Source of the DNA: Candidatus Methylomirabilota bacterium
GTDB lineage: Bacteria; Methylomirabilota; Methylomirabilia; Rokubacteriales; CSP1-6
Assembly: GCA_036002485.1 (NCBI GenBank)
Contig: DASYTI010000107.1
Location: 37,783-101,782 of the forward strand
Reading direction: 5' to 3'
DNA length: 64,000 nt
Shown here: piece by piece, positions 1 through 64,000 of the stretch
Layout: each line of letters starts with the position of its first letter
How positions within the stretch are numbered: the first letter of the stretch is position 1
The notes under the pieces: model-generated
Seen by the model: the letters and a program-made list of their open reading frames with translations, nothing else
What the model was told of the DNA's origin: nothing
The model's database searches: none
Made by a program: the position numbers and the translations under genes

Positions 1-51
1 ACTCTGCGGGGCTTGAAGGCGCTCCCCGTCAGCTTCTGATCGGCGGGAGTG

Positions 52-1053
52 TCACTCGCCCCGGAGCCGGGGATCGAGCAGATCGCGGAGGGCGTCGCCC
101 ACCAGGTTGAAGGCCAGCACCGCCAGCATGATGGCCACCCCGGAGAACGTGGTGATCCACGGGCAGCACTTGATGTACTGGCGGCCCTCGCTCAGGATAT
201 TTCCCCAGCTCGGGGTGGGCGGCGGGATGCCGAGCCCGAGGAAGGACAGGCTCGCCTCCGTGCGGATGGCCGTGGCGATGTAGAGCGTGGCCACGACCAC
301 CAGCGCGTAGAGGGCGTTGGGGAAGACGTGGCGGGCCATGACCCGGAGCTGGCCGCTGCCCAGGGCCCGCGCGGCCATGATGTAGTCCTGCTCTCGAATC
401 GTCAGGGCGAGACTCCGCGCGAGCCGGACGAAGTTCGGCGTCAGGGCCATGCCGATGGCCAGGATCTCGTTGACCAGCGTGCCGCCCAGCGCCGCCACGA
501 TGATCAGGGCCAGGAGCAGCGTGGGAAACGCCATCAGCATGTCTGAGGCCCGCATGATCAAGGTCTCGACCCGGCCCCCGCGGAACCCGGCGACGATGCC
601 CAGGGGCACCCCCAGCACGAAGCTGAAGATCACCGAGGCGAGGCCGACCTCGAGCGAGACGCGCGCCCCCCAGATGATGCGGCTCAAGATGTCCCGTCCG
701 AACTCGTCCGTCCCCAGCAGGTGGCGCTCGACGGTGCCCGGGCCCTTGAGCACGGCGTCGGAAAACTGAGCGGACGGACTCATGGGGGCAAGGAGAGGAG
801 CGGCGGCCGCCACCACGACCATGGCCACGGCCATGAGCGTCCCGATGCCGATGGGGAGCCAGCGGCGCAGGTAGCGGCCGCGCGCGGCGTCCCGGCTCTC
901 GTCCCCCGCTCGAGCGAGGGTGAGGTCGGCTGGATCTGCCCCGCGAACGATGGCCATTAGCCCATCGAAGGGGGCCGCGACGGCCCCCTCCGAGCCTCCC
1001 CCAGGATCCGGTTGCGCCGGCGAAGCCGGCGCTCGAAGGAACCAAGTGACCAA
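52..1053 (-). CDS. ABC transporter permease, peptide/nickel family (DppC/OppC-type)
   Basis: 333-aa ORF, multi-TM. Typical DppC region ILSRIIWGARVSLEVGLASV...MRASDMLMAFPTLLLALIIVAALG. Lies directly downstream of a DppB-type permease on the same strand. The track start is TTG, so the true start is uncertain (ATG at 957 is possible). Confidence 0.85.
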   Translation of the reverse strand: MVTWFLRAPASPAQPDPGGGSEGAVAAPFDGLMAIVRGADPADLTLARAGDESRDAARGRYLRRWLPIGIGTLMAVAMVVVAAAAPLLAPMSPSAQFSDAVLKGPGTVERHLLGTDEFGRDILSRIIWGARVSLEVGLASVIFSFVLGVPLGIVAGFRGGRVETLIMRASDMLMAFPTLLLALIIVAALGGTLVNEILAIGMALTPNFVRLARSLALTIREQDYIMAARALGSGQLRVMARHVFPNALYALVVVATLYIATAIRTEASLSFLGLGIPPPTPSWGNILSEGRQYIKCCPWITTFSGVAIMLAVLAFNLVGDALRDLLDPRLRGE

Positions 1054-1073
1054 CGCATGTCTTCGGCAGGCTC

Positions 1074-2078
1074 CTAGCGGTAGGCGACCCGGGGGTCGAC
1101 GATGGCATACAGCATGTCGATGACCAGGTTGACACAGATGATGATCATGGTGAAGACGGTGATCGCCCCCTGGGCCAGGGGATAGTCGCGAGCGTTGATG
1201 GAGTCAACCAGCATCTTGCCCAGGCCGGGACGCGTGAAGACCGTCTCGGTGAGCACCGTGCCCGTGAGCGCGATGGCGACGAAGATCCCGACGATGGTGA
1301 GGAGCGGCATCATCATGTTGCGCAGCGCGTGCTTGTAGACGACCACGCGCTCGATCTGGCCCTTGGCGCGAGCGGTCCGGATGTAGTCCTGGCTGATCAC
1401 CTCCAGCATGGCCGAGCGCGACAGCCGGCTCACCGTGGCGGCCAGCGTGAATCCGAGGGCCAGGGCGGGCAGCGCCAGGTGGTGAAGCACGTCCCCCACC
1501 GCGGCCAGGAAGTCCGCGGGATGGGAAATGAATTCACCCGAGCGGATCATGGCAAGGACGCCGTCCAGGTCGCCGCCGCCGATCAGCGGGAAGAGATTCA
1601 GGCGGAGCGAGAAGAAGATCAGGAGCAGGATCCCCAGCCAGAAGACCGGCATGGAGAGGCCCAGGAGGGCGAAGATGCGCAGCGGATAGTCGACGAGCGG
1701 GTTGCGGCGCTTGAGGGCGGAGACGATCCCGATAGGAACGCCGATGAGGGCGGCCACGATGGCGCTGGCCATGACCAGGACGAAGGTGTGAGGGAACATG
1801 CGGCCGATGTACTCGTTGACGGGGTAGCCCTGCCGTAGAGAGTTGCCGAAGTCGAACTGAACCGACCGCCACAGGTAGTCGATGTATTGCACGGCCAGAG
1901 GCCGGTTCAGCCCGAGGTTCTTGGTGCAGTCGGCGAGAGCCTCGGTGGTGGCCTGGTCGCCCATCATGGCCACGCACGGGTCACCGGGCAGGATGCGCAT
2001 GGCAAAGAAGACGATGCTCATGGCCCCGAGCAGCATGGGGACCGCGACCAGCACTCGGCGCAGCACGTACTTGAACAT
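1074..2078 (-). CDS. ABC transporter permease, peptide/nickel family (DppB/OppB-type)
   Basis: 334-aa ORF with the typical N-terminus MFKYVLRRVLVAVPMLLGAMSIVFFAMRILPGDP and the C-terminal motif NLVIDMLYAIVDPRV. Confidence 0.9.
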   Translation of the reverse strand: MFKYVLRRVLVAVPMLLGAMSIVFFAMRILPGDPCVAMMGDQATTEALADCTKNLGLNRPLAVQYIDYLWRSVQFDFGNSLRQGYPVNEYIGRMFPHTFVLVMASAIVAALIGVPIGIVSALKRRNPLVDYPLRIFALLGLSMPVFWLGILLLIFFSLRLNLFPLIGGGDLDGVLAMIRSGEFISHPADFLAAVGDVLHHLALPALALGFTLAATVSRLSRSAMLEVISQDYIRTARAKGQIERVVVYKHALRNMMMPLLTIVGIFVAIALTGTVLTETVFTRPGLGKMLVDSINARDYPLAQGAITVFTMIIICVNLVIDMLYAIVDPRVAYR

Positions 2079-2107
2079 GGCCTAACCCTGCGTCCTCCGC
2101 TGAGCTC

Positions 2108-3724
2108 CTAGTTGAGGACCTTGAGCATCTCGGGGTAGTTGTAGCTGTAGTGGAGCGAGAACTCACCGTACTCGGGATCGAACGGCGTGCTCACCCGCTT
2201 GGGATTGCGCGCCCACTGGCCCGCCAGATCGCTGATGGGCAGGCACACCAGGTCGCGCTCGATGCGCTTCTGCGCCTCGGCGTAGATCGCGGCGCGTTTC
2301 TTCACGTCGCGCTCCACCCGTCCCGCGGCGAGCAGGTCGTCAATGGCGCGGTAGTGGGCGAAATTGGTGCCCTTGTTCCCGGTGGCTGGATCGGGGATCT
2401 CCTTGGAGTCGAAGAACAGCGACAGCCAGGGGTCGGCGTCGGGGAGTCGCGTGCCCCCGTACAGGACGAACGGATTCAGGTTCTTCCGGATGTTCTCGTG
2501 GAAGGTCGCGTGCTCGACCACCTGCAGCTCGACGATGATGCCCACCTGCTTGAGCTGCTCCTGGGCCAGGGTGAGCACCTTGGGATAGAAGAAGGACTTG
2601 CTGATGAAGTAGTTCTTGATCGTGAAGCCGTTGGGGTGGCCCGCCTCGGCCAGCAGCTTCTTGGCCAGCGCCGGGTTGTGCTCCGGGAAGTTCATGGGAA
2701 TGTGGCCGAAGTAGCCGGGCGGCACGCAGCTCGGAGCCACCCGGGCCAGGCCGCCGGGGTACATGGTCTCCTTGATGGCCTTGCGGTCGATGGCGTGCAT
2801 GAACGCCTTGCGCACGCGGATGTCGTCGAAGGGCTTCGCGGTCATGTTGATGTAGAAGCGCTCTTGCGTGCCCGGGCCGCGCTTGTCGATGACGGCGCCC
2901 ATTTTCTTGACCTGGTCGGCGAAGTCCGCGGTGACCGCCTCGGGATAGAGCAGGTCGAACGTGCCCTTCTCGAGGCCGATCAGCTTGGTGGAGTCCTCCG
3001 GCACGTCGAAATAGTTCACCTCATCGATCGAGGGCCGGCCGAGGTGGTACTTGTCGAAGGCCTTGAGGACCACCTTCTCGCGCGGCGAGTGCCGGTCGAA
3101 GTAGAAGGGGCCCGTGCCGACGGGGTTCCACTTGAACTGCTCTCCGTACTTCTCGGCGGCCTTTTTCGACACGATGTACCCCTGCTGGTAGCCCACCATG
3201 CGCAGGAGGAAGATGGGGTCGAAGGACTTGAGAGCGATCTGCACGGTGTGGGGGTCGACGACCTCGATGGACTTGATCACCTCGAGGTTCACCCCGAACC
3301 GCGTGCCGGGCGCCCGGCTGATCTGGCGCTCGAAGCTGAACTTGACGTCCTCGGCCGTCAGCTCGCCGAAGCCCTTGTGGAACTGCACGCCCTTCTTGAG
3401 CTTGAACGTCCAGATCGTCCCCTCGGGAGAGAGCGTCCAGCTCTCGGCCAGGTCCGGGTCCACCTCGGCCGTGGTGACCTTGCCGTCCCTGATGGCGAAG
3501 CGCGTGAGGCCCCGGTGCATGAAGCGAGCGATGGCCTGGCTCTGCCCGAGGATGCTCATGTGCGGGTCGAGCGTGTCGGGCTCCTTGGCCGCGATGTTGA
3601 GCACCTTCTTCTTCTGGGCCTCCGCGGCGGGCGGCCCCACCAGGACGCCCAGCGTGAAGGCCGTGAGGACGGCGAGGGCAACGACCAGTGCGAGCGAGAG
3701 CCGTGACCGGACATGGCTGGACAT
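2108..3724 (-). CDS. ABC transporter substrate-binding protein, family 5 (peptide/nickel)
   Basis: ORF 2108..3820 trimmed to the ATG at 3724 (MSSHVRSRLSLALVVALAVLTAF..., a signal peptide). Family-5 SBP pattern (WTFKLKKGVQFHKGFGELTAEDVKFSFER). First gene of a minus-strand SBP-permease-permease operon. Confidence 0.9.
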   Translation of the reverse strand: MSSHVRSRLSLALVVALAVLTAFTLGVLVGPPAAEAQKKKVLNIAAKEPDTLDPHMSILGQSQAIARFMHRGLTRFAIRDGKVTTAEVDPDLAESWTLSPEGTIWTFKLKKGVQFHKGFGELTAEDVKFSFERQISRAPGTRFGVNLEVIKSIEVVDPHTVQIALKSFDPIFLLRMVGYQQGYIVSKKAAEKYGEQFKWNPVGTGPFYFDRHSPREKVVLKAFDKYHLGRPSIDEVNYFDVPEDSTKLIGLEKGTFDLLYPEAVTADFADQVKKMGAVIDKRGPGTQERFYINMTAKPFDDIRVRKAFMHAIDRKAIKETMYPGGLARVAPSCVPPGYFGHIPMNFPEHNPALAKKLLAEAGHPNGFTIKNYFISKSFFYPKVLTLAQEQLKQVGIIVELQVVEHATFHENIRKNLNPFVLYGGTRLPDADPWLSLFFDSKEIPDPATGNKGTNFAHYRAIDDLLAAGRVERDVKKRAAIYAEAQKRIERDLVCLPISDLAGQWARNPKRVSTPFDPEYGEFSLHYSYNYPEMLKVLN

Positions 3725-4028
3725 GGGCTTCTCCCTTTCCGGGCGCAAGGCAGTGGTGTGGCGGTCGCGGAAGGCCGCGATCGTGACAGTTGGCGTGACC
3801 AGGATCAACGAGTCGATCATGCGACCTCGGGCGCGCGCAGAGCGCCCGCCCTGTTGAGGGACCGACGGCCGACGCCGGAGCCGCCGAGCCTGGAAGGTCC
3901 CCCGGGGTTCTGGGTGGCGTCAAGGATAGTCGAGGCGGGGGGCGGCTACAAGGGGACTGGAAACGAAAGCCGGGGCCTCGGCGTTGAGAAGTGGAAGGCT
4001 GCAGAAGACGCCCTGATTGGAGCGCTTG

Positions 4029-4058
4029 TTGACACGGCCGTTCGGCCCCTGATAGCAT
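4029..4058 (+). promoter_or_regulatory. Candidate sigma70-type promoter (TTGACA-N18-TAGCAT with TG extended -10)
   Basis: Exact TTGACA at 4029-4034. tgaTAGCAT at 4050-4058. Located in the 530-bp divergent intergenic region, about 195 nt upstream of the SBP start at 4255. Confidence 0.3.
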
Positions 4059-4254
4059 CCGCCGCGTCGAGCGAGCGGACCGCCCGCGGCCTCCAGGCCG
4101 CCCATTTTCGGGGCGGCTCCATCGGCCCTCCTCGAAGCCTGCGGGCAAAGTCCAAGACCCAGGGGAGTGTGCTTGGTCCATATCCCGAGTCCTCTCAGAT
4201 CCTCGAAAGCGGGTTCACCGCATGTATGACCTTGGCAGGCAAGGGAGAGTGTGC

Positions 4255-5859
4255 ATGAGACAGCGGCTCGGGCTCGTGGTGGTGATGGTGACGGCCCTCC
4301 TATGGGGGACGCCCGGGGAAGCGGCCCGGCCCGAGGGCACGCTGACGGTGGCCGTCGCCACCTTCGGCAATGAGCGCTGGCTGCCCCACCTCTATGTGGG
4401 CGCCGAGGACGTGGTGCTCAAGCCTATGTACGAGAATCTCCTCACCCGCGACCCCAAGACGGGCGAGCTGATCCCCATGCTGGCGGAGCGCTGGAAGGTC
4501 TCGGATGGCGGCCGCACCTGGACGTTCCACCTGCGCAAAGGGGTCCAGTTCCACGGGGGCCGGGGCGAGGTCACGGCGGAGGACGTCAAGTTCACCTTCG
4601 CCACAATCGCCAAGGACGGCTCCGCCAACTCGCTGGCCCCGGAGTTCCGCCTGATCAAGAGCATGGAGATCGAGGACCCCTATACCATCACCGTGCGGTT
4701 CGACAAGGCCTCCGTGGCCTTCGGCAACAAGGTCACCCAGGGGTTGTTCGCGTCGGTGGCCTTCATCCAGTCCAAGCGCCACGTCGAGAGCGCCGGAGAG
4801 CAGGGGGCGGAGCGGCAGCCGGTGGCCACGGGTCCCTGGAAGTTCGTGGAGCACGTCCGCGGCGACCGGATCGTCTACGAGGCGGTGGAGAACCACTGGC
4901 GGACGGTGCCCCACTTCAAGCGCCTGGTGTTCGTGAAGGTGCCGGAGCCGGCCACCCGCATGGCCATGCTGCGAGCGGGCAGCGTGGACGTCATCGAGAT
5001 CGGCGGAGAGTACGTGGAGGAGCTGAAGAGGGTCGGGGTGCGGACGATCGTCATGCCCAATGTCTCCTGGGTCTACGTCATCCTGGGCGGGCAATGGCCC
5101 ACCAAGGCCACCTATGACCGCAACGTGCCCTGGGCGCAGCCCGACGCCGAGCGGGCCCGCAAGGTGCGGCTAGCGCTCAACCTGGCGGTGGACAAGCAAG
5201 CCATCATGGAGCGAATGCTGGGCGGCCTGGGAAGCGTGGTGGGCTCCTGGCTCACGTATCCCTCTGACGCGTGGGCGACCGACGCGTTGAAGAAGCCCTA
5301 TCCCTATGATCCGGCGAAGGCGAAGGTGCTGCTGGCGGAGGTGGGCTATCCCAAGGGCTTCGAGGTGACCATGAACCTCACGGCCTGGCCCGGACGGGGC
5401 TATCTCCCGGATGTCGGAGAAGCCGTCGCCACGTACTGGGAGAAGGTCGGCATCAAGGTGAAGCGGCGGCCCGTCGACCGCGCAGTGTTCGCCGCAGACT
5501 TCCGGGCCCGGGCGTACTCGGGAGTGACGCTGGCCTATGCCGCGCCGCTCGTGGGCCCAGAGCCCTGGGAGATCCTGATCCGCGGCGGCCATACCAAGGC
5601 CGCCCTGAACCTGTTCGTCGAGCATCCCAAGCTCGACGAGTTCGTCGACCGTCTGGCCACCGAGGCCAACTACAAGGAGCGAGTGCGCATCATGCGGGAC
5701 GAGCTGGGCCCCTGGCTCCAGGACTACATTCCCGGCGTCGCCATCGGCGCCGCCCATGCCATCGTGGGGGTCGGGCCGAAGGTCGGCGAATGGCCCCTGA
5801 TCCCCGGCCACATGGGGTTTCACAACTGGGAGTACGTGACCCGGGCCGCCGCCCGGTAG
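4255..5859 (+). CDS. ABC transporter substrate-binding protein, family 5 (peptide/nickel), paralog A
   Basis: ORF 4222..5859 trimmed to the ATG at 4255 (MRQRLGLVVVMVTALLWGTPGEAA, a signal peptide), with GGGAGAG upstream. Family-5 SBP pattern (WTFHLRKGVQFHGG...TAEDVKFTF). Confidence 0.9.
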   Translation: MRQRLGLVVVMVTALLWGTPGEAARPEGTLTVAVATFGNERWLPHLYVGAEDVVLKPMYENLLTRDPKTGELIPMLAERWKVSDGGRTWTFHLRKGVQFHGGRGEVTAEDVKFTFATIAKDGSANSLAPEFRLIKSMEIEDPYTITVRFDKASVAFGNKVTQGLFASVAFIQSKRHVESAGEQGAERQPVATGPWKFVEHVRGDRIVYEAVENHWRTVPHFKRLVFVKVPEPATRMAMLRAGSVDVIEIGGEYVEELKRVGVRTIVMPNVSWVYVILGGQWPTKATYDRNVPWAQPDAERARKVRLALNLAVDKQAIMERMLGGLGSVVGSWLTYPSDAWATDALKKPYPYDPAKAKVLLAEVGYPKGFEVTMNLTAWPGRGYLPDVGEAVATYWEKVGIKVKRRPVDRAVFAADFRARAYSGVTLAYAAPLVGPEPWEILIRGGHTKAALNLFVEHPKLDEFVDRLATEANYKERVRIMRDELGPWLQDYIPGVAIGAAHAIVGVGPKVGEWPLIPGHMGFHNWEYVTRAAAR

Positions 5860-5898
5860 CCCCGAGGCCCACAGGCCTGTGCCGGAGGAGGAACAATC

Positions 5899-7503
5899 AT
5901 GAAGCAGCGGTTCTCTGTCATCGTGTCGATCGCGACGGCCCTCCTGTGGGCTCTGGCCATGCCGCGGGCCGAAGCCGCTCGGCCGGAGGGGACGCTCACG
6001 GTCGCGGTGGCCACCTTCGGCAACGAGCGCTGGTTGCCGCACCTCTATGTGGGCGCCGAGGACATTGTCCTCAAGCCGCTGTGGGAAAACCTGTTGAATC
6101 GAGACACCAAGGGCAACCTCATCCCCATGTTGGCCGAACGGTGGGAGGTGCTCGACGGGGGGCGGACCTGGAAGTTCCATCTTCGCAAGGGCGTCCGCTT
6201 CCACAACGGGTCGGAGTTCACCGCCGAGGACGTCAAGTTCTCGTTCGCTTCGATTGCGCGGGAAGGCTCGGCGAACTCGCTGGCGCCGGAGTTCCGGCAG
6301 ATCAAGAGCATGGAGATCGAGGGTCCGCACACCATCAGCCTGCGCTTCGAGAAGCCGTTCGTGACCTTCGGCAACCGGGTGACCCACGGGCTCTTCGCCT
6401 CCGTGGCCTATATCCAGTCCAAGAAGCATATCGACACCGCCGGGGAGGACGGGGCGGAGCGCCAGCCCGTCGGCACGGGTCCCTGGAGACTCGCGGAGCA
6501 CGTCCGCGGCGACCGCATCGTCTACGAGGCGGTGGAGAACCACTGGCGAGCCGTGCCCCATTTCAAGCGGCTCGTGTTCTTGAAGGTGCCGGAGCCGGCC
6601 ACCCGCATGGCCATGCTCCGCGCGGGTGGCGCTGATGTCATCGAGATCGGCGGAGAGTACGTGGAGGAGCTGACCAAGGTGGGCATGCGAACGATCACGA
6701 TGCCCAACGTGGCCGCGGTGTGGGTGATTCTCGGGGGACAGTGGCCCACGAAGCCGACATACGATCCCAAGGTGCCCTGGGCGTTGCCCGATGCCGAGCG
6801 TGCTCGCAAGGTGCGCCTGGCCCTCAATCTGGCCGTGGACAAGAAAGCCATCTTCCAGCGGGTGCTGGGCGGGCTCGGGACCCCGGTGGGCACGGTGAAC
6901 TACTATCCGACGGATCCGTGGACTTCGGAGGCCTTGCTGAAGCCGCTTCCCTATGACCCGGCCAGAGCGAAAGCGTTGCTCGCCGAGGCGGGCTATCCCA
7001 ATGGCTTCGAGATCACGATGAATCTCACCGCCTGGCCGGGGAGAGGATACCTCCCCGATGTGGGCGAGGCCGTGGCCACTTACTGGGAGAAGGTGGGCCT
7101 CAAGGTCAAGCGTCGGCCCGTGGACCGGGCCGTGTTCTCGGCGGATTTCCGCGCGCGGGCGTATTCCGGGGTGGCCCTGGCCTATGCCGGGCCCCTCATC
7201 GCGCCGGAGCCCTGGGAGCTTTTCGCGCGCATCGCCCAGACGAAGTCGGCCGTACATCTGCTCGTGGAGCATCCCAAGCTGGATGCGCTCATCGAGCGCC
7301 TGGGCTCCGAGCCGAGCGCCGCGGCGCGGACGCGGATCATGCGCGAGGAGCTTGGGCCGTGGCTCTACGAGTACCTTCCCGCCGTCGCCATCGGGGCGAC
7401 CCACGCGATCGCCGGCGTGGGACCGAAGGTGGGGGAATGGCCGCTCATCCCCGGCCACATGGGCTTCCACAACTGGGAGCTCCTCACCCGGACCGCGCGG
7501 TAA
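5899..7503 (+). CDS. ABC transporter substrate-binding protein, family 5, paralog B
   Basis: 534 aa with a signal peptide. GGAGGAGG lies just upstream of the ATG. Long identical runs shared with paralog A (ARPEGTLTVAVATFGNERWLPHLYVGAED, VPEPATRMAMLRAG, NLTAWPGRGYLPDVGEAVATYWEKVG). Confidence 0.9.
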   Translation: MKQRFSVIVSIATALLWALAMPRAEAARPEGTLTVAVATFGNERWLPHLYVGAEDIVLKPLWENLLNRDTKGNLIPMLAERWEVLDGGRTWKFHLRKGVRFHNGSEFTAEDVKFSFASIAREGSANSLAPEFRQIKSMEIEGPHTISLRFEKPFVTFGNRVTHGLFASVAYIQSKKHIDTAGEDGAERQPVGTGPWRLAEHVRGDRIVYEAVENHWRAVPHFKRLVFLKVPEPATRMAMLRAGGADVIEIGGEYVEELTKVGMRTITMPNVAAVWVILGGQWPTKPTYDPKVPWALPDAERARKVRLALNLAVDKKAIFQRVLGGLGTPVGTVNYYPTDPWTSEALLKPLPYDPARAKALLAEAGYPNGFEITMNLTAWPGRGYLPDVGEAVATYWEKVGLKVKRRPVDRAVFSADFRARAYSGVALAYAGPLIAPEPWELFARIAQTKSAVHLLVEHPKLDALIERLGSEPSAAARTRIMREELGPWLYEYLPAVAIGATHAIAGVGPKVGEWPLIPGHMGFHNWELLTRTAR

Positions 7504-7623
7504 TGCGGCGGGGTCCCCGGATGTCCTGGGAGTGGGTCCGAATCGCTGCTGTTCGAGCGCCGGCTTCGCCGGCGCCACCCGGGGGGAGGTTCGGGAGGGG
7601 GGCGTAGTCCCCCTCCCGTTCAT

Positions 7624-8547
7624 ATGTGGCGGTTCCTGGCGGGCCGTATCCTGCAGACGCTGCTGAGCATGCTCGTGGTGATCAGCATCGTGTTCGCCCT
7701 GACGCGACTGTCGGGCAGTCCCATCCCCTTGCTGCTCGACGTCAACGCCACCGAGCGCGACCAGGAGATCCTGACGCGTCATCTCGGGCTCGACAAGCCG
7801 CTGCTCGTCCAGTACGGCATCTATGTGAGGAACCTCGCCTCGGGTGACTTCGGCAACTCCGTGCTCACGCGGAGGCCGGTGACCGAGCACATCTGGGAAC
7901 GCCTGCCCGCCACCGTCGAGCTGGGGTTCGTGGCGATGTTCCTGAGCGTTCTCATCGGCATCCCGCTCGGCATGTATTCCGCGGTGCGGCGGGGAGGGAT
8001 CGCGGACAGCGCGGCGCGGGTGTTCGCCGTGCTCGGGCAATCCATGCCCACGTTCTGGCTCGGGCTCATGTTGATCCTGTTCTTCGGCGTCGTGCTGGGA
8101 GTGCTGCCGGCGGGCGGGCGGGGTGATATCCGGCACCTGATCCTCCCGGCCTTCACGCTGGGCTATTTCACCTCCGCGGCCATCCTGCGCCTGACGCGCT
8201 CCAGCATGCTCGAGGTGCTGGGATCCGATTACATCAAGTTCGCCCGGCTCAAGGGACTGCACGAGCAGGTGGTGCTCTGGAAGCACGGCCTGAAGAACGC
8301 CCTCCTGCCCGTCGTCACCTTCGCCGTCATGCTCTTTGTGCAATTCCTCGGGGGCGCCGTGGTCACGGAGACGGTGTTCGCCTGGCCGGGACTGGGGCGA
8401 TTGATTCTCGAGAGCATCACCACGCGTGACTATCCTATCGTGCAGGCCGGGGTCCTCGTGCTGAGCTCTCTCTATCTCACGGGGAATCTTCTCGTGGACA
8501 TCCTCTACAGCTACCTCAACCCGAGGATCCGTCATGCTGGCGGGTAG
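7624..8547 (+). CDS. ABC transporter permease (DppB/OppB-type)
   Basis: 307 aa. N-terminus MWRFLAGRILQTLLSMLVVISIVFALTRL. C-terminus LLVDILYSYLNPRIR. Confidence 0.9.
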   Translation: MWRFLAGRILQTLLSMLVVISIVFALTRLSGSPIPLLLDVNATERDQEILTRHLGLDKPLLVQYGIYVRNLASGDFGNSVLTRRPVTEHIWERLPATVELGFVAMFLSVLIGIPLGMYSAVRRGGIADSAARVFAVLGQSMPTFWLGLMLILFFGVVLGVLPAGGRGDIRHLILPAFTLGYFTSAAILRLTRSSMLEVLGSDYIKFARLKGLHEQVVLWKHGLKNALLPVVTFAVMLFVQFLGGAVVTETVFAWPGLGRLILESITTRDYPIVQAGVLVLSSLYLTGNLLVDILYSYLNPRIRHAGG

Positions 8548-9469
8548 ACAGCTCCCGTGGTTCCCCGGGATCGTCCTGGCCGCGCTGGTCCTCACGGCGG
8601 CGTTCGCGGCCTACCTCGCGCCCCATAGCCCCACGGAAGGCGACATCACCAGAAAATTGATTCCTCCCGTCTGGATGGAGCGGGGCACCTGGGAGCATCC
8701 GCTGGGGACTGATCGCTTCGGGCGCGACGTATTGAGCCGGATCATCTACGGCAGCCGGATCTCCCTCACCGTTTCCCTCATCGCCATCTGTGTGGCGGGC
8801 ACGGTGGGCACGGGGCTGGGCCTGCTCGCCGGGTATCGGGGGGGCTTCACCGATGCCTTCCTCATGCGGCTGACCGATATCGGGCTCTCGTTGCCCATCG
8901 TCCTCATCGCGGTGGTGCTGGTGGCGGTGTCCGAGCCGAGCTTTGGCAACGTCATCCTGGTGATCTCGCTCCTCCTGTGGCCGCGTTTCGCGCGGCAGAT
9001 ACGCGGAGAGACGCTGGGGATCAAGCAGCAGGATTTCGTCGCGCTGGCCGTGGTGGCCGGACGCTCGAGCTGGTGGATCATGTCGCGGCACATCTTCCCC
9101 AACGTGGTGCCCACCCTGCTGGTGATCACCACCCTTCAGGTGGGCTACGTGATTCTGCTGGAGGGCACCCTGAGCTTCCTGGGCGTCGGAGTGCCGCCGC
9201 CCAATCCCGCCTGGGGACTGATGATCGCCGATGGCCGCGGGTTCCTGGCTACCGCGTGGTGGATCTCGCTCTTCCCGGGCCTGGCCATGCTCTTGATCGT
9301 CCTGGCCGTCAACCTGATGGGGGACTGGCTCCGCGACCACCTCGACCCCAAGCTGCGGCAGCTCGGCAGTCGAGCCCCCCTGCTCGACGCCCCGGGTATG
9401 GAGCCGGTGGGCCACGCGGCCGGGGAAGCTCCCGCCCGGGGCGCAGCGGGGGGCGGGGATGGAGGATAG
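8534..9469 (+). CDS. ABC transporter permease (DppC/OppC-type)
   Basis: 311 aa. Motifs HPLGTDRFGRDVLSRIIYGSRISL and NLMGDWLRDHLDPK. Overlaps the upstream permease by 14 nt. Confidence 0.9.
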   Translation: MLAGRQLPWFPGIVLAALVLTAAFAAYLAPHSPTEGDITRKLIPPVWMERGTWEHPLGTDRFGRDVLSRIIYGSRISLTVSLIAICVAGTVGTGLGLLAGYRGGFTDAFLMRLTDIGLSLPIVLIAVVLVAVSEPSFGNVILVISLLLWPRFARQIRGETLGIKQQDFVALAVVAGRSSWWIMSRHIFPNVVPTLLVITTLQVGYVILLEGTLSFLGVGVPPPNPAWGLMIADGRGFLATAWWISLFPGLAMLLIVLAVNLMGDWLRDHLDPKLRQLGSRAPLLDAPGMEPVGHAAGEAPARGAAGGGDGG

Positions 9470-10466
9470 GCCGGGCCGCATGCGGGAGTCGCCACCGTTG
9501 CTGGTGGTGGAAGATCTCAAGACGTACTTCTTCACCCGTCGTGGGATCACCAAGGCGGTGGACGGGGTCAGCTTCACCCTCGAGGCCGGGGAAACCCTCG
9601 CTCTCGTCGGGGAGTCGGGATCCGGGAAGTCCGTGACCTGCCTCTCCCTCGTGCGGCTGGTCCCCGAGCCGGCCGGCCGGGTCGTCGGAGGCCGCGTCCT
9701 GTTCCAGGGAGAAGACCTGCTGGAGAAAAGCCCCGCCGAGATGCGGCGCGTGAGGGGAAAGCAGATCGCCATGGTGCTCCAGGACCCCATGACCTCCCTC
9801 AATCCCGCCCTGACCATTGGCGGCCAGGTGAGCGAGGTCGTGCGCCTCCATCAGGGCCTGCGCGGCCCCTCGCTGCGCGAGCGGGTGCTGGACGCGCTCT
9901 CACGACTGCGCATTCCGGGTGTCGAGACAAGGCTCCGGCACTACCAGCACCAGCTGAGCGGCGGGATGCGGCAACGCGTGTCGAGCGCCATCGCCATGTC
10001 GTGCGAACCGCGCCTCCTCATCGCGGACGAGCCCACCACCGCGCTCGACGTGACCATCCAGGCCCAGTATCTCGAGCTGCTCAAGGAGGTGCAGCGCTCG
10101 ACCGGCGTGGCCGTCATCCTGGTCACCCACGATTTCGGCATCGTGGCCGCCCATGCCGATCGGGTGGCCGTGATGTACGCCGGGAGGATCGTGGAGATGG
10201 GGAGCACGCTCCAGGTCTTCGACAACCCGGGGCATCCCTATACCCGGGCCCTCCTGCGCTGCCTTCCCGATGTGGAGCTGACCCGCCACGAGCTCGTCGA
10301 GATCGGCGGGCAGCCCCCTGACCTGGCGCGGCTGCCTCCCGGCTGCCCCTTCGCGCCGCGGTGCCCCGAGCGGCTGCCCATCTGCGAGGAGGCGTACCCG
10401 CCGAGCGTGCCCCTGGCCAGTGGCCATACGGCGCACTGCTGGGTGGCCGCCGGCGCTCACGCCTGA
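9459..10466 (+). CDS. ABC transporter ATP-binding protein (DppD/OppD-type)
   Basis: Walker A GESGSGKS, signature LSGGMRQR, Walker B LLIADEPTTALD, and a C-terminal oligopeptide-ATPase Cys region (PPGCPFAPRCP). An alternative start at 9480 is possible. Confidence 0.92.
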   Translation: MEDRPGRMRESPPLLVVEDLKTYFFTRRGITKAVDGVSFTLEAGETLALVGESGSGKSVTCLSLVRLVPEPAGRVVGGRVLFQGEDLLEKSPAEMRRVRGKQIAMVLQDPMTSLNPALTIGGQVSEVVRLHQGLRGPSLRERVLDALSRLRIPGVETRLRHYQHQLSGGMRQRVSSAIAMSCEPRLLIADEPTTALDVTIQAQYLELLKEVQRSTGVAVILVTHDFGIVAAHADRVAVMYAGRIVEMGSTLQVFDNPGHPYTRALLRCLPDVELTRHELVEIGGQPPDLARLPPGCPFAPRCPERLPICEEAYPPSVPLASGHTAHCWVAAGAHA

Positions 10467-10473
10467 GACCGCG

Positions 10474-11433
<960 letters not shown>

Positions 11434-11451
11434 GCTGGCCTGGACTATTCC

Positions 11452-11664
11452 TGAAGGAGACTCTCTCGTCGTACGGCCCCCTGATTTACTCAGCCCTCGC
11501 CTCGCGGCAGCGCCGCTCAGCTCGAAGTGCGGCCCTCTCCCCCGCGGCGGGGGAGAGGGATGAGAACACTCTCGCCATGCGGCTCTCTTCATTCTGGTCC
11601 CTCTCCCCCAGTGGGGGAGAGGGCAGGGTGAGGGGGTTAGGTGTTCGCGCATAATCCGGGCTAG
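11452..11664. repeat. Composite GC-rich hairpin repeat element (copy 1; REP/BIME- or MITE-like)
   Basis: Two hairpins: ccctctccccc-gcggc-gggggagaggg (11533-11559) and ccctctccccc-agt-gggggagaggg (11599-11623). The 24-mer gggggagagggcagggtgaggggg sits at 11613-11636. The flanks tgaaggaga.tctctcgt.cgtacggcccc and aggtgttcgcgcataatcc.ggctag are shared with copy 5. Lies between convergent genes. Confidence 0.85.
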
Positions 11665-11716
11665 CGACTCCCCGAAGGGCTTCATCCTGATCGGCATGGC
11701 TCACCGACGGCGCCGA

Positions 11717-14035
11717 TCATCTCCTGTTCGCGTCCGCATCGACGGAAGAAGCCGTGCGACTGATCTTCTGGTACAGGAATCCGACGAGGAGGAGGACGAC
11801 ACCGAGCAGGAGGAAGGAGAGCATCCGGTAGAGCGTCTTGATCGAGGCGAGATCGACCACGAAGACCTTGAAGATCGTCAGGCCCAAGAGTCCGAGCGCG
11901 GCATAGCGCATGGGCGCGGAGCGGCGAACGAAGCCCCAGGCGAGCACCACGGCCGCGTACAGCGTCCAGAGCACGGAGAGGCCCACCTGCGTCTTCCAGC
12001 GTATCTCGGTCCGGAGAGCGCGCCGGGCCCCCGGCTTCGCCTCTTGCACGAGCGCGTTCTGATAACGCGTCCAGCCCTGGCTCAGCACGAAGAGCAGGAC
12101 CACGCCCGCCGTGCCCGAGACGGTACGGCCCACCGTGCCGGCGTACAGGGAAGCGCCGGAGCCCGCGAGCCATCGCCCCGACAGTCCGATGACGGCACAG
12201 GCGACGATACGCATGACGAGGTAGCGGTTCACCAGGTCCTCCGCCGCGCTCTTGGCCATGCTGTCGTCCGCGCCCAGCACGCGCGCCAGCAGCATCACCG
12301 CGGCCAGCGGCACCGCGACCGCGAAGGTGGGCGAGGCGATGAGGCGTGACAGCGCGCCCAGCACCAGCACCTGGGCGGCCAGGAGTCCAGCGGGCCAGAG
12401 TCCGGGCGGCTCCCGCCACAGCAGCACCGAGAGCGTCTGGGAGGCGAGGATCCACAGCAGGCTCCGCAGCGTCTCCGGCTTCATGGTGAAGAGCTGGCCT
12501 GGACGGAGCGCCAGGGCAAGCTGTCCCGCCACGAGGGTGGCGGCGACGGTCAGCAGATGGGCGAGGAAGGTCGCGTTCCACACCGGCGGCCAGTTCGGAG
12601 AGGCCCACGTATCGCCGACCAGCACGCGCAAAGCGGCCAGGAAGAGGGCGGCCGTGCCGCCCCAGGCGGCCACGGGCGTGGCCACGCGCGGGGCGAGCCA
12701 CAGCAGGACGGCGCCCTCCGCCGCCCAGGCCAGGGTGATCCACGGCCCCTTGAGAGCAAGCGGGATGGCGAGCGTCACGAAGACGCACGCCACCCCAATG
12801 AGCACGCCCACGGTCGCTTCGTCGTCGGGCACGCGGCGACGGTAGAAACCGGCGGCGAGCGTGTACACGATGGCAAGGGCCATGGCGGCCGGGGCCTCCA
12901 GGAGGGGACGCCACGCGTCGAGGGTCACGTAGACCGCCCAGAAATAGCCCGCGGCCGTGCCGGCGACGATGACGAGATCCACCTCGCGGAGGCGTCGCCC
13001 CTGGCTCCACTCGCGGGCCAGCGGCGTCACGAGGAAGAGGACGAAGAGCGCGGTGAGAAGGGCCAGACGCACCACCGGGGTCTCCGCCTCGGGCTGGCGC
13101 ATGAAGGTCGGGGCCAGCAAGAGCACGGTGCCCGCCCAGGCCAGACGGTTCAGCGCGCGCCAGGTGCGGAAGCGGGCAATGGCCAGGACGAGGAAGTCGA
13201 GCACGACGAGATAGCCCATGAGCACGCGCTCGTTGGGCGCTACGCTCGCGAGCAGCACGGGAGTCAGGAGCCCGCCCAGCAGCGCGAGCACCGCCGTCAC
13301 CTGGCGCTCCGAGATCACCGCCACCATTGTACCCAGCACGGTGACCACGAACATGAGCCCGAAAGCCGCCCCCACGCGCAAGAGCTCGTAGTAGGCATAG
13401 CCCGCGTAGAGAGAGAGGTAGCAGAGCCCGAGACCCAGGCCCGAGAGCCCCTCGGAGAGATAAGGGACATCCCGCCTGCGGTGGAGCACCAGACCGGCCA
13501 GCAACGACACGATGCCCGCGGCGAGCCCCAGGCCGAGCCTCGCCCGAGGGCCGATCAGGTTGTTCTCGATGGACCACTTCACCGCGAACGACGCGGCGAA
13601 GAGAATGGCGACCACGCCGATCCAGGTGGTCCAGCGCGCGCCGATCCGCTGCTCGAGATCGAGCCGCGGCACCGGCGGAGGCTCGGGTGGCGGAGCGGCA
13701 TGCGCGATCGCCTCGCGTGTGGAGGTGGCCGCCGCGGCCTCGGCGCTTACAGGCGCAGGCTCGGGAGCGAACGGGGCGGGCGCTACGGGCTCGAAGGCTG
13801 ATGGAGCTGACGGGACCGCCGGCGGAGGCTGAGGCTGTCCCCGCTGCTCGAGGGTCCAGACCCGATAGAGGAGGTCACGGATCCTTTCCTCGAGGGCCGC
13901 GATGCGCTCCGCCGGCGTTGGCTGACCCGGGCGGGGCCGGTACTCGCGTAGCACTTTGAGGGACACGGCCAGAGCGCCAACCGCCACGAAGAGGGCCAGT
14001 AACGCCATCTGCGAGGAGCCTACACCAGAAGTCAC
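11717..14035 (-). CDS. Large polytopic membrane protein (DUF2339-like)
   Basis: 772 aa. N-terminal TM segment, then a short coiled region (ERIAALEERIRDLLYRVWTLEQ), a Pro/Ala-rich linker, and more than 15 hydrophobic helices. The DUF2339 assignment is from memory of that architecture. Confidence 0.6.
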   Translation of the reverse strand: MTSGVGSSQMALLALFVAVGALAVSLKVLREYRPRPGQPTPAERIAALEERIRDLLYRVWTLEQRGQPQPPPAVPSAPSAFEPVAPAPFAPEPAPVSAEAAAATSTREAIAHAAPPPEPPPVPRLDLEQRIGARWTTWIGVVAILFAASFAVKWSIENNLIGPRARLGLGLAAGIVSLLAGLVLHRRRDVPYLSEGLSGLGLGLCYLSLYAGYAYYELLRVGAAFGLMFVVTVLGTMVAVISERQVTAVLALLGGLLTPVLLASVAPNERVLMGYLVVLDFLVLAIARFRTWRALNRLAWAGTVLLLAPTFMRQPEAETPVVRLALLTALFVLFLVTPLAREWSQGRRLREVDLVIVAGTAAGYFWAVYVTLDAWRPLLEAPAAMALAIVYTLAAGFYRRRVPDDEATVGVLIGVACVFVTLAIPLALKGPWITLAWAAEGAVLLWLAPRVATPVAAWGGTAALFLAALRVLVGDTWASPNWPPVWNATFLAHLLTVAATLVAGQLALALRPGQLFTMKPETLRSLLWILASQTLSVLLWREPPGLWPAGLLAAQVLVLGALSRLIASPTFAVAVPLAAVMLLARVLGADDSMAKSAAEDLVNRYLVMRIVACAVIGLSGRWLAGSGASLYAGTVGRTVSGTAGVVLLFVLSQGWTRYQNALVQEAKPGARRALRTEIRWKTQVGLSVLWTLYAAVVLAWGFVRRSAPMRYAALGLLGLTIFKVFVVDLASIKTLYRMLSFLLLGVVLLLVGFLYQKISRTASSVDADANRR

Positions 14036-14126
14036 AGAGGCTGGGAGCTTTCCCTCTCGCCGTTAGGCGCCGGCAGCGTTTCGGCTCCTCAGTCCTTCCC
14101 CGCAACGGGCTATAATCGGAGACCCT

Positions 14127-15320
14127 ATGGACGCTCCCCTCGCCCGTCTCCTCGTCGCCGACCTCACCCAGAACGTGGCCGGCCCCACCTGCACCCAGAT
14201 CCTGGGCGATATGGGCGCGGACGTGATCAAGGTCGAGCGTCCCGGGCGCGGCGATGACGCGCGGGCCTGGGCGCCGCCCTTCTGGGGCGAGGAGAGCGCC
14301 ACCTTCATGAGCTTCAATCGCAGCAAGCGGAGCCTCGCGGTAGACATGAAGGCTCCCGAGGGCCGGGCCATCCTCGAGCGGCTCATCGGTCGCGCCGACG
14401 TCCTCGTGCAGTCGCTGCGCGCGGGGGCCATCGAGGAGCTGGGGCTTGGCTGGGAGCGCGCGCACGCCCTCAATCCGCGCCTCGTCTATTGCTCGATCAC
14501 GGCCTTCGGCACGGATGGCCCGCTCAGCGACCGGCCCGGGTACGACCCGCTCATGCAAGCCTATGGCGGCATCATGTCCGTCAATGGCCATGCGGGCCAG
14601 CCGCCCGCGCGCGTGCCCGTCTCCCTCGTGGACATGGGCACGGGCATGTGGGCAGCCATCGCCATCCTGGGCGCCTTGCGCGAGCGCGAGCGCACGGGCC
14701 GCGGCGCCAACGTGACGACGGCGCTCTTCGAGACGGCCCTGGCCTGGACCACTTTTCAGATGACGCACTACTTCGCCAACGGCGAGATCCCGCAGCCCCA
14801 GGGCTCCGGCACCGCGATGATCTGCCCCTACGAGGCCTTCCCGACCCGTGATGCCTGGGTCATGATCGCCGCGGCCTCCGACGCGCTCTTCGTCAAGGCG
14901 GCGGCGGCGCTCGGCGCCCCCGAGCTGCCGCGCGACGCGCGCTTCGCCGACAATCCCGCGCGCGTCGCGCATCGCGGCGAGCTCCTCGAGGCCCTCTCAC
15001 GGATCACGCGCGAGCTCTCGAGCGCCGATGTCCTCGCGCGGCTCCAGGGTGCCGGCGTCCCGTGCGCGCCCATCCTCACGCTCGATCGTGTCGCCGCCGA
15101 GCCCCAGACGGAAGCGAGCGGCATGCTCATCTCCGCCAAGCATCCCCGGCTGCCGGACTACCGGACGGTCGGGCTGCCCATACGCTGGGACGGCGAGCGG
15201 CCAGGCGTGACCCGCGTGCCGCCGCTGCTCGGCGAGCACACGGCCGAGGTGCTCGGCACTCTCGGCTATGACGAGGCGGCCATCCGGTCGCTGGTGGAGC
15301 GCCATGTCGTCCAGCTATAA
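14127..15320 (+). CDS. CoA-transferase family III (CaiB/BaiF-type)
   Basis: 397 aa. N-terminal hallmark LVADLTQNVAGPTCTQILGDMGADVIKVERPGRGDDAR. Confidence 0.85.
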   Translation: MDAPLARLLVADLTQNVAGPTCTQILGDMGADVIKVERPGRGDDARAWAPPFWGEESATFMSFNRSKRSLAVDMKAPEGRAILERLIGRADVLVQSLRAGAIEELGLGWERAHALNPRLVYCSITAFGTDGPLSDRPGYDPLMQAYGGIMSVNGHAGQPPARVPVSLVDMGTGMWAAIAILGALRERERTGRGANVTTALFETALAWTTFQMTHYFANGEIPQPQGSGTAMICPYEAFPTRDAWVMIAAASDALFVKAAAALGAPELPRDARFADNPARVAHRGELLEALSRITRELSSADVLARLQGAGVPCAPILTLDRVAAEPQTEASGMLISAKHPRLPDYRTVGLPIRWDGERPGVTRVPPLLGEHTAEVLGTLGYDEAAIRSLVERHVVQL

Positions 15321-16098
15321 GACGATCAACGTCTCGGCCTCGCCCGATGGCTACGTGGTCACCGTCGAGCTCAACCGGCCCGAGGCGCTCAACGCCATGA
15401 ACACGGCCATGGGCGAAGACCTGTTGCGGTGCTTCGAGGGCTTCCCGTGGGACAAGGCCGCGCGCTGCGTGGTCTTCACGGGCGCAGGCCTCAAGGCCTT
15501 CTGCGTGGGCGGTGACTTGAAAGAGCGCGAGGGCATGACCGAAGAGACCTGGCGCGCTCAGCACGCCATCTTCGAGGCGGCCGCGGCCAAGGTGCTCCAC
15601 TGCCCCATACCGGTGATCGCCGCCGTCGAAGGCTTTGCCATGGGCGGCGGCTGCGAGCTGGCCGTGCTCTCCGATTTCATCGTGGCCTCGGAGACGGCCG
15701 TCTTCGCGGTGCCCGAGGTGACGCGCGGGATCTTTCCCGGCATCGGGGGGACGCAATTGCTCCCGCGCATCATCGGCGCGCCGCTCGCCAAGGAGATGAT
15801 CTTCACGGGGCGCCGCGTGCCCGCGGCCGAGGCCAAGGCCATCGGCCTCGTGAATCATCTCGTGCCCGCCGGCCAGGCACGGACCAAGGCCCTGGAGATC
15901 GCCCAGGTCATCGCCGACAACGGTCCCATCGCCGTCCGCCAGGCCAAGAAGGCCGTGAGCTGGGGGAGCGAGACCGACCTCGAGACGGGCATGGCCCTGG
16001 CCATCGAGGCCTACAATGTCACCGTCACCACCGACGACAGGCTCGAGGGTGTGCGCGCGTTCAACGAGAAGCGAAAACCCAACTTCAAAGGCAAGTAG
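15304..16098 (+). CDS. Enoyl-CoA hydratase/isomerase (crotonase) family protein
   Basis: ORF trimmed to the ATG at 15304 (MSSSYKTINV). Motifs VVFTGAGLKAFCVGGDLKE and AAVEGFAMGGGCELAVLSDF. Overlaps the CoA-transferase stop. Confidence 0.85.
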   Translation: MSSSYKTINVSASPDGYVVTVELNRPEALNAMNTAMGEDLLRCFEGFPWDKAARCVVFTGAGLKAFCVGGDLKEREGMTEETWRAQHAIFEAAAAKVLHCPIPVIAAVEGFAMGGGCELAVLSDFIVASETAVFAVPEVTRGIFPGIGGTQLLPRIIGAPLAKEMIFTGRRVPAAEAKAIGLVNHLVPAGQARTKALEIAQVIADNGPIAVRQAKKAVSWGSETDLETGMALAIEAYNVTVTTDDRLEGVRAFNEKRKPNFKGK

Positions 16099-16114
16099 CG
16101 GACTTATCTAATAT

Positions 16115-16181
16115 CCCTCTCCCCTCCGGGGAGAGGGCCGCAGTTCGAGCTGAGTCGCGGAGCGGCGAGGCGAGGGCTGAG
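16115..16181. repeat. GC-rich hairpin repeat element (copy 2; single unit, inverted orientation)
   Basis: Hairpin ccctctcccc-tcc-ggggagaggg (16115-16137), followed by ccgcagttcgagctgag...gaggcgagggctgag. That flank is the reverse complement of the L-module seen in copies 1 and 3. Confidence 0.8.
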
Positions 16182-16197
16182 ATAGTGAGGGGTTCAA

Positions 16198-17370
16198 ATG
16201 AAAGACATGAGCTTCGCGCTGACCGACGATCAGAAGGCCCTCAAGACGGCGGTCTACGACCTCTGCAAGCAGTACACGGGCGAATACTGGCGCGAGCTGG
16301 ACGCCAAGCGCGAGTACCCGGACGCGTTCATCAACGATCTGACCAAGGCCGGGTACCTGGCCGTGCTGATCCCGCAGGAGTACGGCGGGGCGGGCCTCGG
16401 CGTCATGGAGGCGGCCCTCATCCTGGAAGAGATCAACCGCTCGGGGGGCAACGGCGGCGCCTGCCACGCGCAGATGTACATCATGGGCACGGTGCTGCGC
16501 CATGGCTCCGAGCAGCAGAAGCGGCAGTACCTGCCGAAGATCGCCACGGGCGAGCTGCGCTTGCAGGCCTTCGGGGTCACCGAGCCGAACGCAGGATCGG
16601 ACACGACGAAGCTGCAGACCACGGCGACCAAGAAGGGCGATCGCTACGTGGTCAATGGCCAGAAGATGTTCATCTCCCGCGTGCTCCAGTCCGACCTCAT
16701 GCTCCTGCTCGCCCGGACCACGCCCGTGGATCAGGTGAAGAAGAAGACGGATGGGCTCAGCGTCTTTCTCATCGACATCCGCGAGGCGAAGGGCAAGGGC
16801 CTCGACGTGCGGCCCCTCCGGATGATGATGAACCACTCGACCAACGCGCTCTTCTTCGACAACCTGGAGATCCCCGCCGACAGCCTCATCGGCCAGGAGG
16901 GGCACGGCTTCTCCTACATCCTCGACGGCATGAACGCCGAGCGCATCCTCGTGGCCTCAGACTCGCTGGGCGACGCGCGGTGGTTCATCGAGAAAGCCGT
17001 GGCTTACTCGAGCCAGCGCGTCATCTTCGGCAAACCCATCGGGGCCAACCAGGGCGTCCAGTTCCCCATCGCCAAGGCGCACATGGCCATCGAGGCCGCC
17101 GACCTCATGCGCACCAAGGCCGCCAAGCTCTTCGATGCGGACATCCCGTGCGGGCCGGAGGCGAACATGGCCAAGTACCTCGCCTCGGAGGCGGCCATCG
17201 AGGCGGGCAACGCGTGCATCGACTGCCACGGCGGCTATGGCTTCGCGGAGGAATACGACATCGAGCGCAAGTTCCGCGAGTCGCGCCTCTACCGCGCGGC
17301 CCCCATCAACAACAACCTGATCATGGCCTACGTCGGGGAGCACGTCCTCGGCATGCCCCGCTCCTACTAG
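16198..17370 (+). CDS. Acyl-CoA dehydrogenase
   Basis: 390 aa with an ACAD pattern throughout (LIPQEYGGAGLG, FGVTEPNAGSD, C-terminal CHGGYGFAEEYDIERKFRESRLY). Confidence 0.9.
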   Translation: MKDMSFALTDDQKALKTAVYDLCKQYTGEYWRELDAKREYPDAFINDLTKAGYLAVLIPQEYGGAGLGVMEAALILEEINRSGGNGGACHAQMYIMGTVLRHGSEQQKRQYLPKIATGELRLQAFGVTEPNAGSDTTKLQTTATKKGDRYVVNGQKMFISRVLQSDLMLLLARTTPVDQVKKKTDGLSVFLIDIREAKGKGLDVRPLRMMMNHSTNALFFDNLEIPADSLIGQEGHGFSYILDGMNAERILVASDSLGDARWFIEKAVAYSSQRVIFGKPIGANQGVQFPIAKAHMAIEAADLMRTKAAKLFDADIPCGPEANMAKYLASEAAIEAGNACIDCHGGYGFAEEYDIERKFRESRLYRAAPINNNLIMAYVGEHVLGMPRSY

Positions 17371-17407
17371 CCGAGACGATGCGCGAGCTCCGTCTCCCCC
17401 TCAGCAA

Positions 17408-17576
17408 CTCAGCCCTCCCCTCGCCGCTCTCCTCGCCTACAGCTCGTCGGCAGCGTCTCGGCTCGAACTGCGGCCCTCTCCCCCAATGGGGGAGAGGGAT
17501 CCGAAAGGAAAACTGCAGCGTGACACGACTGTTCTCATCCCTCTCCCCCATTGGGGGAGAGGGTAGGGTGAGGGGG
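17408..17576. repeat. Composite GC-rich hairpin repeat element (copy 3)
   Basis: L-module ctcagccctc...gctcgaactgcgg. Hairpins at 17474-17498 (loop aat) and 17539-17563 (loop att). The 24-mer with one mismatch (gggggagagggtagggtgaggggg) is at 17553-17576. Confidence 0.85.
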
Positions 17577-18520
17577 TGGCCGTGAGCCTGCCTGAAGTCG
17601 ATCGGCTGTCCGTCACCACGGTGGTGGACAACTTCATCGACAACCTGCGCGCCGACGACCGGATCGCCAAGCGCTTCACCCACGCCCAGGCACGCCGCAT
17701 GCCCACCTTGAGGGCCGAGCACGGCCTGGGCCACTGGGTCGAGGTGGAGCGCGGCGGCAAGAGCCGGCGCATCGCCTTCGATTTCGGGCTCACGGGCGAG
17801 AGCTACACGCACAACTTCCTCGAGCTGGGGCTCGAGGCGGGGATGGTAGACGCGGTGGCCCTGAGTCACGGGCACATGGACCACTACGGCGGCCTCGGCA
17901 GCTTCCTCAAGACCTATCGCCGGCGGATGAGGAATGACGTCGTCTTCTACGGCGGCCGCGACCACTTCCTGCCGCGCTACCACGAGCGGAACAATGAGCG
18001 TGTGTATATCGGCCGGCTCGATCGCGACGAGCTGGAGCGTTACGATCTCGAGGTGCGCGTGGTCGAGAAGCCGACGGTACTGCCGGAGGGCGTGCTCCTG
18101 AGCGGGGAGATGCACGAGACGGTACCCTTCGAGGTCATTCCTCCCTCGCTCAAGGTGGAGCGCGACGGCCAGGTCGTCCAGGACACCTTCATCGGCGAGC
18201 AGGCCCTCATCGCCAACGTCAGGAACCGGGGTCTCGTGGTCGTCACCTCGTGCTCCCACCGCGGCATCGTCGGCATCTGCCGGCACGCCGTCAAGGTCTC
18301 GGGCGTTCCCAAGGTCCATGCCGTCATCGGGGGCTTCCACCTCTCGGGACTCACGGGCGAGCGCATCACCCAGGTGGTGGACGCCTTCCGCGACCTGGGC
18401 ATGGACTACCTGATCCCCCAGCACTGCACGGGGCTCGAAGCCGTCATCCAGATGGCCGTGCACCTGCCCAAGGAGCTGGTGGTAAGCTCGGTGGGAAGCA
18501 CGTTCACCTTCGGGGCCTGA
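17576..18520 (+). CDS. MBL-fold metallo-hydrolase (COG1237-like)
   Basis: 314 aa. SHGHMDHYGG (HxHxDH motif), then later CSHRGIVG and GGFHL. The GTG start abuts the repeat, so the real start may be the next GTG at 17582. Confidence 0.75.
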   Translation: MAVSLPEVDRLSVTTVVDNFIDNLRADDRIAKRFTHAQARRMPTLRAEHGLGHWVEVERGGKSRRIAFDFGLTGESYTHNFLELGLEAGMVDAVALSHGHMDHYGGLGSFLKTYRRRMRNDVVFYGGRDHFLPRYHERNNERVYIGRLDRDELERYDLEVRVVEKPTVLPEGVLLSGEMHETVPFEVIPPSLKVERDGQVVQDTFIGEQALIANVRNRGLVVVTSCSHRGIVGICRHAVKVSGVPKVHAVIGGFHLSGLTGERITQVVDAFRDLGMDYLIPQHCTGLEAVIQMAVHLPKELVVSSVGSTFTFGA

Positions 18521-18529
18521 GGAGACGCC

Positions 18530-19477
18530 ATGAAACTTCCCAAGCGCGTGACGATCTGCGAGGTGGGGACGCGAGACGGGTTCCAGATCGAGCCCGACTT
18601 CATTCCCACCGAGGCCAAGATCGAGGTCGTGAACAAGCTCGCGGCCACCGGCCTGCCGCGCATCGAGGTGACCTCGTTCGTCTCACCCAAGGCCGTGCCC
18701 CAGCTCAAGGACGCCGAAGCCGTGATGGCGGGAATCGCTCGGCGGCCGGGGACGCGCTACTCCGCGCTGGTCCCCAATGACAAGGGCGCCGTGCGCGCGG
18801 TCGACGCGGGGGTGGACGACATCCACACAGTGGTCTCGGCGAGCGAGAGCCACAATCTCGCCAACGTCAACATGTCGATCGCCGAGTCGCTCGTCAAGCT
18901 CAAGGCCACCGCGGAAGTGGCCCATCGCGCGGGCAAGCCCGTCTACTCCGGCATCTCCTGCTCCTTCGGCTGTCCCTTCGAGGGCGACGTGCCCGTGGCC
19001 CAGCTCGAGTCCGTGGTCGCGCGCCTCGTGGAGATGGGGGCCAAGGGCATCGGCCTCGCCGACACCACGGGCATGGCGAACCCCGCGCAGGTCGGGCGCG
19101 TGCTCGAGCACCTGATGCCGCGCTTCCCCGGCGTCGAGTGGACGCTGCACACCCACGACACGCGCGCCATGGCCATCCCGAACATCCTGGCCGCCATGGA
19201 GATCGGCGTGACCCACTTCGACGGCTCCATCGGCGGCCTGGGCGGCTGTCCCTTCGCGCCGGGGGCCTCGGGCAATGTCTGCACCGAGGACCTCGTGCAC
19301 TGCCTCTGGGCCATGGGCGTGGAGACGGGCATCGATCTCGACGCGCTCATCGGCGTGTCGAAGCGGGTGCAGGAGATCGTCGGACGCGTGCTGCCCGGCC
19401 AGATCGTCAAGGCGGGCGCGTGGAGCCGGCGCTATCCCCTTCCCGACGGCGTGAAGGAGCGCCTGGCCACCAGATGA
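18530..19477 (+). CDS. Hydroxymethylglutaryl-CoA lyase-like (HMGL family) protein
   Basis: 315 aa. Motifs VTICEVGTRDGFQ, LADTTGMANP, HTHDTRAMAIPN and GGLGGCPFAPGASGN. Confidence 0.85.
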   Translation: MKLPKRVTICEVGTRDGFQIEPDFIPTEAKIEVVNKLAATGLPRIEVTSFVSPKAVPQLKDAEAVMAGIARRPGTRYSALVPNDKGAVRAVDAGVDDIHTVVSASESHNLANVNMSIAESLVKLKATAEVAHRAGKPVYSGISCSFGCPFEGDVPVAQLESVVARLVEMGAKGIGLADTTGMANPAQVGRVLEHLMPRFPGVEWTLHTHDTRAMAIPNILAAMEIGVTHFDGSIGGLGGCPFAPGASGNVCTEDLVHCLWAMGVETGIDLDALIGVSKRVQEIVGRVLPGQIVKAGAWSRRYPLPDGVKERLATR

Positions 19478-19487
19478 CCCTCGACCA

Positions 19488-19596
19488 CCCCTCACCCTGC
19501 CCTCTCCCCATGATGGGAGAGGGATTTTTTGGGAAGCCCTCCTCGATTCTTAGTATCCCTCTCCCCCAGTGGGGGAGGGGGGGAGGGTGAGGGGGT
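19488..19596. repeat. Composite GC-rich hairpin repeat element (copy 4, partly degenerate)
   Basis: cccctcaccctgccctctcccc (19488-19509) is the reverse-complement form of the 24-mer (22 nt). The second unit, ccctctccccc-agt-gggggag..gggagggtgaggggg (19557-19596), has a degenerate right arm. Confidence 0.8.
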
Positions 19597-19602
19597 CGGT
19601 TC

Positions 19603-20157
19603 GTGAACAAGCGCGCTCAGAAAATGTTGAGGCTGATGGACCGCGCCGTCACCGAGTGGCACATCCCGGTGATCGGCAAGGAGAAGGGTCGCGTCATCCG
19701 GCGGCTCCTGGCCCGGCACAAGCCCACGCACGGCATCGAGGTGGGCTCGCTCTTCGGCTACTCGGCCATTCTCATCGCGGCCAATATGGCGCGCGGCGGG
19801 CATCTCACCTGCGTCGAGCAGAATCCCTTCCTCGCGAGCCTCGCCCAGTCCAATGCCGATCACGCGGGGCTCAAGGGCCGCGTCAAGGTCGTGGTGGGCG
19901 ACGCCCTCCGCGTCCTGCCCTTCCTGCGCGGGCCCGTCGACTTCGTGCTCATCGACGCCAAGAAGGAGGACTACCTCGACTACCTCAAGGCCCTCGAGCC
20001 GCGGCTCGTCAAGAACGCGCTGGTGATCGCCGACAATACCGGGGTCTACCGCCGCGAAGTCATGCCCTACCTGACCCACGTCCGCAACGGCGCGTACGCG
20101 AGCCGGGAGCTCGATTTCGGCTTCGACTGCATGGAAGTCTCGACGTACCGCGGGTAG
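19603..20157 (+). CDS. Class I SAM-dependent O-methyltransferase (family 3, caffeoyl-CoA OMT-like)
   Basis: 184 aa. Motifs GIEVGSLFGYSAILIA and VDFVLIDAKKEDYLDYL. The GTG start lies next to the repeat, and the ATG at 19624 is an alternative start. Confidence 0.8.
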   Translation: MNKRAQKMLRLMDRAVTEWHIPVIGKEKGRVIRRLLARHKPTHGIEVGSLFGYSAILIAANMARGGHLTCVEQNPFLASLAQSNADHAGLKGRVKVVVGDALRVLPFLRGPVDFVLIDAKKEDYLDYLKALEPRLVKNALVIADNTGVYRREVMPYLTHVRNGAYASRELDFGFDCMEVSTYRG

Positions 20158-20162
20158 CCGAC

Positions 20163-20666
20163 ATGTTCGGCGAGAAACACGACCCCGAGTTCCTCAAGCA
20201 TCTCTTCGACGAGACGGAGATCCTGCGCAAGCCTGTGGCGGGCATCATCGCCGGCTACCACATCCTGCCCTACATCCTCGTCGGCCCTCAGGAGGATCAG
20301 CCGAGCCGCGCCGTGGAGATCCGCGGCAAGATCAGGGTCTCCCCGCGCCTCGTGCTGGCCCCGGGACGGGCCGGGCAGACCTATGGCGAGCTCTTCCACG
20401 ACGATGGGCTCATGGACGAGGCGCTGGTGGCCCGCATCTTCTCCTTCGCCTACTCCTCGCGCCACCAGGTGACCCTGGAGAGCGAGGACCTGTCGATCAA
20501 GCGGCTCGAGCGCAACCCCCAGGCCCAGATCGAGCGGGCCCTCGACGAGCTGGCCATGCGCGAGGTCATCAATACCGGCGTCATCAGGGCCCCGAGCATC
20601 CGCTTCTATCCCGTGTCCCTCGACCGCTTCATCAGCGAGATCCTCGAGCAGGAGTTCCGGCCCTAA
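20163..20666 (+). CDS. Hypothetical protein (no family recognised)
   Basis: This is the 3' part of track ORF 19569..20666, starting at the ATG at 20163, 5 nt after the OMT stop. 167 aa, soluble, high GC3. The sequence MFGEKHDPEFLKHLFDETEILRKPVAGIIAGYHILPYILVGPQEDQ... matches no motif I can name. Confidence 0.5.
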   Translation: MFGEKHDPEFLKHLFDETEILRKPVAGIIAGYHILPYILVGPQEDQPSRAVEIRGKIRVSPRLVLAPGRAGQTYGELFHDDGLMDEALVARIFSFAYSSRHQVTLESEDLSIKRLERNPQAQIERALDELAMREVINTGVIRAPSIRFYPVSLDRFISEILEQEFRP

Positions 20667-20675
20667 GCGGCCGCG

Positions 20676-21227
20676 ATGCCCACGCGAGAGGACTATCTGC
20701 GCCTGCCGCTCGAGCGGCGGCTCGCGCGCCTGGCCGGCACCGCTGACGAGCTCGCGGGGGCGATCCGCGAGCGAAGCGCCGCCCAGCTCTCCCGGCGCCC
20801 CGGCGCGACGAACTGGTCGGCCACGGAGATCATCTGCCATCTTCGCGACATCGAGGAGCTCTGCATCCTCCGCTTTCACACCATGCTCGTGATGGAAGAC
20901 CCCGCCGTCTTCGTCGTGGGAGCTCCGCCCGGCGATCCCGCGCGCTGGGGTATAGCCGGCGAGGTGCCCTTCCCCCTCGATCCCCGCCGGTGGGTAGACG
21001 ACCGCCAGTACTCCCGCTCCGACGCGCGCCAGGCCCTGGCCGCCTTCGGCCGCAGGCGGCGCGAGGTGCTGGCCCTGCTCCACTCGCTCACCTCCGAGCA
21101 ATGGAAGCGGGGGAGCATTCATCCGGCTCATGGTCGCGTGACGTTCGAAGAATGGACGGCGGGCATGGCCGGCCACGATGACAATCACCTCGATCAGCTG
21201 GGGCGCGCTCTCGACGGGAGGGCCTGA
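20676..21227 (+). CDS. DinB-family (DinB_2-like) protein, paralog 1
   Basis: 183 aa. WSATEIICHLRDIEE and a C-terminal GHDDNHLDQL, the His-triad pattern of the DinB/YfiT-like four-helix bundle. Confidence 0.75.
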   Translation: MPTREDYLRLPLERRLARLAGTADELAGAIRERSAAQLSRRPGATNWSATEIICHLRDIEELCILRFHTMLVMEDPAVFVVGAPPGDPARWGIAGEVPFPLDPRRWVDDRQYSRSDARQALAAFGRRRREVLALLHSLTSEQWKRGSIHPAHGRVTFEEWTAGMAGHDDNHLDQLGRALDGRA

Positions 21228-21232
21228 TCGGC

Positions 21233-21784
21233 GTGCCCACCAGGGCGGAGTACCAGGCGATGTCGATCGGGCTGCGCATGGAACGGCTCCGGCGGACGCC
21301 TGACGAGCTCGCGACGGCGATTGCGGGCAAATCCGATGCCGCCCTCGGGAGGCGGCCGGCGGAGCGGCAATGGTCGCCCACGGAGATCATCTGTCATCTT
21401 CGCGACGTGGAAGAGCTGTTCCGGATCCGCTTCCACACCATCCTCGCCCTGGACGAGCCGCAGATCCTGACGTTCAGTGCCCAACCCGCCGCCCTCGCGG
21501 TCTGGGGCATCGGCGGCCGGGTAGGGCACCCTCTCGACCCCGATCGATGGGCCGAGGAGCGCCAGTACGCGCGGAGTGATCCGAACCAGGCGCTCACCGC
21601 CTTCCGGCGTCAGCGCACGGAGACCGTTGTCCTCCTGGAGTCGCTTACCGACGCGCAGTGGCTCCGGGGCGGCATCCACCTCCGGCTCGGTCGGTTGACT
21701 CTCGGGGACTGGGCGGCGAGCCTCGCCGGGCACGACGACAATCACCTCGATCAGCTCACGCGCGCGATCGATGGCCGGGCCTGA
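21233..21784 (+). CDS. DinB-family (DinB_2-like) protein, paralog 2
   Basis: 183 aa, colinear with paralog 1 (WSPTEIICHLRDVEE ... GHDDNHLDQL). This is a tandem duplication. Confidence 0.75.
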   Translation: MPTRAEYQAMSIGLRMERLRRTPDELATAIAGKSDAALGRRPAERQWSPTEIICHLRDVEELFRIRFHTILALDEPQILTFSAQPAALAVWGIGGRVGHPLDPDRWAEERQYARSDPNQALTAFRRQRTETVVLLESLTDAQWLRGGIHLRLGRLTLGDWAASLAGHDDNHLDQLTRAIDGRA

Positions 21785-22301
21785 GGGTCACCGGGTCGAG
21801 CCGCTCACGGAGGCGCAGCTGCCGTCCTGCCGAGCTGCTCTCGTCGCCCTGCTCCGCGACGTGGTGGATGGCGGCGCCTCGGTCGGCTTCCTGCCTCCCC
21901 TCGCCGAGACGGAAGCGGGCACGTACTGGGACAGCGTGGCCGGGGCGCTCCGCGGCGGCGGCCGGCGCCTCTGGATCGCGCGCGGCCCCGGAGACATCAT
22001 CGGTACCGTGCAGCTCGATCTGGCGGGGCAGGTCAATGGCCGCCATCGCGCCGAGGTGATCAGGCTCATGGTCCACCGGAGGGCGCGACAGCAGGGCATC
22101 GGGCGCGCGCTCATGGAAGCCGCGGAGACCGAAGCGCGCCGTCTTGGGCGGACGACCCTGGTCCTCGACACTCGCCAGGGCGACCCATCCGAGCGGCTCT
22201 ACCGTAAATTGGGCTGGCAGCTCGGCGGAACGATCCCGCGCTACGCGCGCAGCGCTGACGGCACGCTCCACACGACCGCCTTCTACTACAAGCTTCTCTA
22301 G
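21771..22301 (+). CDS. GNAT family N-acetyltransferase
   Basis: 176 aa. Acetyl-CoA binding motif LMVHRRARQQGIGRALME. Overlaps DinB paralog 2 by 14 nt. Confidence 0.8.
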   Translation: MAGPEGHRVEPLTEAQLPSCRAALVALLRDVVDGGASVGFLPPLAETEAGTYWDSVAGALRGGGRRLWIARGPGDIIGTVQLDLAGQVNGRHRAEVIRLMVHRRARQQGIGRALMEAAETEARRLGRTTLVLDTRQGDPSERLYRKLGWQLGGTIPRYARSADGTLHTTAFYYKLL

Positions 22302-22304
22302 GCG

Positions 22305-22874
22305 TCACCGGCGTGGGCGCCGGGTAGTCATATGCCGCCGGATCCGGCTCATCTCGGCTAGGAATTCCTCGAATGCCTCCGTCGCTCCCTCAGCGGCGCT
22401 CCACCGCCGGAGCGTTCCGAGATTCACGCGGTTCCGAGCCGCGATCCAGGCCGCAACCGTCAGGCTTTGGCGATCTCGCCAGTGATAGAAGGCAGCGAGA
22501 CGGTCCCGGCACGAGTCCGTCGCAGAGAGCATCCGAATGCGACCGTGCAACGTGGACCGCACCACCGGACGAATGCGATACTCGCCTCCGATGGCAAGCG
22601 GTCCACGCGGGAATTCGATGTAGAAGCGAGCGCGCGCGTGAACATATCGGTCCTGTCTTCGGCGGAAGCCGATCGACGCCATCGCGAAGTCCATCTCTGC
22701 CCGCGTGGAAGGGCCAATCACGATGAAATCCAGGTCTTTCGAATGATAGGCGCCCGCCGCGTAGAGAGCAGCGCAGGCGCCCCCCGTCAAGACCGCAGGG
22801 ATGCCTCGACGCCGAAGGGCGCCCGAAGCAGCGGCGGCGACGGCACCGAGGCTTGATCGTTCCGACAGCGTCAC
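22305..22874 (-). CDS. Minimal nucleotidyltransferase-fold protein (AbiEii/MNT-like candidate toxin)
   Basis: 189 aa. LTGGACAALYAAGAYHSKDLDFIV fits the NTase motif hG[GS]-x(9-13)-Dh[DE]h and resembles the AbiEii GGTAL...SxDLDF pattern. The GTG start overlaps the stop of the upstream wHTH gene (GTGA at 22871-22874). Confidence 0.5.
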   Translation of the reverse strand: MTLSERSSLGAVAAAASGALRRRGIPAVLTGGACAALYAAGAYHSKDLDFIVIGPSTRAEMDFAMASIGFRRRQDRYVHARARFYIEFPRGPLAIGGEYRIRPVVRSTLHGRIRMLSATDSCRDRLAAFYHWRDRQSLTVAAWIAARNRVNLGTLRRWSAAEGATEAFEEFLAEMSRIRRHMTTRRPRR

Positions 22875-23206
22875 AGGGGTTTGCCGGTGCGGCGCGGCCG
22901 ACGTCGAAGAGCCGCGACGCGCTGTTGAAGCTTCAGTTCAGGCTCCGTAAGACGGCGCAGAAAGAGTTTCAGAGGATCCCGGGCGAAATACCGGGGATCC
23001 AGCTGGAATACCCGGGTTCGCCCCACGAGCCGCCCCGCGACGATCCCGTCTAGTTCGAGGCTCTCCAATGCCTTCTGCACGCCGGACAGGGGGGCGTCGA
23101 GCACGCGTGCAAGCTCCCGCGGATAACTCTCGCCAAGCAGTGAGAGGGTCAAAAGCACGCGCGTACGCGTGGCGCTCCCGAATGGACTCGAGGTCGTTGA
23201 GACCAT
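22871..23206 (-). CDS. Winged-helix (ArsR/MarR-like) DNA-binding protein (candidate antitoxin/regulator)
   Basis: 111 aa. The wHTH-like core is RTRVLLTLSLLGESYPRELARVLDAPLSGVQKALESLELDGIVAGRLVGRTRVFQL, followed by a basic C-terminal tail. The ATG at 23206 is preceded by an AT-rich palindromic region. Confidence 0.65.
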   Translation of the reverse strand: MVSTTSSPFGSATRTRVLLTLSLLGESYPRELARVLDAPLSGVQKALESLELDGIVAGRLVGRTRVFQLDPRYFARDPLKLFLRRLTEPELKLQQRVAALRRRPRRTGKPL

Positions 23207-23213
23207 GATTAGA

Positions 23214-23240
23214 GGTCATATGACCATATATAGTGGTCAT
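23214..23240. promoter_or_regulatory. Overlapping inverted repeats (candidate operator) upstream of the wHTH gene
   Basis: A perfect 12-nt palindrome ggtcatatgacc (23214-23225) overlaps the inverted repeat atgacca-tatatag-tggtcat (23220-23240). The segment is locally AT-rich within a GC-rich genome. On the minus strand a TTGACG box lies just upstream. Confidence 0.4.
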
Positions 23241-23323
23241 GCGTCAAATCCGTATGCAGAGGTGGGATCCGCCCGCTCAAGGTCAACGATCCATGGCTCG
23301 GCTACATCGGGTACACTCCTCGC

Positions 23324-24250
23324 GTGCGCGCGTATCTCGTCTCGCGGCTCGCTCAGACCGCGCTCGTGGTCTTCCTCTCGCTGACCGCCGTCTTCTTCCT
23401 GGTGCGGCTGAGCGGCGACCCCGTCCTCCTTTTTCTTCCCATGGACATCCAGGCCAAGGACATCAACGAATTCCGCCAGCGCCTCGGCTTCAACGATCCG
23501 CTGCCCGTGCAGTACGGCCGCTTCCTCTCGGGAGCCGTCCGAGGCGATTTCGGCGAGTCGCTGCGCTACCGACGCGATGCCATGAGCCTCGTCCTGGAAA
23601 GGCTGCCCGCTACCCTCGAGCTGGGACTGGCCGCCCTTGTCCTCGCCTTTTCCCTCTCCATTCCCATCGGCATCCTGTCGGCCACGCATCGCGGCACCCT
23701 GGTGGACTATCTCGGGATGGGCGGCGCGGTGCTGGGACAGGCCATTCCCGGGTTCTGGCTCGGGCTCATGCTGATCTATCTCTTTTCCGTGCGTCTCCAC
23801 TGGCTGCCCACGGGCGGCATGGGTGGGCCCACACACTTCGTCATGCCGTGCATCGTCCTCGCCTCCTTCTATGCCGCGCGCATGGCGCGGCTCACGCGCT
23901 CGTCCGTCCTCGATATTCTCGGCGCCGAGTTCGTGCTGACGGCGCGCGCGAAAGGTCTGGCCGAGCGGATCGTGATCGCCAAGCACGCGCTGAAGAACGC
24001 CGCCATTCCCATCGTGACGCTGGCCGGTCTCGAGACGGGCCAGCTCCTGGGCGGCGCCGTCATCACGGAGACCATCTTCGCCTGGCCCGGGCTCGGGCGA
24101 CTCACCGTGCAGGCGCTCCTCAATCGCGACTTCCCCGTCGTGCTCGCGGCCGTCTTCGTTTTCTCCGTCACCTATACTTTGATTAATCTCGTGGTTGATC
24201 TGCTCTACGGTTGGTTGGACCCGCGTACACGGCGCGAAGTCACGGCATGA
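23324..24250 (+). CDS. ABC transporter permease (DppB/OppB-type)
   Basis: 308 aa with a GTG start. N-terminus MRAYLVSRLAQTALVVFLSLTAVFFLVRLSGDP. C-terminus NLVVDLLYGWLDPRTR. Confidence 0.9.
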   Translation: MRAYLVSRLAQTALVVFLSLTAVFFLVRLSGDPVLLFLPMDIQAKDINEFRQRLGFNDPLPVQYGRFLSGAVRGDFGESLRYRRDAMSLVLERLPATLELGLAALVLAFSLSIPIGILSATHRGTLVDYLGMGGAVLGQAIPGFWLGLMLIYLFSVRLHWLPTGGMGGPTHFVMPCIVLASFYAARMARLTRSSVLDILGAEFVLTARAKGLAERIVIAKHALKNAAIPIVTLAGLETGQLLGGAVITETIFAWPGLGRLTVQALLNRDFPVVLAAVFVFSVTYTLINLVVDLLYGWLDPRTRREVTA

Positions 24251-25074
24251 GCGCCGCCGCGATCAGGCGGAACGGCCTTGGCGTCATTGGACTGGTCCTG
24301 GCCGCCCTCGCGGTGCTGGCCGCGCTCGCCGCGCCGATCCTGGCTCCGCACAATCCCTTCATCGGCGACATGACCCAGGGACTGCGTCCGCCGGGCACCC
24401 CCGGGCATCCCCTGGGCACCGATCAGCTCGGGCGTGACACGCTCTCGCGCGTGCTCTACGGCGCCCGCGTGGCGCTCTTCATCGGCCTCTGCACGGTGCT
24501 GGTGACGGCCATCGTGGGCGGGCTCCTGGGACTCCTCGCGGGTTTCTTCGGCGGCTGGTCGGGCCAGGTCCTCATGCGGTTCTGTGATGTCCAGCTCTCC
24601 TTCCCGTTCATCCTGCTCGCTCTGACCATCAATGCCATCGTGGGCCTGGGCCTGCGCAACATCATCATCAGTTTGTCAGCGGCGGGCTGGGTCGTGTATG
24701 CTCGCGTCGTCCGCGGGGAGGTCCTGTCGGTGAAACAGCGCGATTTCGTCCAGGCCGCGGCCGCCCTCGGCACGAGCCGGGCGCGCATCCTGTTCCGCCA
24801 CATCCTCCCCAACGTCGCGCCGTCCATCATCATCGTGGCGAGCTTGCAGTTCTCGCAATTCATCGTGGCGGAGGCCGCCATCTCGTTCCTTGGATTCGGG
24901 GTGCAGCCGCCCACGCCGGCCTGGGGGAGCATGCTGTCGGAGAGCCGCGACTTTCTCTACATCGCCTGGTGGCTGGCCGCCTTTCCCGGGGCCGCCCTGG
25001 CCCTGACCGCGCTCGGCGTCAACCTGGTGGGCGACTGGCTCCGTGACGTCCTCGATCCGAAGTTCCGGGTCTAG
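24247..25074 (+). CDS. ABC transporter permease (DppC/OppC-type)
   Basis: ORF trimmed to the ATG at 24247, which overlaps the upstream stop (ATGA). Motifs HPLGTDQLGRDTLSRVLYGARVAL and NLVGDWLRDVLDPKFR. Confidence 0.9.
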   Translation: MSAAAIRRNGLGVIGLVLAALAVLAALAAPILAPHNPFIGDMTQGLRPPGTPGHPLGTDQLGRDTLSRVLYGARVALFIGLCTVLVTAIVGGLLGLLAGFFGGWSGQVLMRFCDVQLSFPFILLALTINAIVGLGLRNIIISLSAAGWVVYARVVRGEVLSVKQRDFVQAAAALGTSRARILFRHILPNVAPSIIIVASLQFSQFIVAEAAISFLGFGVQPPTPAWGSMLSESRDFLYIAWWLAAFPGAALALTALGVNLVGDWLRDVLDPKFRV

Positions 25075-25081
25075 CACCGCG

Positions 25082-25513
25082 ATGGCGGACGTCGCCACCT
25101 TCAGAAGAGGCCGGCGCGAGGACATCGAGATCGTGCTCGAGCTCTGGATCCAGGCCGGCGCCACGCCGAAGCTGACCGATACGTCGGAAGATCTGGCGCG
25201 CCTCCTGGGCCAGCCGCAGGCCATGCTCCTCCTGGCGGAGGTCGACGGCCACGTGGTCGGCACGGTGATCGGCGGCTGGGACGGCTGGCGCGGTAATATC
25301 TATCGGCTCGCGGTGCTGCCGGAGTATCGGCGCCGAGGTATCGCCGCCGCCCTCATGCGCGAGGTGGACACGGCACTCGCAGACCTGGGTGTGCGCCGAA
25401 TCACGGCCCTGGTCGAGCACGATCACCCATGGGCGGTCGGCTTCTGGAACGCGCTCGAGCGCGCCGGCTACCGGCACGACCCCACGATGACGCGATACGT
25501 GAAGACGTTCTAG
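25082..25513 (+). CDS. GNAT family N-acetyltransferase
   Basis: ORF trimmed to the ATG at 25082 (MADVATFRRGRREDIE). Contains YRLAVLPEYRRRGIAAALMRE. Confidence 0.8.
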   Translation: MADVATFRRGRREDIEIVLELWIQAGATPKLTDTSEDLARLLGQPQAMLLLAEVDGHVVGTVIGGWDGWRGNIYRLAVLPEYRRRGIAAALMREVDTALADLGVRRITALVEHDHPWAVGFWNALERAGYRHDPTMTRYVKTF

Positions 25514-25540
25514 AGCCACAGTCACAAGGAGGATGCGCAA

Positions 25541-27067
25541 GTGCTATTCCTGAATTTGTTTGCCGCCGGGCTCGCTCTCCTGGCCGCGGCCACGCCGGCC
25601 CTCGCCCAGGATCGAATGAAAGCTGAAGAAGTCATCGTGGCCTTCGCCGCGGAGCCTCGGACGCTCCTGCCCAACACCATCGTGGACTGGACGACCAACA
25701 ACATGGTCGAGCACATGTACGACCGGCTCGTCGACCGCGATCCGAAGAGCTACAAGCCCATCCCCATGCTGGCCACGTCGTGGAAGGTGGTGGACAACAC
25801 CACGTGGGAGTTCTCGTTGCGCAAGGGCGTGAAGTTCCACAACGGCGAGGAGTTCACCGCCGAGTGCGTGAAGGCGACCGTCGCCTACCTGAAGGATCCG
25901 AACATCAAGTCGCACTATCTCCCGCGCTGGACCCTCCTGAAGGAGGTTCAGGTCGTGGACCCTCACACGGTCCGCTTCATCACGGAGAAGCCATGGCCCG
26001 GGCTCATCGACCGCATCTCTCTCGGCGATGTCCTCATGATGCCGGCCAAGGCCCTCAAGGAGCAGGGTGCCCCGGGTCTGCTCGCCAAGCCCGTGGGCAC
26101 CGGGCCCTTCAAGTTCTCGCAGTGGGTGCGCGACGAGAAGCTGGTGGTGACGCGCAACGACGACTACTGGAAGGGCAAGCCCGAGTTCAAGAAAATTACC
26201 TTCCGCTTCATCCCCGAGTTCAGCGCGCGCCTGGCCGCCCTTCTGGCCGGAGAGATCGACATCATGAAGGACGTGCCCCCGCACGCCGTGGACCTCGTCA
26301 ACGCCAGCGGCAAGGCGACGGTGCGGGCCACCGTCTCCTCGCGCATCAATTACCTGGCCCTCGTCAATCTCAAGCAGGGTCCGATGCAGGACCTGAAAGT
26401 GCGCAAGGCCATCGCGCAGGCCGTGAACGTGGACGAGCTGATCCAGAACGTGCTGCGGGGACGCGCGAGCAAGCTGTGCGGGCCGCTCTCGCCCATCAAC
26501 GTCGACTACTCGCCCAAGGTCCCGTGCCTCAAGTACGATCCCAAGCAGGCTCAGGCTCTCTTCAAGGAGGCCGGCATCGACCCGAAGACGCTGACCCTCA
26601 CCCTGGACACGCCTTCGGGGCGCTACCCACTCGACAAGGACATCTCCCAGGCCATCGCCGCCCAGCTCGGCCGGCTCGGCATCACCGTCAACGTCGTGGT
26701 CAACGAGTGGGGGACGCATCTCGACAAGATCAAGAACCGGACGACCGGGGACATGTTCTTCCTCGGCTGGGGTCCGGCCCTGGACGCCCAGAACACCATC
26801 GAGCAGCTCTTCCAGGGCTCCATGACCTACTCGTCCTATGGCGGCAACAAGGCGCTGGAGGACAAGATCCAGACCGCCGTCACCATCGTGGACCCGCAGA
26901 AGCGCCTGGCTGCCTGGGCCGAGCTCCAGCAGCTCGTCGCCGCCGAGGTGCCGTGGGTCTTCCTCTGGCAGCAGCACGACCTCTACGGCGTGGCCAACTG
27001 GGTGGAGTGGCAGCCCCGGGCCGACGAGAAGGTGTGGATGTTCGAGGCGAGGGTCGCGAAGAAGTAA
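25541..27067 (+). CDS. ABC transporter substrate-binding protein, family 5 (peptide/nickel)
   Basis: 508 aa. GTG start with AAGGAGG 8 nt upstream. Signal peptide LFLNLFAAGLALLAAATPALAQ. Contains WEFSLRKGVKFHNGEEFTAECVK. Confidence 0.9.
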   Translation: MLFLNLFAAGLALLAAATPALAQDRMKAEEVIVAFAAEPRTLLPNTIVDWTTNNMVEHMYDRLVDRDPKSYKPIPMLATSWKVVDNTTWEFSLRKGVKFHNGEEFTAECVKATVAYLKDPNIKSHYLPRWTLLKEVQVVDPHTVRFITEKPWPGLIDRISLGDVLMMPAKALKEQGAPGLLAKPVGTGPFKFSQWVRDEKLVVTRNDDYWKGKPEFKKITFRFIPEFSARLAALLAGEIDIMKDVPPHAVDLVNASGKATVRATVSSRINYLALVNLKQGPMQDLKVRKAIAQAVNVDELIQNVLRGRASKLCGPLSPINVDYSPKVPCLKYDPKQAQALFKEAGIDPKTLTLTLDTPSGRYPLDKDISQAIAAQLGRLGITVNVVVNEWGTHLDKIKNRTTGDMFFLGWGPALDAQNTIEQLFQGSMTYSSYGGNKALEDKIQTAVTIVDPQKRLAAWAELQQLVAAEVPWVFLWQQHDLYGVANWVEWQPRADEKVWMFEARVAKK

Positions 27068-27094
27068 GGAGACGGGTCAAGAGGAGATAGGCTC

Positions 27095-28330
27095 ATGGCC
27101 ATCACGGTGCTGCGGAACGCTTTCCTGATCGACTGCACGGGCAAGGAGCCCGCCGACGGCGCCGCCGTCGTCATCGAGGGCGAGCGGATCAAGGACGTCA
27201 TCCGCTCGGGCAAGGTCGGCCCCTTGAAGGGCAAGGTCACCACGCTCGACCTCAAGGGTCGGACGCTCATGCCCGGCTTGACCGACGCGCACGTTCACGT
27301 GTGCGCCGTCGAGGGCAATATCACGGACCAGCACCGCTTCCTGCCCCCGAGCCTGGTGGTGGCCAAGGCCATCCGTCGCATGGAGCAGGCGCTCCTGCAG
27401 GGCTTCACCACGGTGCGGGATGCGGGCGGGGCCGACTACGGCTTTCGCGAGGCGGTAGCCCAAGGCATTCATCCGGGTCCGCGCATGCTCATCTCGGGCC
27501 AGTACCTCTCGCAGACGGGCGGGCATGGCGACAAGCGACGACGCGCGGAGTGGCACGAGCCCATCGACTGCTGCACGGGCATGATCGGGCTCATCGCCGA
27601 CGGCCCGGATCAAGTCCGCAAGGCCGCCCGGGAGAACCTGCGTCACGACGTCGACCAGGTCAAGATCATGGCCTCGGGCGGCGCCATGTCCCCGGGCGAC
27701 GAGCTCGACACCACGCAGTACACCATCGAGGAGATGCGCGCGGCCGTCGAGGAGGCGGAGGCGGTGGGCAAGTACGTGCTGGCCCATGCCTACTCCGGCA
27801 AGGCGGTGCGCGCCGCCGTCAAGGCGGGGGTCCGCTGCATCGAGCACGGCAACCTGATCGATGCTCAGGCCGCGCAGGAGATCAAGAAGGCGGGGGCCTT
27901 CCTGGTGCCGACCATGGTCACTTACGAGGCCATCTGGCGCGAGGGCAAGAGCTACGGCATCGGCGAGCACCAGATCCAGAAGATCAACATGGCCCGCGAG
28001 AAGAGCGTGGAGGGACTGACTTACGCCTACAAGGCCGGCTGCAAGATCGGCTCGGGCTCGGATCTGCTCGGCGACATGCAGGCCCACCGCACCACGGAGC
28101 TCGAGCTCAAGGGCCAGGTGATGAAGCCCATGGAGGTCTTGCTCTCGGCCACGCGGGTGAATGCGGAGATCTTCCGCATGGAGAGCCAGATCGGCTCCGT
28201 GGAGCCCGGGAAATATGCCGACCTCATCGTGGTCAAGGGCAACCCGCTCAAGGACCTGCGCGTGTTCCAGAACCAGGAGAACCTTCACCTCATCATGAAG
28301 GGCGGCCAGGCGTACAAGCACACTCTGTGA
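27095..28330 (+). CDS. Amidohydrolase family metallo-hydrolase
   Basis: 411 aa. MPGLTDAHVHV metal-binding motif, later HAYSG and IEHG, with a TIM-barrel amidohydrolase layout. Confidence 0.85.
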   Translation: MAITVLRNAFLIDCTGKEPADGAAVVIEGERIKDVIRSGKVGPLKGKVTTLDLKGRTLMPGLTDAHVHVCAVEGNITDQHRFLPPSLVVAKAIRRMEQALLQGFTTVRDAGGADYGFREAVAQGIHPGPRMLISGQYLSQTGGHGDKRRRAEWHEPIDCCTGMIGLIADGPDQVRKAARENLRHDVDQVKIMASGGAMSPGDELDTTQYTIEEMRAAVEEAEAVGKYVLAHAYSGKAVRAAVKAGVRCIEHGNLIDAQAAQEIKKAGAFLVPTMVTYEAIWREGKSYGIGEHQIQKINMAREKSVEGLTYAYKAGCKIGSGSDLLGDMQAHRTTELELKGQVMKPMEVLLSATRVNAEIFRMESQIGSVEPGKYADLIVVKGNPLKDLRVFQNQENLHLIMKGGQAYKHTL

Positions 28331-28611
28331 GGTCGGCCTCGGGCGCCGCCGCCGCCGTCCTCCTGCTCGTCATCCTGCTCTGGGCGTCGAACTCCATCAT
28401 GGCCAAGATCGTCCTGCGCGAGATCGATCCCCTCACCCTGACCTGGCTGCGCTTCCTGATCGCCGGGGGCTTCTATCTCCCCTACGCGGTGCTGACGCGC
28501 GCGGAGCGGGCCCGAGCCCGGATCCGGGATGATGAGCTCTGGTCAGGATGCTCGACTGAAGCACAACGTGAGCACAAGGCCCTTGACATGGCCAACAAGG
28601 CGGTGCTGTGA
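28327..28611 (+). pseudogene. Truncated EamA/DMT-transporter N-terminal fragment
   Basis: Reading frame from the GTG at 28327 (GTGA overlap with the amidohydrolase stop). It encodes AAAAVLLLVILLWASNSIMAKIVLREIDPLTLTWLRFLIAGGFYLPYAVL, which looks like the first two helices of an EamA domain. The sequence then becomes unrelated polar residues and stops after 94 aa. Confidence 0.45.
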
Positions 28612-28640
28612 TCTCCTATCTCTCGTGGAGTTCGGGCGTG

Positions 28641-28656
28641 GTCCCCAATTGGGGAC
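28641..28656. promoter_or_regulatory. Perfect 16-nt palindrome gtccccaattggggac (candidate operator)
   Basis: Lies 69 nt upstream of the sugar-SBP ATG (28725) in the 114-bp gap upstream of the sugar ABC operon (between the EamA-fragment stop at 28611 and the ATG). Confidence 0.3.
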
Positions 28657-28724
28657 ACACCTTGTCGCTCGGACCGCAACGGCGCGGCGCGCTACCGGAT
28701 GATCCGGGGCGCAGGGAGCCATCC

Positions 28725-30038
28725 ATGGCAATGCATGAGGGTCAGGGGAGCATCGAGCGGCGGGCGTTTCTGAGGGTGGCCGGCGCGGCGACAGGGGCCG
28801 CCGTCACCGGCGGGATCCCGGCCATCGTCGGCGCCCAGAAGGCGCCCAGCTTCCCGAAGGGGACAAAGCTCAGCATCCTGGAGTGGGTGAGCTTCGTTCC
28901 GGCCTCCGACGTCGAGTTCAAGCGGCTCGCGGCGGAGTTCGGGAAGCTGGCCGGGGTCGACGTCACCGTCGATCAGATCAACATGAACGACCTGAATCCC
29001 CGGATCACCTCGGCCATCGAGACCAAGGCCGGACCGGACATCATCATGATGATCTCCAACTGGCCGCACCTCTACGCCGACGGCCTCGCCGACGTGGACG
29101 ACGTGGCCGAGGAGATCGCCCAGCGGGACGGCGCCTACTACGAGCACAACAAGAAGGTCAGCGTCGTCGGCAATCGCTGGAAGGCGGTGCCGCTCTGCTC
29201 CGTGCCCTCGACCTGGGCGTACCGCGAGGACTGGTTCAAGGAAGCCGGCGCCGGCAAGTGGCCGGACACCTGGGACGAGCTCCGCAAGGTCGGGATCGAG
29301 CTCAAGAAGAAGAACCGGCCCATGGGCCAGGCCTTCGGCCACAGCCTGGGCGATCCCAACAACTGGGCCTACTCGGTGACCTGGGGCTTCGGGGGCGCCG
29401 AGGTCGACCAGAGCGGGAAGGTCGTCATCAACAGCAAGGAGACGCTCGAGGCCGTGAAGTTCACCGTCGCCTTCTGGAAGGACTGCCTCGACGAGGGGGG
29501 CCTAGCCTGGGACGACAGCAGCAATAACCGCGCCTACCTGGCCGGGACGATCTCGGCCACGATCAACGGGGCGAGCATCTACTTCGTGGCCAAGCGGCAG
29601 TTCCCCGACATCGCCAAGGTCACCAACCATGGTCACATGCCGAAGGGGCCGGGGGGACGCTTCTACAGCATCGGCGGCCAGGGGCGCGCCATCATGAAGT
29701 ACTCCAAGAACCAGCAGGCGGCGAAGGAGTTCCTGCGCTGGTTCATGGACCGGCCGCAGTACGACAAGTGGATGGCGGCAAACGACGGCTACGTCGTCGG
29801 CCCGACCCCTTACTGGGAGAAGCATCCCCTGTGGGAGCGGGACCCCAAGCTCGTCCCCTTCAAGGAGGCCTCCAAGTTCGGTCGCTGGCCCGGCTACCCC
29901 GGGGCGCCCAGCCGTAAGGCGTCCGAGGCTCTCGTCAAGTACATCCTCGTGGACATGTACGCCCAGGCCATCAAGGGCATGAAGCCCGAGGACGCGGTGA
30001 AGTGGGCCGAAGGGGAGTTGAAGAAGGCCTACGCGTAG
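28725..30038 (+). CDS. Sugar ABC transporter substrate-binding protein (family 1, CUT1-type), Tat signal
   Basis: ORF trimmed to the ATG at 28725, with GGGAG upstream. Twin-arginine signal SIERRAFLRVAGAATGAAVTGG. Family-1 SBP layout. Confidence 0.85.
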   Translation: MAMHEGQGSIERRAFLRVAGAATGAAVTGGIPAIVGAQKAPSFPKGTKLSILEWVSFVPASDVEFKRLAAEFGKLAGVDVTVDQINMNDLNPRITSAIETKAGPDIIMMISNWPHLYADGLADVDDVAEEIAQRDGAYYEHNKKVSVVGNRWKAVPLCSVPSTWAYREDWFKEAGAGKWPDTWDELRKVGIELKKKNRPMGQAFGHSLGDPNNWAYSVTWGFGGAEVDQSGKVVINSKETLEAVKFTVAFWKDCLDEGGLAWDDSSNNRAYLAGTISATINGASIYFVAKRQFPDIAKVTNHGHMPKGPGGRFYSIGGQGRAIMKYSKNQQAAKEFLRWFMDRPQYDKWMAANDGYVVGPTPYWEKHPLWERDPKLVPFKEASKFGRWPGYPGAPSRKASEALVKYILVDMYAQAIKGMKPEDAVKWAEGELKKAYA

Positions 30039-30053
30039 TGGCGTGGGAGCGCC

Positions 30054-31040
30054 ATGGCTGACCAACGCATCGAGCCGATCCTGGCGGAAAGCGCGAGACC
30101 GACCGCGGTCGCCATCCCTGCGCCCGTGGCCGTGTCGGTCCCGGGGTTCCGTCGCCCGAGGCGGCTGGGCCAGCTCCTCGAGCGACAGGACATCCTGGCC
30201 GTCGTCCTCCTCGCGCCCACCCTCACGATCCTGACCCTCTTCATCGCCTACCCGTTCGTCCTCGGCATCTGGCTGGCGGTCAGCGACAAGGTGGTCGGGC
30301 GACCCGGCGCCTTCGTCGGGCTCGAGAATTTCCGCGTGAACCTGAACGACTCGATCTTTCTCCGCGCGTTCCAGAACACGTTCGTCTACACCTTCATCGC
30401 CACCGCCCTCAAGCTGGCCCTGGGCATGCTGGCCGCGCTGCTCCTGAACCACCACTTCCGGTTCAAGCGGATCGTGCGGGCGTCCATGCTTCTCCCCTGG
30501 ATTGTCCCCACCGTTCTGAGCACGCTCGCCTGGCAGTGGATGTTCGACGCGACGTTCAGCGTGTTCAACTGGATGCTCATGAACGCGGGGCTGATCTCGA
30601 AGCGGATCCTGTGGCTGGGCGACGGCACGCTGGCCATGGGCTGTCTCATCGCGGTGAACGTCTGGCGAGGCATGCCGTTCTTCGCCATCACCCTCCTGGC
30701 CGGTCTCCAGACCGTCAACCCCGACCTGCACGAGGCGGCGGAGATCGACGGGGCCAACGCCTGGCAGAGGTACTGGCGGGTCACCCTTCCCCTGATCAAG
30801 CCGATCATGCTCGTGGTCGTCCTCTTCTCGATGATCGCGACCTTCGCCGACTTCCAGCTCATCTACGTCCTCACCCGCGGCGGACCCTATAGCAGCACGC
30901 ATGTGTTCGGGACGTACGCCTACGAGATCGCCATGCGGGCGGCCAAGCTCGGGCAGGGCGCCTCGATCTCGCTCTCCCTCTTCCCCTTCCTCCTCGCCGT
31001 CATCGTGTTCCAGCTCTGGTACATCCGGCGGAGCGACTGA
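30054..31040 (+). CDS. Sugar ABC transporter permease (MalF/UgpA-type)
   Basis: 328 aa, 6 TM segments. EAA-loop region NPDLHEAAEIDGANAWQRYWRVTLPLIKP. Confidence 0.9.
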   Translation: MADQRIEPILAESARPTAVAIPAPVAVSVPGFRRPRRLGQLLERQDILAVVLLAPTLTILTLFIAYPFVLGIWLAVSDKVVGRPGAFVGLENFRVNLNDSIFLRAFQNTFVYTFIATALKLALGMLAALLLNHHFRFKRIVRASMLLPWIVPTVLSTLAWQWMFDATFSVFNWMLMNAGLISKRILWLGDGTLAMGCLIAVNVWRGMPFFAITLLAGLQTVNPDLHEAAEIDGANAWQRYWRVTLPLIKPIMLVVVLFSMIATFADFQLIYVLTRGGPYSSTHVFGTYAYEIAMRAAKLGQGASISLSLFPFLLAVIVFQLWYIRRSD

Positions 31041-31042
31041 CC

Positions 31043-31888
31043 ATGGCCGTCCGGTACGGGAGCCCTCTCAAGCGCGCGGCCACCTTCTACGTCCCTCTGG
31101 GGCTGATGGTCGGGGCGACGCTGTTCCCGTTCTACTGGATGGTGATCACCTCCGTTCGGCCCGACAATGAGCTGTACAACGTGCAGATGAATCCCTTCTT
31201 CACCCTCCACCCGACCTTCAAGCACTTTCAGGACCTGTTCGCGCTGACCATGTTCGCTCGCTGGGCCTGGAACACCATTTTCATCGCGACGGTGTCGACG
31301 GGGATCTCGCTCTTCTGTGGCCTGCTCGCCGGCTACGCCCTGGCGCGCCTGGAGTTCCGCTGGGCCGCGCCCCTCGGGACGCTGATCTTCGTCACCTACC
31401 TGGTGCCGCCCACGCTGCTCTTCATCCCGCTGGGCGACGTGGTCCAGACCTTCGGGATCGGCGACACGCCCTGGGCCGTGATCCTTACCTACCCGACCTT
31501 CCTGATCCCGTTCTGCACCTGGCTCTTGATGGGGTACTTCAAGACCATTCCTCGAGAGATCGAAGACTGCGCGCGGATCGACGGGGCGAGCCGGATTCAG
31601 GCCATGATCCGCATCACCTTCCCGCTCGCCGTTCCCGGGATCCTCTCGGCGGGGATCTTCGCCTTCACCCTGTCCTGGAACGAGTTCCTCTACGCCCTCG
31701 TCTTCCTCTCCTCTCCCCAGCAGAAGACGATCCCCATCGGGGTCTTCACCGAGCTGGTGCGCGGTGACGTCTTCTACTGGGGGCCGCTCATGGCCGGCGC
31801 CCTCCTCGGCTCGATCCCCGTCGCCCTCGTCTACTCCTTCTTCGTCGAGCACTACGTCACGGCCCTCACCGGCGCCGTCAAGGGGTAA
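31043..31888 (+). CDS. Sugar ABC transporter permease (MalG/UgpE-type)
   Basis: 281 aa. EAA-loop region IPREIEDCARIDGASRIQAMIRITFPLAVPG. Confidence 0.9.
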   Translation: MAVRYGSPLKRAATFYVPLGLMVGATLFPFYWMVITSVRPDNELYNVQMNPFFTLHPTFKHFQDLFALTMFARWAWNTIFIATVSTGISLFCGLLAGYALARLEFRWAAPLGTLIFVTYLVPPTLLFIPLGDVVQTFGIGDTPWAVILTYPTFLIPFCTWLLMGYFKTIPREIEDCARIDGASRIQAMIRITFPLAVPGILSAGIFAFTLSWNEFLYALVFLSSPQQKTIPIGVFTELVRGDVFYWGPLMAGALLGSIPVALVYSFFVEHYVTALTGAVKG

Positions 31889-31909
31889 ACCGCGGAACGA
31901 GGGCCGTAG

Positions 31910-33553
31910 GTGGCGCCCAACCGGAAGTGGTCGGCGGAGGGCGCAGGCTACCACGCGATCGTCGTCGGCGCGGGTCACAACGGTCTGGTGACAGCGTGCT
32001 ACCTGGCCCGCGCGGGGCTCCGGGTGCTCGTGCTCGAGCGGCGTTACCTGGTCGGCGGGGCCTGTGTGACCGAGGAAATCTTTCCCGGCTTCAAGGTTTC
32101 GACGGCCGCCTACGTCAACAGCCTGTTCCGTGGGGAGATCGTGCGCGAGCTGCGCCTCGCCGAGTACGGCTTCGAGGTGCTCGCGCGGCAACCCTCGTCG
32201 TTCACGCCGCTTCCCGACGGGCGCTCGCTCATGCTCGGATCGGATGCCGCCCTCAACCGCCGGGAGATCTCGAAGTTCAGCGCGCGCGACGCCGAGCGTT
32301 ACCCGCACTACCAGGCCATGCTCGACCGCGTGGCGGCCTTCGTGGAACCGACGATCATGGCAACGCCGCCGGACGTCCTGCGGCCCGGAGCGCGCGGTCT
32401 CTGGTCGCTCCTGAGGCTCGGCCGATCGTTCGGCCGCCTCGGGGCGGCGGCCTCCGAAGCCCTCGAGATCCTCACCGGCCCCGCGCGGGTCGTGCTCGAC
32501 CGCTGGTTCGAGTCCGACGAGCTCAAGGCGACCCTGGCCACCGACGCCATCATCGGGGCCATGGCGAGCCCCTCGATGGCCGGCACGGGCTACGTGCTGC
32601 TTCATCACGTGATGGGCGAGACGGGGGGCCAACGCGGCGTGTGGGGCTACGTGCGGGGGGGCATGGGCGGGCTCACCCAGGCCCTGGCCGGGGCCGCGCG
32701 CGGGCTCGGCGTGGAGATCCGCTGCGACGCCGAGGTTGGCCGCATTCTGGTCCGGGGCGGTCGCGTCGAAGGCGTGGCACTCGTCAACGGCAACGAGTAC
32801 CGCGCGCCCATTGTGGCCAGCAACGCAGACGCTCGGGTGACCTTCCGCCGTCTGCTGGAACCGAATGCGCTGCCCGCGGAGTTCGTGGCGGCGGTGGACC
32901 GGATCAGCTACGAGAGCGCCTCGCTGAAGATCAACGTGGCCCTCGCCGAGCTCCCAAGCTTCCGCGCCTGTCCGGGCGTCGGGGCGGGACCACAGCATCG
33001 GGGCACCATCCACGTCTGTCCCGGTCTCGACTACATCGAGCGCGCCTACGACGACGCCAAGTACGGCCGCCCCTCGGAGCGCCCGGTCCTCGAGTGCACC
33101 ATCCCGTCGGTGGTAGATCCCACGGTGGCCCCGCCCGGCCGGCACCTCATGTCGATCTTCGTGCAGTACGCGCCCTACGCGCTGCGGGAGGCGAGCTGGG
33201 ACCAAATCGCCGACCGCTTCGCGGACCGGTGCTTCGATCTGCTCGACGAGTACGCGCCGAACTTTCGCCGCTCGGTGCTGGCCCGCCAGGTGCTCTCGCC
33301 GCTCGATCTCGAGCGCACGTTCAATCTGACGGGCGGCAACATCTTCCAGGGCGCCATGACGCCCGGCCAGCTCTTCTCGTTCCGCCCCGTGGCCGGCTAC
33401 GCGAGCTATCGCACTCCGGTGAAGGGTCTCTACCTCTGCGGCGCCGCCGCTCACCCGGGGGGCGGCGTCATGGGAGCGCCGGGCCGGAACGCCGCGCGCG
33501 AGATCCTCCGAGCGCGGCGGCCCTTCGGCGGGGGGTCAGCTCTCGCCATCTGA
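31910..33553 (+). CDS. FAD-dependent oxidoreductase (phytoene-desaturase/CrtI-like family)
   Basis: 547 aa with a GTG start. Dinucleotide-binding motif YHAIVVGAGHNGLVTACYLARAGLRVLVLERRYLVGGA. C-terminus YLCGAAAHPGGGVMGAPG. Confidence 0.8.
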   Translation: MAPNRKWSAEGAGYHAIVVGAGHNGLVTACYLARAGLRVLVLERRYLVGGACVTEEIFPGFKVSTAAYVNSLFRGEIVRELRLAEYGFEVLARQPSSFTPLPDGRSLMLGSDAALNRREISKFSARDAERYPHYQAMLDRVAAFVEPTIMATPPDVLRPGARGLWSLLRLGRSFGRLGAAASEALEILTGPARVVLDRWFESDELKATLATDAIIGAMASPSMAGTGYVLLHHVMGETGGQRGVWGYVRGGMGGLTQALAGAARGLGVEIRCDAEVGRILVRGGRVEGVALVNGNEYRAPIVASNADARVTFRRLLEPNALPAEFVAAVDRISYESASLKINVALAELPSFRACPGVGAGPQHRGTIHVCPGLDYIERAYDDAKYGRPSERPVLECTIPSVVDPTVAPPGRHLMSIFVQYAPYALREASWDQIADRFADRCFDLLDEYAPNFRRSVLARQVLSPLDLERTFNLTGGNIFQGAMTPGQLFSFRPVAGYASYRTPVKGLYLCGAAAHPGGGVMGAPGRNAAREILRARRPFGGGSALAI

Positions 33554-33617
33554 CAGCAAGCCTTTGCACTAGCGGGTTCCTGAAGAACTCGCAGGTTGCC
33601 AGAGGCTCGGATCGGCT

Positions 33618-34379
33618 TCAGCTCGCTCCCATCTGGGTGCCGCCGTCGATGTTCAGGTTGGTTCCGTACATGAAGCTGGCCGCGCGGCCCGAGGCCAGGA
33701 AGAGCACCCCGTTGGCGATCTCCTCCGGCCTGGCCATCCAGCCGAGGGGAATGCTGCTGGTGACGCGCGCGCGCTGCTCCGCGGTGAGGGGGGCGTGCAT
33801 GGGCGAGTCGATGGGGCCGGGGTTGACGCAGTTGACGCCGATACCCGTCCCGAGCAGATCGCGGGCGACGTTCCGCGTCAGCGCCACCACCGCGCCCTTC
33901 GAGGCCGTGTAGGCCGCGGTGGCGATGCGTCCGCCTCCCCGGGCCACGCTGTCCGAGCCGATGGTGATGATACGGCCGCGCTTCTGCGGGATCATCCGCT
34001 TGACCGCCTCCTGGATGCAGAAGAATGTCCCCTTGGTATTGATGGCGAGCACGCGATCCCACTCCGTCTCGGTCATCTCGGCCAGGTTCATCGAGCTGAT
34101 GATGCCGGCGCAGGTGACCAGGATCTCCACCGGCCCAAACGCCTCGTCGCACAGCGCGAAGAGGGCGGCGATGTCACCGAGTCGCGTGACGTCCGTGCGC
34201 TTCCCGCGGACCTGCCCGCCGAGCTCGGCGGCCGTCCGCTCGAGCCCCGCCGTGTCGAGGTCGCCCAGCACGACTCGCGCGCCCTCGCGCACGAGCCCGC
34301 GGGCCACGGCCTGACCGAGCCCGCTGGCCCCGCCCGTCACCACGGCCACCTTGCCGTCCAAGCCCAAGAAGTCATTCAT
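33618..34379 (-). CDS. SDR family oxidoreductase
   Basis: 253 aa. TGGASGLG cofactor motif, YTASK catalytic motif, and PGPIDSP. Confidence 0.9.
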   Translation of the reverse strand: MNDFLGLDGKVAVVTGGASGLGQAVARGLVREGARVVLGDLDTAGLERTAAELGGQVRGKRTDVTRLGDIAALFALCDEAFGPVEILVTCAGIISSMNLAEMTETEWDRVLAINTKGTFFCIQEAVKRMIPQKRGRIITIGSDSVARGGGRIATAAYTASKGAVVALTRNVARDLLGTGIGVNCVNPGPIDSPMHAPLTAEQRARVTSSIPLGWMARPEEIANGVLFLASGRAASFMYGTNLNIDGGTQMGAS

Positions 34380-34382
34380 GGC

Positions 34383-34787
34383 TCACGCGTCCGCCAGGAG
34401 GCGCACCTCGACCTCACGCCTTCTCGGCCCCTCGAATTCCATAAGCACGATCCGCTGGAACTCGCCGCGCGCGAGCTTGCCGTCTCGCACCGGCACATGA
34501 ACGCTTGGGCCAACGAGGGCGCTGAGGAAATGCGCGGCCACGTGAGCCCGCGAGTCATGTCGAAAGGCGATCGGCGGCGTCAGCGTCTGGAGGATGTCCA
34601 TGATGTCCTCGGGGACGCCGCTCTCGTTGGTCACCACCATCAGGCCCGCCGTCGTGTGTTTCAGGAACAGGTGACAGCTCCCGCCAGAGGCCCCGCTAAT
34701 GAGCGCCTCGACGCGCTCCGTGATATCAACGACCTCCTTGGCTGACTTCGTCTGGACCTCGATGGTGGCGGGCATGGTCGTCGTCAT
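34383..34787 (-). CDS. YjbQ/UPF0047 family protein (secondary thiamine-phosphate synthase-like)
   Basis: ORF trimmed to the ATG at 34787, with GGAGGAAGG upstream. 134 aa. Contains CHLFLKHTTAGLMVVTNESG...HDSRAHVAAHFLSALVG. Confidence 0.8.
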   Translation of the reverse strand: MTTTMPATIEVQTKSAKEVVDITERVEALISGASGGSCHLFLKHTTAGLMVVTNESGVPEDIMDILQTLTPPIAFRHDSRAHVAAHFLSALVGPSVHVPVRDGKLARGEFQRIVLMEFEGPRRREVEVRLLADA

Positions 34788-34896
34788 TCCCCTTCCTCCT
34801 GATCTGGTGAACGCGTCCCTCGGGTGGGCCGCGAATGCCGTGACGGTTCCGCCCTCTTCCTCGCCACATCGAGGATGGCCATTCGGAGCCGCCCGG

Positions 34897-35427
34897 TCAA
34901 GGGGCCTGATCCCGCGCTCGCTCCGCAAAGCGCTTGAGCCGCTTGAACCAGACCAGCTTGTCCCGAAAGCCAGGATACGCGGCGTTCAGGCCGCTCGGAT
35001 TCGGGAGCACGAAGACCCGGGCGTCGCCGACCCGCTCCCGCTTCGGTCCGGCGCCCGGGCGAACGCGCGGCCCGAAGAACGCGCGATAGACGGTGACGCC
35101 GACGAAGGCGACTATCTCCGGCTGGATCCGTGCAATGACCCGCGTGATCCGCCCGCGCCCCGCCTCGAACTCGTCCCGTGTGAGCTCGGAGGCCGCGCGG
35201 GTCGGCCGTGGAACGATGTTGGTGAGGGCGAGACCGCACGACGGCAGCCGCGCGTCGTCCTCGTAGGTGAAAGCTTTCGGGATCAGCTTTGCCGTGTAGA
35301 GCAGGCGCCAGAACGGGTTGCCCCGCCCGGCGAAGTGGTGGCCGACTTCCGCGGAGCGGAGCGACGGATTGATGCCGACAAAAAGGATGCGCGGCCGCGC
35401 GCAAAGCCGAGCGGGGAGGCGCTTCAC
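34897..35427 (-). CDS. mug: G/U mismatch-specific uracil-DNA glycosylase (UDG family 2)
   Basis: 176 aa. Hallmarks ILFVGINPS, GNPFWRLL and VFVLPNPSGLN align with the E. coli Mug motifs GINPG, NRFW and VLPNPSGL. Confidence 0.85.
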   Translation of the reverse strand: MKRLPARLCARPRILFVGINPSLRSAEVGHHFAGRGNPFWRLLYTAKLIPKAFTYEDDARLPSCGLALTNIVPRPTRAASELTRDEFEAGRGRITRVIARIQPEIVAFVGVTVYRAFFGPRVRPGAGPKRERVGDARVFVLPNPSGLNAAYPGFRDKLVWFKRLKRFAERARDQAP

Positions 35428-35460
35428 GGGCCGGGCCCAGGACCTAAACTGGATGATTCA

Positions 35461-35631
35461 TGAAGGAGATTCTCTCGTTCGTACGGCCCCCTCACCCTGC
35501 CCTCTCCCCCGCCGCGGGGGAGAGGGATGAGAACGCTCTCACCACGCCGCTCTCTCTATTCTCATCCCTCTCCCCCACTGGGGGAGAGGGCAGGGTGAGG
35601 GGGTCAGGTGTTCGCGCATAATCCAGGCTAG
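35461..35631. repeat. Composite GC-rich hairpin repeat element (copy 5; best-preserved, MITE-like)
   Basis: A perfect 24-bp long-range inverted repeat: ccccctcaccctgccctctccccc (35487-35510) against gggggagagggcagggtgaggggg (35580-35603). Two internal hairpins (35500-35526 and 35566-35590). Terminal flanks are shared with copy 1. The element end (ggctag) supplies the stop codon of the adjacent minus-strand gene. Confidence 0.85.
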
Positions 35632-36482
35632 GAGTCGTGCACGGTCGCGAGCACGGAGGGCAGGGCCGCCAGCACCTCGCGGAGGCACTGGCGGACACGG
35701 GTGATGTTCGCCTCGGCCTTCTCGGGAATTCCCCCCCGCGACACCTGGGCGATGAACTCGTCGCGGGTGGTCGTCATCAAGAGCGACGCGTTGATTTCCA
35801 GCTGAAGCGCGTGGACACGTCGGGTCTGGGGCTGCCCGAAGGTGGCCACGATGTTGCCGCCTGTATAGCCGCTGACGTTGTCGTGCACCTCGAAGCCGTG
35901 GCGCGTGAAGATCTCGGCCACAGTCGCCGCGAGCTGCGGAGCGCACGTCGCGTCGTGGCGCGTGCCGATGATCACCTGATGGTCCTTCATCCGGCGCGGG
36001 CTCCCCGTGTGGCCATCGAGGAGCATGGCGTATCCGTAGGCGTGCCGGAGCTGGGTGAGCAGATGCTCCAGGGCGGCGTAGTAGGGATCGTAGAGGGCCT
36101 GCAGGCGCGCTTCGACGTCGGCGAGCCCGAGGGGGCGCGTGAAGATGGGCACGTCCCGCATGGTGTGGGTGCGCACCACCCCTCGCCGCGAGCGCACCTC
36201 GCCGTCGTGGTGCTCGAAGTCGTCGCGGCGGCGATTGACGTCGACGAACATGCGCGAGAACGGCGTGGCGAGCACGGTGGCTCCGTGCTCGTGCAGCTCG
36301 CCGTAGAGATCGCCCACGAAGGTGTCGGCGAATCCGTAGGCGAAGGTCTCGAACCAGGGCTCGCTGTAGTCGTCGCGGGTGATGTGGGGCAACGGCTCCG
36401 TTCCGTAGTGGGGCACGCTCACCAGCACCGGGTTGCCCTTCCCCGGCGAGGGATGCCTGACGATGGGGAACGATGGCTCCAT
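35628..36482 (-). CDS. N-formylglutamate amidohydrolase family protein
   Basis: 284 aa with an FGase pattern (VLVSVPHYGTE..., FSRMFVDVNRRRDD, MLLDGHTGSP). Confidence 0.8.
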   Translation of the reverse strand: MEPSFPIVRHPSPGKGNPVLVSVPHYGTEPLPHITRDDYSEPWFETFAYGFADTFVGDLYGELHEHGATVLATPFSRMFVDVNRRRDDFEHHDGEVRSRRGVVRTHTMRDVPIFTRPLGLADVEARLQALYDPYYAALEHLLTQLRHAYGYAMLLDGHTGSPRRMKDHQVIIGTRHDATCAPQLAATVAEIFTRHGFEVHDNVSGYTGGNIVATFGQPQTRRVHALQLEINASLLMTTTRDEFIAQVSRGGIPEKAEANITRVRQCLREVLAALPSVLATVHDS

Positions 36483-36525
36483 GGCTAGCTTGTCCCTCGC
36501 CGTTCACCCTCGCGCAATGTGCAGA

Positions 36526-37494
36526 TCACTGGATCACCTCATCCGCCCGCAGCAGTACCGACGGTGGAATCGTCAGCCCCAGTGCCTTCGCGGTCTTGAG
36601 ATTGATAACCAGCTCGAACTTGGTGGGTTGCTCGACGGGCAGGTCGGCGGGCTTGGCACCCTTGAGAATCTTGTCGACGTAGGTCGCGGCGCGCCGGTAG
36701 TTGTCCACCGACCTCGGCGCGTAGGCCATGAGCCCGCCGGCCCTCGCATGGTCGCCACTGCCGAACATCGATGGCAGGCGGTTCCTGAGGGCGAGATCGG
36801 CGATTCGTGTCCGGTTGACGTAGAACATGCCGTCGCTGAGCGCGAGCAAAGCGCTCAGGCGCTCTCCGGCCATGGTGGAGAAGGCACCCTCCAGCTCCTT
36901 CGGTGCCCCCGCCTCCACGATCCTGAGCTGCACTCCCAGCGACCCGGCGGCTCGCTTCGCGTTCCTCACCAGTTCCGGGTGCAGAGGATTCCTGGGATTC
37001 GAGAGAACGGCTACCCGGACGGCCTTGGGGACAGCTTCCTTCAAGAGCTCCAGGTTCTTGCCGACCAGCTCGGGAGTGAGGCGGGACAGCCCCGTGACGT
37101 TGCCCCCCGGCCGGCCAAGGCTGGTGATGAGGCCGCTCCCGACCGGATCGTCGACGTTCACCATGACGATGGGGATCGTCGTCGTCGCGTTCTTGGCCGC
37201 CAGGGCTGCCACCGTGAGCGACACGACGAGAACATCTGGCTTGAGTCGGACTAGCCGCTCATCTATATCCCCTGCCAAAGCTGTATAGCGGTACTCGATG
37301 GCGATGTTCTTTCGTTCTATGTAGCCCAGCTCGAGCAGCCCTTCCCGGAACGCCTGGAGGAGACCGCCAGTCGACGGAGTAGGCCCGAGATAACCGATCC
37401 GCCCGATCTTCTCTGGCTGCGCGTCGGCGGTGAGCGGCGCAGTGAGGAGGCCGAGAGCGAGCGCAGCTGCGAACGCAGGGCGTATGATCGTCAT
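36526..37494 (-). CDS. ABC transporter substrate-binding protein (ABC_sub_bind / Pfam PF04392-like), orphan
   Basis: 322 aa. Signal peptide MTIIRPAFAAALALGLLTAPLTADA. Characteristic C-terminus GAKPADLPVEQPTKFELVINLKTAKALGLTIPPSVLLRADEVIQ. No adjacent permease or ATPase gene. Confidence 0.85.
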   Translation of the reverse strand: MTIIRPAFAAALALGLLTAPLTADAQPEKIGRIGYLGPTPSTGGLLQAFREGLLELGYIERKNIAIEYRYTALAGDIDERLVRLKPDVLVVSLTVAALAAKNATTTIPIVMVNVDDPVGSGLITSLGRPGGNVTGLSRLTPELVGKNLELLKEAVPKAVRVAVLSNPRNPLHPELVRNAKRAAGSLGVQLRIVEAGAPKELEGAFSTMAGERLSALLALSDGMFYVNRTRIADLALRNRLPSMFGSGDHARAGGLMAYAPRSVDNYRRAATYVDKILKGAKPADLPVEQPTKFELVINLKTAKALGLTIPPSVLLRADEVIQ

Positions 37495-37719
37495 GCCGCC
37501 ACCGCCGTGTGCTGGCTGAGCACAGCGGCGATTTTCCGCCAGCCGTCGATCCTGCGCAACTTGCGAGCGGGGAGTCGGGCCGGGGCTTGTAGGGCGCTCA
37601 CGGCCTGGACTATAGTCTCCCCGGGCCCGGCTGACGTGCGCCTCTGGCCCAGTTCTTCACAAACCGACCGCATCCGCATCGGGCTCCTGGCCATGGGGCA
37701 CCCTGAAAGGGAGATCACC

Positions 37720-39138
37720 ATGAGACGTTGGGACAGCGATCCGGCTCTCCGGCAGCTGGTGGCCGAGCATCGAGAGGGAATCCTGGGGCGGCGCGAGTTT
37801 CTGGCGCGGCTTGCCGCCACCACGGCGGGGGCCGCCGCGGCCTCCCTCGTGGGCAGCGCCCGGCCGGCCAGCGCGCAGAAGAAAATCACCGTGACGATGT
37901 GGGACACCGAGCCCAACCCCGCCACGCGCGCGGCCGTGAAGTCGATCGTCGAGGACTTTCACAAGCTCCACAAGGACATCGAGATCCAGGCCGAGGGCAT
38001 GGGCTGGGCCGACATGGATCGCAAGCTCCAGGCGTCCATGGCGGCCAAGAGCCCGCCCACCGCCTCGCACACCCAGACCTACGTGGTGACTTCGTTCCGG
38101 GCCAAGGGACTGATCGAGCCGGTCGATGACCTCGTCAAGGCCATCGGGGAGGATCGCATCTTCCCGTCGGTGCTCAGGTGGCTCAAGTATCCCGACGGCA
38201 AGTACTGGGGCTTCACCCACGCCTGGGGCGCCGACAACCTCGGCGGCCGTGGCGACTACCTGGCGGGCACGGGCGTCGACCCCAGGAGCTGGAAGACGTG
38301 GAACGACTGGCTGCGCGACCTCCCCAAGCTCAACAAGGCGCCCCAGTACTACGGAGTCTCCCTCGCGGGCATCCCGTTCTTCGTCAACGAGGACGTCTAC
38401 ATGTGGGCGGGCTCCAACGGCGGGAGCCTCTTCGACGACAAGGGCAACCCCGCCCTGGAGAGCGCGCAGGTCCTGGGCATGCTGGAGTTCTGGAAGAAGC
38501 TCAAGCCGTACCTGCCGCCGGGCTGGGCGTCGCACGACTACCTGGAGACGCTCTCCGCCTGGGCCACGGGAAAGACGGCGCAGGTCTACATGTGGGGCCG
38601 CACCGCCGGCTACATCGACCAGTACGCCCCGCCCGACAAGCGCAACCCCGAGATCTTCCAGATGTGGCCGAAGACCATCGGCCCCATGGGCAAGGCGCCC
38701 CTCACCCAGTTCGACAACGAGCCGTGGGTCTTCTACGCGGATGCCCCGAAGGAGGAAAAAGCCGCGGCCAAGGAGTTCCTCAAGTTCTTCTTCAAGAAGG
38801 AGAACTACCGGCGCTACTGCGACTCCGTCCCCGTCCATCTCCTCTCGATCTTCAAGGAGGACTTCCAGGACCCCGCCTACATGGGGCATCCCGAGCGCAA
38901 GCGCTGGAAGCCCTGGCTGGACGCCCAGCTCAAGTGGGTGGAGATCGGTCGCGCGCACCCGCTCCTCGTGTGCAATCCCCAGGACATGCTGGTGCCGTGG
39001 ATCGGCGACGTGGCGGCCGCTCCCATCCTGGCCGACATGGTCATGGCCGTGGTGGAGCGAGGCCGGGATCCGAAGGTGGCGGCCAAGGAAGCCAGCGACA
39101 AGATCTCTCGCGACATCATCGGGAAGGCCAAGAGCTAG
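37720..39138 (+). CDS. Sugar ABC transporter substrate-binding protein (family 1), Tat signal
   Basis: ORF trimmed to the ATG at 37720, with AAAGGGAG upstream. The Tat motif GRREFLARLAATTAGAAAA is preceded by about 22 polar residues. Followed by two CUT1-type permeases. Confidence 0.85.
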   Translation: MRRWDSDPALRQLVAEHREGILGRREFLARLAATTAGAAAASLVGSARPASAQKKITVTMWDTEPNPATRAAVKSIVEDFHKLHKDIEIQAEGMGWADMDRKLQASMAAKSPPTASHTQTYVVTSFRAKGLIEPVDDLVKAIGEDRIFPSVLRWLKYPDGKYWGFTHAWGADNLGGRGDYLAGTGVDPRSWKTWNDWLRDLPKLNKAPQYYGVSLAGIPFFVNEDVYMWAGSNGGSLFDDKGNPALESAQVLGMLEFWKKLKPYLPPGWASHDYLETLSAWATGKTAQVYMWGRTAGYIDQYAPPDKRNPEIFQMWPKTIGPMGKAPLTQFDNEPWVFYADAPKEEKAAAKEFLKFFFKKENYRRYCDSVPVHLLSIFKEDFQDPAYMGHPERKRWKPWLDAQLKWVEIGRAHPLLVCNPQDMLVPWIGDVAAAPILADMVMAVVERGRDPKVAAKEASDKISRDIIGKAKS

Positions 39139-39209
39139 GAGCACGCGCGGAGCAGGAGCGTCGGTGGGCCGTCTCCGCGACGGTCGCCGATGCTCCATCC
39201 GTGATCGTC

Positions 39210-40142
39210 ATGTCTGTCCGCGCCGGCACGCTCGTAGCCGTCCCGGGTCGCGTCTCGCGCCGCCGGCGAGAGGCTCTGACCGGGATCGGGCTGCTCCTGC
39301 CGTCCGTCGCCCTCGTCCTCGCCTTCACCATCTTCCCCGTCGGCTACAACGTCTGGCTCGGCTTCTACGCCAAGCACTCGCTGCGCGCCACCAGCGCCTG
39401 GGTCGGCCTCGGCAACTACACGCACATTCTTGCCGACCCCGACTTCTGGCGCAGCGTCTGGCTGGCCACCGTCTACGCGGTGGCGAGCACGGCCCTGCAG
39501 ATCGTGGTCGGGGTGGCGGGGGCGCTCATCCTGCACCGGCGCTTCGCCGGCTGCGACTTCCTGCGCGGGGTCGCCCTCTTCCCCTACATGATCCCCACGG
39601 TGATCGCGGTCTTCGTGTGGCGCTGGCTCATGAACGATCTCTACGGGGTGATCCCCTATGTCCTGAGCGCCCTGCGCATCCCCGGCATGCCGGAGGCGTG
39701 GCTGACCCACTCCACCATCATGTGGGTGCTCATCGTGCTCTCGGTGTGGACGTTCTTCCCCTTCGTCCTCGTCAACGTGCTCGCCCGCCTGCAGACCATC
39801 CCCCTCGAGCTCTACGACGCGGCGCGGGTGGACGGCGCTTCCGCGCTGCGGCAGTTCGTCCACGTCACTCTCCCCCAGCTCCGCAACGTGCTGCTCATCG
39901 TGCTGCTCCTGCGCGGGATCTGGATGTTCACCAAGTTCGACGTGCCGTGGCTCTTGGGCTTTGGCGGAGGCGCGGGGGAGGCCATCCGGACGCTGCCTGT
40001 CTTCACCTATCAGCGCTCCTTCACCTACTACCAGGCGGGGATGGGCGCGGCCCTGTCGAACGTGATGCTCGCGCTGCTCCTCATGGCGGTGACCATCTAC
40101 TTCGTGGCCTTCCCGCCCGAGGCGGACGAGACGGATGGCTGA
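39210..40142 (+). CDS. Sugar ABC transporter permease (MalF/UgpA-type)
   Basis: The 3' part of track ORF 38178..40142, from the ATG at 39210. 310 aa. EAA-loop IPLELYDAARVDGASALRQFVHVTLPQLR. Confidence 0.85.
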   Translation: MSVRAGTLVAVPGRVSRRRREALTGIGLLLPSVALVLAFTIFPVGYNVWLGFYAKHSLRATSAWVGLGNYTHILADPDFWRSVWLATVYAVASTALQIVVGVAGALILHRRFAGCDFLRGVALFPYMIPTVIAVFVWRWLMNDLYGVIPYVLSALRIPGMPEAWLTHSTIMWVLIVLSVWTFFPFVLVNVLARLQTIPLELYDAARVDGASALRQFVHVTLPQLRNVLLIVLLLRGIWMFTKFDVPWLLGFGGGAGEAIRTLPVFTYQRSFTYYQAGMGAALSNVMLALLLMAVTIYFVAFPPEADETDG

Positions 40143-40995
40143 GCGGAGCTCGCGCGGTCGTCGCAGATCCCGCCGGCCCGTGTCGTCCGCCGCGGAGTGG
40201 ACGCTCCGCATCGGTCTATTCGTCTTCTGCGCCTTTCCCCTCTACTGGATGCTCGTCTCCTCGCTGAAGGTCAGCCACGAGCTGCTCGCCTCCCCGCCCA
40301 CCTTCTGGCCGCACGAGTGGGACCTGCGCGCCTACCGGAAGCTCTTTTACGAGACGAACTTCTGGAAATACTTCCAGAACACCATCGTCGTCTCCGCCAT
40401 CACCACCGTCATCGTGGTCACGGCCGGGGTCATCGGCGCCTACAGCCTGACCCGCTACGCGTTCCCCGGCCGGACCCTCGTGGCCCGCGTGACCCTGCTC
40501 GCCTACATGTTCCCGCCCATCATCATGCTGGTGCCCCTCTTCCTCCTCGCCCGCGAGTTCGGCCTCGTCAACTCGCTCCTCGGCCTCGCCCTCACCTACA
40601 TCTCCTTCGCCCTCCCCTACGCGCTGTGGATCCTCCGCGCCTTCTTCCAGTCCATCCCCGTGGAGCTGGAGCACGCCGCCCTCATCGACGGGGCCAATCG
40701 CGCGCAGGCCCTCTGCTACGTGGTGGCGCCCCTCGCCCTCCCCGGCATCATCGCCACGGCCATCTTCACCTTCATCGTGGCCTGGAACGACTTCCTGTTC
40801 GCCCTCGTGCTCATCGGCAAGGACGAGCTCAAGACCCTCGCCATCGGCATCAACGACTTCTTCCACATGGCGGTGGTGGACTGGGGGCTGATCATGGCCG
40901 CCGGGGTCATGGTCACCATCCCCGCCCTCGTGTTCTTCGTGGCCATCCAGCGCTATCTCATCGCGGGCTGGGGCGCGGGCGGCGTCAAGGGATAA
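40135..40995 (+). CDS. Sugar ABC transporter permease (MalG/UgpE-type)
   Basis: 286 aa. EAA-loop IPVELEHAALIDGANRAQALCYVVAPLALPG. Overlaps the upstream permease by 8 nt. Confidence 0.9.
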   Translation: MAERSSRGRRRSRRPVSSAAEWTLRIGLFVFCAFPLYWMLVSSLKVSHELLASPPTFWPHEWDLRAYRKLFYETNFWKYFQNTIVVSAITTVIVVTAGVIGAYSLTRYAFPGRTLVARVTLLAYMFPPIIMLVPLFLLAREFGLVNSLLGLALTYISFALPYALWILRAFFQSIPVELEHAALIDGANRAQALCYVVAPLALPGIIATAIFTFIVAWNDFLFALVLIGKDELKTLAIGINDFFHMAVVDWGLIMAAGVMVTIPALVFFVAIQRYLIAGWGAGGVKG

Positions 40996-42232
40996 TGGTC
41001 GGCCCCGCGTCCATCTGGCGGTGAGCGCGAGAGAACACGGAGAAGGCCAGCAGCCCCAGGGCGCCGAGCACGATCGCGAGCACGCCGAGCGCGATTTCCA
41101 TGCCTGCGCGATCGACGAGCGCGCCGATGGGCGGTCCCACGATCACGAAGGACAGCCGGAAGAGCAGCGCGGCGATCGACAGGACGCTCGCCCGGTCTTC
41201 CGCGGGAGCGTCCTGCTGCATCACGTTGGCCAGGATGGGCCCCTGCAGGCCACGGATGGTCATGAAGCAGAGATAGAAGACGATGCCCCACGCGACGTGG
41301 CTCAGGGCGAGCCCGACGTACCCGACGAGAACGAGAAGGCAGCAGCCGAAGAGGCTCGCGCGCACGCCGAGCGCCCCGGCCACCCGCCCGCTCGCCAGCG
41401 ATACCGCGGCGAGCCAGATGTGCGCGCCCGCCCACAGCGGGCCGAACCACGCGGGCGGGATGCCCCGCGCCTGCATGTAGGGCTGGATCAGCCAGATCAC
41501 CACGAAGGTCGAGAGGCCCAGAGCGACGCTGAGGGCCATGGCCGCGCGCAGCCGACGGTGGTGCCAGAGCGTGAAGCCGAGGATGTGAAAGGCCCGCCGC
41601 GCGTGAGAGCGCGGGTCGGTGGACGGGCGGCGTGGCGTCTCGCGCAGCATGACCGCGGTGACGAAGGCCAGGGCGGCGCTCGGCACCTGGAGCCAGAACG
41701 GCCACCGTGGGCCCATCGAGTACAGCCACCCGCCGGCCGCCGCGCTCATCGCCTCCGCCGTCTGCGACACGGCGCGGGCCGCGCCGTCCCAGCGCGTGTA
41801 CTGGTCGCGGCGGCCGGCCGTCTCCAGCGACACCCACAGGAGGGCGCGGTCCGCCCCGGACATGAAGGCGCTGGCCGCGCCGAGGACGGTCTCGGCGACG
41901 GCGATGGCCCAGAAGGTCGCGCCGCGCGTGTAGACGAGCCACCCCGCCAACAGCAGCGCCGCGCCCACGAGGAGCGAGGCGCGGTACCCGACCCGATCGG
42001 CGAAGTATCCCGAGGGGAACTGGAAGAGCACCACCGACATCCCGAAGGCGGCCTGGAGGATCATGATGTCGGTGAGCGACATCCCGATCTGATCCTTCCA
42101 GAAGAGGGTAATGATGGGGATCGGGAAGAGAATGAACTCGACGGCCGCGAAGGCCATGAGAAGGCGCGCGTTCGTCATGGCGCGGACTCCGACTCGCTCG
42201 GATGCTCTCGTTCTCTTCCTCGTGCGCGTCAC
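40985..42232 (-). CDS. MFS transporter
   Basis: 415 aa, about 12 TM segments. GYFADRVGYR-type loop between TM2 and TM3. An alternative start lies at 42178 (MTNARLL). Confidence 0.8.
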   Translation of the reverse strand: MTRTRKRTRASERVGVRAMTNARLLMAFAAVEFILFPIPIITLFWKDQIGMSLTDIMILQAAFGMSVVLFQFPSGYFADRVGYRASLLVGAALLLAGWLVYTRGATFWAIAVAETVLGAASAFMSGADRALLWVSLETAGRRDQYTRWDGAARAVSQTAEAMSAAAGGWLYSMGPRWPFWLQVPSAALAFVTAVMLRETPRRPSTDPRSHARRAFHILGFTLWHHRRLRAAMALSVALGLSTFVVIWLIQPYMQARGIPPAWFGPLWAGAHIWLAAVSLASGRVAGALGVRASLFGCCLLVLVGYVGLALSHVAWGIVFYLCFMTIRGLQGPILANVMQQDAPAEDRASVLSIAALLFRLSFVIVGPPIGALVDRAGMEIALGVLAIVLGALGLLAFSVFSRAHRQMDAGPTIIP

Positions 42233-42344
42233 CGTCTGCTGGTAAGTATCATGAGCGCGCCGCCTTTTGCTAGGCTACCCGCGGATCGCTTTGGTAGACT
42301 CGATCGCGATCCGTTTGCCATACACGTCTTGGGGAAAGAAGGCG

Positions 42345-43157
42345 ATGATTCAAAGGCTCTCGAGAAATCTCGGCGTGTACGAAGGCGAGGCGCCCCCGGA
42401 GACCCGGCAACTGGAAGTCGACGGGTACGCGGTCATCCGAAACGTGTTCGCGGCCGACGACGTGCAGGCGCTACGCGATGAGATCGACTCCGTCTTCGCG
42501 TCGCACCCTCCGGAGCGTGGCCGCTCCGACGAGTTCCGCTATGAGATGTTCAACCGCAGCGCGTTGTCCCAGGCCGCCCTCGCGCACCCGCGCATCCTTG
42601 CTGTGATCGAGCCGCTGCTCGGCACTGATTGCCACGTGATCGCCAACACCGCGTGGCGCAATCGGCCGGAGTTTGCCGGCGGCCCGTGGCACTGCGACGC
42701 CGGCCCGCACATCCCCCGGCCCGAAGGCGTGGCGTGGGACGAGCGCATCCCCTATCCCGTGTTCGCCATCGGTGCGCATCTGCTGCTCCTCGACTGCGAC
42801 GAGGCCGACGGACCTACCGCGATCGTGCCGGGGAGCCATCGATCGGGTCGACTCGCCCCCGCCGGCCGGAAGAACGACCCGACACTGACCTACGATGGCC
42901 GTCCTCCCGTGCTTCTCGTGGGGCGGGCCGGCGATGTCGCCCTGTTCGTCTCCGACGCGTGGCACCGCGGCACTCCCGCTGCGGGGGGCCGCGGCCGGTA
43001 CTTCCTGCAGGTGCACTATGGACGGCGCGATCTTGCCCAGCGTGTGCGGACGACCGACCAGGTGAACCACGTGGCCCCGGAGGCGCTCGCCCGGGCCCGC
43101 GACGAGCGGCAGCGCTCGATTCTCGGCCTGCACGACCCGTCTTTCTACGACGGCTGA
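42345..43157 (+). CDS. Phytanoyl-CoA dioxygenase (PhyH) family Fe(II)/2OG oxygenase
   Basis: ORF trimmed to the ATG at 42345. Contains GYAVIRNVF, WHCDAG (HxD), IVPGSHR and WHRGTP. Confidence 0.75.
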   Translation: MIQRLSRNLGVYEGEAPPETRQLEVDGYAVIRNVFAADDVQALRDEIDSVFASHPPERGRSDEFRYEMFNRSALSQAALAHPRILAVIEPLLGTDCHVIANTAWRNRPEFAGGPWHCDAGPHIPRPEGVAWDERIPYPVFAIGAHLLLLDCDEADGPTAIVPGSHRSGRLAPAGRKNDPTLTYDGRPPVLLVGRAGDVALFVSDAWHRGTPAAGGRGRYFLQVHYGRRDLAQRVRTTDQVNHVAPEALARARDERQRSILGLHDPSFYDG

Positions 43158-43165
43158 CTACCCGC

Positions 43166-43591
43166 CTACTCGCTGGCGCCCTCGGTCTTTTGCCGCTCGA
43201 GGACACGCGCCGTGGCTCGCCCCTTGTCGGGGTGGGGGTCCTTGACGATCCCATAGGCGGCACGTCCTTCGTGGTCCTCGGGCAGGTGCTCGGTAATCGG
43301 CCGGCCGTCCGGCGCCACGAAGAGCAGGCAGTGGCAGTACTTCCACTTCTGCATCTCGTCGCAGGCGCAGATCCAGCGGCGCAGCTTGGCTTCCGCTTGG
43401 GGGTCGGGGTAGAAGTTGCACGGGCAGAGGGGCCGCCCGACCTGCTCGATGTGGCGCGCGAGGCCCTCCACCACGGTCTCGGTGACTTCGACATCGGGGT
43501 GCAGGGAGGTGCCCGACTTCTCCGCATACTTGCGCGCGTAGTTCCACATCTTGTCGATGTTGGCTTGCGACGGCTTGACCGGCTCGCTCAT
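43166..43591 (-). CDS. Ferredoxin:thioredoxin reductase catalytic-subunit homolog (FTRc-like)
   Basis: 141 aa. Cysteine pattern CPC-x16-CAC-x8-CHC (LCPCNFYPDPQAEAKLRRWICACDEMQKWKYCHCLLF), matching the FTR catalytic chain 4Fe-4S/disulfide motif. The start overlaps the stop of the upstream Grx-like gene (ATGA). Confidence 0.85.
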   Translation of the reverse strand: MSEPVKPSQANIDKMWNYARKYAEKSGTSLHPDVEVTETVVEGLARHIEQVGRPLCPCNFYPDPQAEAKLRRWICACDEMQKWKYCHCLLFVAPDGRPITEHLPEDHEGRAAYGIVKDPHPDKGRATARVLERQKTEGASE

Positions 43592-43827
43592 CCCTGGGCC
43601 TGCGCCAATGCTTCGTCGATCTTGGCCGGGTTGAAGCCGGCCAGCCGCGTCTCGCCGATGATGATGACGGGGAGCGAGGTCATGCCGATCGCCATCAGCT
43701 CCTCGCGGGCCTGGGGGTCCCGGCCCACGTTCTTCTCCACGAATGCCACCCCCTTCTGCGACAGATACTCTGTCGCGCGATGACAGGGGCCTCAGCCGAT
43801 GTTCGTGTAGACGGTCACGCTCGCCAT
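43588..43827 (-). CDS. Glutaredoxin/NrdH-like redox protein with in-frame UGA (candidate selenocysteine) in a U-G-P-C motif
   Basis: Not in the ORF track because it is split by a TGA at 43792-43794. My manual translation is MASVTVYTNIG[U]GPCHRATEYLSQKGVAFVEKNVGRDPQAREELMAIGMTSLPVIIIGETRLAGFNPAKIDEALAQAQG (79 aa). A GGAGG lies about 10 nt upstream of the ATG at 43827. The TGA occupies the first Cys position of CxxC. A hairpin follows downstream. Confidence 0.6.
43750..43790 (-). promoter_or_regulatory. Candidate bacterial SECIS stem-loop
   Basis: RNA read on the minus strand: UGA GGCCCCU GUCAUCGC GCGACAG-AGUAU-CUGUCGC AGA AGGGG. There is a 7-bp upper stem (43758-43776) with a 5-nt loop containing GU, and a 5-bp lower stem CCCCU/AGGGG. 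The apical loop starts 23 nt after the UGA. Confidence 0.4.
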
Positions 43828-43991
43828 GTGGTCCTCACCCTCCTGGAACGGTCTTTGCCTCTTGAGATGCCGGGGCCGCCCCTGCCGATTCGCGGAGATG
43901 CGGCCCATCCCACCAGGCCACGCCGAATCTGCACTGGCGCGGGCGGCTGGTCAAGCCCAGGGCCAGCCCGCGGCCCGCGCGCCCGCCCCGC

Positions 43992-44849
43992 TCAGAACGG
44001 GACCGATCCCCGGACGACCGTGCGCTGCAGGATGCGGCGGTGCTTGTCCATCTCGTAGTTCCGCACGGCTCGATGCAGGAGGCAGCGGTTGTCCCAGATC
44101 ACGAGGTCACCGCGCCGCCATTGGTGGACGTAGACGAACGCCGGCTGCGTCGTGTGGGCAAGGAGTCGGTCGAGGATGGCCCGGCCCTCCGCCTCCGCCA
44201 TGCCCACGACGTGTGAGGTGTGCAGGCCGAGGTAGAGCGTCTTCACCCCCGTGTCAGGGTGTGTTCGCACCAGCGGATGAGTCACCGGGGGCCGCTCGAG
44301 CGCCTCCTCCGCGGTGGCCGGGCGGCCGCCGATCTTACGCCGGCTCGCCTCCCAGCTGTGCACGACCTTGAGGTCGGCGATCTCACGCTTGGTCGCCTCC
44401 GGAAGCGCCGCGTAGCCCATGGCCGTGTTCGCGAACTGCGTGTCACCGCCCACGGGCGGCAGCTCGAGAGCGTGCAGCATGGTCAGGAGAGAGGGCGCGG
44501 CGTGGTACGACTTGTCGCTGTGCCAGAAGTAGTTGCCCCTTTCTCGCGGGGACGACGTGGGGCGATCATTCTCGTCGAGATTCTGAACCACGTGCACGAC
44601 CGGCGACCGCGCCCCGTCGGGCCGGCGGGCCACGTGCTCTTCGATGGGGCCGAAGTGGAGGGTGAGCGCGTGTTGCTGGTCCGCGGTGAGGTGCTGGTCG
44701 CGGAAGACGAGCACATAATGCTCGAGGAAGGCCCTCACGATGGCGGCCTTCAACACGGACCCCAGTGGCTCTGAGAGGTCGATACCGGCGATTTCACCGC
44801 CCGCCACCGGAGAGAGCCGTCGCACTGCCATCGTTGCCGTATCGGTCAT
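43992..44849 (-). CDS. TauD/TfdA family Fe(II)/2-oxoglutarate dioxygenase
   Basis: 285 aa. Contains IAGIDLSEPL, VLVFRDQHLT, the WHSDKSY (HxD) motif, GGDTQFAN and VIWDNRCLLH. Confidence 0.85.
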   Translation of the reverse strand: MTDTATMAVRRLSPVAGGEIAGIDLSEPLGSVLKAAIVRAFLEHYVLVFRDQHLTADQQHALTLHFGPIEEHVARRPDGARSPVVHVVQNLDENDRPTSSPRERGNYFWHSDKSYHAAPSLLTMLHALELPPVGGDTQFANTAMGYAALPEATKREIADLKVVHSWEASRRKIGGRPATAEEALERPPVTHPLVRTHPDTGVKTLYLGLHTSHVVGMAEAEGRAILDRLLAHTTQPAFVYVHQWRRGDLVIWDNRCLLHRAVRNYEMDKHRRILQRTVVRGSVPF

Positions 44850-44966
44850 GGATGGGTTCCCTCCCGGCGCGTGAGTCCCTTGATGCTACGCCGACCGACA
44901 ACAGGTAGGCAAGAGGCGGGCGCGGGCCGCCGACCGCAGCGGCCTCGTTGACAATCCCTGATCGCC

Positions 44967-46367
44967 GTGCGACAGATCGCTCTCATGCAAGAAGAGCCGA
45001 CATCTCTCCGGATCGACGACCCCGGGGTGCGGGCGCTGTTCACGGAAGCCGCGCGCTTCCAGTCCTGGCTCGACGTCGAGGCGGCCCTGGCCCAGGCGCA
45101 GGCCGAGCTGGGCATCATTCCGGACGGCGCCGCCCGCGAGATCACTCGCAAGGCGCACCTGTCGTACATCGATCTGGAAGCGGTGCGAGCCGGCCTGGCC
45201 CGCACCGGGCATCCGCTCGTGCCCCTGGTCTGGGAGCTGGACCGCGCCTGCGAAGGCGACGCCGGGGGGTATGTGCACTGGGGGGCGACGACCCAGAACG
45301 TCACGCAGACCGCCCAGCTCCTCCAGGTGCGGCGCGCCCACGACATCTTCCTTCGCCAGCTCGCGACCATCCTGACCACGCTCGCCGACCTGGCCGAGCG
45401 TACCAAGGACGTCCTCCTCCCGGGGCGCACGCACGGCCAGCACGCGGTGCCCGCGACGTTCGGCTTCAAGGTAGCGGTATGGATCGATGAGCTGGGCCGC
45501 CACGTGGAGCGGCTCTGCGGCTGTGAAGGACGCGTGTTCGTGGCCATGCTGGGAGGCGGCGCGGGAACGCTCGCCTCGCTGGGTGAGCTCGGTCTCGCCA
45601 CTCAGGAGAAGATGGCGACCCGCCTCGGGATGCGCGCCATGACCGTGCCCGCCCGCACCATCGGGGACCACCAGGCCGAGTACGTGATGTTGCTCGGCCT
45701 GCTCGCCTCCACGTGCAGCAAGATCGGGCGCGAGATCTACACCCTGATGAAGCAGGAGTTCGGCGAGCTCGAGGAGCTGGTGCCCCCCGGCACGGTGGGG
45801 AGCAGCACCATGCCGCAGAAGCGCAACCCGAAGCTCTCGCAGGACATCATGGCCGCGGCGGCGCAGATCCGGGCCCTGGTGCCCCTGGCCCTGGAAGCCA
45901 TGCAGACCGAGCACGAGGCCGACCGCACCACGAGCATCATGATGAGCCGGGCATTGGTGCAGGCCTGCGAGCTCACGGGCGACATGCTGCAGCGGCTGGT
46001 GGTGCTGCTGGACGGGCTGCAGGTGTTTCCCGAGCGGATGCGGGAGAACCTCGACCTGTCGGGCGGCCTGATCATGGCCGAGGCGCTCATGCTCGAGCTC
46101 GGCAAACAGATCGGGCGGCAGCGGGCCCACGATGCCGTCTACGACGCGGCGCAGGCCTCGGTCACCCAGGCGCGCCCGTTCCGCGAGACCCTCGCCGAAG
46201 ATCCGCACGTGAGCGCCGGTCTCACCGCCTCCCAGGTCGATGCGCTCCTCGACCCGGCCCGATACACCGGGCTCTGTCGCCACTTCGCCGAGCGGGGGGC
46301 CGTGATGGGACGCGAGATCGCGGCCGCCATCGAGCGCCGGAAGAGCGGTCGGAACCAGACCACCTGA
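44967..46367 (+). CDS. Lyase_1 (fumarase/aspartase) superfamily enzyme, adenylosuccinate lyase / 3-carboxymuconate cycloisomerase-like
   Basis: 466 aa. Signature GSSTMPQKRNP and WGATTQNV. The GTG start is uncertain, and the ATG at 44985 is an alternative. Confidence 0.85.
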   Translation: MRQIALMQEEPTSLRIDDPGVRALFTEAARFQSWLDVEAALAQAQAELGIIPDGAAREITRKAHLSYIDLEAVRAGLARTGHPLVPLVWELDRACEGDAGGYVHWGATTQNVTQTAQLLQVRRAHDIFLRQLATILTTLADLAERTKDVLLPGRTHGQHAVPATFGFKVAVWIDELGRHVERLCGCEGRVFVAMLGGGAGTLASLGELGLATQEKMATRLGMRAMTVPARTIGDHQAEYVMLLGLLASTCSKIGREIYTLMKQEFGELEELVPPGTVGSSTMPQKRNPKLSQDIMAAAAQIRALVPLALEAMQTEHEADRTTSIMMSRALVQACELTGDMLQRLVVLLDGLQVFPERMRENLDLSGGLIMAEALMLELGKQIGRQRAHDAVYDAAQASVTQARPFRETLAEDPHVSAGLTASQVDALLDPARYTGLCRHFAERGAVMGREIAAAIERRKSGRNQTT

Positions 46368-46395
46368 GGGACCACGGGCGCCCGCCGGCGTCCCA

Positions 46396-46797
46396 TCAAT
46401 CGACGACGGCGATCACCTCCACCTCGACGAGGAGATCGGGGTGGGCGAGCCGCCGTACCTCCACCGTGGTGCTCGTCGGCATGGCCCCGAAGTACTCCAT
46501 GCGGACGTCGACGTGCCGGAAGAACTCCTCGATGTCGGTGACGTAGGTATTGGTCTTCACGATGTCGGCGAGCGTGGCCCCGGCCGCGGCCAGCGCGGCC
46601 TTGACGTTCTCACCCACCTGGCGGATCTGCGCGCGCATGTCGCCGCGACCGACCGCTTCACCATCCGGATTCCGCGCGAGCTGGCCCGACACGAAGATCG
46701 TCTTCCGGCCCTCCACGACCACCACGTGGGAATACAGGACGTGCCCGCCCACCACCCTCTTGCTGAGCGACTCCGGCTGGATGTTCTGGCGTTTCAT
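46396..46797 (-). CDS. RidA/YjgF family protein
   Basis: 133 aa. Contains IFVSGQLA, NVKAALAAAGATLADIVKTNTYV and VEVEVIAV. Confidence 0.85.
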   Translation of the reverse strand: MKRQNIQPESLSKRVVGGHVLYSHVVVVEGRKTIFVSGQLARNPDGEAVGRGDMRAQIRQVGENVKAALAAAGATLADIVKTNTYVTDIEEFFRHVDVRMEYFGAMPTSTTVEVRRLAHPDLLVEVEVIAVVD

Positions 46798-46838
46798 GTG
46801 CTCTCTCCTTGGCTGCGATCTCGACGTATGATAGCGGA

Positions 46839-47735
46839 ATGCTTCCGGCCCACGGACGCTACGACTACTCGAACATCACCACGCGAGCCGACTATACCTG
46901 GCCCGGCGGACGCCGGCTCGCCGTCTACGTCGCCCTCAACATCGAGGCCTTCCGCTTCGGCGAGGGCAAGGGCGCGGCCATCGCGCCGCCGGACCAGGCG
47001 CAGAGCCACAGCATCTACAGCTGGCGGGACTACGGCAACCGCGTGGGCATCTGGCGTCTGTTCGAGCTGCTCGACGAGCTGGGGATTCCCGCCGAGGCCC
47101 AGATGAACACCGCGATCTACGAGATGGCGCCGGACGTCCCCGGACGGCTGCGCGCGCGGGGCGACGAGATCCTGGGCCACGGCGTGACCAACTCCGACGA
47201 GCAGGGTCATCTAACCGAGGACGAGGAGCGCGCGTTGATCGAGGGCGTCACCGCCACCATCGAGGGGCAGGAAGGCGCCCGCCCCATCGGCTGGATGAGC
47301 CCCTGGCTCTCCAACAGCTCGGTCACCATGGACCTGCTCCAGGAGGCGGGCTATCGGTACGTGATGGACTGGACCATGGACGATCAGCCCATCTGGATCC
47401 GCACGCGCAAGGGCCGCATCCTCGCCATGCCGTATCCGATCGAGGTGAACGACACGCGCGGGATCGTGTGGTACCGATACACCGCGGACGAGTTCGCCGA
47501 CATGATCGTCGACCAGTTCGACGAGATGCTCGCGCAGTCGGCGCGCCAGCCGCTGGTGTGCCCGATCTCGCTGCATCCGTTCGTCATCGGCCGTCCGTAC
47601 CGCATCCGCCGGCTCCGCCGGGCCCTCCAGCACATTCTCGATCACCGGGATCGCGTCTGGCTGACGCGCCCGCGCGAGATCTGCGCCCACGTCGAGTCGC
47701 TGCCCGCCGGCCTCGTCCCGGGGAGCGCGCCATGA
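46839..47735 (+). CDS. Polysaccharide deacetylase family protein (PuuE allantoinase-like)
   Basis: ORF trimmed to the ATG at 46839. Contains YTWPGGRRLAVYVALNIEAF...YSWRDYGNRVGIWRLFELLDELGIP and ILGHGVTNSD. Confidence 0.75.
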   Translation: MLPAHGRYDYSNITTRADYTWPGGRRLAVYVALNIEAFRFGEGKGAAIAPPDQAQSHSIYSWRDYGNRVGIWRLFELLDELGIPAEAQMNTAIYEMAPDVPGRLRARGDEILGHGVTNSDEQGHLTEDEERALIEGVTATIEGQEGARPIGWMSPWLSNSSVTMDLLQEAGYRYVMDWTMDDQPIWIRTRKGRILAMPYPIEVNDTRGIVWYRYTADEFADMIVDQFDEMLAQSARQPLVCPISLHPFVIGRPYRIRRLRRALQHILDHRDRVWLTRPREICAHVESLPAGLVPGSAP

Positions 47736-48988
47736 GGGAGCGTCAGATCTTCTACGGCTGGTGGGTGGTGGGGGCTTTTTCCGTCACCTCGTTCATGTCG
47801 ACAGGCGTCCGCCACGCGGTGGGGCCGTTCCTCAAGCCGATCGTCGCCGATCTGGGCCTCGATCGCGCGAGCTTCTCCGCGGTGATCGCCCTCAGCCTCT
47901 TCCTCTACGGCGTCTTCATGCCCCTCGCGGGCATGGCCCTCGACCGCTTCAGCGTGCGCGCCGTCAGCTCGGCGGGCACCCTGTTGCTCGTGATCTCCCT
48001 CGTGCTGACCGCCATGGTGCGGGACTTCTGGGAGTTCGCCGCCGTCTACGGCGTGCTGGTGCCCCTCGGCTTGGCGGGGACGGGGCCCGTGATCGCCTCC
48101 GGGGTGGTGGCGCGGTGGTTCAGCAAGCGGCGGGGCACCGCACTCTCCGTGCTCGGGAGCGCGTCGATGACCGGGATGAGCCTGCTCGTGCCCGCGGTGA
48201 CCTGGCTGATCCTCACCACCGGCTGGCGCACGACATACATGATCATCGCGGCCGGTATTCTCGTGATCGTGCTGCCCCTCTGCCTGTGGGTGGTGCGGGA
48301 CTCTCCGGAGTCGGTCGGGCTCAGCCCTGACGGTGTCATCCCAAAGGTCGGGGCCGGCGCGGTCGCCGCCGAGCGGGTGGGCGCGGGCGAGGCGCTGCAG
48401 ACCCTGGCCTTCTGGCAGCTCGCCGGCTCGTTCTTCACCTGCGGCTTTTCCATGAGCCTGCTCTCCGCGCACGGGATCCCCATGCTCACCGATCACGGGT
48501 ACTCGCCCATGTTCGCGTCGTGGGCGCTCGGCGTCCTCGGCGGCTCGAGCATCGGCTTCACGGTGATGCTCGGCGCGCTGTCCGACCGCTTCGGTCGCCG
48601 TCCCGTGCTCTCCGCCATCTACGCCGGCCGCGTCTTCATCTTTGCCGGTTTCTTCCTCATCCGCGACGACCCGACCGCGATTCTCGTCGTGGCGGTCCTC
48701 GGCGGCATCACCATGGCGGGGACGGGCTCGATGACCTCCGCCCTCACCGCGGACATCTACGGACGCTTCTCCGTCAGCTCGGTCTTCGGCCTGATCTTCC
48801 TCGTGCACCAGACGGGCTCTGCCCTCGGCTCCTGGCTCGCGGGTGCGGTCTTCGAGACGACCGGCGGCTACGGGGCGGCCTACGCGCTGGCCTGCGGGCT
48901 CCTCGTGGCCGCCTCGGTCGTCGCCCTCAAGATCGACAAGGGCGCGCGACGGATCTGGCGCGCCGCCACCGCCTCGGCGACGAACTGA
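47732..48988 (+). CDS. MFS transporter (oxalate/formate antiporter-like)
   Basis: The 3' part of track ORF 47468..48988. The ATG at 47732 overlaps the upstream stop (ATGA). N-terminus MRERQIFYGWWVVGAFSVTSFMSTG. About 12 TM segments. Confidence 0.85.
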   Translation: MRERQIFYGWWVVGAFSVTSFMSTGVRHAVGPFLKPIVADLGLDRASFSAVIALSLFLYGVFMPLAGMALDRFSVRAVSSAGTLLLVISLVLTAMVRDFWEFAAVYGVLVPLGLAGTGPVIASGVVARWFSKRRGTALSVLGSASMTGMSLLVPAVTWLILTTGWRTTYMIIAAGILVIVLPLCLWVVRDSPESVGLSPDGVIPKVGAGAVAAERVGAGEALQTLAFWQLAGSFFTCGFSMSLLSAHGIPMLTDHGYSPMFASWALGVLGGSSIGFTVMLGALSDRFGRRPVLSAIYAGRVFIFAGFFLIRDDPTAILVVAVLGGITMAGTGSMTSALTADIYGRFSVSSVFGLIFLVHQTGSALGSWLAGAVFETTGGYGAAYALACGLLVAASVVALKIDKGARRIWRAATASATN

Positions 48989-49048
48989 CGGGCTCGTCGG
49001 CCCTGGCCGCGGGCGTCGGGACCGGCGCTCACGGCGCGGTGATACTCA

Positions 49049-50698
<1,650 letters not shown>

Positions 50699-50750
50699 TT
50701 ACAATCCGACACGAGTTCGCTGGCCGAGCGTCTGTGCCCGCGGCGGCCCG

Positions 50751-51551
50751 CTAGGGTGTCACCTCGAGAGCCACGTCGCCGAGACCGTCGATGGCGAAGC
50801 GCACGCGGTCGCCCGGCGAGGGGAACTTGGTGGTGATGCTGCTACCCGTCATCACGATCATGCCTTGACCAAGCATGCGGCCGCGCCGGTTGATGAGGTT
50901 GGCCAGCCACGCCACCGCTTCGAAGGGATGGCCGAGGGCGTCGCCCGTCTTGCCCTGGCCGGCCGCCTCGTCGTTGAGCCAAGCGCGCGTCACCGCGCTC
51001 TCGAGATCGACTCCTCGCCACGCCGTCACCGGCGCCCCGAGCACCACGCCGCCATTCCAGGTGTTCTGGGCCACGAGGGTGAAGGCGTCGAGCGTCTTGT
51101 AGTCGGCTCCCCCGTCCTCCACCAGCTCGAAGGCGGGCAGGCAGGCAGCAACCCGGCCGGCCACCGACGCGCGCGTCCAGGGCCCGCCGCTCGACGGCAG
51201 ATCGTCGGCGAGGCGCACCGCCACCTCGAACTCGACGCCGAGGTGGTGATAGGCGGCGAGGTCGATCCGCGCCGGCGAGGCGTGCACAACCGTCGAGAAG
51301 ATGGCGCCGGCGGCAGGCTGGTCTACTCCGGTCATCTGCTGCATGGCCTTCGAGGTCAGGGCGATCTTCCAGCCGGCGATTTCGCCCCGCCCCGCCTCGG
51401 CCATGAGCCGGTGGAGCGCATCCTGGATGCGATAGGCGTCGTCGAGCGGCGCCGCGCGAAGGGTGGCCTCGAGGGGGCGGTAGCGAGCGCGCGTCCGATG
51501 CATCTCGAGGCACTCGCGGGCGGCGGCATCGACGGTCGCAGACGTCAGCAT
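50751..51551 (-). CDS. 2-keto-4-pentenoate hydratase-like (MhpD/FAH family) protein
   Basis: 266 aa. Contains AYRIQDAL, GWKIALTSKAMQ and a C-terminal GSSITTKFPSPGD. Lies upstream of the BVMO on the same strand. Confidence 0.75.
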   Translation of the reverse strand: MLTSATVDAAARECLEMHRTRARYRPLEATLRAAPLDDAYRIQDALHRLMAEAGRGEIAGWKIALTSKAMQQMTGVDQPAAGAIFSTVVHASPARIDLAAYHHLGVEFEVAVRLADDLPSSGGPWTRASVAGRVAACLPAFELVEDGGADYKTLDAFTLVAQNTWNGGVVLGAPVTAWRGVDLESAVTRAWLNDEAAGQGKTGDALGHPFEAVAWLANLINRRGRMLGQGMIVMTGSSITTKFPSPGDRVRFAIDGLGDVALEVTP

Positions 51552-51718
51552 TGGTCCCCCGGGCTGCGGTCAGGTTTCACGGGCCGGCGTCGAAGCGTCT
51601 TCCTTGCGGAAGCCATGACTCGGTAGAAGAGACAATGACGAGTCGTGGCTTCCCTGGCTCTATCGGCCTGACGCGGGGATCGCTCGTCCCGACGCTCTTT
51701 TGAGGGTAGTTTCCCTGG

Positions 51719-51751
51719 CACGAGGAATGCTCAATTTGCCTCGTGAGGAGG
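51719..51751 (+). promoter_or_regulatory. Hairpin abutting the Shine-Dalgarno of the repeat-lipoprotein gene
   Basis: cacgagg-N13-cctcgtg (51719-51745) is immediately followed by AGGAGG (51746-51751), 9 nt before the ATG at 51761. Confidence 0.3.
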
Positions 51752-51760
51752 AATCTACCC

Positions 51761-52435
51761 ATGTCTCAACGCATCTTCCGGATCAACACGTGTTGGCTGG
51801 TATCCCTGGCCCTCATCTCCGGTCTCCTCGGGGCCTGTGTCACGTCGGAACCCGAGGTAAGGACCGCCGTGGTTCCAGCGAGTCAGACCGTAGCGTATCC
51901 AGGGGGACAGTACAAACTCTACGGGGGCGGCACGGCCGCGTCTCCCTATTACTGGGTGTGGATCCCGACGGGGGCGACGGCGCCGCAGCCGCCGCCAGTG
52001 CCCGGGAGTCCAGTGACGCAGACCGTGGCATATCCAGGGGGACAGTACCAGCGCTACGGAAGCGGCACGGCCGCGTCTCCGTACTACTGGGTCTGGGTCC
52101 CCACGGGCGCGGTGGTCTCGGCGCCACCGGTCCCGCCGGCACTGCCCGGGAGCCCAGTGACGCAGACCGTGGCATATCCAGCGGGACAGTACCAGCTCTA
52201 CGGTAATGGCACGGCCGCGTCTCCGCACTATTGGGTATGGGTCCCGACGGGCGCGGCAGTCTCACCGGCGCCGGCCCCGCCGGCGCTGCCCGGGAGTCCA
52301 GTGACCCAGACCGTGGCATATCCAGGGGGACAGTATCAGCTCCAGGGTAACGGCACGGCCGCGTCTCCGTACTACTGGGTGTGGGTCCCCACGGGAGCCG
52401 CCACCGTTCCGCCGCCTCCGCCCCTGCCTCGCTAA
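51761..52435 (+). CDS. Tandem-repeat lipoprotein (no family recognised)
   Basis: Start placed at the ATG at 51761 with a strong AGGAGG (the track start at 51743 is a GTG within the hairpin). Lipobox LLGAC with Cys26. Followed by four repeats of roughly TQTVAYPGGQYQLYGNGTAASPYYWVWVPTGA + Pro-rich linker. Confidence 0.7.
   Translation: MSQRIFRINTCWLVSLALISGLLGACVTSEPEVRTAVVPASQTVAYPGGQYKLYGGGTAASPYYWVWIPTGATAPQPPPVPGSPVTQTVAYPGGQYQRYGSGTAASPYYWVWVPTGAVVSAPPVPPALPGSPVTQTVAYPAGQYQLYGNGTAASPHYWVWVPTGAAVSPAPAPPALPGSPVTQTVAYPGGQYQLQGNGTAASPYYWVWVPTGAATVPPPPPLPR
51875..52432 (+). repeat. In-frame tandem DNA repeat (4 units; starts 51875, 52010, 52154, 52298)
   Basis: Units begin cca g(c/t)g a(g/c)(t/g/c) cag acc gt(a/g) gc(g/a) tat cca g.g gga cag ta. 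Spacing is 135, 144 and 144 bp. Confidence 0.85.
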
Positions 52436-52458
52436 AGCAGCGTGCCCGTTCTGTCGCG

Positions 52459-52485
52459 CATCGCGGGCCAGCGCGGCCCGCGATG
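52459..52485 (+). terminator. Strong GC hairpin after the lipoprotein gene (possible intrinsic terminator, no U-tract)
   Basis: catcgcgggcc-agcgc-ggcccgcgatg, an 11-bp perfect stem, 24 nt after the stop codon. Confidence 0.35.
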
Positions 52486-52781
52486 GCGACACGGTGAGAC
52501 GCGCGGCCGCGCGTGTCGAGGGCAAGATGTCTGCGTGAAGTGAGATGGCTACGGGAGCGGAGCCCACGGGATGAAGTGCCGCCCACCTTCATCCCTGCGG
52601 GAACCACCCGTTGCTCTGGCTTTTGCCGTCCTGGCTGACCCTAGAGCGATAGATCAAGACATCGAGCGTTGCTCATGATACCCCCTCTGACATCGCTGAC
52701 CCCTGCCAGAGCCCCAACCAGAGATCAATTCGGTCGCGGGCAGTGTATATTTGGTGGTCCGGGCCTGAGCCCGGCTCCCTC

Positions 52782-53759
52782 ATGAAGATCGGCCCCGTCG
52801 AGATCTCCGAGCTCTGCCGCCTGGCGCCCATGGCCGCCATCAGCAATGCGCCGTTTCGGCTCATCGCCAAGGAGTGCGGCAGCGGACTGACCACCACGGA
52901 GGAGATGGACGCCTTCTCGCTCCTCATGGAGACCCCGCGCGCTCACGACATGGCGGAGTACTACCCGCAGGAGCGCCCGCTGGCCATGCAGCTCCTGGGC
53001 AAGGACCCGCAGGCCCTCGTGCGCGCGGCCCTCTGCTGCGAGGAGCTGGGCGCCGACATCGTCGACCTCAACATGGGCTGCCCCATGCCCAAGATCACGA
53101 GCAAGGGCAAAGGCGCCGCCCTCATGAAGGACGTGCTCGGCACGGCGCGGCTGCTGCGCGCCATGCGCCAGAGCATCGCCGTCCCCTTCACCATCAAGAT
53201 CCGCGGCGGCTGGGACGACGAGCACCTGAACGCCGTCGAGGTGGCCCGCATGGCCGAGGGGGAAGGCATCGACGCCATCACGGTGCACCCGCGCTCGCGC
53301 TCGCAGCGCTTCACGGGCAAGGCGCCGTGGGACATCATCGGCGAGGTCGTGCAGGCCGTGGGCATCCCCGTGACGGGCAATGGCGACGTTCACTCCATGG
53401 CGGAAGCGCGGCGCATGGTCGCGGAGACGGGCTGCCAGTCCGTGATGATCGGCCGGGGCGCCCTCGGCAGCCCGTGGATCTTCGACGAGGGCTTCGATGC
53501 CCTCTCCGCGGAGGAGCAGCGCGCATACAAGGACCGCGTCATTCGCCGCCACATGGCCCTCATCCAGGAGCATGGGGGCGAGCGGCACGCCTTCTCGCAG
53601 ATGAAGAAGCACCTGGCCTGGTACACGGAAGGCCTCGCCCACGCCACGGACTGCCGCGCGCGTATCTTCCAGACGCGGAGCCCCGCCGAGGTCTGGGAGG
53701 TCTTCCAGGAATACTGGGAGGCCTCGGTCCGCCGTCCCGCCGCGCCGGCCGTCGTCTAG
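52782..53759 (+). CDS. dus: tRNA-dihydrouridine synthase
   Basis: ORF trimmed to the ATG at 52782. Contains LAPMAAISNAPFRLI, VDLNMGCPMPKI, TIKIRGGWD, ITVHPRSRSQ and GNGDV. Confidence 0.9.
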   Translation: MKIGPVEISELCRLAPMAAISNAPFRLIAKECGSGLTTTEEMDAFSLLMETPRAHDMAEYYPQERPLAMQLLGKDPQALVRAALCCEELGADIVDLNMGCPMPKITSKGKGAALMKDVLGTARLLRAMRQSIAVPFTIKIRGGWDDEHLNAVEVARMAEGEGIDAITVHPRSRSQRFTGKAPWDIIGEVVQAVGIPVTGNGDVHSMAEARRMVAETGCQSVMIGRGALGSPWIFDEGFDALSAEEQRAYKDRVIRRHMALIQEHGGERHAFSQMKKHLAWYTEGLAHATDCRARIFQTRSPAEVWEVFQEYWEASVRRPAAPAVV

Positions 53760-54781
53760 GCGTCCGGCGCGACGAGCTCTCCGCGTTGCTGGCTCGTCCA
53801 GGTCCGGGAGGCTGCTTCCTTCGCGCCATGCCCTCGACGCTCCTGCCAGGCGCGCTTGAAGTGACCCGCGAGGGCGCCCAACGCAGCGAGGCTGTCGAGC
53901 ACGTTGTCGAAGGCTCCGGGTCGCCGGGCCATGCTGCGGAGAGTCGACCGGAGGAGCATGACTCCAGCGCACCGGTAGTGCCAGCGAGGGGCGCCGAAGA
54001 GGCGGGGCCCGCTCAGGGAACCGCCGGCGAGGGCCTGACCTTCAGCTTTGTCCCAGACCACCCGACGAAAATAGGCGCGGCGCAGACGGGCTCGCGGGAT
54101 TCGATGAGAGACCGTCAGCCAGGGATCGTAGACGATCCGCCGGCCCTGCCGGAGCATTCGCCGCACGATATCGGTGTCTTCCTCGCAATAGCGCCTGCGG
54201 CCAACGGGCCCCAGCATGGTGTCGAAGCCGCCGAGCGACCGGAGCGCGTCGCGCCGGAAGACCATGTTGGCGCCCCAGACCTGCGGGTAGCGGGCACCTC
54301 CGACCCGAAGTATTTCCGGCTCGGTGAACTCCATGATGGCCAGATAGTCGAGCAATCGCTCGCTCTCGAGCAGCCAGGAGGGCGGCGCTGCTTCCCATCG
54401 CGGGAGGATGCGGCCACCGGCTCCGTCGGCGGCCCAGCGATCGAGGACCTCGGCCGCCGTGGCCACCCAGTCTACCGCGGGGGACACATCGTCATCCGTC
54501 AGCGCGATGACCGCACCGCGCGCCGCTTCGATTCCGAGATTCAGAGCCCGGCTCTTGCCCAACCGCGGCGCGAACAGGTAACGAAGACGACCTCGAGACC
54601 GCGCGGTCATGGCCTGCACCAGCGCGCGGGTTCCATCCGTGGATCGATTGTCCACCACGAGAACCTCCCAGCCGAGCCCGGCGGGGGTGGCCTGCGCGAG
54701 GAGGGCATCGAGAGTTTCCCGGAGCAGAGGGGCGCGGTTGTGCGTGGCCACGATCACGGAGATGGCGACGGGCCGGGTCAC
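53756..54781 (-). CDS. Glycosyltransferase family 2
   Basis: Track ORF 53756..55045 trimmed to the GTG at 54781, which overlaps the stop of the upstream GT gene (GTGA). N-terminus VTRPVAISVIVATHNRAPLLRETLDAL, followed by ALTDDD. Confidence 0.8.
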   Translation of the reverse strand: MTRPVAISVIVATHNRAPLLRETLDALLAQATPAGLGWEVLVVDNRSTDGTRALVQAMTARSRGRLRYLFAPRLGKSRALNLGIEAARGAVIALTDDDVSPAVDWVATAAEVLDRWAADGAGGRILPRWEAAPPSWLLESERLLDYLAIMEFTEPEILRVGGARYPQVWGANMVFRRDALRSLGGFDTMLGPVGRRRYCEEDTDIVRRMLRQGRRIVYDPWLTVSHRIPRARLRRAYFRRVVWDKAEGQALAGGSLSGPRLFGAPRWHYRCAGVMLLRSTLRSMARRPGAFDNVLDSLAALGALAGHFKRAWQERRGHGAKEAASRTWTSQQRGELVAPDA

Positions 54782-55881
54782 GGCCGACCTGCCGTTCGTG
54801 GCCTGGTGACCGGGGGGCTGGGCGCATTCCGCTCGTACGCCCGGAGCTCGGGCCGACGTCGAAGATCCCGGCGGACCCCGCGCCGCCCGATCGACTCGAC
54901 GATCAAGCTCGCCAGCTTGCCGCTGCGCCGCCAGCCCAGCCTCCTCTGTGTCTTTTTCGCGACCCACTCCCAGGCGAGCCGACGGTGACCGGTCAGCCAT
55001 CGGTAGTGATCGCCGATCCACCAGTCGTCCGCCGGGATGTCCCATCGCTCACGAAAGCAGGCGAGGCTGATCCGATTCCACGCGTCACTCCAGCGGAGGA
55101 GAAAGTAGGGCAGATCCGACCAGAGGAAAGGGGGCGGCTGCTGATTCGAGACCAGAGCGGCCGGTTCGAGGTACACCGGATACCCCGCGTCGCGGAGCTG
55201 GAGACAGATGTTCAGGCTCTCGGCGCAGCTCAGGTAGCGCGGATCCTGGTGGCCGAACTTGTCGAACGTCTCGGACCTGAGCAGCATGCAATGATACTCG
55301 ACCAGCTCGGTCGGCTCACGGCGCAGATGGTCCTGCACCTCCGTGACGAGCTGCTGAGGAAAGCGGTGCTCCTCGTAGAACGCGCGCCGTCCGTTGTTCT
55401 CGCGGATATGGGCGAGGCCCCCGGCCATGTGGATGATCCCCAGCGCGGGGTTCTCGTTGCAATACAGCGGGCCCACGGCCCAGGCCTCCGTCTCGTCGGC
55501 GCATTCCACGAGCCGGTCGAGCCAGCCGGGCGTCACCACCACGTCATTGTCGATGAAGCACACGTACTCCGTGTCGACGTGCGGGAGGGCGAGGGCACGT
55601 GCTTCGGTCGGCGAGAGGTAGTGGTCCGTCCGCACCAGGGAGAAGCCGCGTTGACGGGACCGGGCCTGGAGATATCGGCGAGTGGAGGGCGGAGAGCCGC
55701 CGTCCACGTAGACGAGCTTGTAGGGGAGCGCGGTATGCGCACAGATGCTCTCGAGCGCTGGTCTGGTCACGCGAAACTGCTCGCGGGGCACGACCACGAC
55801 CGTGGTGCGGATGTCAGTCACGGCGCCCTCCGGCGCTTGGTGATGCCATGAGCCGCGCTGCCTTTCGACATCAGACGTCAT
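54778..55881 (-). CDS. Glycosyltransferase (GT2-like)
   Basis: Contains TTVVVVPREQF...LVYVDGGSPPSTRRYL...VCFIDNDVVVTPGWL. The start is uncertain (ATG at 55881 chosen; TTG at 55944 and ATG at 55935 are also in frame). Confidence 0.65.
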   Translation of the reverse strand: MTSDVERQRGSWHHQAPEGAVTDIRTTVVVVPREQFRVTRPALESICAHTALPYKLVYVDGGSPPSTRRYLQARSRQRGFSLVRTDHYLSPTEARALALPHVDTEYVCFIDNDVVVTPGWLDRLVECADETEAWAVGPLYCNENPALGIIHMAGGLAHIRENNGRRAFYEEHRFPQQLVTEVQDHLRREPTELVEYHCMLLRSETFDKFGHQDPRYLSCAESLNICLQLRDAGYPVYLEPAALVSNQQPPPFLWSDLPYFLLRWSDAWNRISLACFRERWDIPADDWWIGDHYRWLTGHRRLAWEWVAKKTQRRLGWRRSGKLASLIVESIGRRGVRRDLRRRPELRAYERNAPSPPVTRPRTAGRP

Positions 55882-56011
55882 GGGAGTGCAGTGGGTGTGC
55901 CAAAGGGCAGGTGACAAGAAATCCGATAGTTGCATCTCTGTCAACCGCCTGACGGCGCAAACTGTAAATTTCTCCGTCGGCCGGTCTTGAAGCGACTACG
56001 CTGGCATTTCT

Positions 56012-56371
56012 TCAAGACCTGGCGCCGAGAAGCAGGCCCGCTATGGCCGCCAACCCGCCCACGACAGAGAGCACGAAACCCACGCCGCCAATCCGGTACC
56101 ACCGGTAGATCCGACGGCGCTCCGCGTCGGTCAAATGGACGTGCAGCTCCGAGGGAGACATCCACCACCGGCGCGGCAGCGAGATCTTCGGCGAGACGAC
56201 ACGGTAGAGGATCACGTGATACCAGAAGCCTGTGGGAACGCCCACGGCGAGCCCGAGACACATGATGGCCATGGCGAACACGGTGATGAGGGGCGGCGTC
56301 ACCACGGTGACGAGCACGCCGACGAGCCCGACCGACACCACGGCGAGCAGGACCAGCGTGATCTCGAGCAC
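56012..56371 (-). CDS. Small hypothetical membrane protein
   Basis: 119 aa with a GTG start and high GC3. Two N-terminal TM helices and one C-terminal TM helix flank a basic segment (PRRWWMSPSELHVHLTDAERRRIYRWYR). Confidence 0.5.
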   Translation of the reverse strand: MLEITLVLLAVVSVGLVGVLVTVVTPPLITVFAMAIMCLGLAVGVPTGFWYHVILYRVVSPKISLPRRWWMSPSELHVHLTDAERRRIYRWYRIGGVGFVLSVVGGLAAIAGLLLGARS

Positions 56372-56504
56372 GGTCAGCGTCTCCTCTCAGCCCTCGCGAT
56401 CCACTCAGCCCTCGGCTCGCGCCTTCAGCGCTTACCTCGCACCGCCACACGCTCGTGCCTGCGGCAGCTCGGCCGCCCCTCATCTCGAAAATCAGGCCCG
56501 GCCG

Positions 56505-57242
56505 TCATTTCGTGCATTCGAGAAAAGTGATCGGAGAATGGTCCAGCAAGATCTTCCAGAACTCACGGCCGAAGGCCGCCTCGCCCTCCGGCGAAAGTCG
56601 CGGCGCATGCCAGTGAATCTGGCGGAACCCCGCTGACCGGAGCGCGTCCTCGTGGGTCGCCACCTCGAGGTGGTAGTTCTCGATCGAGAACGGTCCATCT
56701 TCCAGATAGAAAGTCCACGTGATGGGCGTGCCCTCGCACCACTCGTCCACCGTGGTCGTCTCGAAGCCGTACGGGCGGTAGGAGGGCGCCGCTCGAAAAT
56801 CCAGAGCCGGGTTCTGGTTGACCGTGACGAAGCGCCCGCCAGGGCGCAGGCAGCGCGAGATGCTCGCGCACATGGCCCCCAGCTCGGCGCGATCCCGCGC
56901 ATAGTTGAGCAGGTAGGCGGCCGCCACGATGTCTGGATTCGTGGGCAGCCTGAGGTCCCGGCCGTCGCCCACCTCATACTCGATGCCGAGACGATGCTCC
57001 TGCTCCTGGGCGCGGGCCAATTCGATCATCCGCCCCGAGAGATCGACCCCGAGAACTTTGGCCGCCCCGTGGGCGCGAAGCCGCCTCGTGTAGTAGCCGT
57101 CGCCGCAAGCCACGTCGACCACGGACTTGCCCGAGAGATCGCCCAGCAGGCTCATCAAACTGAACGACTCGACATACGTCCGCCACGGCTGAAGCTTCGC
57201 GCGCTTGTACTGCTCGGCGATCGGATCGTAGTCGGTGGTCAC
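56505..57242 (-). CDS. Class I SAM-dependent methyltransferase
   Basis: Contains VVDVACGDGYYTRRL and LGVDLSGRMIE. Start placed at the GTG at 57242, which has GGAGG 8 nt upstream (the track start at 57299 has none). Confidence 0.8.
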   Translation of the reverse strand: MTTDYDPIAEQYKRAKLQPWRTYVESFSLMSLLGDLSGKSVVDVACGDGYYTRRLRAHGAAKVLGVDLSGRMIELARAQEQEHRLGIEYEVGDGRDLRLPTNPDIVAAAYLLNYARDRAELGAMCASISRCLRPGGRFVTVNQNPALDFRAAPSYRPYGFETTTVDEWCEGTPITWTFYLEDGPFSIENYHLEVATHEDALRSAGFRQIHWHAPRLSPEGEAAFGREFWKILLDHSPITFLECTK

Positions 57243-57464
57243 GAGGCCTCCCTCCGTCCCTGATACAGGTGCCGCCGCGGCAAAGTCAATGCCGGGCACT
57301 GGGGCAAGTTGCGAGCCAGACGAGGCGCGAGCGGGCCGGCAGCCCGAGGCGTACGTGGGTGTACGTTGGGGGTTGCCGGCCCGCTCGCAACGAAGTATGG
57401 CGAAGCAAATTGGCCCAGTGCCGTGCGTTGCACGCCGCCCGGGCTGGTGCTACGGTGGGCGACC

Positions 57465-58904
57465 ATGAGCCCTGCATCCACGAGCCCGCTGCCCGTCCGA
57501 GAGACACTGGCTTTTGTTCAGCGCTGCTGGGAGGAGGACGTCCTTCCCGCGCTCACCCGCTACATCGAGATCCCCGCCAAGTCGCCGGCCTTCGATCCCG
57601 ACTGGTCCGCGCACGGCCACATCGACAAGGCGGTCGGTCTCATCGAGGGGTGGAGCCGGCGCCGGCCCATCGAAGGCCTCTCGATCGAGACCGTCCGTCT
57701 CCCCGGCCGCACGCCCGTGATCCTGATGGACGTGCCGGGGACGTCGCCCGAGACCATCCTGCTCTACGGCCACTGCGACAAGCAGCCCGAGATGATCGGG
57801 TGGGGCGAAGGCCTCGGGCCCTGGATGCCCGTGCGGCGGGGCGATCGCCTCTACGGCCGCGGGGCTCAGGACGACGGCTACGCGGCCTTCTGCGCCCTCA
57901 CGGCCATCGAGGCCGTGCAGCGGGCGGGCGCGCCGCACGCGCGGCTCATCGTGCTGATCGAGGCCAGCGAGGAGAGCGGCAGCCCCGATCTGCCCGCCTA
58001 CATGGAAGCCCGCGCGGCCAAGATCGGCGAGCCGGATCTCGTGATCTGTCTCGACTCCGGGTGCGGGAACTACGACCAGCTCTGGGGCACGACCTCGCTG
58101 CGCGGCGTGATCAGCGCGCTCCTCACCGTGGAAGTTCTGACGGAAGGCGTGCACTCCGGAGCGGCCAGTGGCATCGTGCCCTCGAGCTTCCGCATCGCGC
58201 GCCAGCTCCTTTCGCGGATCGAGGACGAGCGCACCGGCGCCCTCGCGCGGGATTTCCACGTCGAGGTGCCGCCGGCCCGCGCCGCGGAGGCGAAGGCGGT
58301 GGCCAGCGTCCTCACCGGAGAGATGGCCGAGCGCTTTCCCGTCGTTGACGGCATGCGCTACGCGCAGGACGATCCCGTGGCGCTCCTCCTCGCCAACACC
58401 TGGGAACCCGCCCTCGCCATCACCGGCGCCGCCGGCCTCCCCTCGCCCAAGGACGGCGGCAATGTGCTCCGCCCCTCGACCTCCCTCAAACTCTCCCTGC
58501 GCATCCCGCCCACGCTGGACGCCGCGCGGGCCGCCCGGCGGCTCAAGGAGATTCTCGAGGCCGATCCGCCCTATGGCGCTCGCGTGCGCTGCGAGACGGG
58601 CACCCCGTCGCCGGGCTGGGACGCGCCGGCCACCGAGCCCTGGCTGCTCGAAGCGGTGCAGGCCACGTCCGAGCGTTATTTCGAGCTTCCCGCCATGTTC
58701 AAGGGTCTGGGAGGCTCCATCCCGTTCATGGCCATGCTGGGTGAGCGCTTCCCGCGCGCGCAGTTTTTCATCACGGGAACGGGCGGCCCCGGCTCCAATG
58801 CCCACGGCCCCAACGAGTTCCTGCACGTGCCCTACGCCCAGCGCCTCACCGCCTGCGTGGCCGACCTGATCGCGGCGCACTACCGCGCGCGGCGAGGCAC
58901 GTAG
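57465..58904 (+). CDS. M20 family metallopeptidase (dipeptidase-like)
   Basis: ORF trimmed to the ATG at 57465. Contains LYGHCDKQPE, YGRGAQDDGY, IEASEESGSPDL and GGSIPFM. Confidence 0.85.
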   Translation: MSPASTSPLPVRETLAFVQRCWEEDVLPALTRYIEIPAKSPAFDPDWSAHGHIDKAVGLIEGWSRRRPIEGLSIETVRLPGRTPVILMDVPGTSPETILLYGHCDKQPEMIGWGEGLGPWMPVRRGDRLYGRGAQDDGYAAFCALTAIEAVQRAGAPHARLIVLIEASEESGSPDLPAYMEARAAKIGEPDLVICLDSGCGNYDQLWGTTSLRGVISALLTVEVLTEGVHSGAASGIVPSSFRIARQLLSRIEDERTGALARDFHVEVPPARAAEAKAVASVLTGEMAERFPVVDGMRYAQDDPVALLLANTWEPALAITGAAGLPSPKDGGNVLRPSTSLKLSLRIPPTLDAARAARRLKEILEADPPYGARVRCETGTPSPGWDAPATEPWLLEAVQATSERYFELPAMFKGLGGSIPFMAMLGERFPRAQFFITGTGGPGSNAHGPNEFLHVPYAQRLTACVADLIAAHYRARRGT

Positions 58905-58914
58905 GCCGAGCCGG

Positions 58915-59580
58915 TCAGCCGGCGAGCGAAGGCCCGCCCCAGCGCTCGCGCATCGCGAACTCGCCCACGGGCTTCCGCTTCAGCTTCGTCACGCGCCGCA
59001 CCGGGCGGCCGAGGGGCATGACCGTGCACACCGCGACGTGGGCGGGCAGGCCCAGCAGCTCCTGGATCTTGGCTTCCTGCGCGACGGCCAGCGTGGTGAT
59101 GGTGCCCCCGAAGCCTTCGTGGCGGGCGGCCATCAGGACATTCCAGGCGAAGGGGTAGATGGACGCGCCGCTGACGATGCCCACGCGCTTCAGCTCCTGG
59201 TCCGTGGAGGCGACGACCTTGAGGTCCACACCGATGACGAGCACCACCGGTGCCTTGGCGATCGACTCCGTCAGGTGCGGGGGAGCAGGGGTGCGCTCGA
59301 TGGTGGCGGCGTCCACACCGGGCGGGTCGATGGTGTTCCACGGATTCTCGCCGTTCTTCACCTGGGCGGTGTAGCGCTTGGCGGCGACGCCGCTCAGATC
59401 GGCCAGGGCGCGCTTGGTGTCGGGATCGCGGACGACGACGACCTTCCACCCCTGGCGGTTACCGCCGCTGGGGGCAAAGCGCGCATGGTCGAGTATCCTC
59501 ACCAGCGTCTCGTCGGGAAGCGGGTCGCCCGTGAACTCGCGCGCGGAAAACGTCGTACGCATCACGTCGTAGAGTTCCAT
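58915..59580 (-). CDS. Nitroreductase family protein
   Basis: 221 aa. Contains TTFSAREFTGDPLPDETLVRILDHARFAPSGGNRQGW. Confidence 0.85.
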   Translation of the reverse strand: MELYDVMRTTFSAREFTGDPLPDETLVRILDHARFAPSGGNRQGWKVVVVRDPDTKRALADLSGVAAKRYTAQVKNGENPWNTIDPPGVDAATIERTPAPPHLTESIAKAPVVLVIGVDLKVVASTDQELKRVGIVSGASIYPFAWNVLMAARHEGFGGTITTLAVAQEAKIQELLGLPAHVAVCTVMPLGRPVRRVTKLKRKPVGEFAMRERWGGPSLAG

Positions 59581-59726
59581 CAGTCCCTCCTCGAGCGCAG
59601 CGTGGTCCCCTCCGTCGGGCCCCGAGCATACCCGAGCCTTTGCCCGTGAGCGAGGCCGCGTGACGCTCGAGGAACACCGGGAAGATTTGGCCTCGGACTG
59701 GTAACTTGTTCTGTCAGGAGGGCACC

Positions 59727-60338
59727 ATGGCGGACACTTCTTCCCGCAAGCACTTCTCGATGATCCGCTCCTTTCACCTGGCTGATCTCTTCACCATCGC
59801 GAACGGCGTCTGCGGCGTCAGCGCGATCTTCCAGGCCATGAAGTATCTGAGCACGCACGACCCGCGCCACCTCTACCTGGGAGCCGTGCTGGTTCCCCTC
59901 GCCCTGATCTTCGACGTGCTCGACGGGCGAATTGCCCGCTGGCGCCACGCGGCCTCCCCCATGGGGCGCGAGCTGGACTCCCTTGCCGACGTGATCTCGT
60001 TCGGGGTCGCGCCCGCCGCGATCGCCTTTGCCGCTGGGGTCAACACCCGGGTGGATCAGCTGATCCTGCTCTTCTTCGCCATGTGCGGATTGAGCCGGCT
60101 GGCGCGCTACAACGTGACCGCGGAGAGCCTCTCGGACGAGAAGGGCAAGGTTGAATACTTCGAGGGCACGCCCATTCCCACGAGCGTGGTGCCGCTCGGC
60201 CTGCTCATGCTGGCGTTCTACAGCGGCAATCTGTATCCGATGGAGCTGGCCGGGGTTACCGGGCATGCCATCACGCTTCTCTTCCTGGTCTCCGGCGCGC
60301 TCATGATCAGCAAGACGCTGCGAATTCCCAAGCCCTAA
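59727..60338 (+). CDS. pssA: CDP-alcohol phosphatidyltransferase (phosphatidylserine synthase-like)
   Basis: ATG at 59727 with CAGGAGGG upstream. Motif DVLDGRIARWRHAASPMGRELDSLADVISFG (DGxxAR...G...D...D). Multi-TM. Confidence 0.75.
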   Translation: MADTSSRKHFSMIRSFHLADLFTIANGVCGVSAIFQAMKYLSTHDPRHLYLGAVLVPLALIFDVLDGRIARWRHAASPMGRELDSLADVISFGVAPAAIAFAAGVNTRVDQLILLFFAMCGLSRLARYNVTAESLSDEKGKVEYFEGTPIPTSVVPLGLLMLAFYSGNLYPMELAGVTGHAITLLFLVSGALMISKTLRIPKP

Positions 60339-60350
60339 GCCTTTCGCCGC

Positions 60351-60472
60351 CCCCCTCACCCTGCCCTCTCCCCCTCCGGGGCCGAGGGATCAAAACACAT
60401 CGTCTGTCCCTCCGGGGGCGCGATCAAAACACATCCCTCTCCCCCATCGGGGGAGAGGGCAGGATGAGGGGG
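60351..60472. repeat. Composite GC-rich hairpin repeat element (copy 6)
   Basis: Exact reverse-complement 24-mer at 60351-60374. Forward 24-mer with one mismatch at 60449-60472. Intact hairpin at 60435-60459. The left hairpin is degenerate (ggggccgaggg). Internal direct repeat gatcaaaacacatc occurs twice (60388 and 60422). Confidence 0.85.
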
Positions 60473-60510
60473 CAACGAGGCCGCACGCCCGGGCCTGTGA
60501 ATCGTTCGAG

Positions 60511-61614
60511 CTATGGCTGGGCGGTGGCCTGCGGGGCCATCGTGCGCAGCCGAGGCTTCACGGCCTGCCAGAGGCGGCCCAGGTAGACGCAGAGCACGAT
60601 GAGCGCGATATTCGCCGACCAGTAGAGGATCCAGTTGTTGAACCGCAGCCCCAGGGCGCGATGGATGAGCGTCTCCTCGATCAGCTGGTGAACGAAGTAG
60701 AGCACCAGCGCGGTCTGACCCAGCGTGACCAGCCAGGGCAGCTTCCACCCGCGCACCTCCATGAGCCAGTAGCAGATGGCGAGCAGCCACGCGTCGCCCG
60801 CGATGACGAGGAATGTCGTCACCCCGCGCGGCGTCCAGTAGTGGTTCAGGGCCCAGTCTCGCGGGAAACCAAAGCGCGGACTGGTCGGCATCCAGAACTC
60901 CCACGCATCATAGGCCAGGAGGAAAACCAGTCCCACCACGGCCGCGGTCGCGAAATATCGCTTCTCCGCCTTCGGGCCGCGGGCCCGCGCCTCGAGCCAC
61001 ACCCAGCCGAGCACGAGCCCGATGAGCGCGGCGCTCAGCCAGGGCCAGGGCGGAAAATCGCCGAAGAGCATGACGCCCACGACGGGATGAGCCGCGCTCC
61101 AGCGCGCGAGGGTCGGGCGTGACCAGCCGTACGAGAGATAGATGAGCACGGCCAGGGCCAGCAGCATCCAGCGCGCCCAGCGCCGGCGCAGCACCGGCAC
61201 GAGCGGTCCGAGCACGATGATGCCGAGCCCGATCGTCTGCAGCACGCCGCCGTGCCAGAATCGCTCCTCCGGCGGCACGGGGCCACGGGGCAGCATGATG
61301 ACATTGAGAACATACCCCGCGGCGATGATGCCGATTCCGCGCCGGAAGTACTTGCGCAGGTCCCCCAGGACACCCTCGCTCTCTCCGCGGCGATGATACG
61401 AGATGGGCAGGCAGAAGCCCACGAGAAAGAGAAAGATGGAGGCCGGCCAGATGAGGCTGCCGTAGACGAGATGATAGCGGGCCCACCCCATGGGCACGTC
61501 CATCCAGTCGCGGGACGTGTGATTGACGACCATGAGGATGATGGCGACGCCACGCAGGCCGTCGAGGAAGCTGAGCCGGCTCGCGATGGGGGGGCGTCGT
61601 TCCGCGGATGACAT
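60511..61614 (-). CDS. DUF1624 / heparan-alpha-glucosaminide N-acetyltransferase-like membrane acyltransferase
   Basis: Contains RLSFLDGLRGVAIILMVVNHT. About 9-10 TM segments. Start placed at the ATG at 61614 (the track start at 61650 is TTG). Confidence 0.7.
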   Translation of the reverse strand: MSSAERRPPIASRLSFLDGLRGVAIILMVVNHTSRDWMDVPMGWARYHLVYGSLIWPASIFLFLVGFCLPISYHRRGESEGVLGDLRKYFRRGIGIIAAGYVLNVIMLPRGPVPPEERFWHGGVLQTIGLGIIVLGPLVPVLRRRWARWMLLALAVLIYLSYGWSRPTLARWSAAHPVVGVMLFGDFPPWPWLSAALIGLVLGWVWLEARARGPKAEKRYFATAAVVGLVFLLAYDAWEFWMPTSPRFGFPRDWALNHYWTPRGVTTFLVIAGDAWLLAICYWLMEVRGWKLPWLVTLGQTALVLYFVHQLIEETLIHRALGLRFNNWILYWSANIALIVLCVYLGRLWQAVKPRLRTMAPQATAQP

Positions 61615-61719
61615 GGCGCCGATCGTGCCAGATCGCCACCGAGCGGTCAATCGAGCGGCATCGGTCTGCTATGATGCGGCCTCGCGGCTCACTGACCTCG
61701 AGCTTGCCCGGGAGAGTGG

Positions 61720-64000
61720 ATGTCCGACCGTACCGTTCCATCACGATTCGAGCGCAGCGGATCGACCGTCCGGTTTTACCATGACGGCGCGCTCGTGGCG
61801 GTCACCATCTGCACCTCGCGCATCGTCCGCATCGAGCTGGCCGATGAACGGGACGTGGCCGGTCCCTCGTACGTCGGCCCGCGGAGCTGGGCCGGCTCGC
61901 CCTTCGAGATCCTCGAAGGCGAGCGCATCCGTCTGTCCACGGCCCATCTCCAGGTCGAGACGTCGACGAGACCGGTGCGCCTCACCCTCTTCGACGCGGC
62001 GGGCGCGTGGCTGCTGAGAGAACCCGCGCACGGCGGAATGCTCTCGGAATCGGTGGGCGACACGCGCCGCCGCCTCCGCGCCTCCTTCGAGTTCTCCGAC
62101 GAGCAGCACTTCTACGGCCTGGGCCAGGGCGGACGGCAGCTCGACCGGCTCGGTATCGCCCGCCAGCTCTGGAACACGCATATCGGGCACGGGCCGGGGT
62201 CGGACATGGGCATCCCGCTCCTGGTGTCCAATCGCGGCTACGCGCTCTTCTTCGACAATACGAGCGATGCCATGCTCTCGGTGGGCCGGTCGGATGGCGG
62301 AGTCCGGATCACCTACACCGCCGAAGCCGGGCGGCTCGTGTGGTACTTCCTCATTGGCCGCGACCTACGTGGAGTCATGTTCGAAGTAGCCGAGCTGCTC
62401 GGCCGGCCGCCCCTCCCGCCCCGCTGGGCGCTGGGATTCCTCCAGTCGACCCGCCACTTCGACGACACCGAGGAGCTGCGTCGGCTTCCGCGGACGATTC
62501 GCGAGAAGCGAATTCCCTGCGACGGCCTCATCTATCTCTCGACCTACGGCGAGGCCCAGGGCTGGAACCGCGGCGTGGGCCATCTCGGCTTTCAGCCGTC
62601 GCTCTGGCGGGATCCGCCCGCGCTGATCGACGAGGCGAGGCAGCAGCACTTCGAGATCATCACTCACGAGTACCCCGTGCTCCACGAACAGTCGCCCCTC
62701 TTCGCCGAGGCCGAGGCCAACGGGTATCTGCTCGACGAGGGCTATGGCCGAGCGAGCGAGACCGCGCGGCGGAGCGCCAACTATCGCGAGGGCCAGCGCT
62801 ACCTGGACTTCTCGAACCCGGCCGTGGGCGCCTGGTGGTGGGCGGCCCACCGCGAGCTGGTCAAGCTCGGCGTCGCGGGCTGGTGGCTCGACGGGGGCGA
62901 GGGACCGCCCGCCACGGCCAAGCTCCACGCCGGTGAGGGCACGCTCCTCCACAACATCTACGACCGGTTCCGCCACGAGGCCTTCGCCGTCGGAGAGGCG
63001 GCCGATCGGCCCGACCAGCGCGTCTTCCTGCTCTGCCGCTCGGGGGGGGCGGGGATGCAGCGATTCGGGGCGACGTGCTGGTCGGGCGATATCAACAACG
63101 ACTTCGAGACGCTCGATGCGCAGATTCCCCTGGGGCTCAATACCGGCCTGTCCGGCGTGCCGTACTGGGGCACGGACGTGGGCGGCTTCTTCCATCCGGT
63201 GACGGAGACGGGCGAGCTCTATGCTCGCTGGTTCCAGCTCGGCGCCTTCAGCCCCATCTTCCGCTCCCACGGCTGGGTGTGGCGCGAGCACGTGCCGTGG
63301 GCGCACGGCGCGGAAGTGGAAAAGATCTGCCGCGACTACGCGGAGCTTCGCTACCGGCTCTTGCCGTACACGTACACGCTGGCATGGCAGGCGCACACGC
63401 TCGGTCTCCCGTTCATGCGTCCGCTCGTCCTAAACTATCCGGACGATCCCCGAGTCTGGCAGCTTGGCCACGAGTTCCTCTGGGGCGACGACCTGCTGGT
63501 GGCGCCTGTCACGCGCGAAGGCGCGCGGACATGGCCCGTCTATCTGCCCGCGGGTGGCTGGTACGATTTCTGGAGCGGCGCGCGGTACGAAGGGCCGGGC
63601 GGCATCACCCTCGATGCGCCGCTCGACCGGCTGCCGCTCCTGGTGCGCGCCGGGGCCATCGTGCCGCTGGGGCCCGTGGTCCAGCACACGGGTGAGCGGC
63701 CGCTCGACGAGATCACCCTGCTGGTCTATCCGGAAGGCGCATCCAGCTTCGAGCTCTACGAGGACGATGGCCGGTCGAATGCCTATCGCGAAGGTCATCG
63801 CGCGCTCACACGCTTCGAATGCGTGACGGGCCCGAAGGACGTGACGCTGAAAATCGGCGAACCCGTCGGGGATCGGTCGGTGGTGCCGGCGAACCGGCGC
63901 TATCTGATCCGTCTGCGGATGGACAGGGCGAGAGCGGTGGCCGTCGAGGGGCACGGGGTGTTGCCGCGAGGGTCAACTCCGACTGGAAACAGCGCCGCTT
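61720..64000 (+). CDS. Glycoside hydrolase family 31 (alpha-glucosidase/alpha-xylosidase-like), 3'-truncated by the window edge
   Basis: Not in the ORF track because there is no stop in the window. I read this frame by hand from the ATG at 61720 (GGGAGAG upstream), translating the 5' part and spot-checking several later segments (about 62881, 63421 and the 3' end), and saw no stop codon. Contains PRWALGFLQS, GVAGWWLDGGEGPP, YWGTDVGGF, ARWFQLGAFSPIFRSHG and PLVLNYPDDP. Confidence 0.85.
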   Translation, partial: MSDRTVPSRFERSGSTVRFYHDGALVAVTICTSRIVRIELADERDVAGPSYVGPRSWAGSPFEILEGERIRLSTAHLQVETSTRPVRLTLFDAAGAWLLREPAHGGMLSESVGDTRRRLRASFEFSDEQHFYGLGQGGRQLDRLGIARQLWNTHIGHGPGSDMGIPLLVSNRGYALFFDNTSDAMLSVGRSDGGVRITYTAEAGRLVWYFLIGRDLRGVMFEVAELLGRPPLPPRWALGFLQSTRHFDDTEELRRLPRTIREKRIPCDGLIYLSTYGEAQGWNRGVGHLGFQPSLWRDPPALIDEARQQHFEIITHEYPVLHEQSPLFAEAEANGYLLDEGYGRASETARRSANYREGQRYLDFSNPAVGAWWWAAHRELVKLGVAGWWLDGGEGPPATAKLHAGEGTLLHNIYDRFRHEAFAVGEAADRPDQRVFLLCRSGGAGMQRFGATCWSGDINNDFETLDAQIPLGLNTGLSGVPYWGTDVGGFFHPVTETGELYARWFQLGAFSPIFRSHGWVWREHVPWAHGAEVEKICRDYAELRYRLLPYTYTLAWQAHTLGLPFMRPLVLNYPDDPRVWQLGHEFLWGDDLLVAPVTREGARTWPVYLPAGGWYDFWSGARYEGPGGITLDAPLDRLPLLVRAGAIVPLGPVVQHTGERPLDEITLLVYPEGASSFELYEDDGRSNAYREGHRALTRFECVTGPKDVTLKIGEPVGDRSVVPANRRYLIRLRMDRARAVAVEGHGVLPRGSTPTGNSAA

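Follow-up and report, generated by a model that had tools for sequence, protein, structure and literature searches.

A probable selenocysteine redoxin gene adjoining an FTRc-like gene in Methylomirabilota/Rokubacteria

The redoxin gene and the adjoining FTRc-like gene

The window, i.e., the whole stretch of DNA that was analysed, is 64,000 nt and has a coding sequence for a 79 aa redoxin with a glutaredoxin/NrdH fold at positions 43588–43827 of the minus strand. This coding sequence is assigned from the translation, the match to Pfam PF00462 and orthologs with a conserved frame. The frame begins with the ATG at 43827–43825 and runs through 11 sense codons to a TGA at 43794–43792, after which the frame continues for 67 sense codons and closes with a TGA at 43590–43588. 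The gene product reads MASVTVYTNIG-U-GPCHRATEYLSQKGVAFVEKNVGRDPQAREELMAIGMTSLPVIIIGETRLAGFNPAKIDEALAQAQG, where U represents a predicted selenocysteine (Sec). The in-frame UGA (43792–43794, minus strand) provides residue 1 of a U-G-P-C redox motif, and its assignment as Sec is based on ortholog conservation and the alignment of Cys residues. An earlier note on this DNA had claimed the frame, the in-frame TGA and the 67 clean codons, and all were reproduced from the sequence. The gene is hidden because the ORF list gives only a 53 aa fragment (43588–43749), in agreement with the note's remark that it is missing from the ORF track.

A Shine-Dalgarno-like purine stretch can be read 5' of the ATG at 43827 (positions 43831–43843, minus strand), with GGAGG at 43843–43839 and GAGGA at 43836–43832. 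The GGAGG had been noticed before; it is present with a spacing of 11 nt. A scan of positions 43000–44100 for promoters and terminators found none. The redoxin stop overlaps the start codon of the next gene (ATG at 43591–43589, in the form ATGA), which bears out the coupling of the two genes that had been proposed.

The downstream gene encodes a 141 aa FTRc-like [4Fe-4S] disulfide reductase (positions 43166–43591, minus strand), assigned from Pfam PF02943, an FTRc alignment and adjacency. The protein matches Pfam FeThRed_B (PF02943) with 83.3 bits (cutoff 22) and Synechocystis FTRc with E = 3e-24. An alignment to 2pvg/1dj7 shows that the CPC-x16-CxC-x8-CHC signature is intact, with the invariant residues C56, C58, C75, C77, C86, H87 and C88. 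This signature and its His are shared with cyanobacterial and chloroplast FTR (FTRc PDB 1dj7/2pvg), and the protein is above the Pfam threshold and has the six Cys and the His of an FTR catalytic subunit at canonical spacing. Unlike FTR, it has an extra 45 aa C-terminal tail. It is of the all-Cys type, unlike the FtrB double-Sec family (NF041072, 39.6 bits against a cutoff of 160). Further known relatives are FTRc-like enzymes of non-phototrophs, either stand-alone or fused, e.g., PDB 4tpu. Ferredoxin and thioredoxin bind FTRC alone, FTRC is present without FTRV in non-phototrophs, and the FTRv subunit is not expected outside oxygenic phototrophs (PMC9025218).

Of the genome loci, 34 from two phyla are long enough to show the neighbour of the redoxin gene, and in each of them it is the FTRc-like gene, as also in contigs L047 and L048. 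In Entotheonella-type loci the adjacency is kept despite an inverted orientation of the FTRc gene. A metagenome scan found divergent FTRc homologs (63–79% identity) on other contigs without an adjacent redoxin. A pairing general to all FTRc was considered and rejected, as the more divergent homologs have no redoxin neighbour.

When the whole window was scanned in an unbiased way for pairs of coding-like ORFs with one TGA between them, the redoxin locus and one ordinary gene boundary were the only results. With a motif filter, a scan for further in-frame TGA genes picked up many antisense artefacts of the sort common in high-GC DNA; these were discarded, and with the stricter unbiased scan the redoxin alone remained.

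Conservation of the UGA and of a downstream hairpin

The ortholog set consists of the window, 35 genome loci and 46 metagenome loci, i.e., 82 sequences, 77 of them distinct. Their contigs are from Rokubacteria/Methylomirabilota or of the Entotheonella type, in both cases from uncultured bacteria of soil and sponges. Complete or near-complete genomes with the gene include OX639990.1, OZ250173.1, OZ244252.1, OY282375.1, CAVUPM010000002.1 and CAWHBD010000001.1. TGA is found at the redox column in 82/82 sequences, so that the UGA-containing orthologs predicted earlier do exist, and every ortholog has an ATG or GTG start 9–12 codons 5' of the TGA. Together with the whole-window scan, this conservation supports the earlier view that the arrangement is more than chance. 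The codons on both sides of the TGA vary at synonymous sites and keep their amino acids conserved, which is the pattern of purifying selection. No frame decay after the TGA is found in the 35 genome and 46 metagenome loci. A sequencing error for TGC or TGT is excluded because about 80 independent assemblies share the TGA.

The expected Cys-containing homologs align their Cys to the TGA column. This is seen both in distant homologs (L036–L044, with CPYC and similar motifs) and in solved NrdH/Grx structures, where the first Cys of CxxC aligns to redoxin position 12 (CxxC corresponds to positions 12 and 15). P0004/L047 was considered as an established Cys lineage and rejected; its DNA differs by one substitution, TGA to TGC, and the hairpin is intact.

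Among the best 120 of 229 database relatives, almost all are stumps of 46–62 aa under the names "glutaredoxin 3", "NrdH" or "hypothetical"; in a few (P0002, P0003, P0006 and P0010) the TGA is translated as Trp. The redoxin gene is therefore systematically mis-annotated, with gene finders truncating it at the Sec UGA.

A bacterial SECIS-type hairpin, GCGACAGA / GUA / UCUGUCGC, is predicted within the redoxin ORF at positions 43758–43776 of the minus strand from pairing, covariation and synonymous constraint. It has an 8 bp stem with a 5' arm at 43776–43769, a GUA loop at 43768–43766 and a 3' arm at 43765–43758; a hairpin 3' of the UGA had been claimed, and these arms are the ones found. The hairpin begins 15 nt past the UGA. 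The distance from UGA to loop is 23 nt, which places the loop G and U at 27 and 28 when counted from the U of UGA. Bacterial SECIS elements of the kind sought by bSECISearch have a stem-loop directly 3' of the UGA and a G in the apical loop, roughly 16–37 nt from the UGA. The redoxin hairpin, with its 8 bp stem and GUA loop, is of this kind.

The hairpin forms in every ortholog, with 100% of cells paired and five stem variants that each maintain 8/8 pairs. There are seven double compensatory changes in the stem, and 0/500 shuffles reach such pairing and covariation. A C-G to U-A compensation is tied to a change of ACA to ATG or GTA together with a synonymous change of CTG to CTA, and G.U intermediates are seen. 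Synonymous sites are frozen only within the hairpin, i.e., 4/6 codons are invariant inside and 1/61 outside (p = 9.5e-5, Fisher). The single-sequence fold energy of the hairpin region is not significant (z = -1.5), so the hairpin is convincing because of the comparative data only. An Rfam search of the window at gathering thresholds gave no match; bacterial SECIS elements are poorly modelled in Rfam.

In related loci, AhpD-domain CxxU, ArsC-like UxxC and PrxQ-type TPG-U genes are found beside the redoxin, with TGA at the positions of redox Cys residues. These neighbouring genes also have hairpins 3' of the UGA, at the same distance as in the redoxin.

Reading of the UGA codon

The redoxin displays the properties of a bacterial selenoprotein: a Sec/Cys pair, a conserved UGA with a conserved flanking frame, and a downstream stem-loop. 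Each refutation test of the selenoprotein reading that could be run (frame decay, sequencing error, Cys alignment and hairpin) supports it. On this comparative evidence the locus very likely represents a genuine, translated gene for a Sec-containing redoxin. In translation, the ribosome would meet the UGA at codon 12 of the mRNA. A SelB-type elongation factor carrying Sec-tRNA(Sec) would tether to the hairpin 15–37 nt downstream (loop GUA), and Sec would then be inserted with no termination, as the conservation of these elements suggests.

Sec use in Methylomirabilota has been reported, as has an abundance of selenoproteins in this phylum (PMC13188914, PMC13582414); a recent report credits these bacteria (Methylomirabilota/Rokubacteria, a soil phylum) with the largest selenoproteome among bacteria. 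These reports, together with the further selenoprotein genes at the redoxin loci, lend indirect support to Sec decoding in the host genome. The window and about 0.9 Mb of related loci gave no tblastn match to E. coli SelA, SelB or SelD. No tRNA of any kind, tRNA-Sec included, was predicted by ARAGORN in the window or the 36 loci searched. Both results are uninformative because the loci cover only about 20 kb per genome.

It is improbable that the UGA is recoded as something other than Sec, i.e., read as Cys by a SelB-dependent tRNA(ReC)/allo-tRNA-type tRNA or passed by near-cognate read-through. Genes for tRNA(ReC)-type selC* occur in some Sec-using bacteria (mentioned in PMC13582414), and the TGC with an intact hairpin in contig L047 indicates that Cys is tolerated. 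However, TGC or TGT would be a cheaper, one-step route to Cys, yet 82/82 sequences keep the TGA and a costly hairpin. The arrangement of UGA plus hairpin is also shared by neighbouring genes of curated selenoprotein families, and the lineage is reported as Sec-rich (PMC13188914).

Even less probable is termination at the UGA, where the gene would encode an 11 aa leader peptide and the hairpin would regulate either the FTRc gene downstream or a C-terminal fragment with an initiation site of its own. The UGA is near the start codon, and gene callers do annotate C-terminal fragments of 50–62 aa from internal starts. These starts vary by ortholog, however (M at EYL, V at AFV, M at EKN), and the post-UGA fragment is without strand beta1 and the entire redox motif. 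The 11 codons 5' of the UGA are moreover conserved in amino acids, with synonymous change, which argues against this reading.

Three further readings, in which the TGA would be a sequencing error, a nonsense mutation in a pseudogene, or a Trp or Gly codon of an alternative code, are effectively refuted: the W given for TGA in the four database entries stands against a TGA shared by about 80 independent assemblies whose frames show no decay, homologs that show Cys and never Trp or Gly at this column, and the use of TGA as an ordinary stop in the window, where it closes 15/35 long ORFs, the upstream TauD gene and the redoxin gene itself, right before the FTRc start. The genome is 68% GC, unlike the known code-4/25 lineages.

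Redoxin family, its reductase and possible clients

With U read as C, the redoxin matches Pfam Glutaredoxin (PF00462) with 52 bits (cutoff 22.9) and E = 8.4e-14, which passes the gathering threshold and confirms the glutaredoxin-type protein that had been recognized. An AF2 model of a close homolog has the topology beta1-alpha1-beta2-alpha2-beta3-beta4-alpha3 (pLDDT 81), and Foldseek gives TM values of 0.79–0.85 to Grx/NrdH structures, with 0.83 for both PDB 7c10 and NrdH. Alignment with these structures places the SLPV segment at their cis-Pro region, as the earlier note had supposed. The Pfam threshold, the topology, the redox motif before alpha1 and the Pro before beta3 are all those of a PF00462 thiol-disulfide oxidoreductase.

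Assignment to a narrower family is less direct. The best NCBIfam match is YruB (TIGR02196), a near miss with 77.5 bits against a cutoff of 88.55. The NCBIfam NrdH and Grx3 models are missed with wide margins, e.g., the NrdH models TIGR02194 (57 bits, cutoff 85.75) and NF007657 (47.8 bits, cutoff 131). Classical Grx have TVP and GG-x-DD glutathione contacts at the places where the redoxin has its SLP and GFNP segments. Judged from its sequence, the redoxin appears to be without the hallmarks of a glutathione-dependent Grx, and it scores below the NrdH cutoffs.

The redoxin shares with NrdH (E. coli 1h75, M. tuberculosis 4hs1/4f2i, C. glutamicum 4fiw) the small Grx fold without classical GSH-binding motifs. 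The two can be aligned over the C-x-x-C-H and G-F-(R/N)-P segments and have a TM of about 0.8. It is not placed in the NrdH family, in that it has UGPC and LAGFNP where NrdH has CVQC and WSGFRP, and its neighbours are FTRc, TauD and PhyH genes with no ribonucleotide reductase genes nearby.

UxxC glutaredoxin selenoproteins are known, one of them experimentally, i.e., cGrx1 of Clostridium (Alkaliphilus) oremlandii (PDB 7c10/7c12), a native selenoprotein with a U-P-x-C motif that is described as GSH-recycled and reduces the selenoprotein MsrA (PMC7642778). This is the closest solved structure (40% identity, TM 0.83–0.88, phmmer E = 3e-13). The two proteins share the fold, the length and a Sec that is first in U-x-x-C just before helix alpha1. 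They also share a setting in which Sec reduces Sec: cGrx1 acts on MsrA, and relatives of the redoxin have genes for AhpD-like, ArsC-like or Prx selenoproteins next to their own. An MsrA gene was not seen next to the redoxin gene in any inspected locus. Unlike cGrx1, which has U-P-H-C, is from Clostridia and is described as recycled by GSH, the redoxin has U-G-P-C, is found in Rokubacteria/Methylomirabilota and Entotheonella-type hosts, and has an FTRc-like Fe-S reductase as its conserved partner.

Grx-like UxxC selenoprotein families have also been defined computationally (GOS study, PMC2398784). These and the FtrB double-Sec family (NF041212, NF041114, NF041211, NF047338, NF041072) have in common with the redoxin a Trx/Grx fold and Sec in place of a redox Cys, and they demonstrate that Grx-like and FTR-type proteins can both be selenoproteins. 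The redoxin is below the cutoffs of all the curated Grx-like selenoprotein models: NF041212 (42.4 bits, cutoff 66), NF041114 (19.9, cutoff 72), NF041211 (25.4, cutoff 100), NF047338 (28.2, cutoff 97) and NF045501 (32.3, cutoff 325); the best score against the UxxC families is that of Uxx_star, with the 42.4 bits. The redoxin is an unannotated new member of an already known selenoprotein class. The finding is useful and will not surprise selenoprotein specialists. With its recognition, the selenoproteomes of Methylomirabilota/Rokubacteria and Entotheonella-type bacteria gain a well-supported family that has a clearly delimited SECIS within the ORF.

The FTRc-like enzyme is probably the reductase of the redoxin, where electron transfer between the two is suggested by the gene linkage. 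According to work by Dai et al. of 2007, FTR reportedly attacks its Trx-fold substrate at the exposed N-terminal active-site Cys. The position of the attacked Cys is the Sec position in the redoxin, with the difference that the presumed substrate here is a Grx/NrdH-like selenoprotein and that of FTR is a WCGPC thioredoxin. The redoxin would be co-transcribed and translationally coupled with the FTRc-like gene, whose product would draw single electrons from a ferredoxin-type donor. It would reduce the selenenylsulfide (Se-S) of the oxidised redoxin via a mixed bond at the exposed Sec, and the reduced selenol/thiol would in turn reduce client proteins. Most relatives have genes for the probable clients next to the redoxin gene, namely for AhpD-like CxxU, ArsC-like UxxC and PrxQ-type TPGU selenoproteins. 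This transfer from the FTRc-like enzyme to the redoxin and on to clients is the most likely mechanism, with a chance that we consider somewhat better than even.

There is an appreciable, smaller chance that the Sec redoxin is real and that FTRc is not its reductase. In that case thioredoxin reductase would recycle the redoxin, as it does NrdH, or a low-molecular-weight thiol such as glutathione would do so, as has been proposed for cGrx1. Co-regulation would then account for the adjacency, or else a reverse flow in which the redoxin donates to an FTRc-like enzyme with another substrate. The nearest structural relatives, the NrdH redoxins and the GSH-recycled cGrx1 (PMC7642778), are consistent with such recycling. 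So are the FTRc homologs that stand alone with no redoxin neighbour, and the window itself, where no ferredoxin gene was seen and a search of its coding-like ORFs found no ferredoxin-type Cys motifs. Against it is the linkage in 34/34 genome loci of two phyla, which survives inversion, and the overlap of the redoxin stop and FTRc start codons. The wide misses of the NCBIfam NrdH and Grx3 models also argue against it, as does the presence of SLP and GFNP in place of the TVP and GG-x-DD glutathione contacts of classical Grx.

The pairing of FTRc and redoxin, and the frequent Sec neighbours (AhpD-like, ArsC-like and Prx), lead to a testable hypothesis on the substrates of stand-alone bacterial FTRc and on the recycling of a selenenylsulfide redoxin. 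In a more speculative extension of reduction by the FTRc-like enzyme, it and the redoxin could form a ferredoxin-driven, NAD(P)H-independent selenium redox relay that feeds the neighbouring selenoprotein clients (AhpD-like CxxU, ArsC-like UxxC, PrxQ TPG-U). Such a relay is possible, and we regard it as rather unlikely. If it does exist, the selenenylsulfide would be the first such substrate for [4Fe-4S] FTR-type enzymes, and the relay would represent a dedicated low-potential "Sec-to-Sec" chain for peroxide and arsenate detoxification in Rokubacteria and Entotheonella-type bacteria. Of the neighbouring genes in related loci, the ArsC-like one matches the ArsC-family (seleno)protein model NF041106 with 122.7 bits (cutoff 85).

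The redoxin gene and its nearest relatives

The redoxin frame (43827..43588, minus strand) runs from the ATG at position 43827 to the TGA at positions 43590–43588 and reads MASVTVYTNIG*GPCHRATEYLSQKGVAFVEKNVGRDPQAREELMAIGMTSLPVIIIGETRLAGFNPAKIDEALAQAQG*, i.e., on translation, 11 codons, an in-frame TGA (positions 43794–43792), 67 codons and a stop. The mechanical ORF list holds a single piece of it, a 53 aa tail (43588..43749), and the gene was indeed hidden from the ORF track as the earlier note described. The GGAGG said to precede the start is present at positions 43843–43839, 11 nt before the ATG, and the coupling to the FTRc-like gene takes the form of an ATGA overlap between the redoxin stop and the FTRc-like start. 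A TauD-family dioxygenase gene (43992..44849, minus strand) is located upstream, and a PhyH-family gene (42267..43157, plus strand) is convergent. When all 64 kb were scanned without bias for coding-like ORF pairs split by a single TGA, only the redoxin locus and position 18518 (plus strand) came up. The latter was rejected as a recoding site: the downstream ORF in the same frame has its own Met (MKLPKRVTICEVGTRDGFQ...) and represents an ordinary gene boundary.

The proposed glutaredoxin/NrdH-type fold is borne out. With U replaced by C, the protein matches Pfam Glutaredoxin (E = 8.4e-14), and the nearest solved proteins by sequence and predicted structure are 'cGrx1' (PDB 7c10/7c12, 40% identity, TM 0.83–0.88), with NrdH redoxins next. 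An AF2 model of a close homolog (pLDDT 81) displays a beta1-alpha1-beta2-alpha2-beta3-beta4-alpha3 order, and in alignments the CxxC of the cGrx1 and NrdH structures falls on residues 12 and 15 of the window protein. Among NCBIfam models, the YruB glutaredoxin-like family comes closest (77.5 bits; cutoff 88.55). On the NrdH and Grx3 models, and on those curated for Grx-like selenoproteins, the redoxin scores well below every cutoff. cGrx1 from Clostridium oremlandii is a native selenoprotein whose crystal is of a Cys mutant, and its proposed role is the reduction of selenoprotein MsrA (PMC7642778). Its motif is U-P-x-C, whereas the window redoxin has U-G-P-C. UxxC Grx and Grx-like selenoproteins have been recorded in the GOS study (PMC2398784) and in a 2026 review (PMC13188914), and thus the kind of selenoprotein is known. 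The redoxin clade, the UGPC motif and the FTRc-like partner are covered by none of the curated models tested.

Conservation and annotation of the TGA codon

Scanning a single genome for each species yielded 35 close orthologs (68–95% identity) from MAGs labelled Rokuibacteriota/Methylomirabilota and Entotheonella/Tectimicrobiota. The TGA lies within U-G-P-C in 35/35, and the protein is conserved to either side of it, without the frame decay that would be expected of a nonsense mutation. A second, independent scan of metagenomes, anchored on the FTRc gene, adds 46 further redoxin genes with the TGA in every one, so other UGA-containing orthologs exist as the note had anticipated. Together with the window, the combined set has 82 sequences, 77 distinct over 207 nt, with at least one overlap between samples (metagenome contig L080 and MAG locus L035 are one contig). 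More distant homologs (29–46% identity) have Cys at the TGA column, in CPYC and similar motifs, also as anticipated. A homolog in a Bacillota MAG (L041, ~6270–6522, plus strand) has U-P-Y-C; it is similar to the cGrx1-type selenoprotein of C. oremlandii and has no FTRc neighbour.

The redoxin gene is systematically mis-annotated. Among the best 120 of 229 database relatives, nearly all are C-terminal fragments of 46–62 aa, named 'glutaredoxin 3', 'NrdH' or 'hypothetical', and their artificial start sites vary between entries. In this same set, one entry has S (P0001) at the Sec column and one has C (L047). L047 (57–299, plus strand) is the only ortholog with TGC for TGA. An established Cys lineage was rejected, as TGC has replaced TGA in a single change and the hairpin is fully intact and identical to the L035-type SECIS; the intact hairpin points either to a base-call error or to a Sec-to-Cys conversion of very recent date. 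Four full-length entries among the best 120 (P0002, P0003, P0006 and P0010) have W at the Sec column, which implies that gene callers used a TGA-sense code on short contigs and read TGA as Trp. Such a code is excluded for the window organism because TGA is otherwise an ordinary stop, closing 15 of the 35 long coding-like ORFs of the window, the TauD gene and the redoxin itself.

The hairpin downstream of the UGA

The hairpin noted after the TGA, GCGACAGA-GUA-UCUGUCGC (43776–43758, minus strand), starts fifteen nt past the UGA and is formed in every ortholog. In a 36-sequence alignment the paired cells are 100%, with a double change from C-G to U-A at one pair in 7 sequences and A-U to G-U at two pairs; 0/500 shuffles and no slid register come near this pattern. 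The compensatory change is non-synonymous in the 5' arm, where Thr (ACA) gives way to Met (ATG) or Val (GTA), and synonymous in the 3' arm (CTG to CTA), and its G.U intermediates are present in the larger sample. Of the six codons in the hairpin, four are invariant and two change only where pairing is kept, compared with 1/61 invariant codons outside (Fisher p = 9.5e-5). Synonymous sites are frozen in the hairpin only; ACA and TAT, unusual choices at 68% GC, are among the codons fixed there. Single-sequence folding of the hairpin region (z-score -1.5) gives no support alone, and the lack of an Rfam match adds nothing by itself. From its covariation, the redoxin is predicted to carry a well-defined in-ORF SECIS.

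The loop is G27-U28-A29, numbering from the U of UGA. UGA codons of neighbouring selenoprotein genes in relatives have invariant hairpins at the same distance, with loops G27-U28-U-U (ArsC-like) and CGGGAA at 24–29 (AhpD-like), as would be expected if one SelB serves all. The conserved TGA, the Cys homologs and the covarying hairpin support the candidate selenoprotein with UGA at the redox Cys, and the redoxin is very probably a real, conserved selenoprotein gene with an in-ORF SECIS. Putative Sec machinery in the same genome has indirect support: selenoprotein genes are co-located with the redoxin in relatives, one Methylomirabilota MAG is reported to encode 63 predicted selenoproteins, and Sec-type hydrogenases are reported from the phylum (PMC13188914, PMC13582414).

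The FTRc-like partner and neighbouring selenoprotein genes

The part worth following is the conserved coupling of the redoxin to the FTRc-like reductase and to neighbouring selenoproteins. The FTRc-like gene (43591..43166, minus strand; 141 aa ORF; Pfam FeThRed_B, 83.3 bits) adjoins the redoxin in 34/34 genome loci extending far enough. It is immediately downstream on the same strand in Rokubacteria/Methylomirabilota, convergent in six Entotheonella-type loci, and also beside the redoxin in L047 and L048. The protein shares with Synechocystis FTRc (E = 3e-24) the cluster/disulfide Cys signature CPC-x16-CxC-x8-CHC and the His. FTRC is known without FTRV in non-phototrophs, and FTRC alone binds both ferredoxin and thioredoxin (PMC9025218). 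Taken with the adjacency and the intact Cys/His motif, this leads us to favor, by a modest degree, the Fe-S enzyme as a reductase dedicated to the redoxin in its Se-S form. The window shows no evident ferredoxin gene.

A conserved 45 aa C-terminal extension of the FTRc-like protein (positions 43097–43165, FTRc residues 97–141; PITEHLPEDHEGRAAYGIVKDPHPDKGRA...) is not found in cyanobacterial FTRc, and might take the place of the absent variable subunit or be a docking surface. More divergent FTRc homologs on other contigs have no redoxin neighbour. Those of L110, L114, L116, L117, L125 and L128 (~3001–3440; 63–79% identity), on lower-GC or different contigs, are without an adjacent Grx-like gene. 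In L110 the CPC and CxC motifs are set further apart by an insertion of ~14 aa, seen directly, and L128 may have a similar one, judged from its longer match.

Gene neighbourhoods in relatives suggest AhpD-like, ArsC-like and PrxQ-type proteins as likely clients of the redoxin; these genes are absent beside the redoxin in the window and in its two closest relatives, L001 and L002. An AhpD/CMD-domain gene is downstream of FTRc in 21/29 Rokubacteria/Methylomirabilota loci (L008:11097–11933, plus strand, ~278 aa; also L003, L004, L006, L007, L009–L011, L013–L018, L020, L021, L023, L025, L027, L029 and L034). It is 0–0.5 kb from FTRc on the same strand, and in 21/21 has an in-frame TGA at the AhpD CxxC position (C-x-Y-U-V-x-A-H), followed by the invariant hairpin CUGCAGC-CGGGAA-GCUGCAG. 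A RidA/YjgF (Endoribonuclease L-PSP) gene (L008:10646–11096, plus strand) sits between the two in some loci; in others, e.g., L007, the AhpD-like gene directly follows FTRc.

In 6/6 Entotheonella-type loci an ArsC-family gene with YYHRKG-U-x-T-C (L028:~9600–9950, plus strand; also L024 and L030–L033) ends ~27 nt ahead of the redoxin start. It scores 122.7 bits against a cutoff of 85 with the curated NCBIfam model NF041106, 'ArsC family (seleno)protein', and the hairpin GGUUUCCAG-GUUU-UUGGAAACC comes after its UGA. On an 818-kb contig, a BCP/PrxQ-type peroxiredoxin gene (L048:11544–11978, minus strand) is 1 kb away from the redoxin and FTRc genes; a TGA occupies its peroxidatic Cys position (FYPKADTPG-U-TAEGC), and it was called as two fragments, of 43 and 81 aa.
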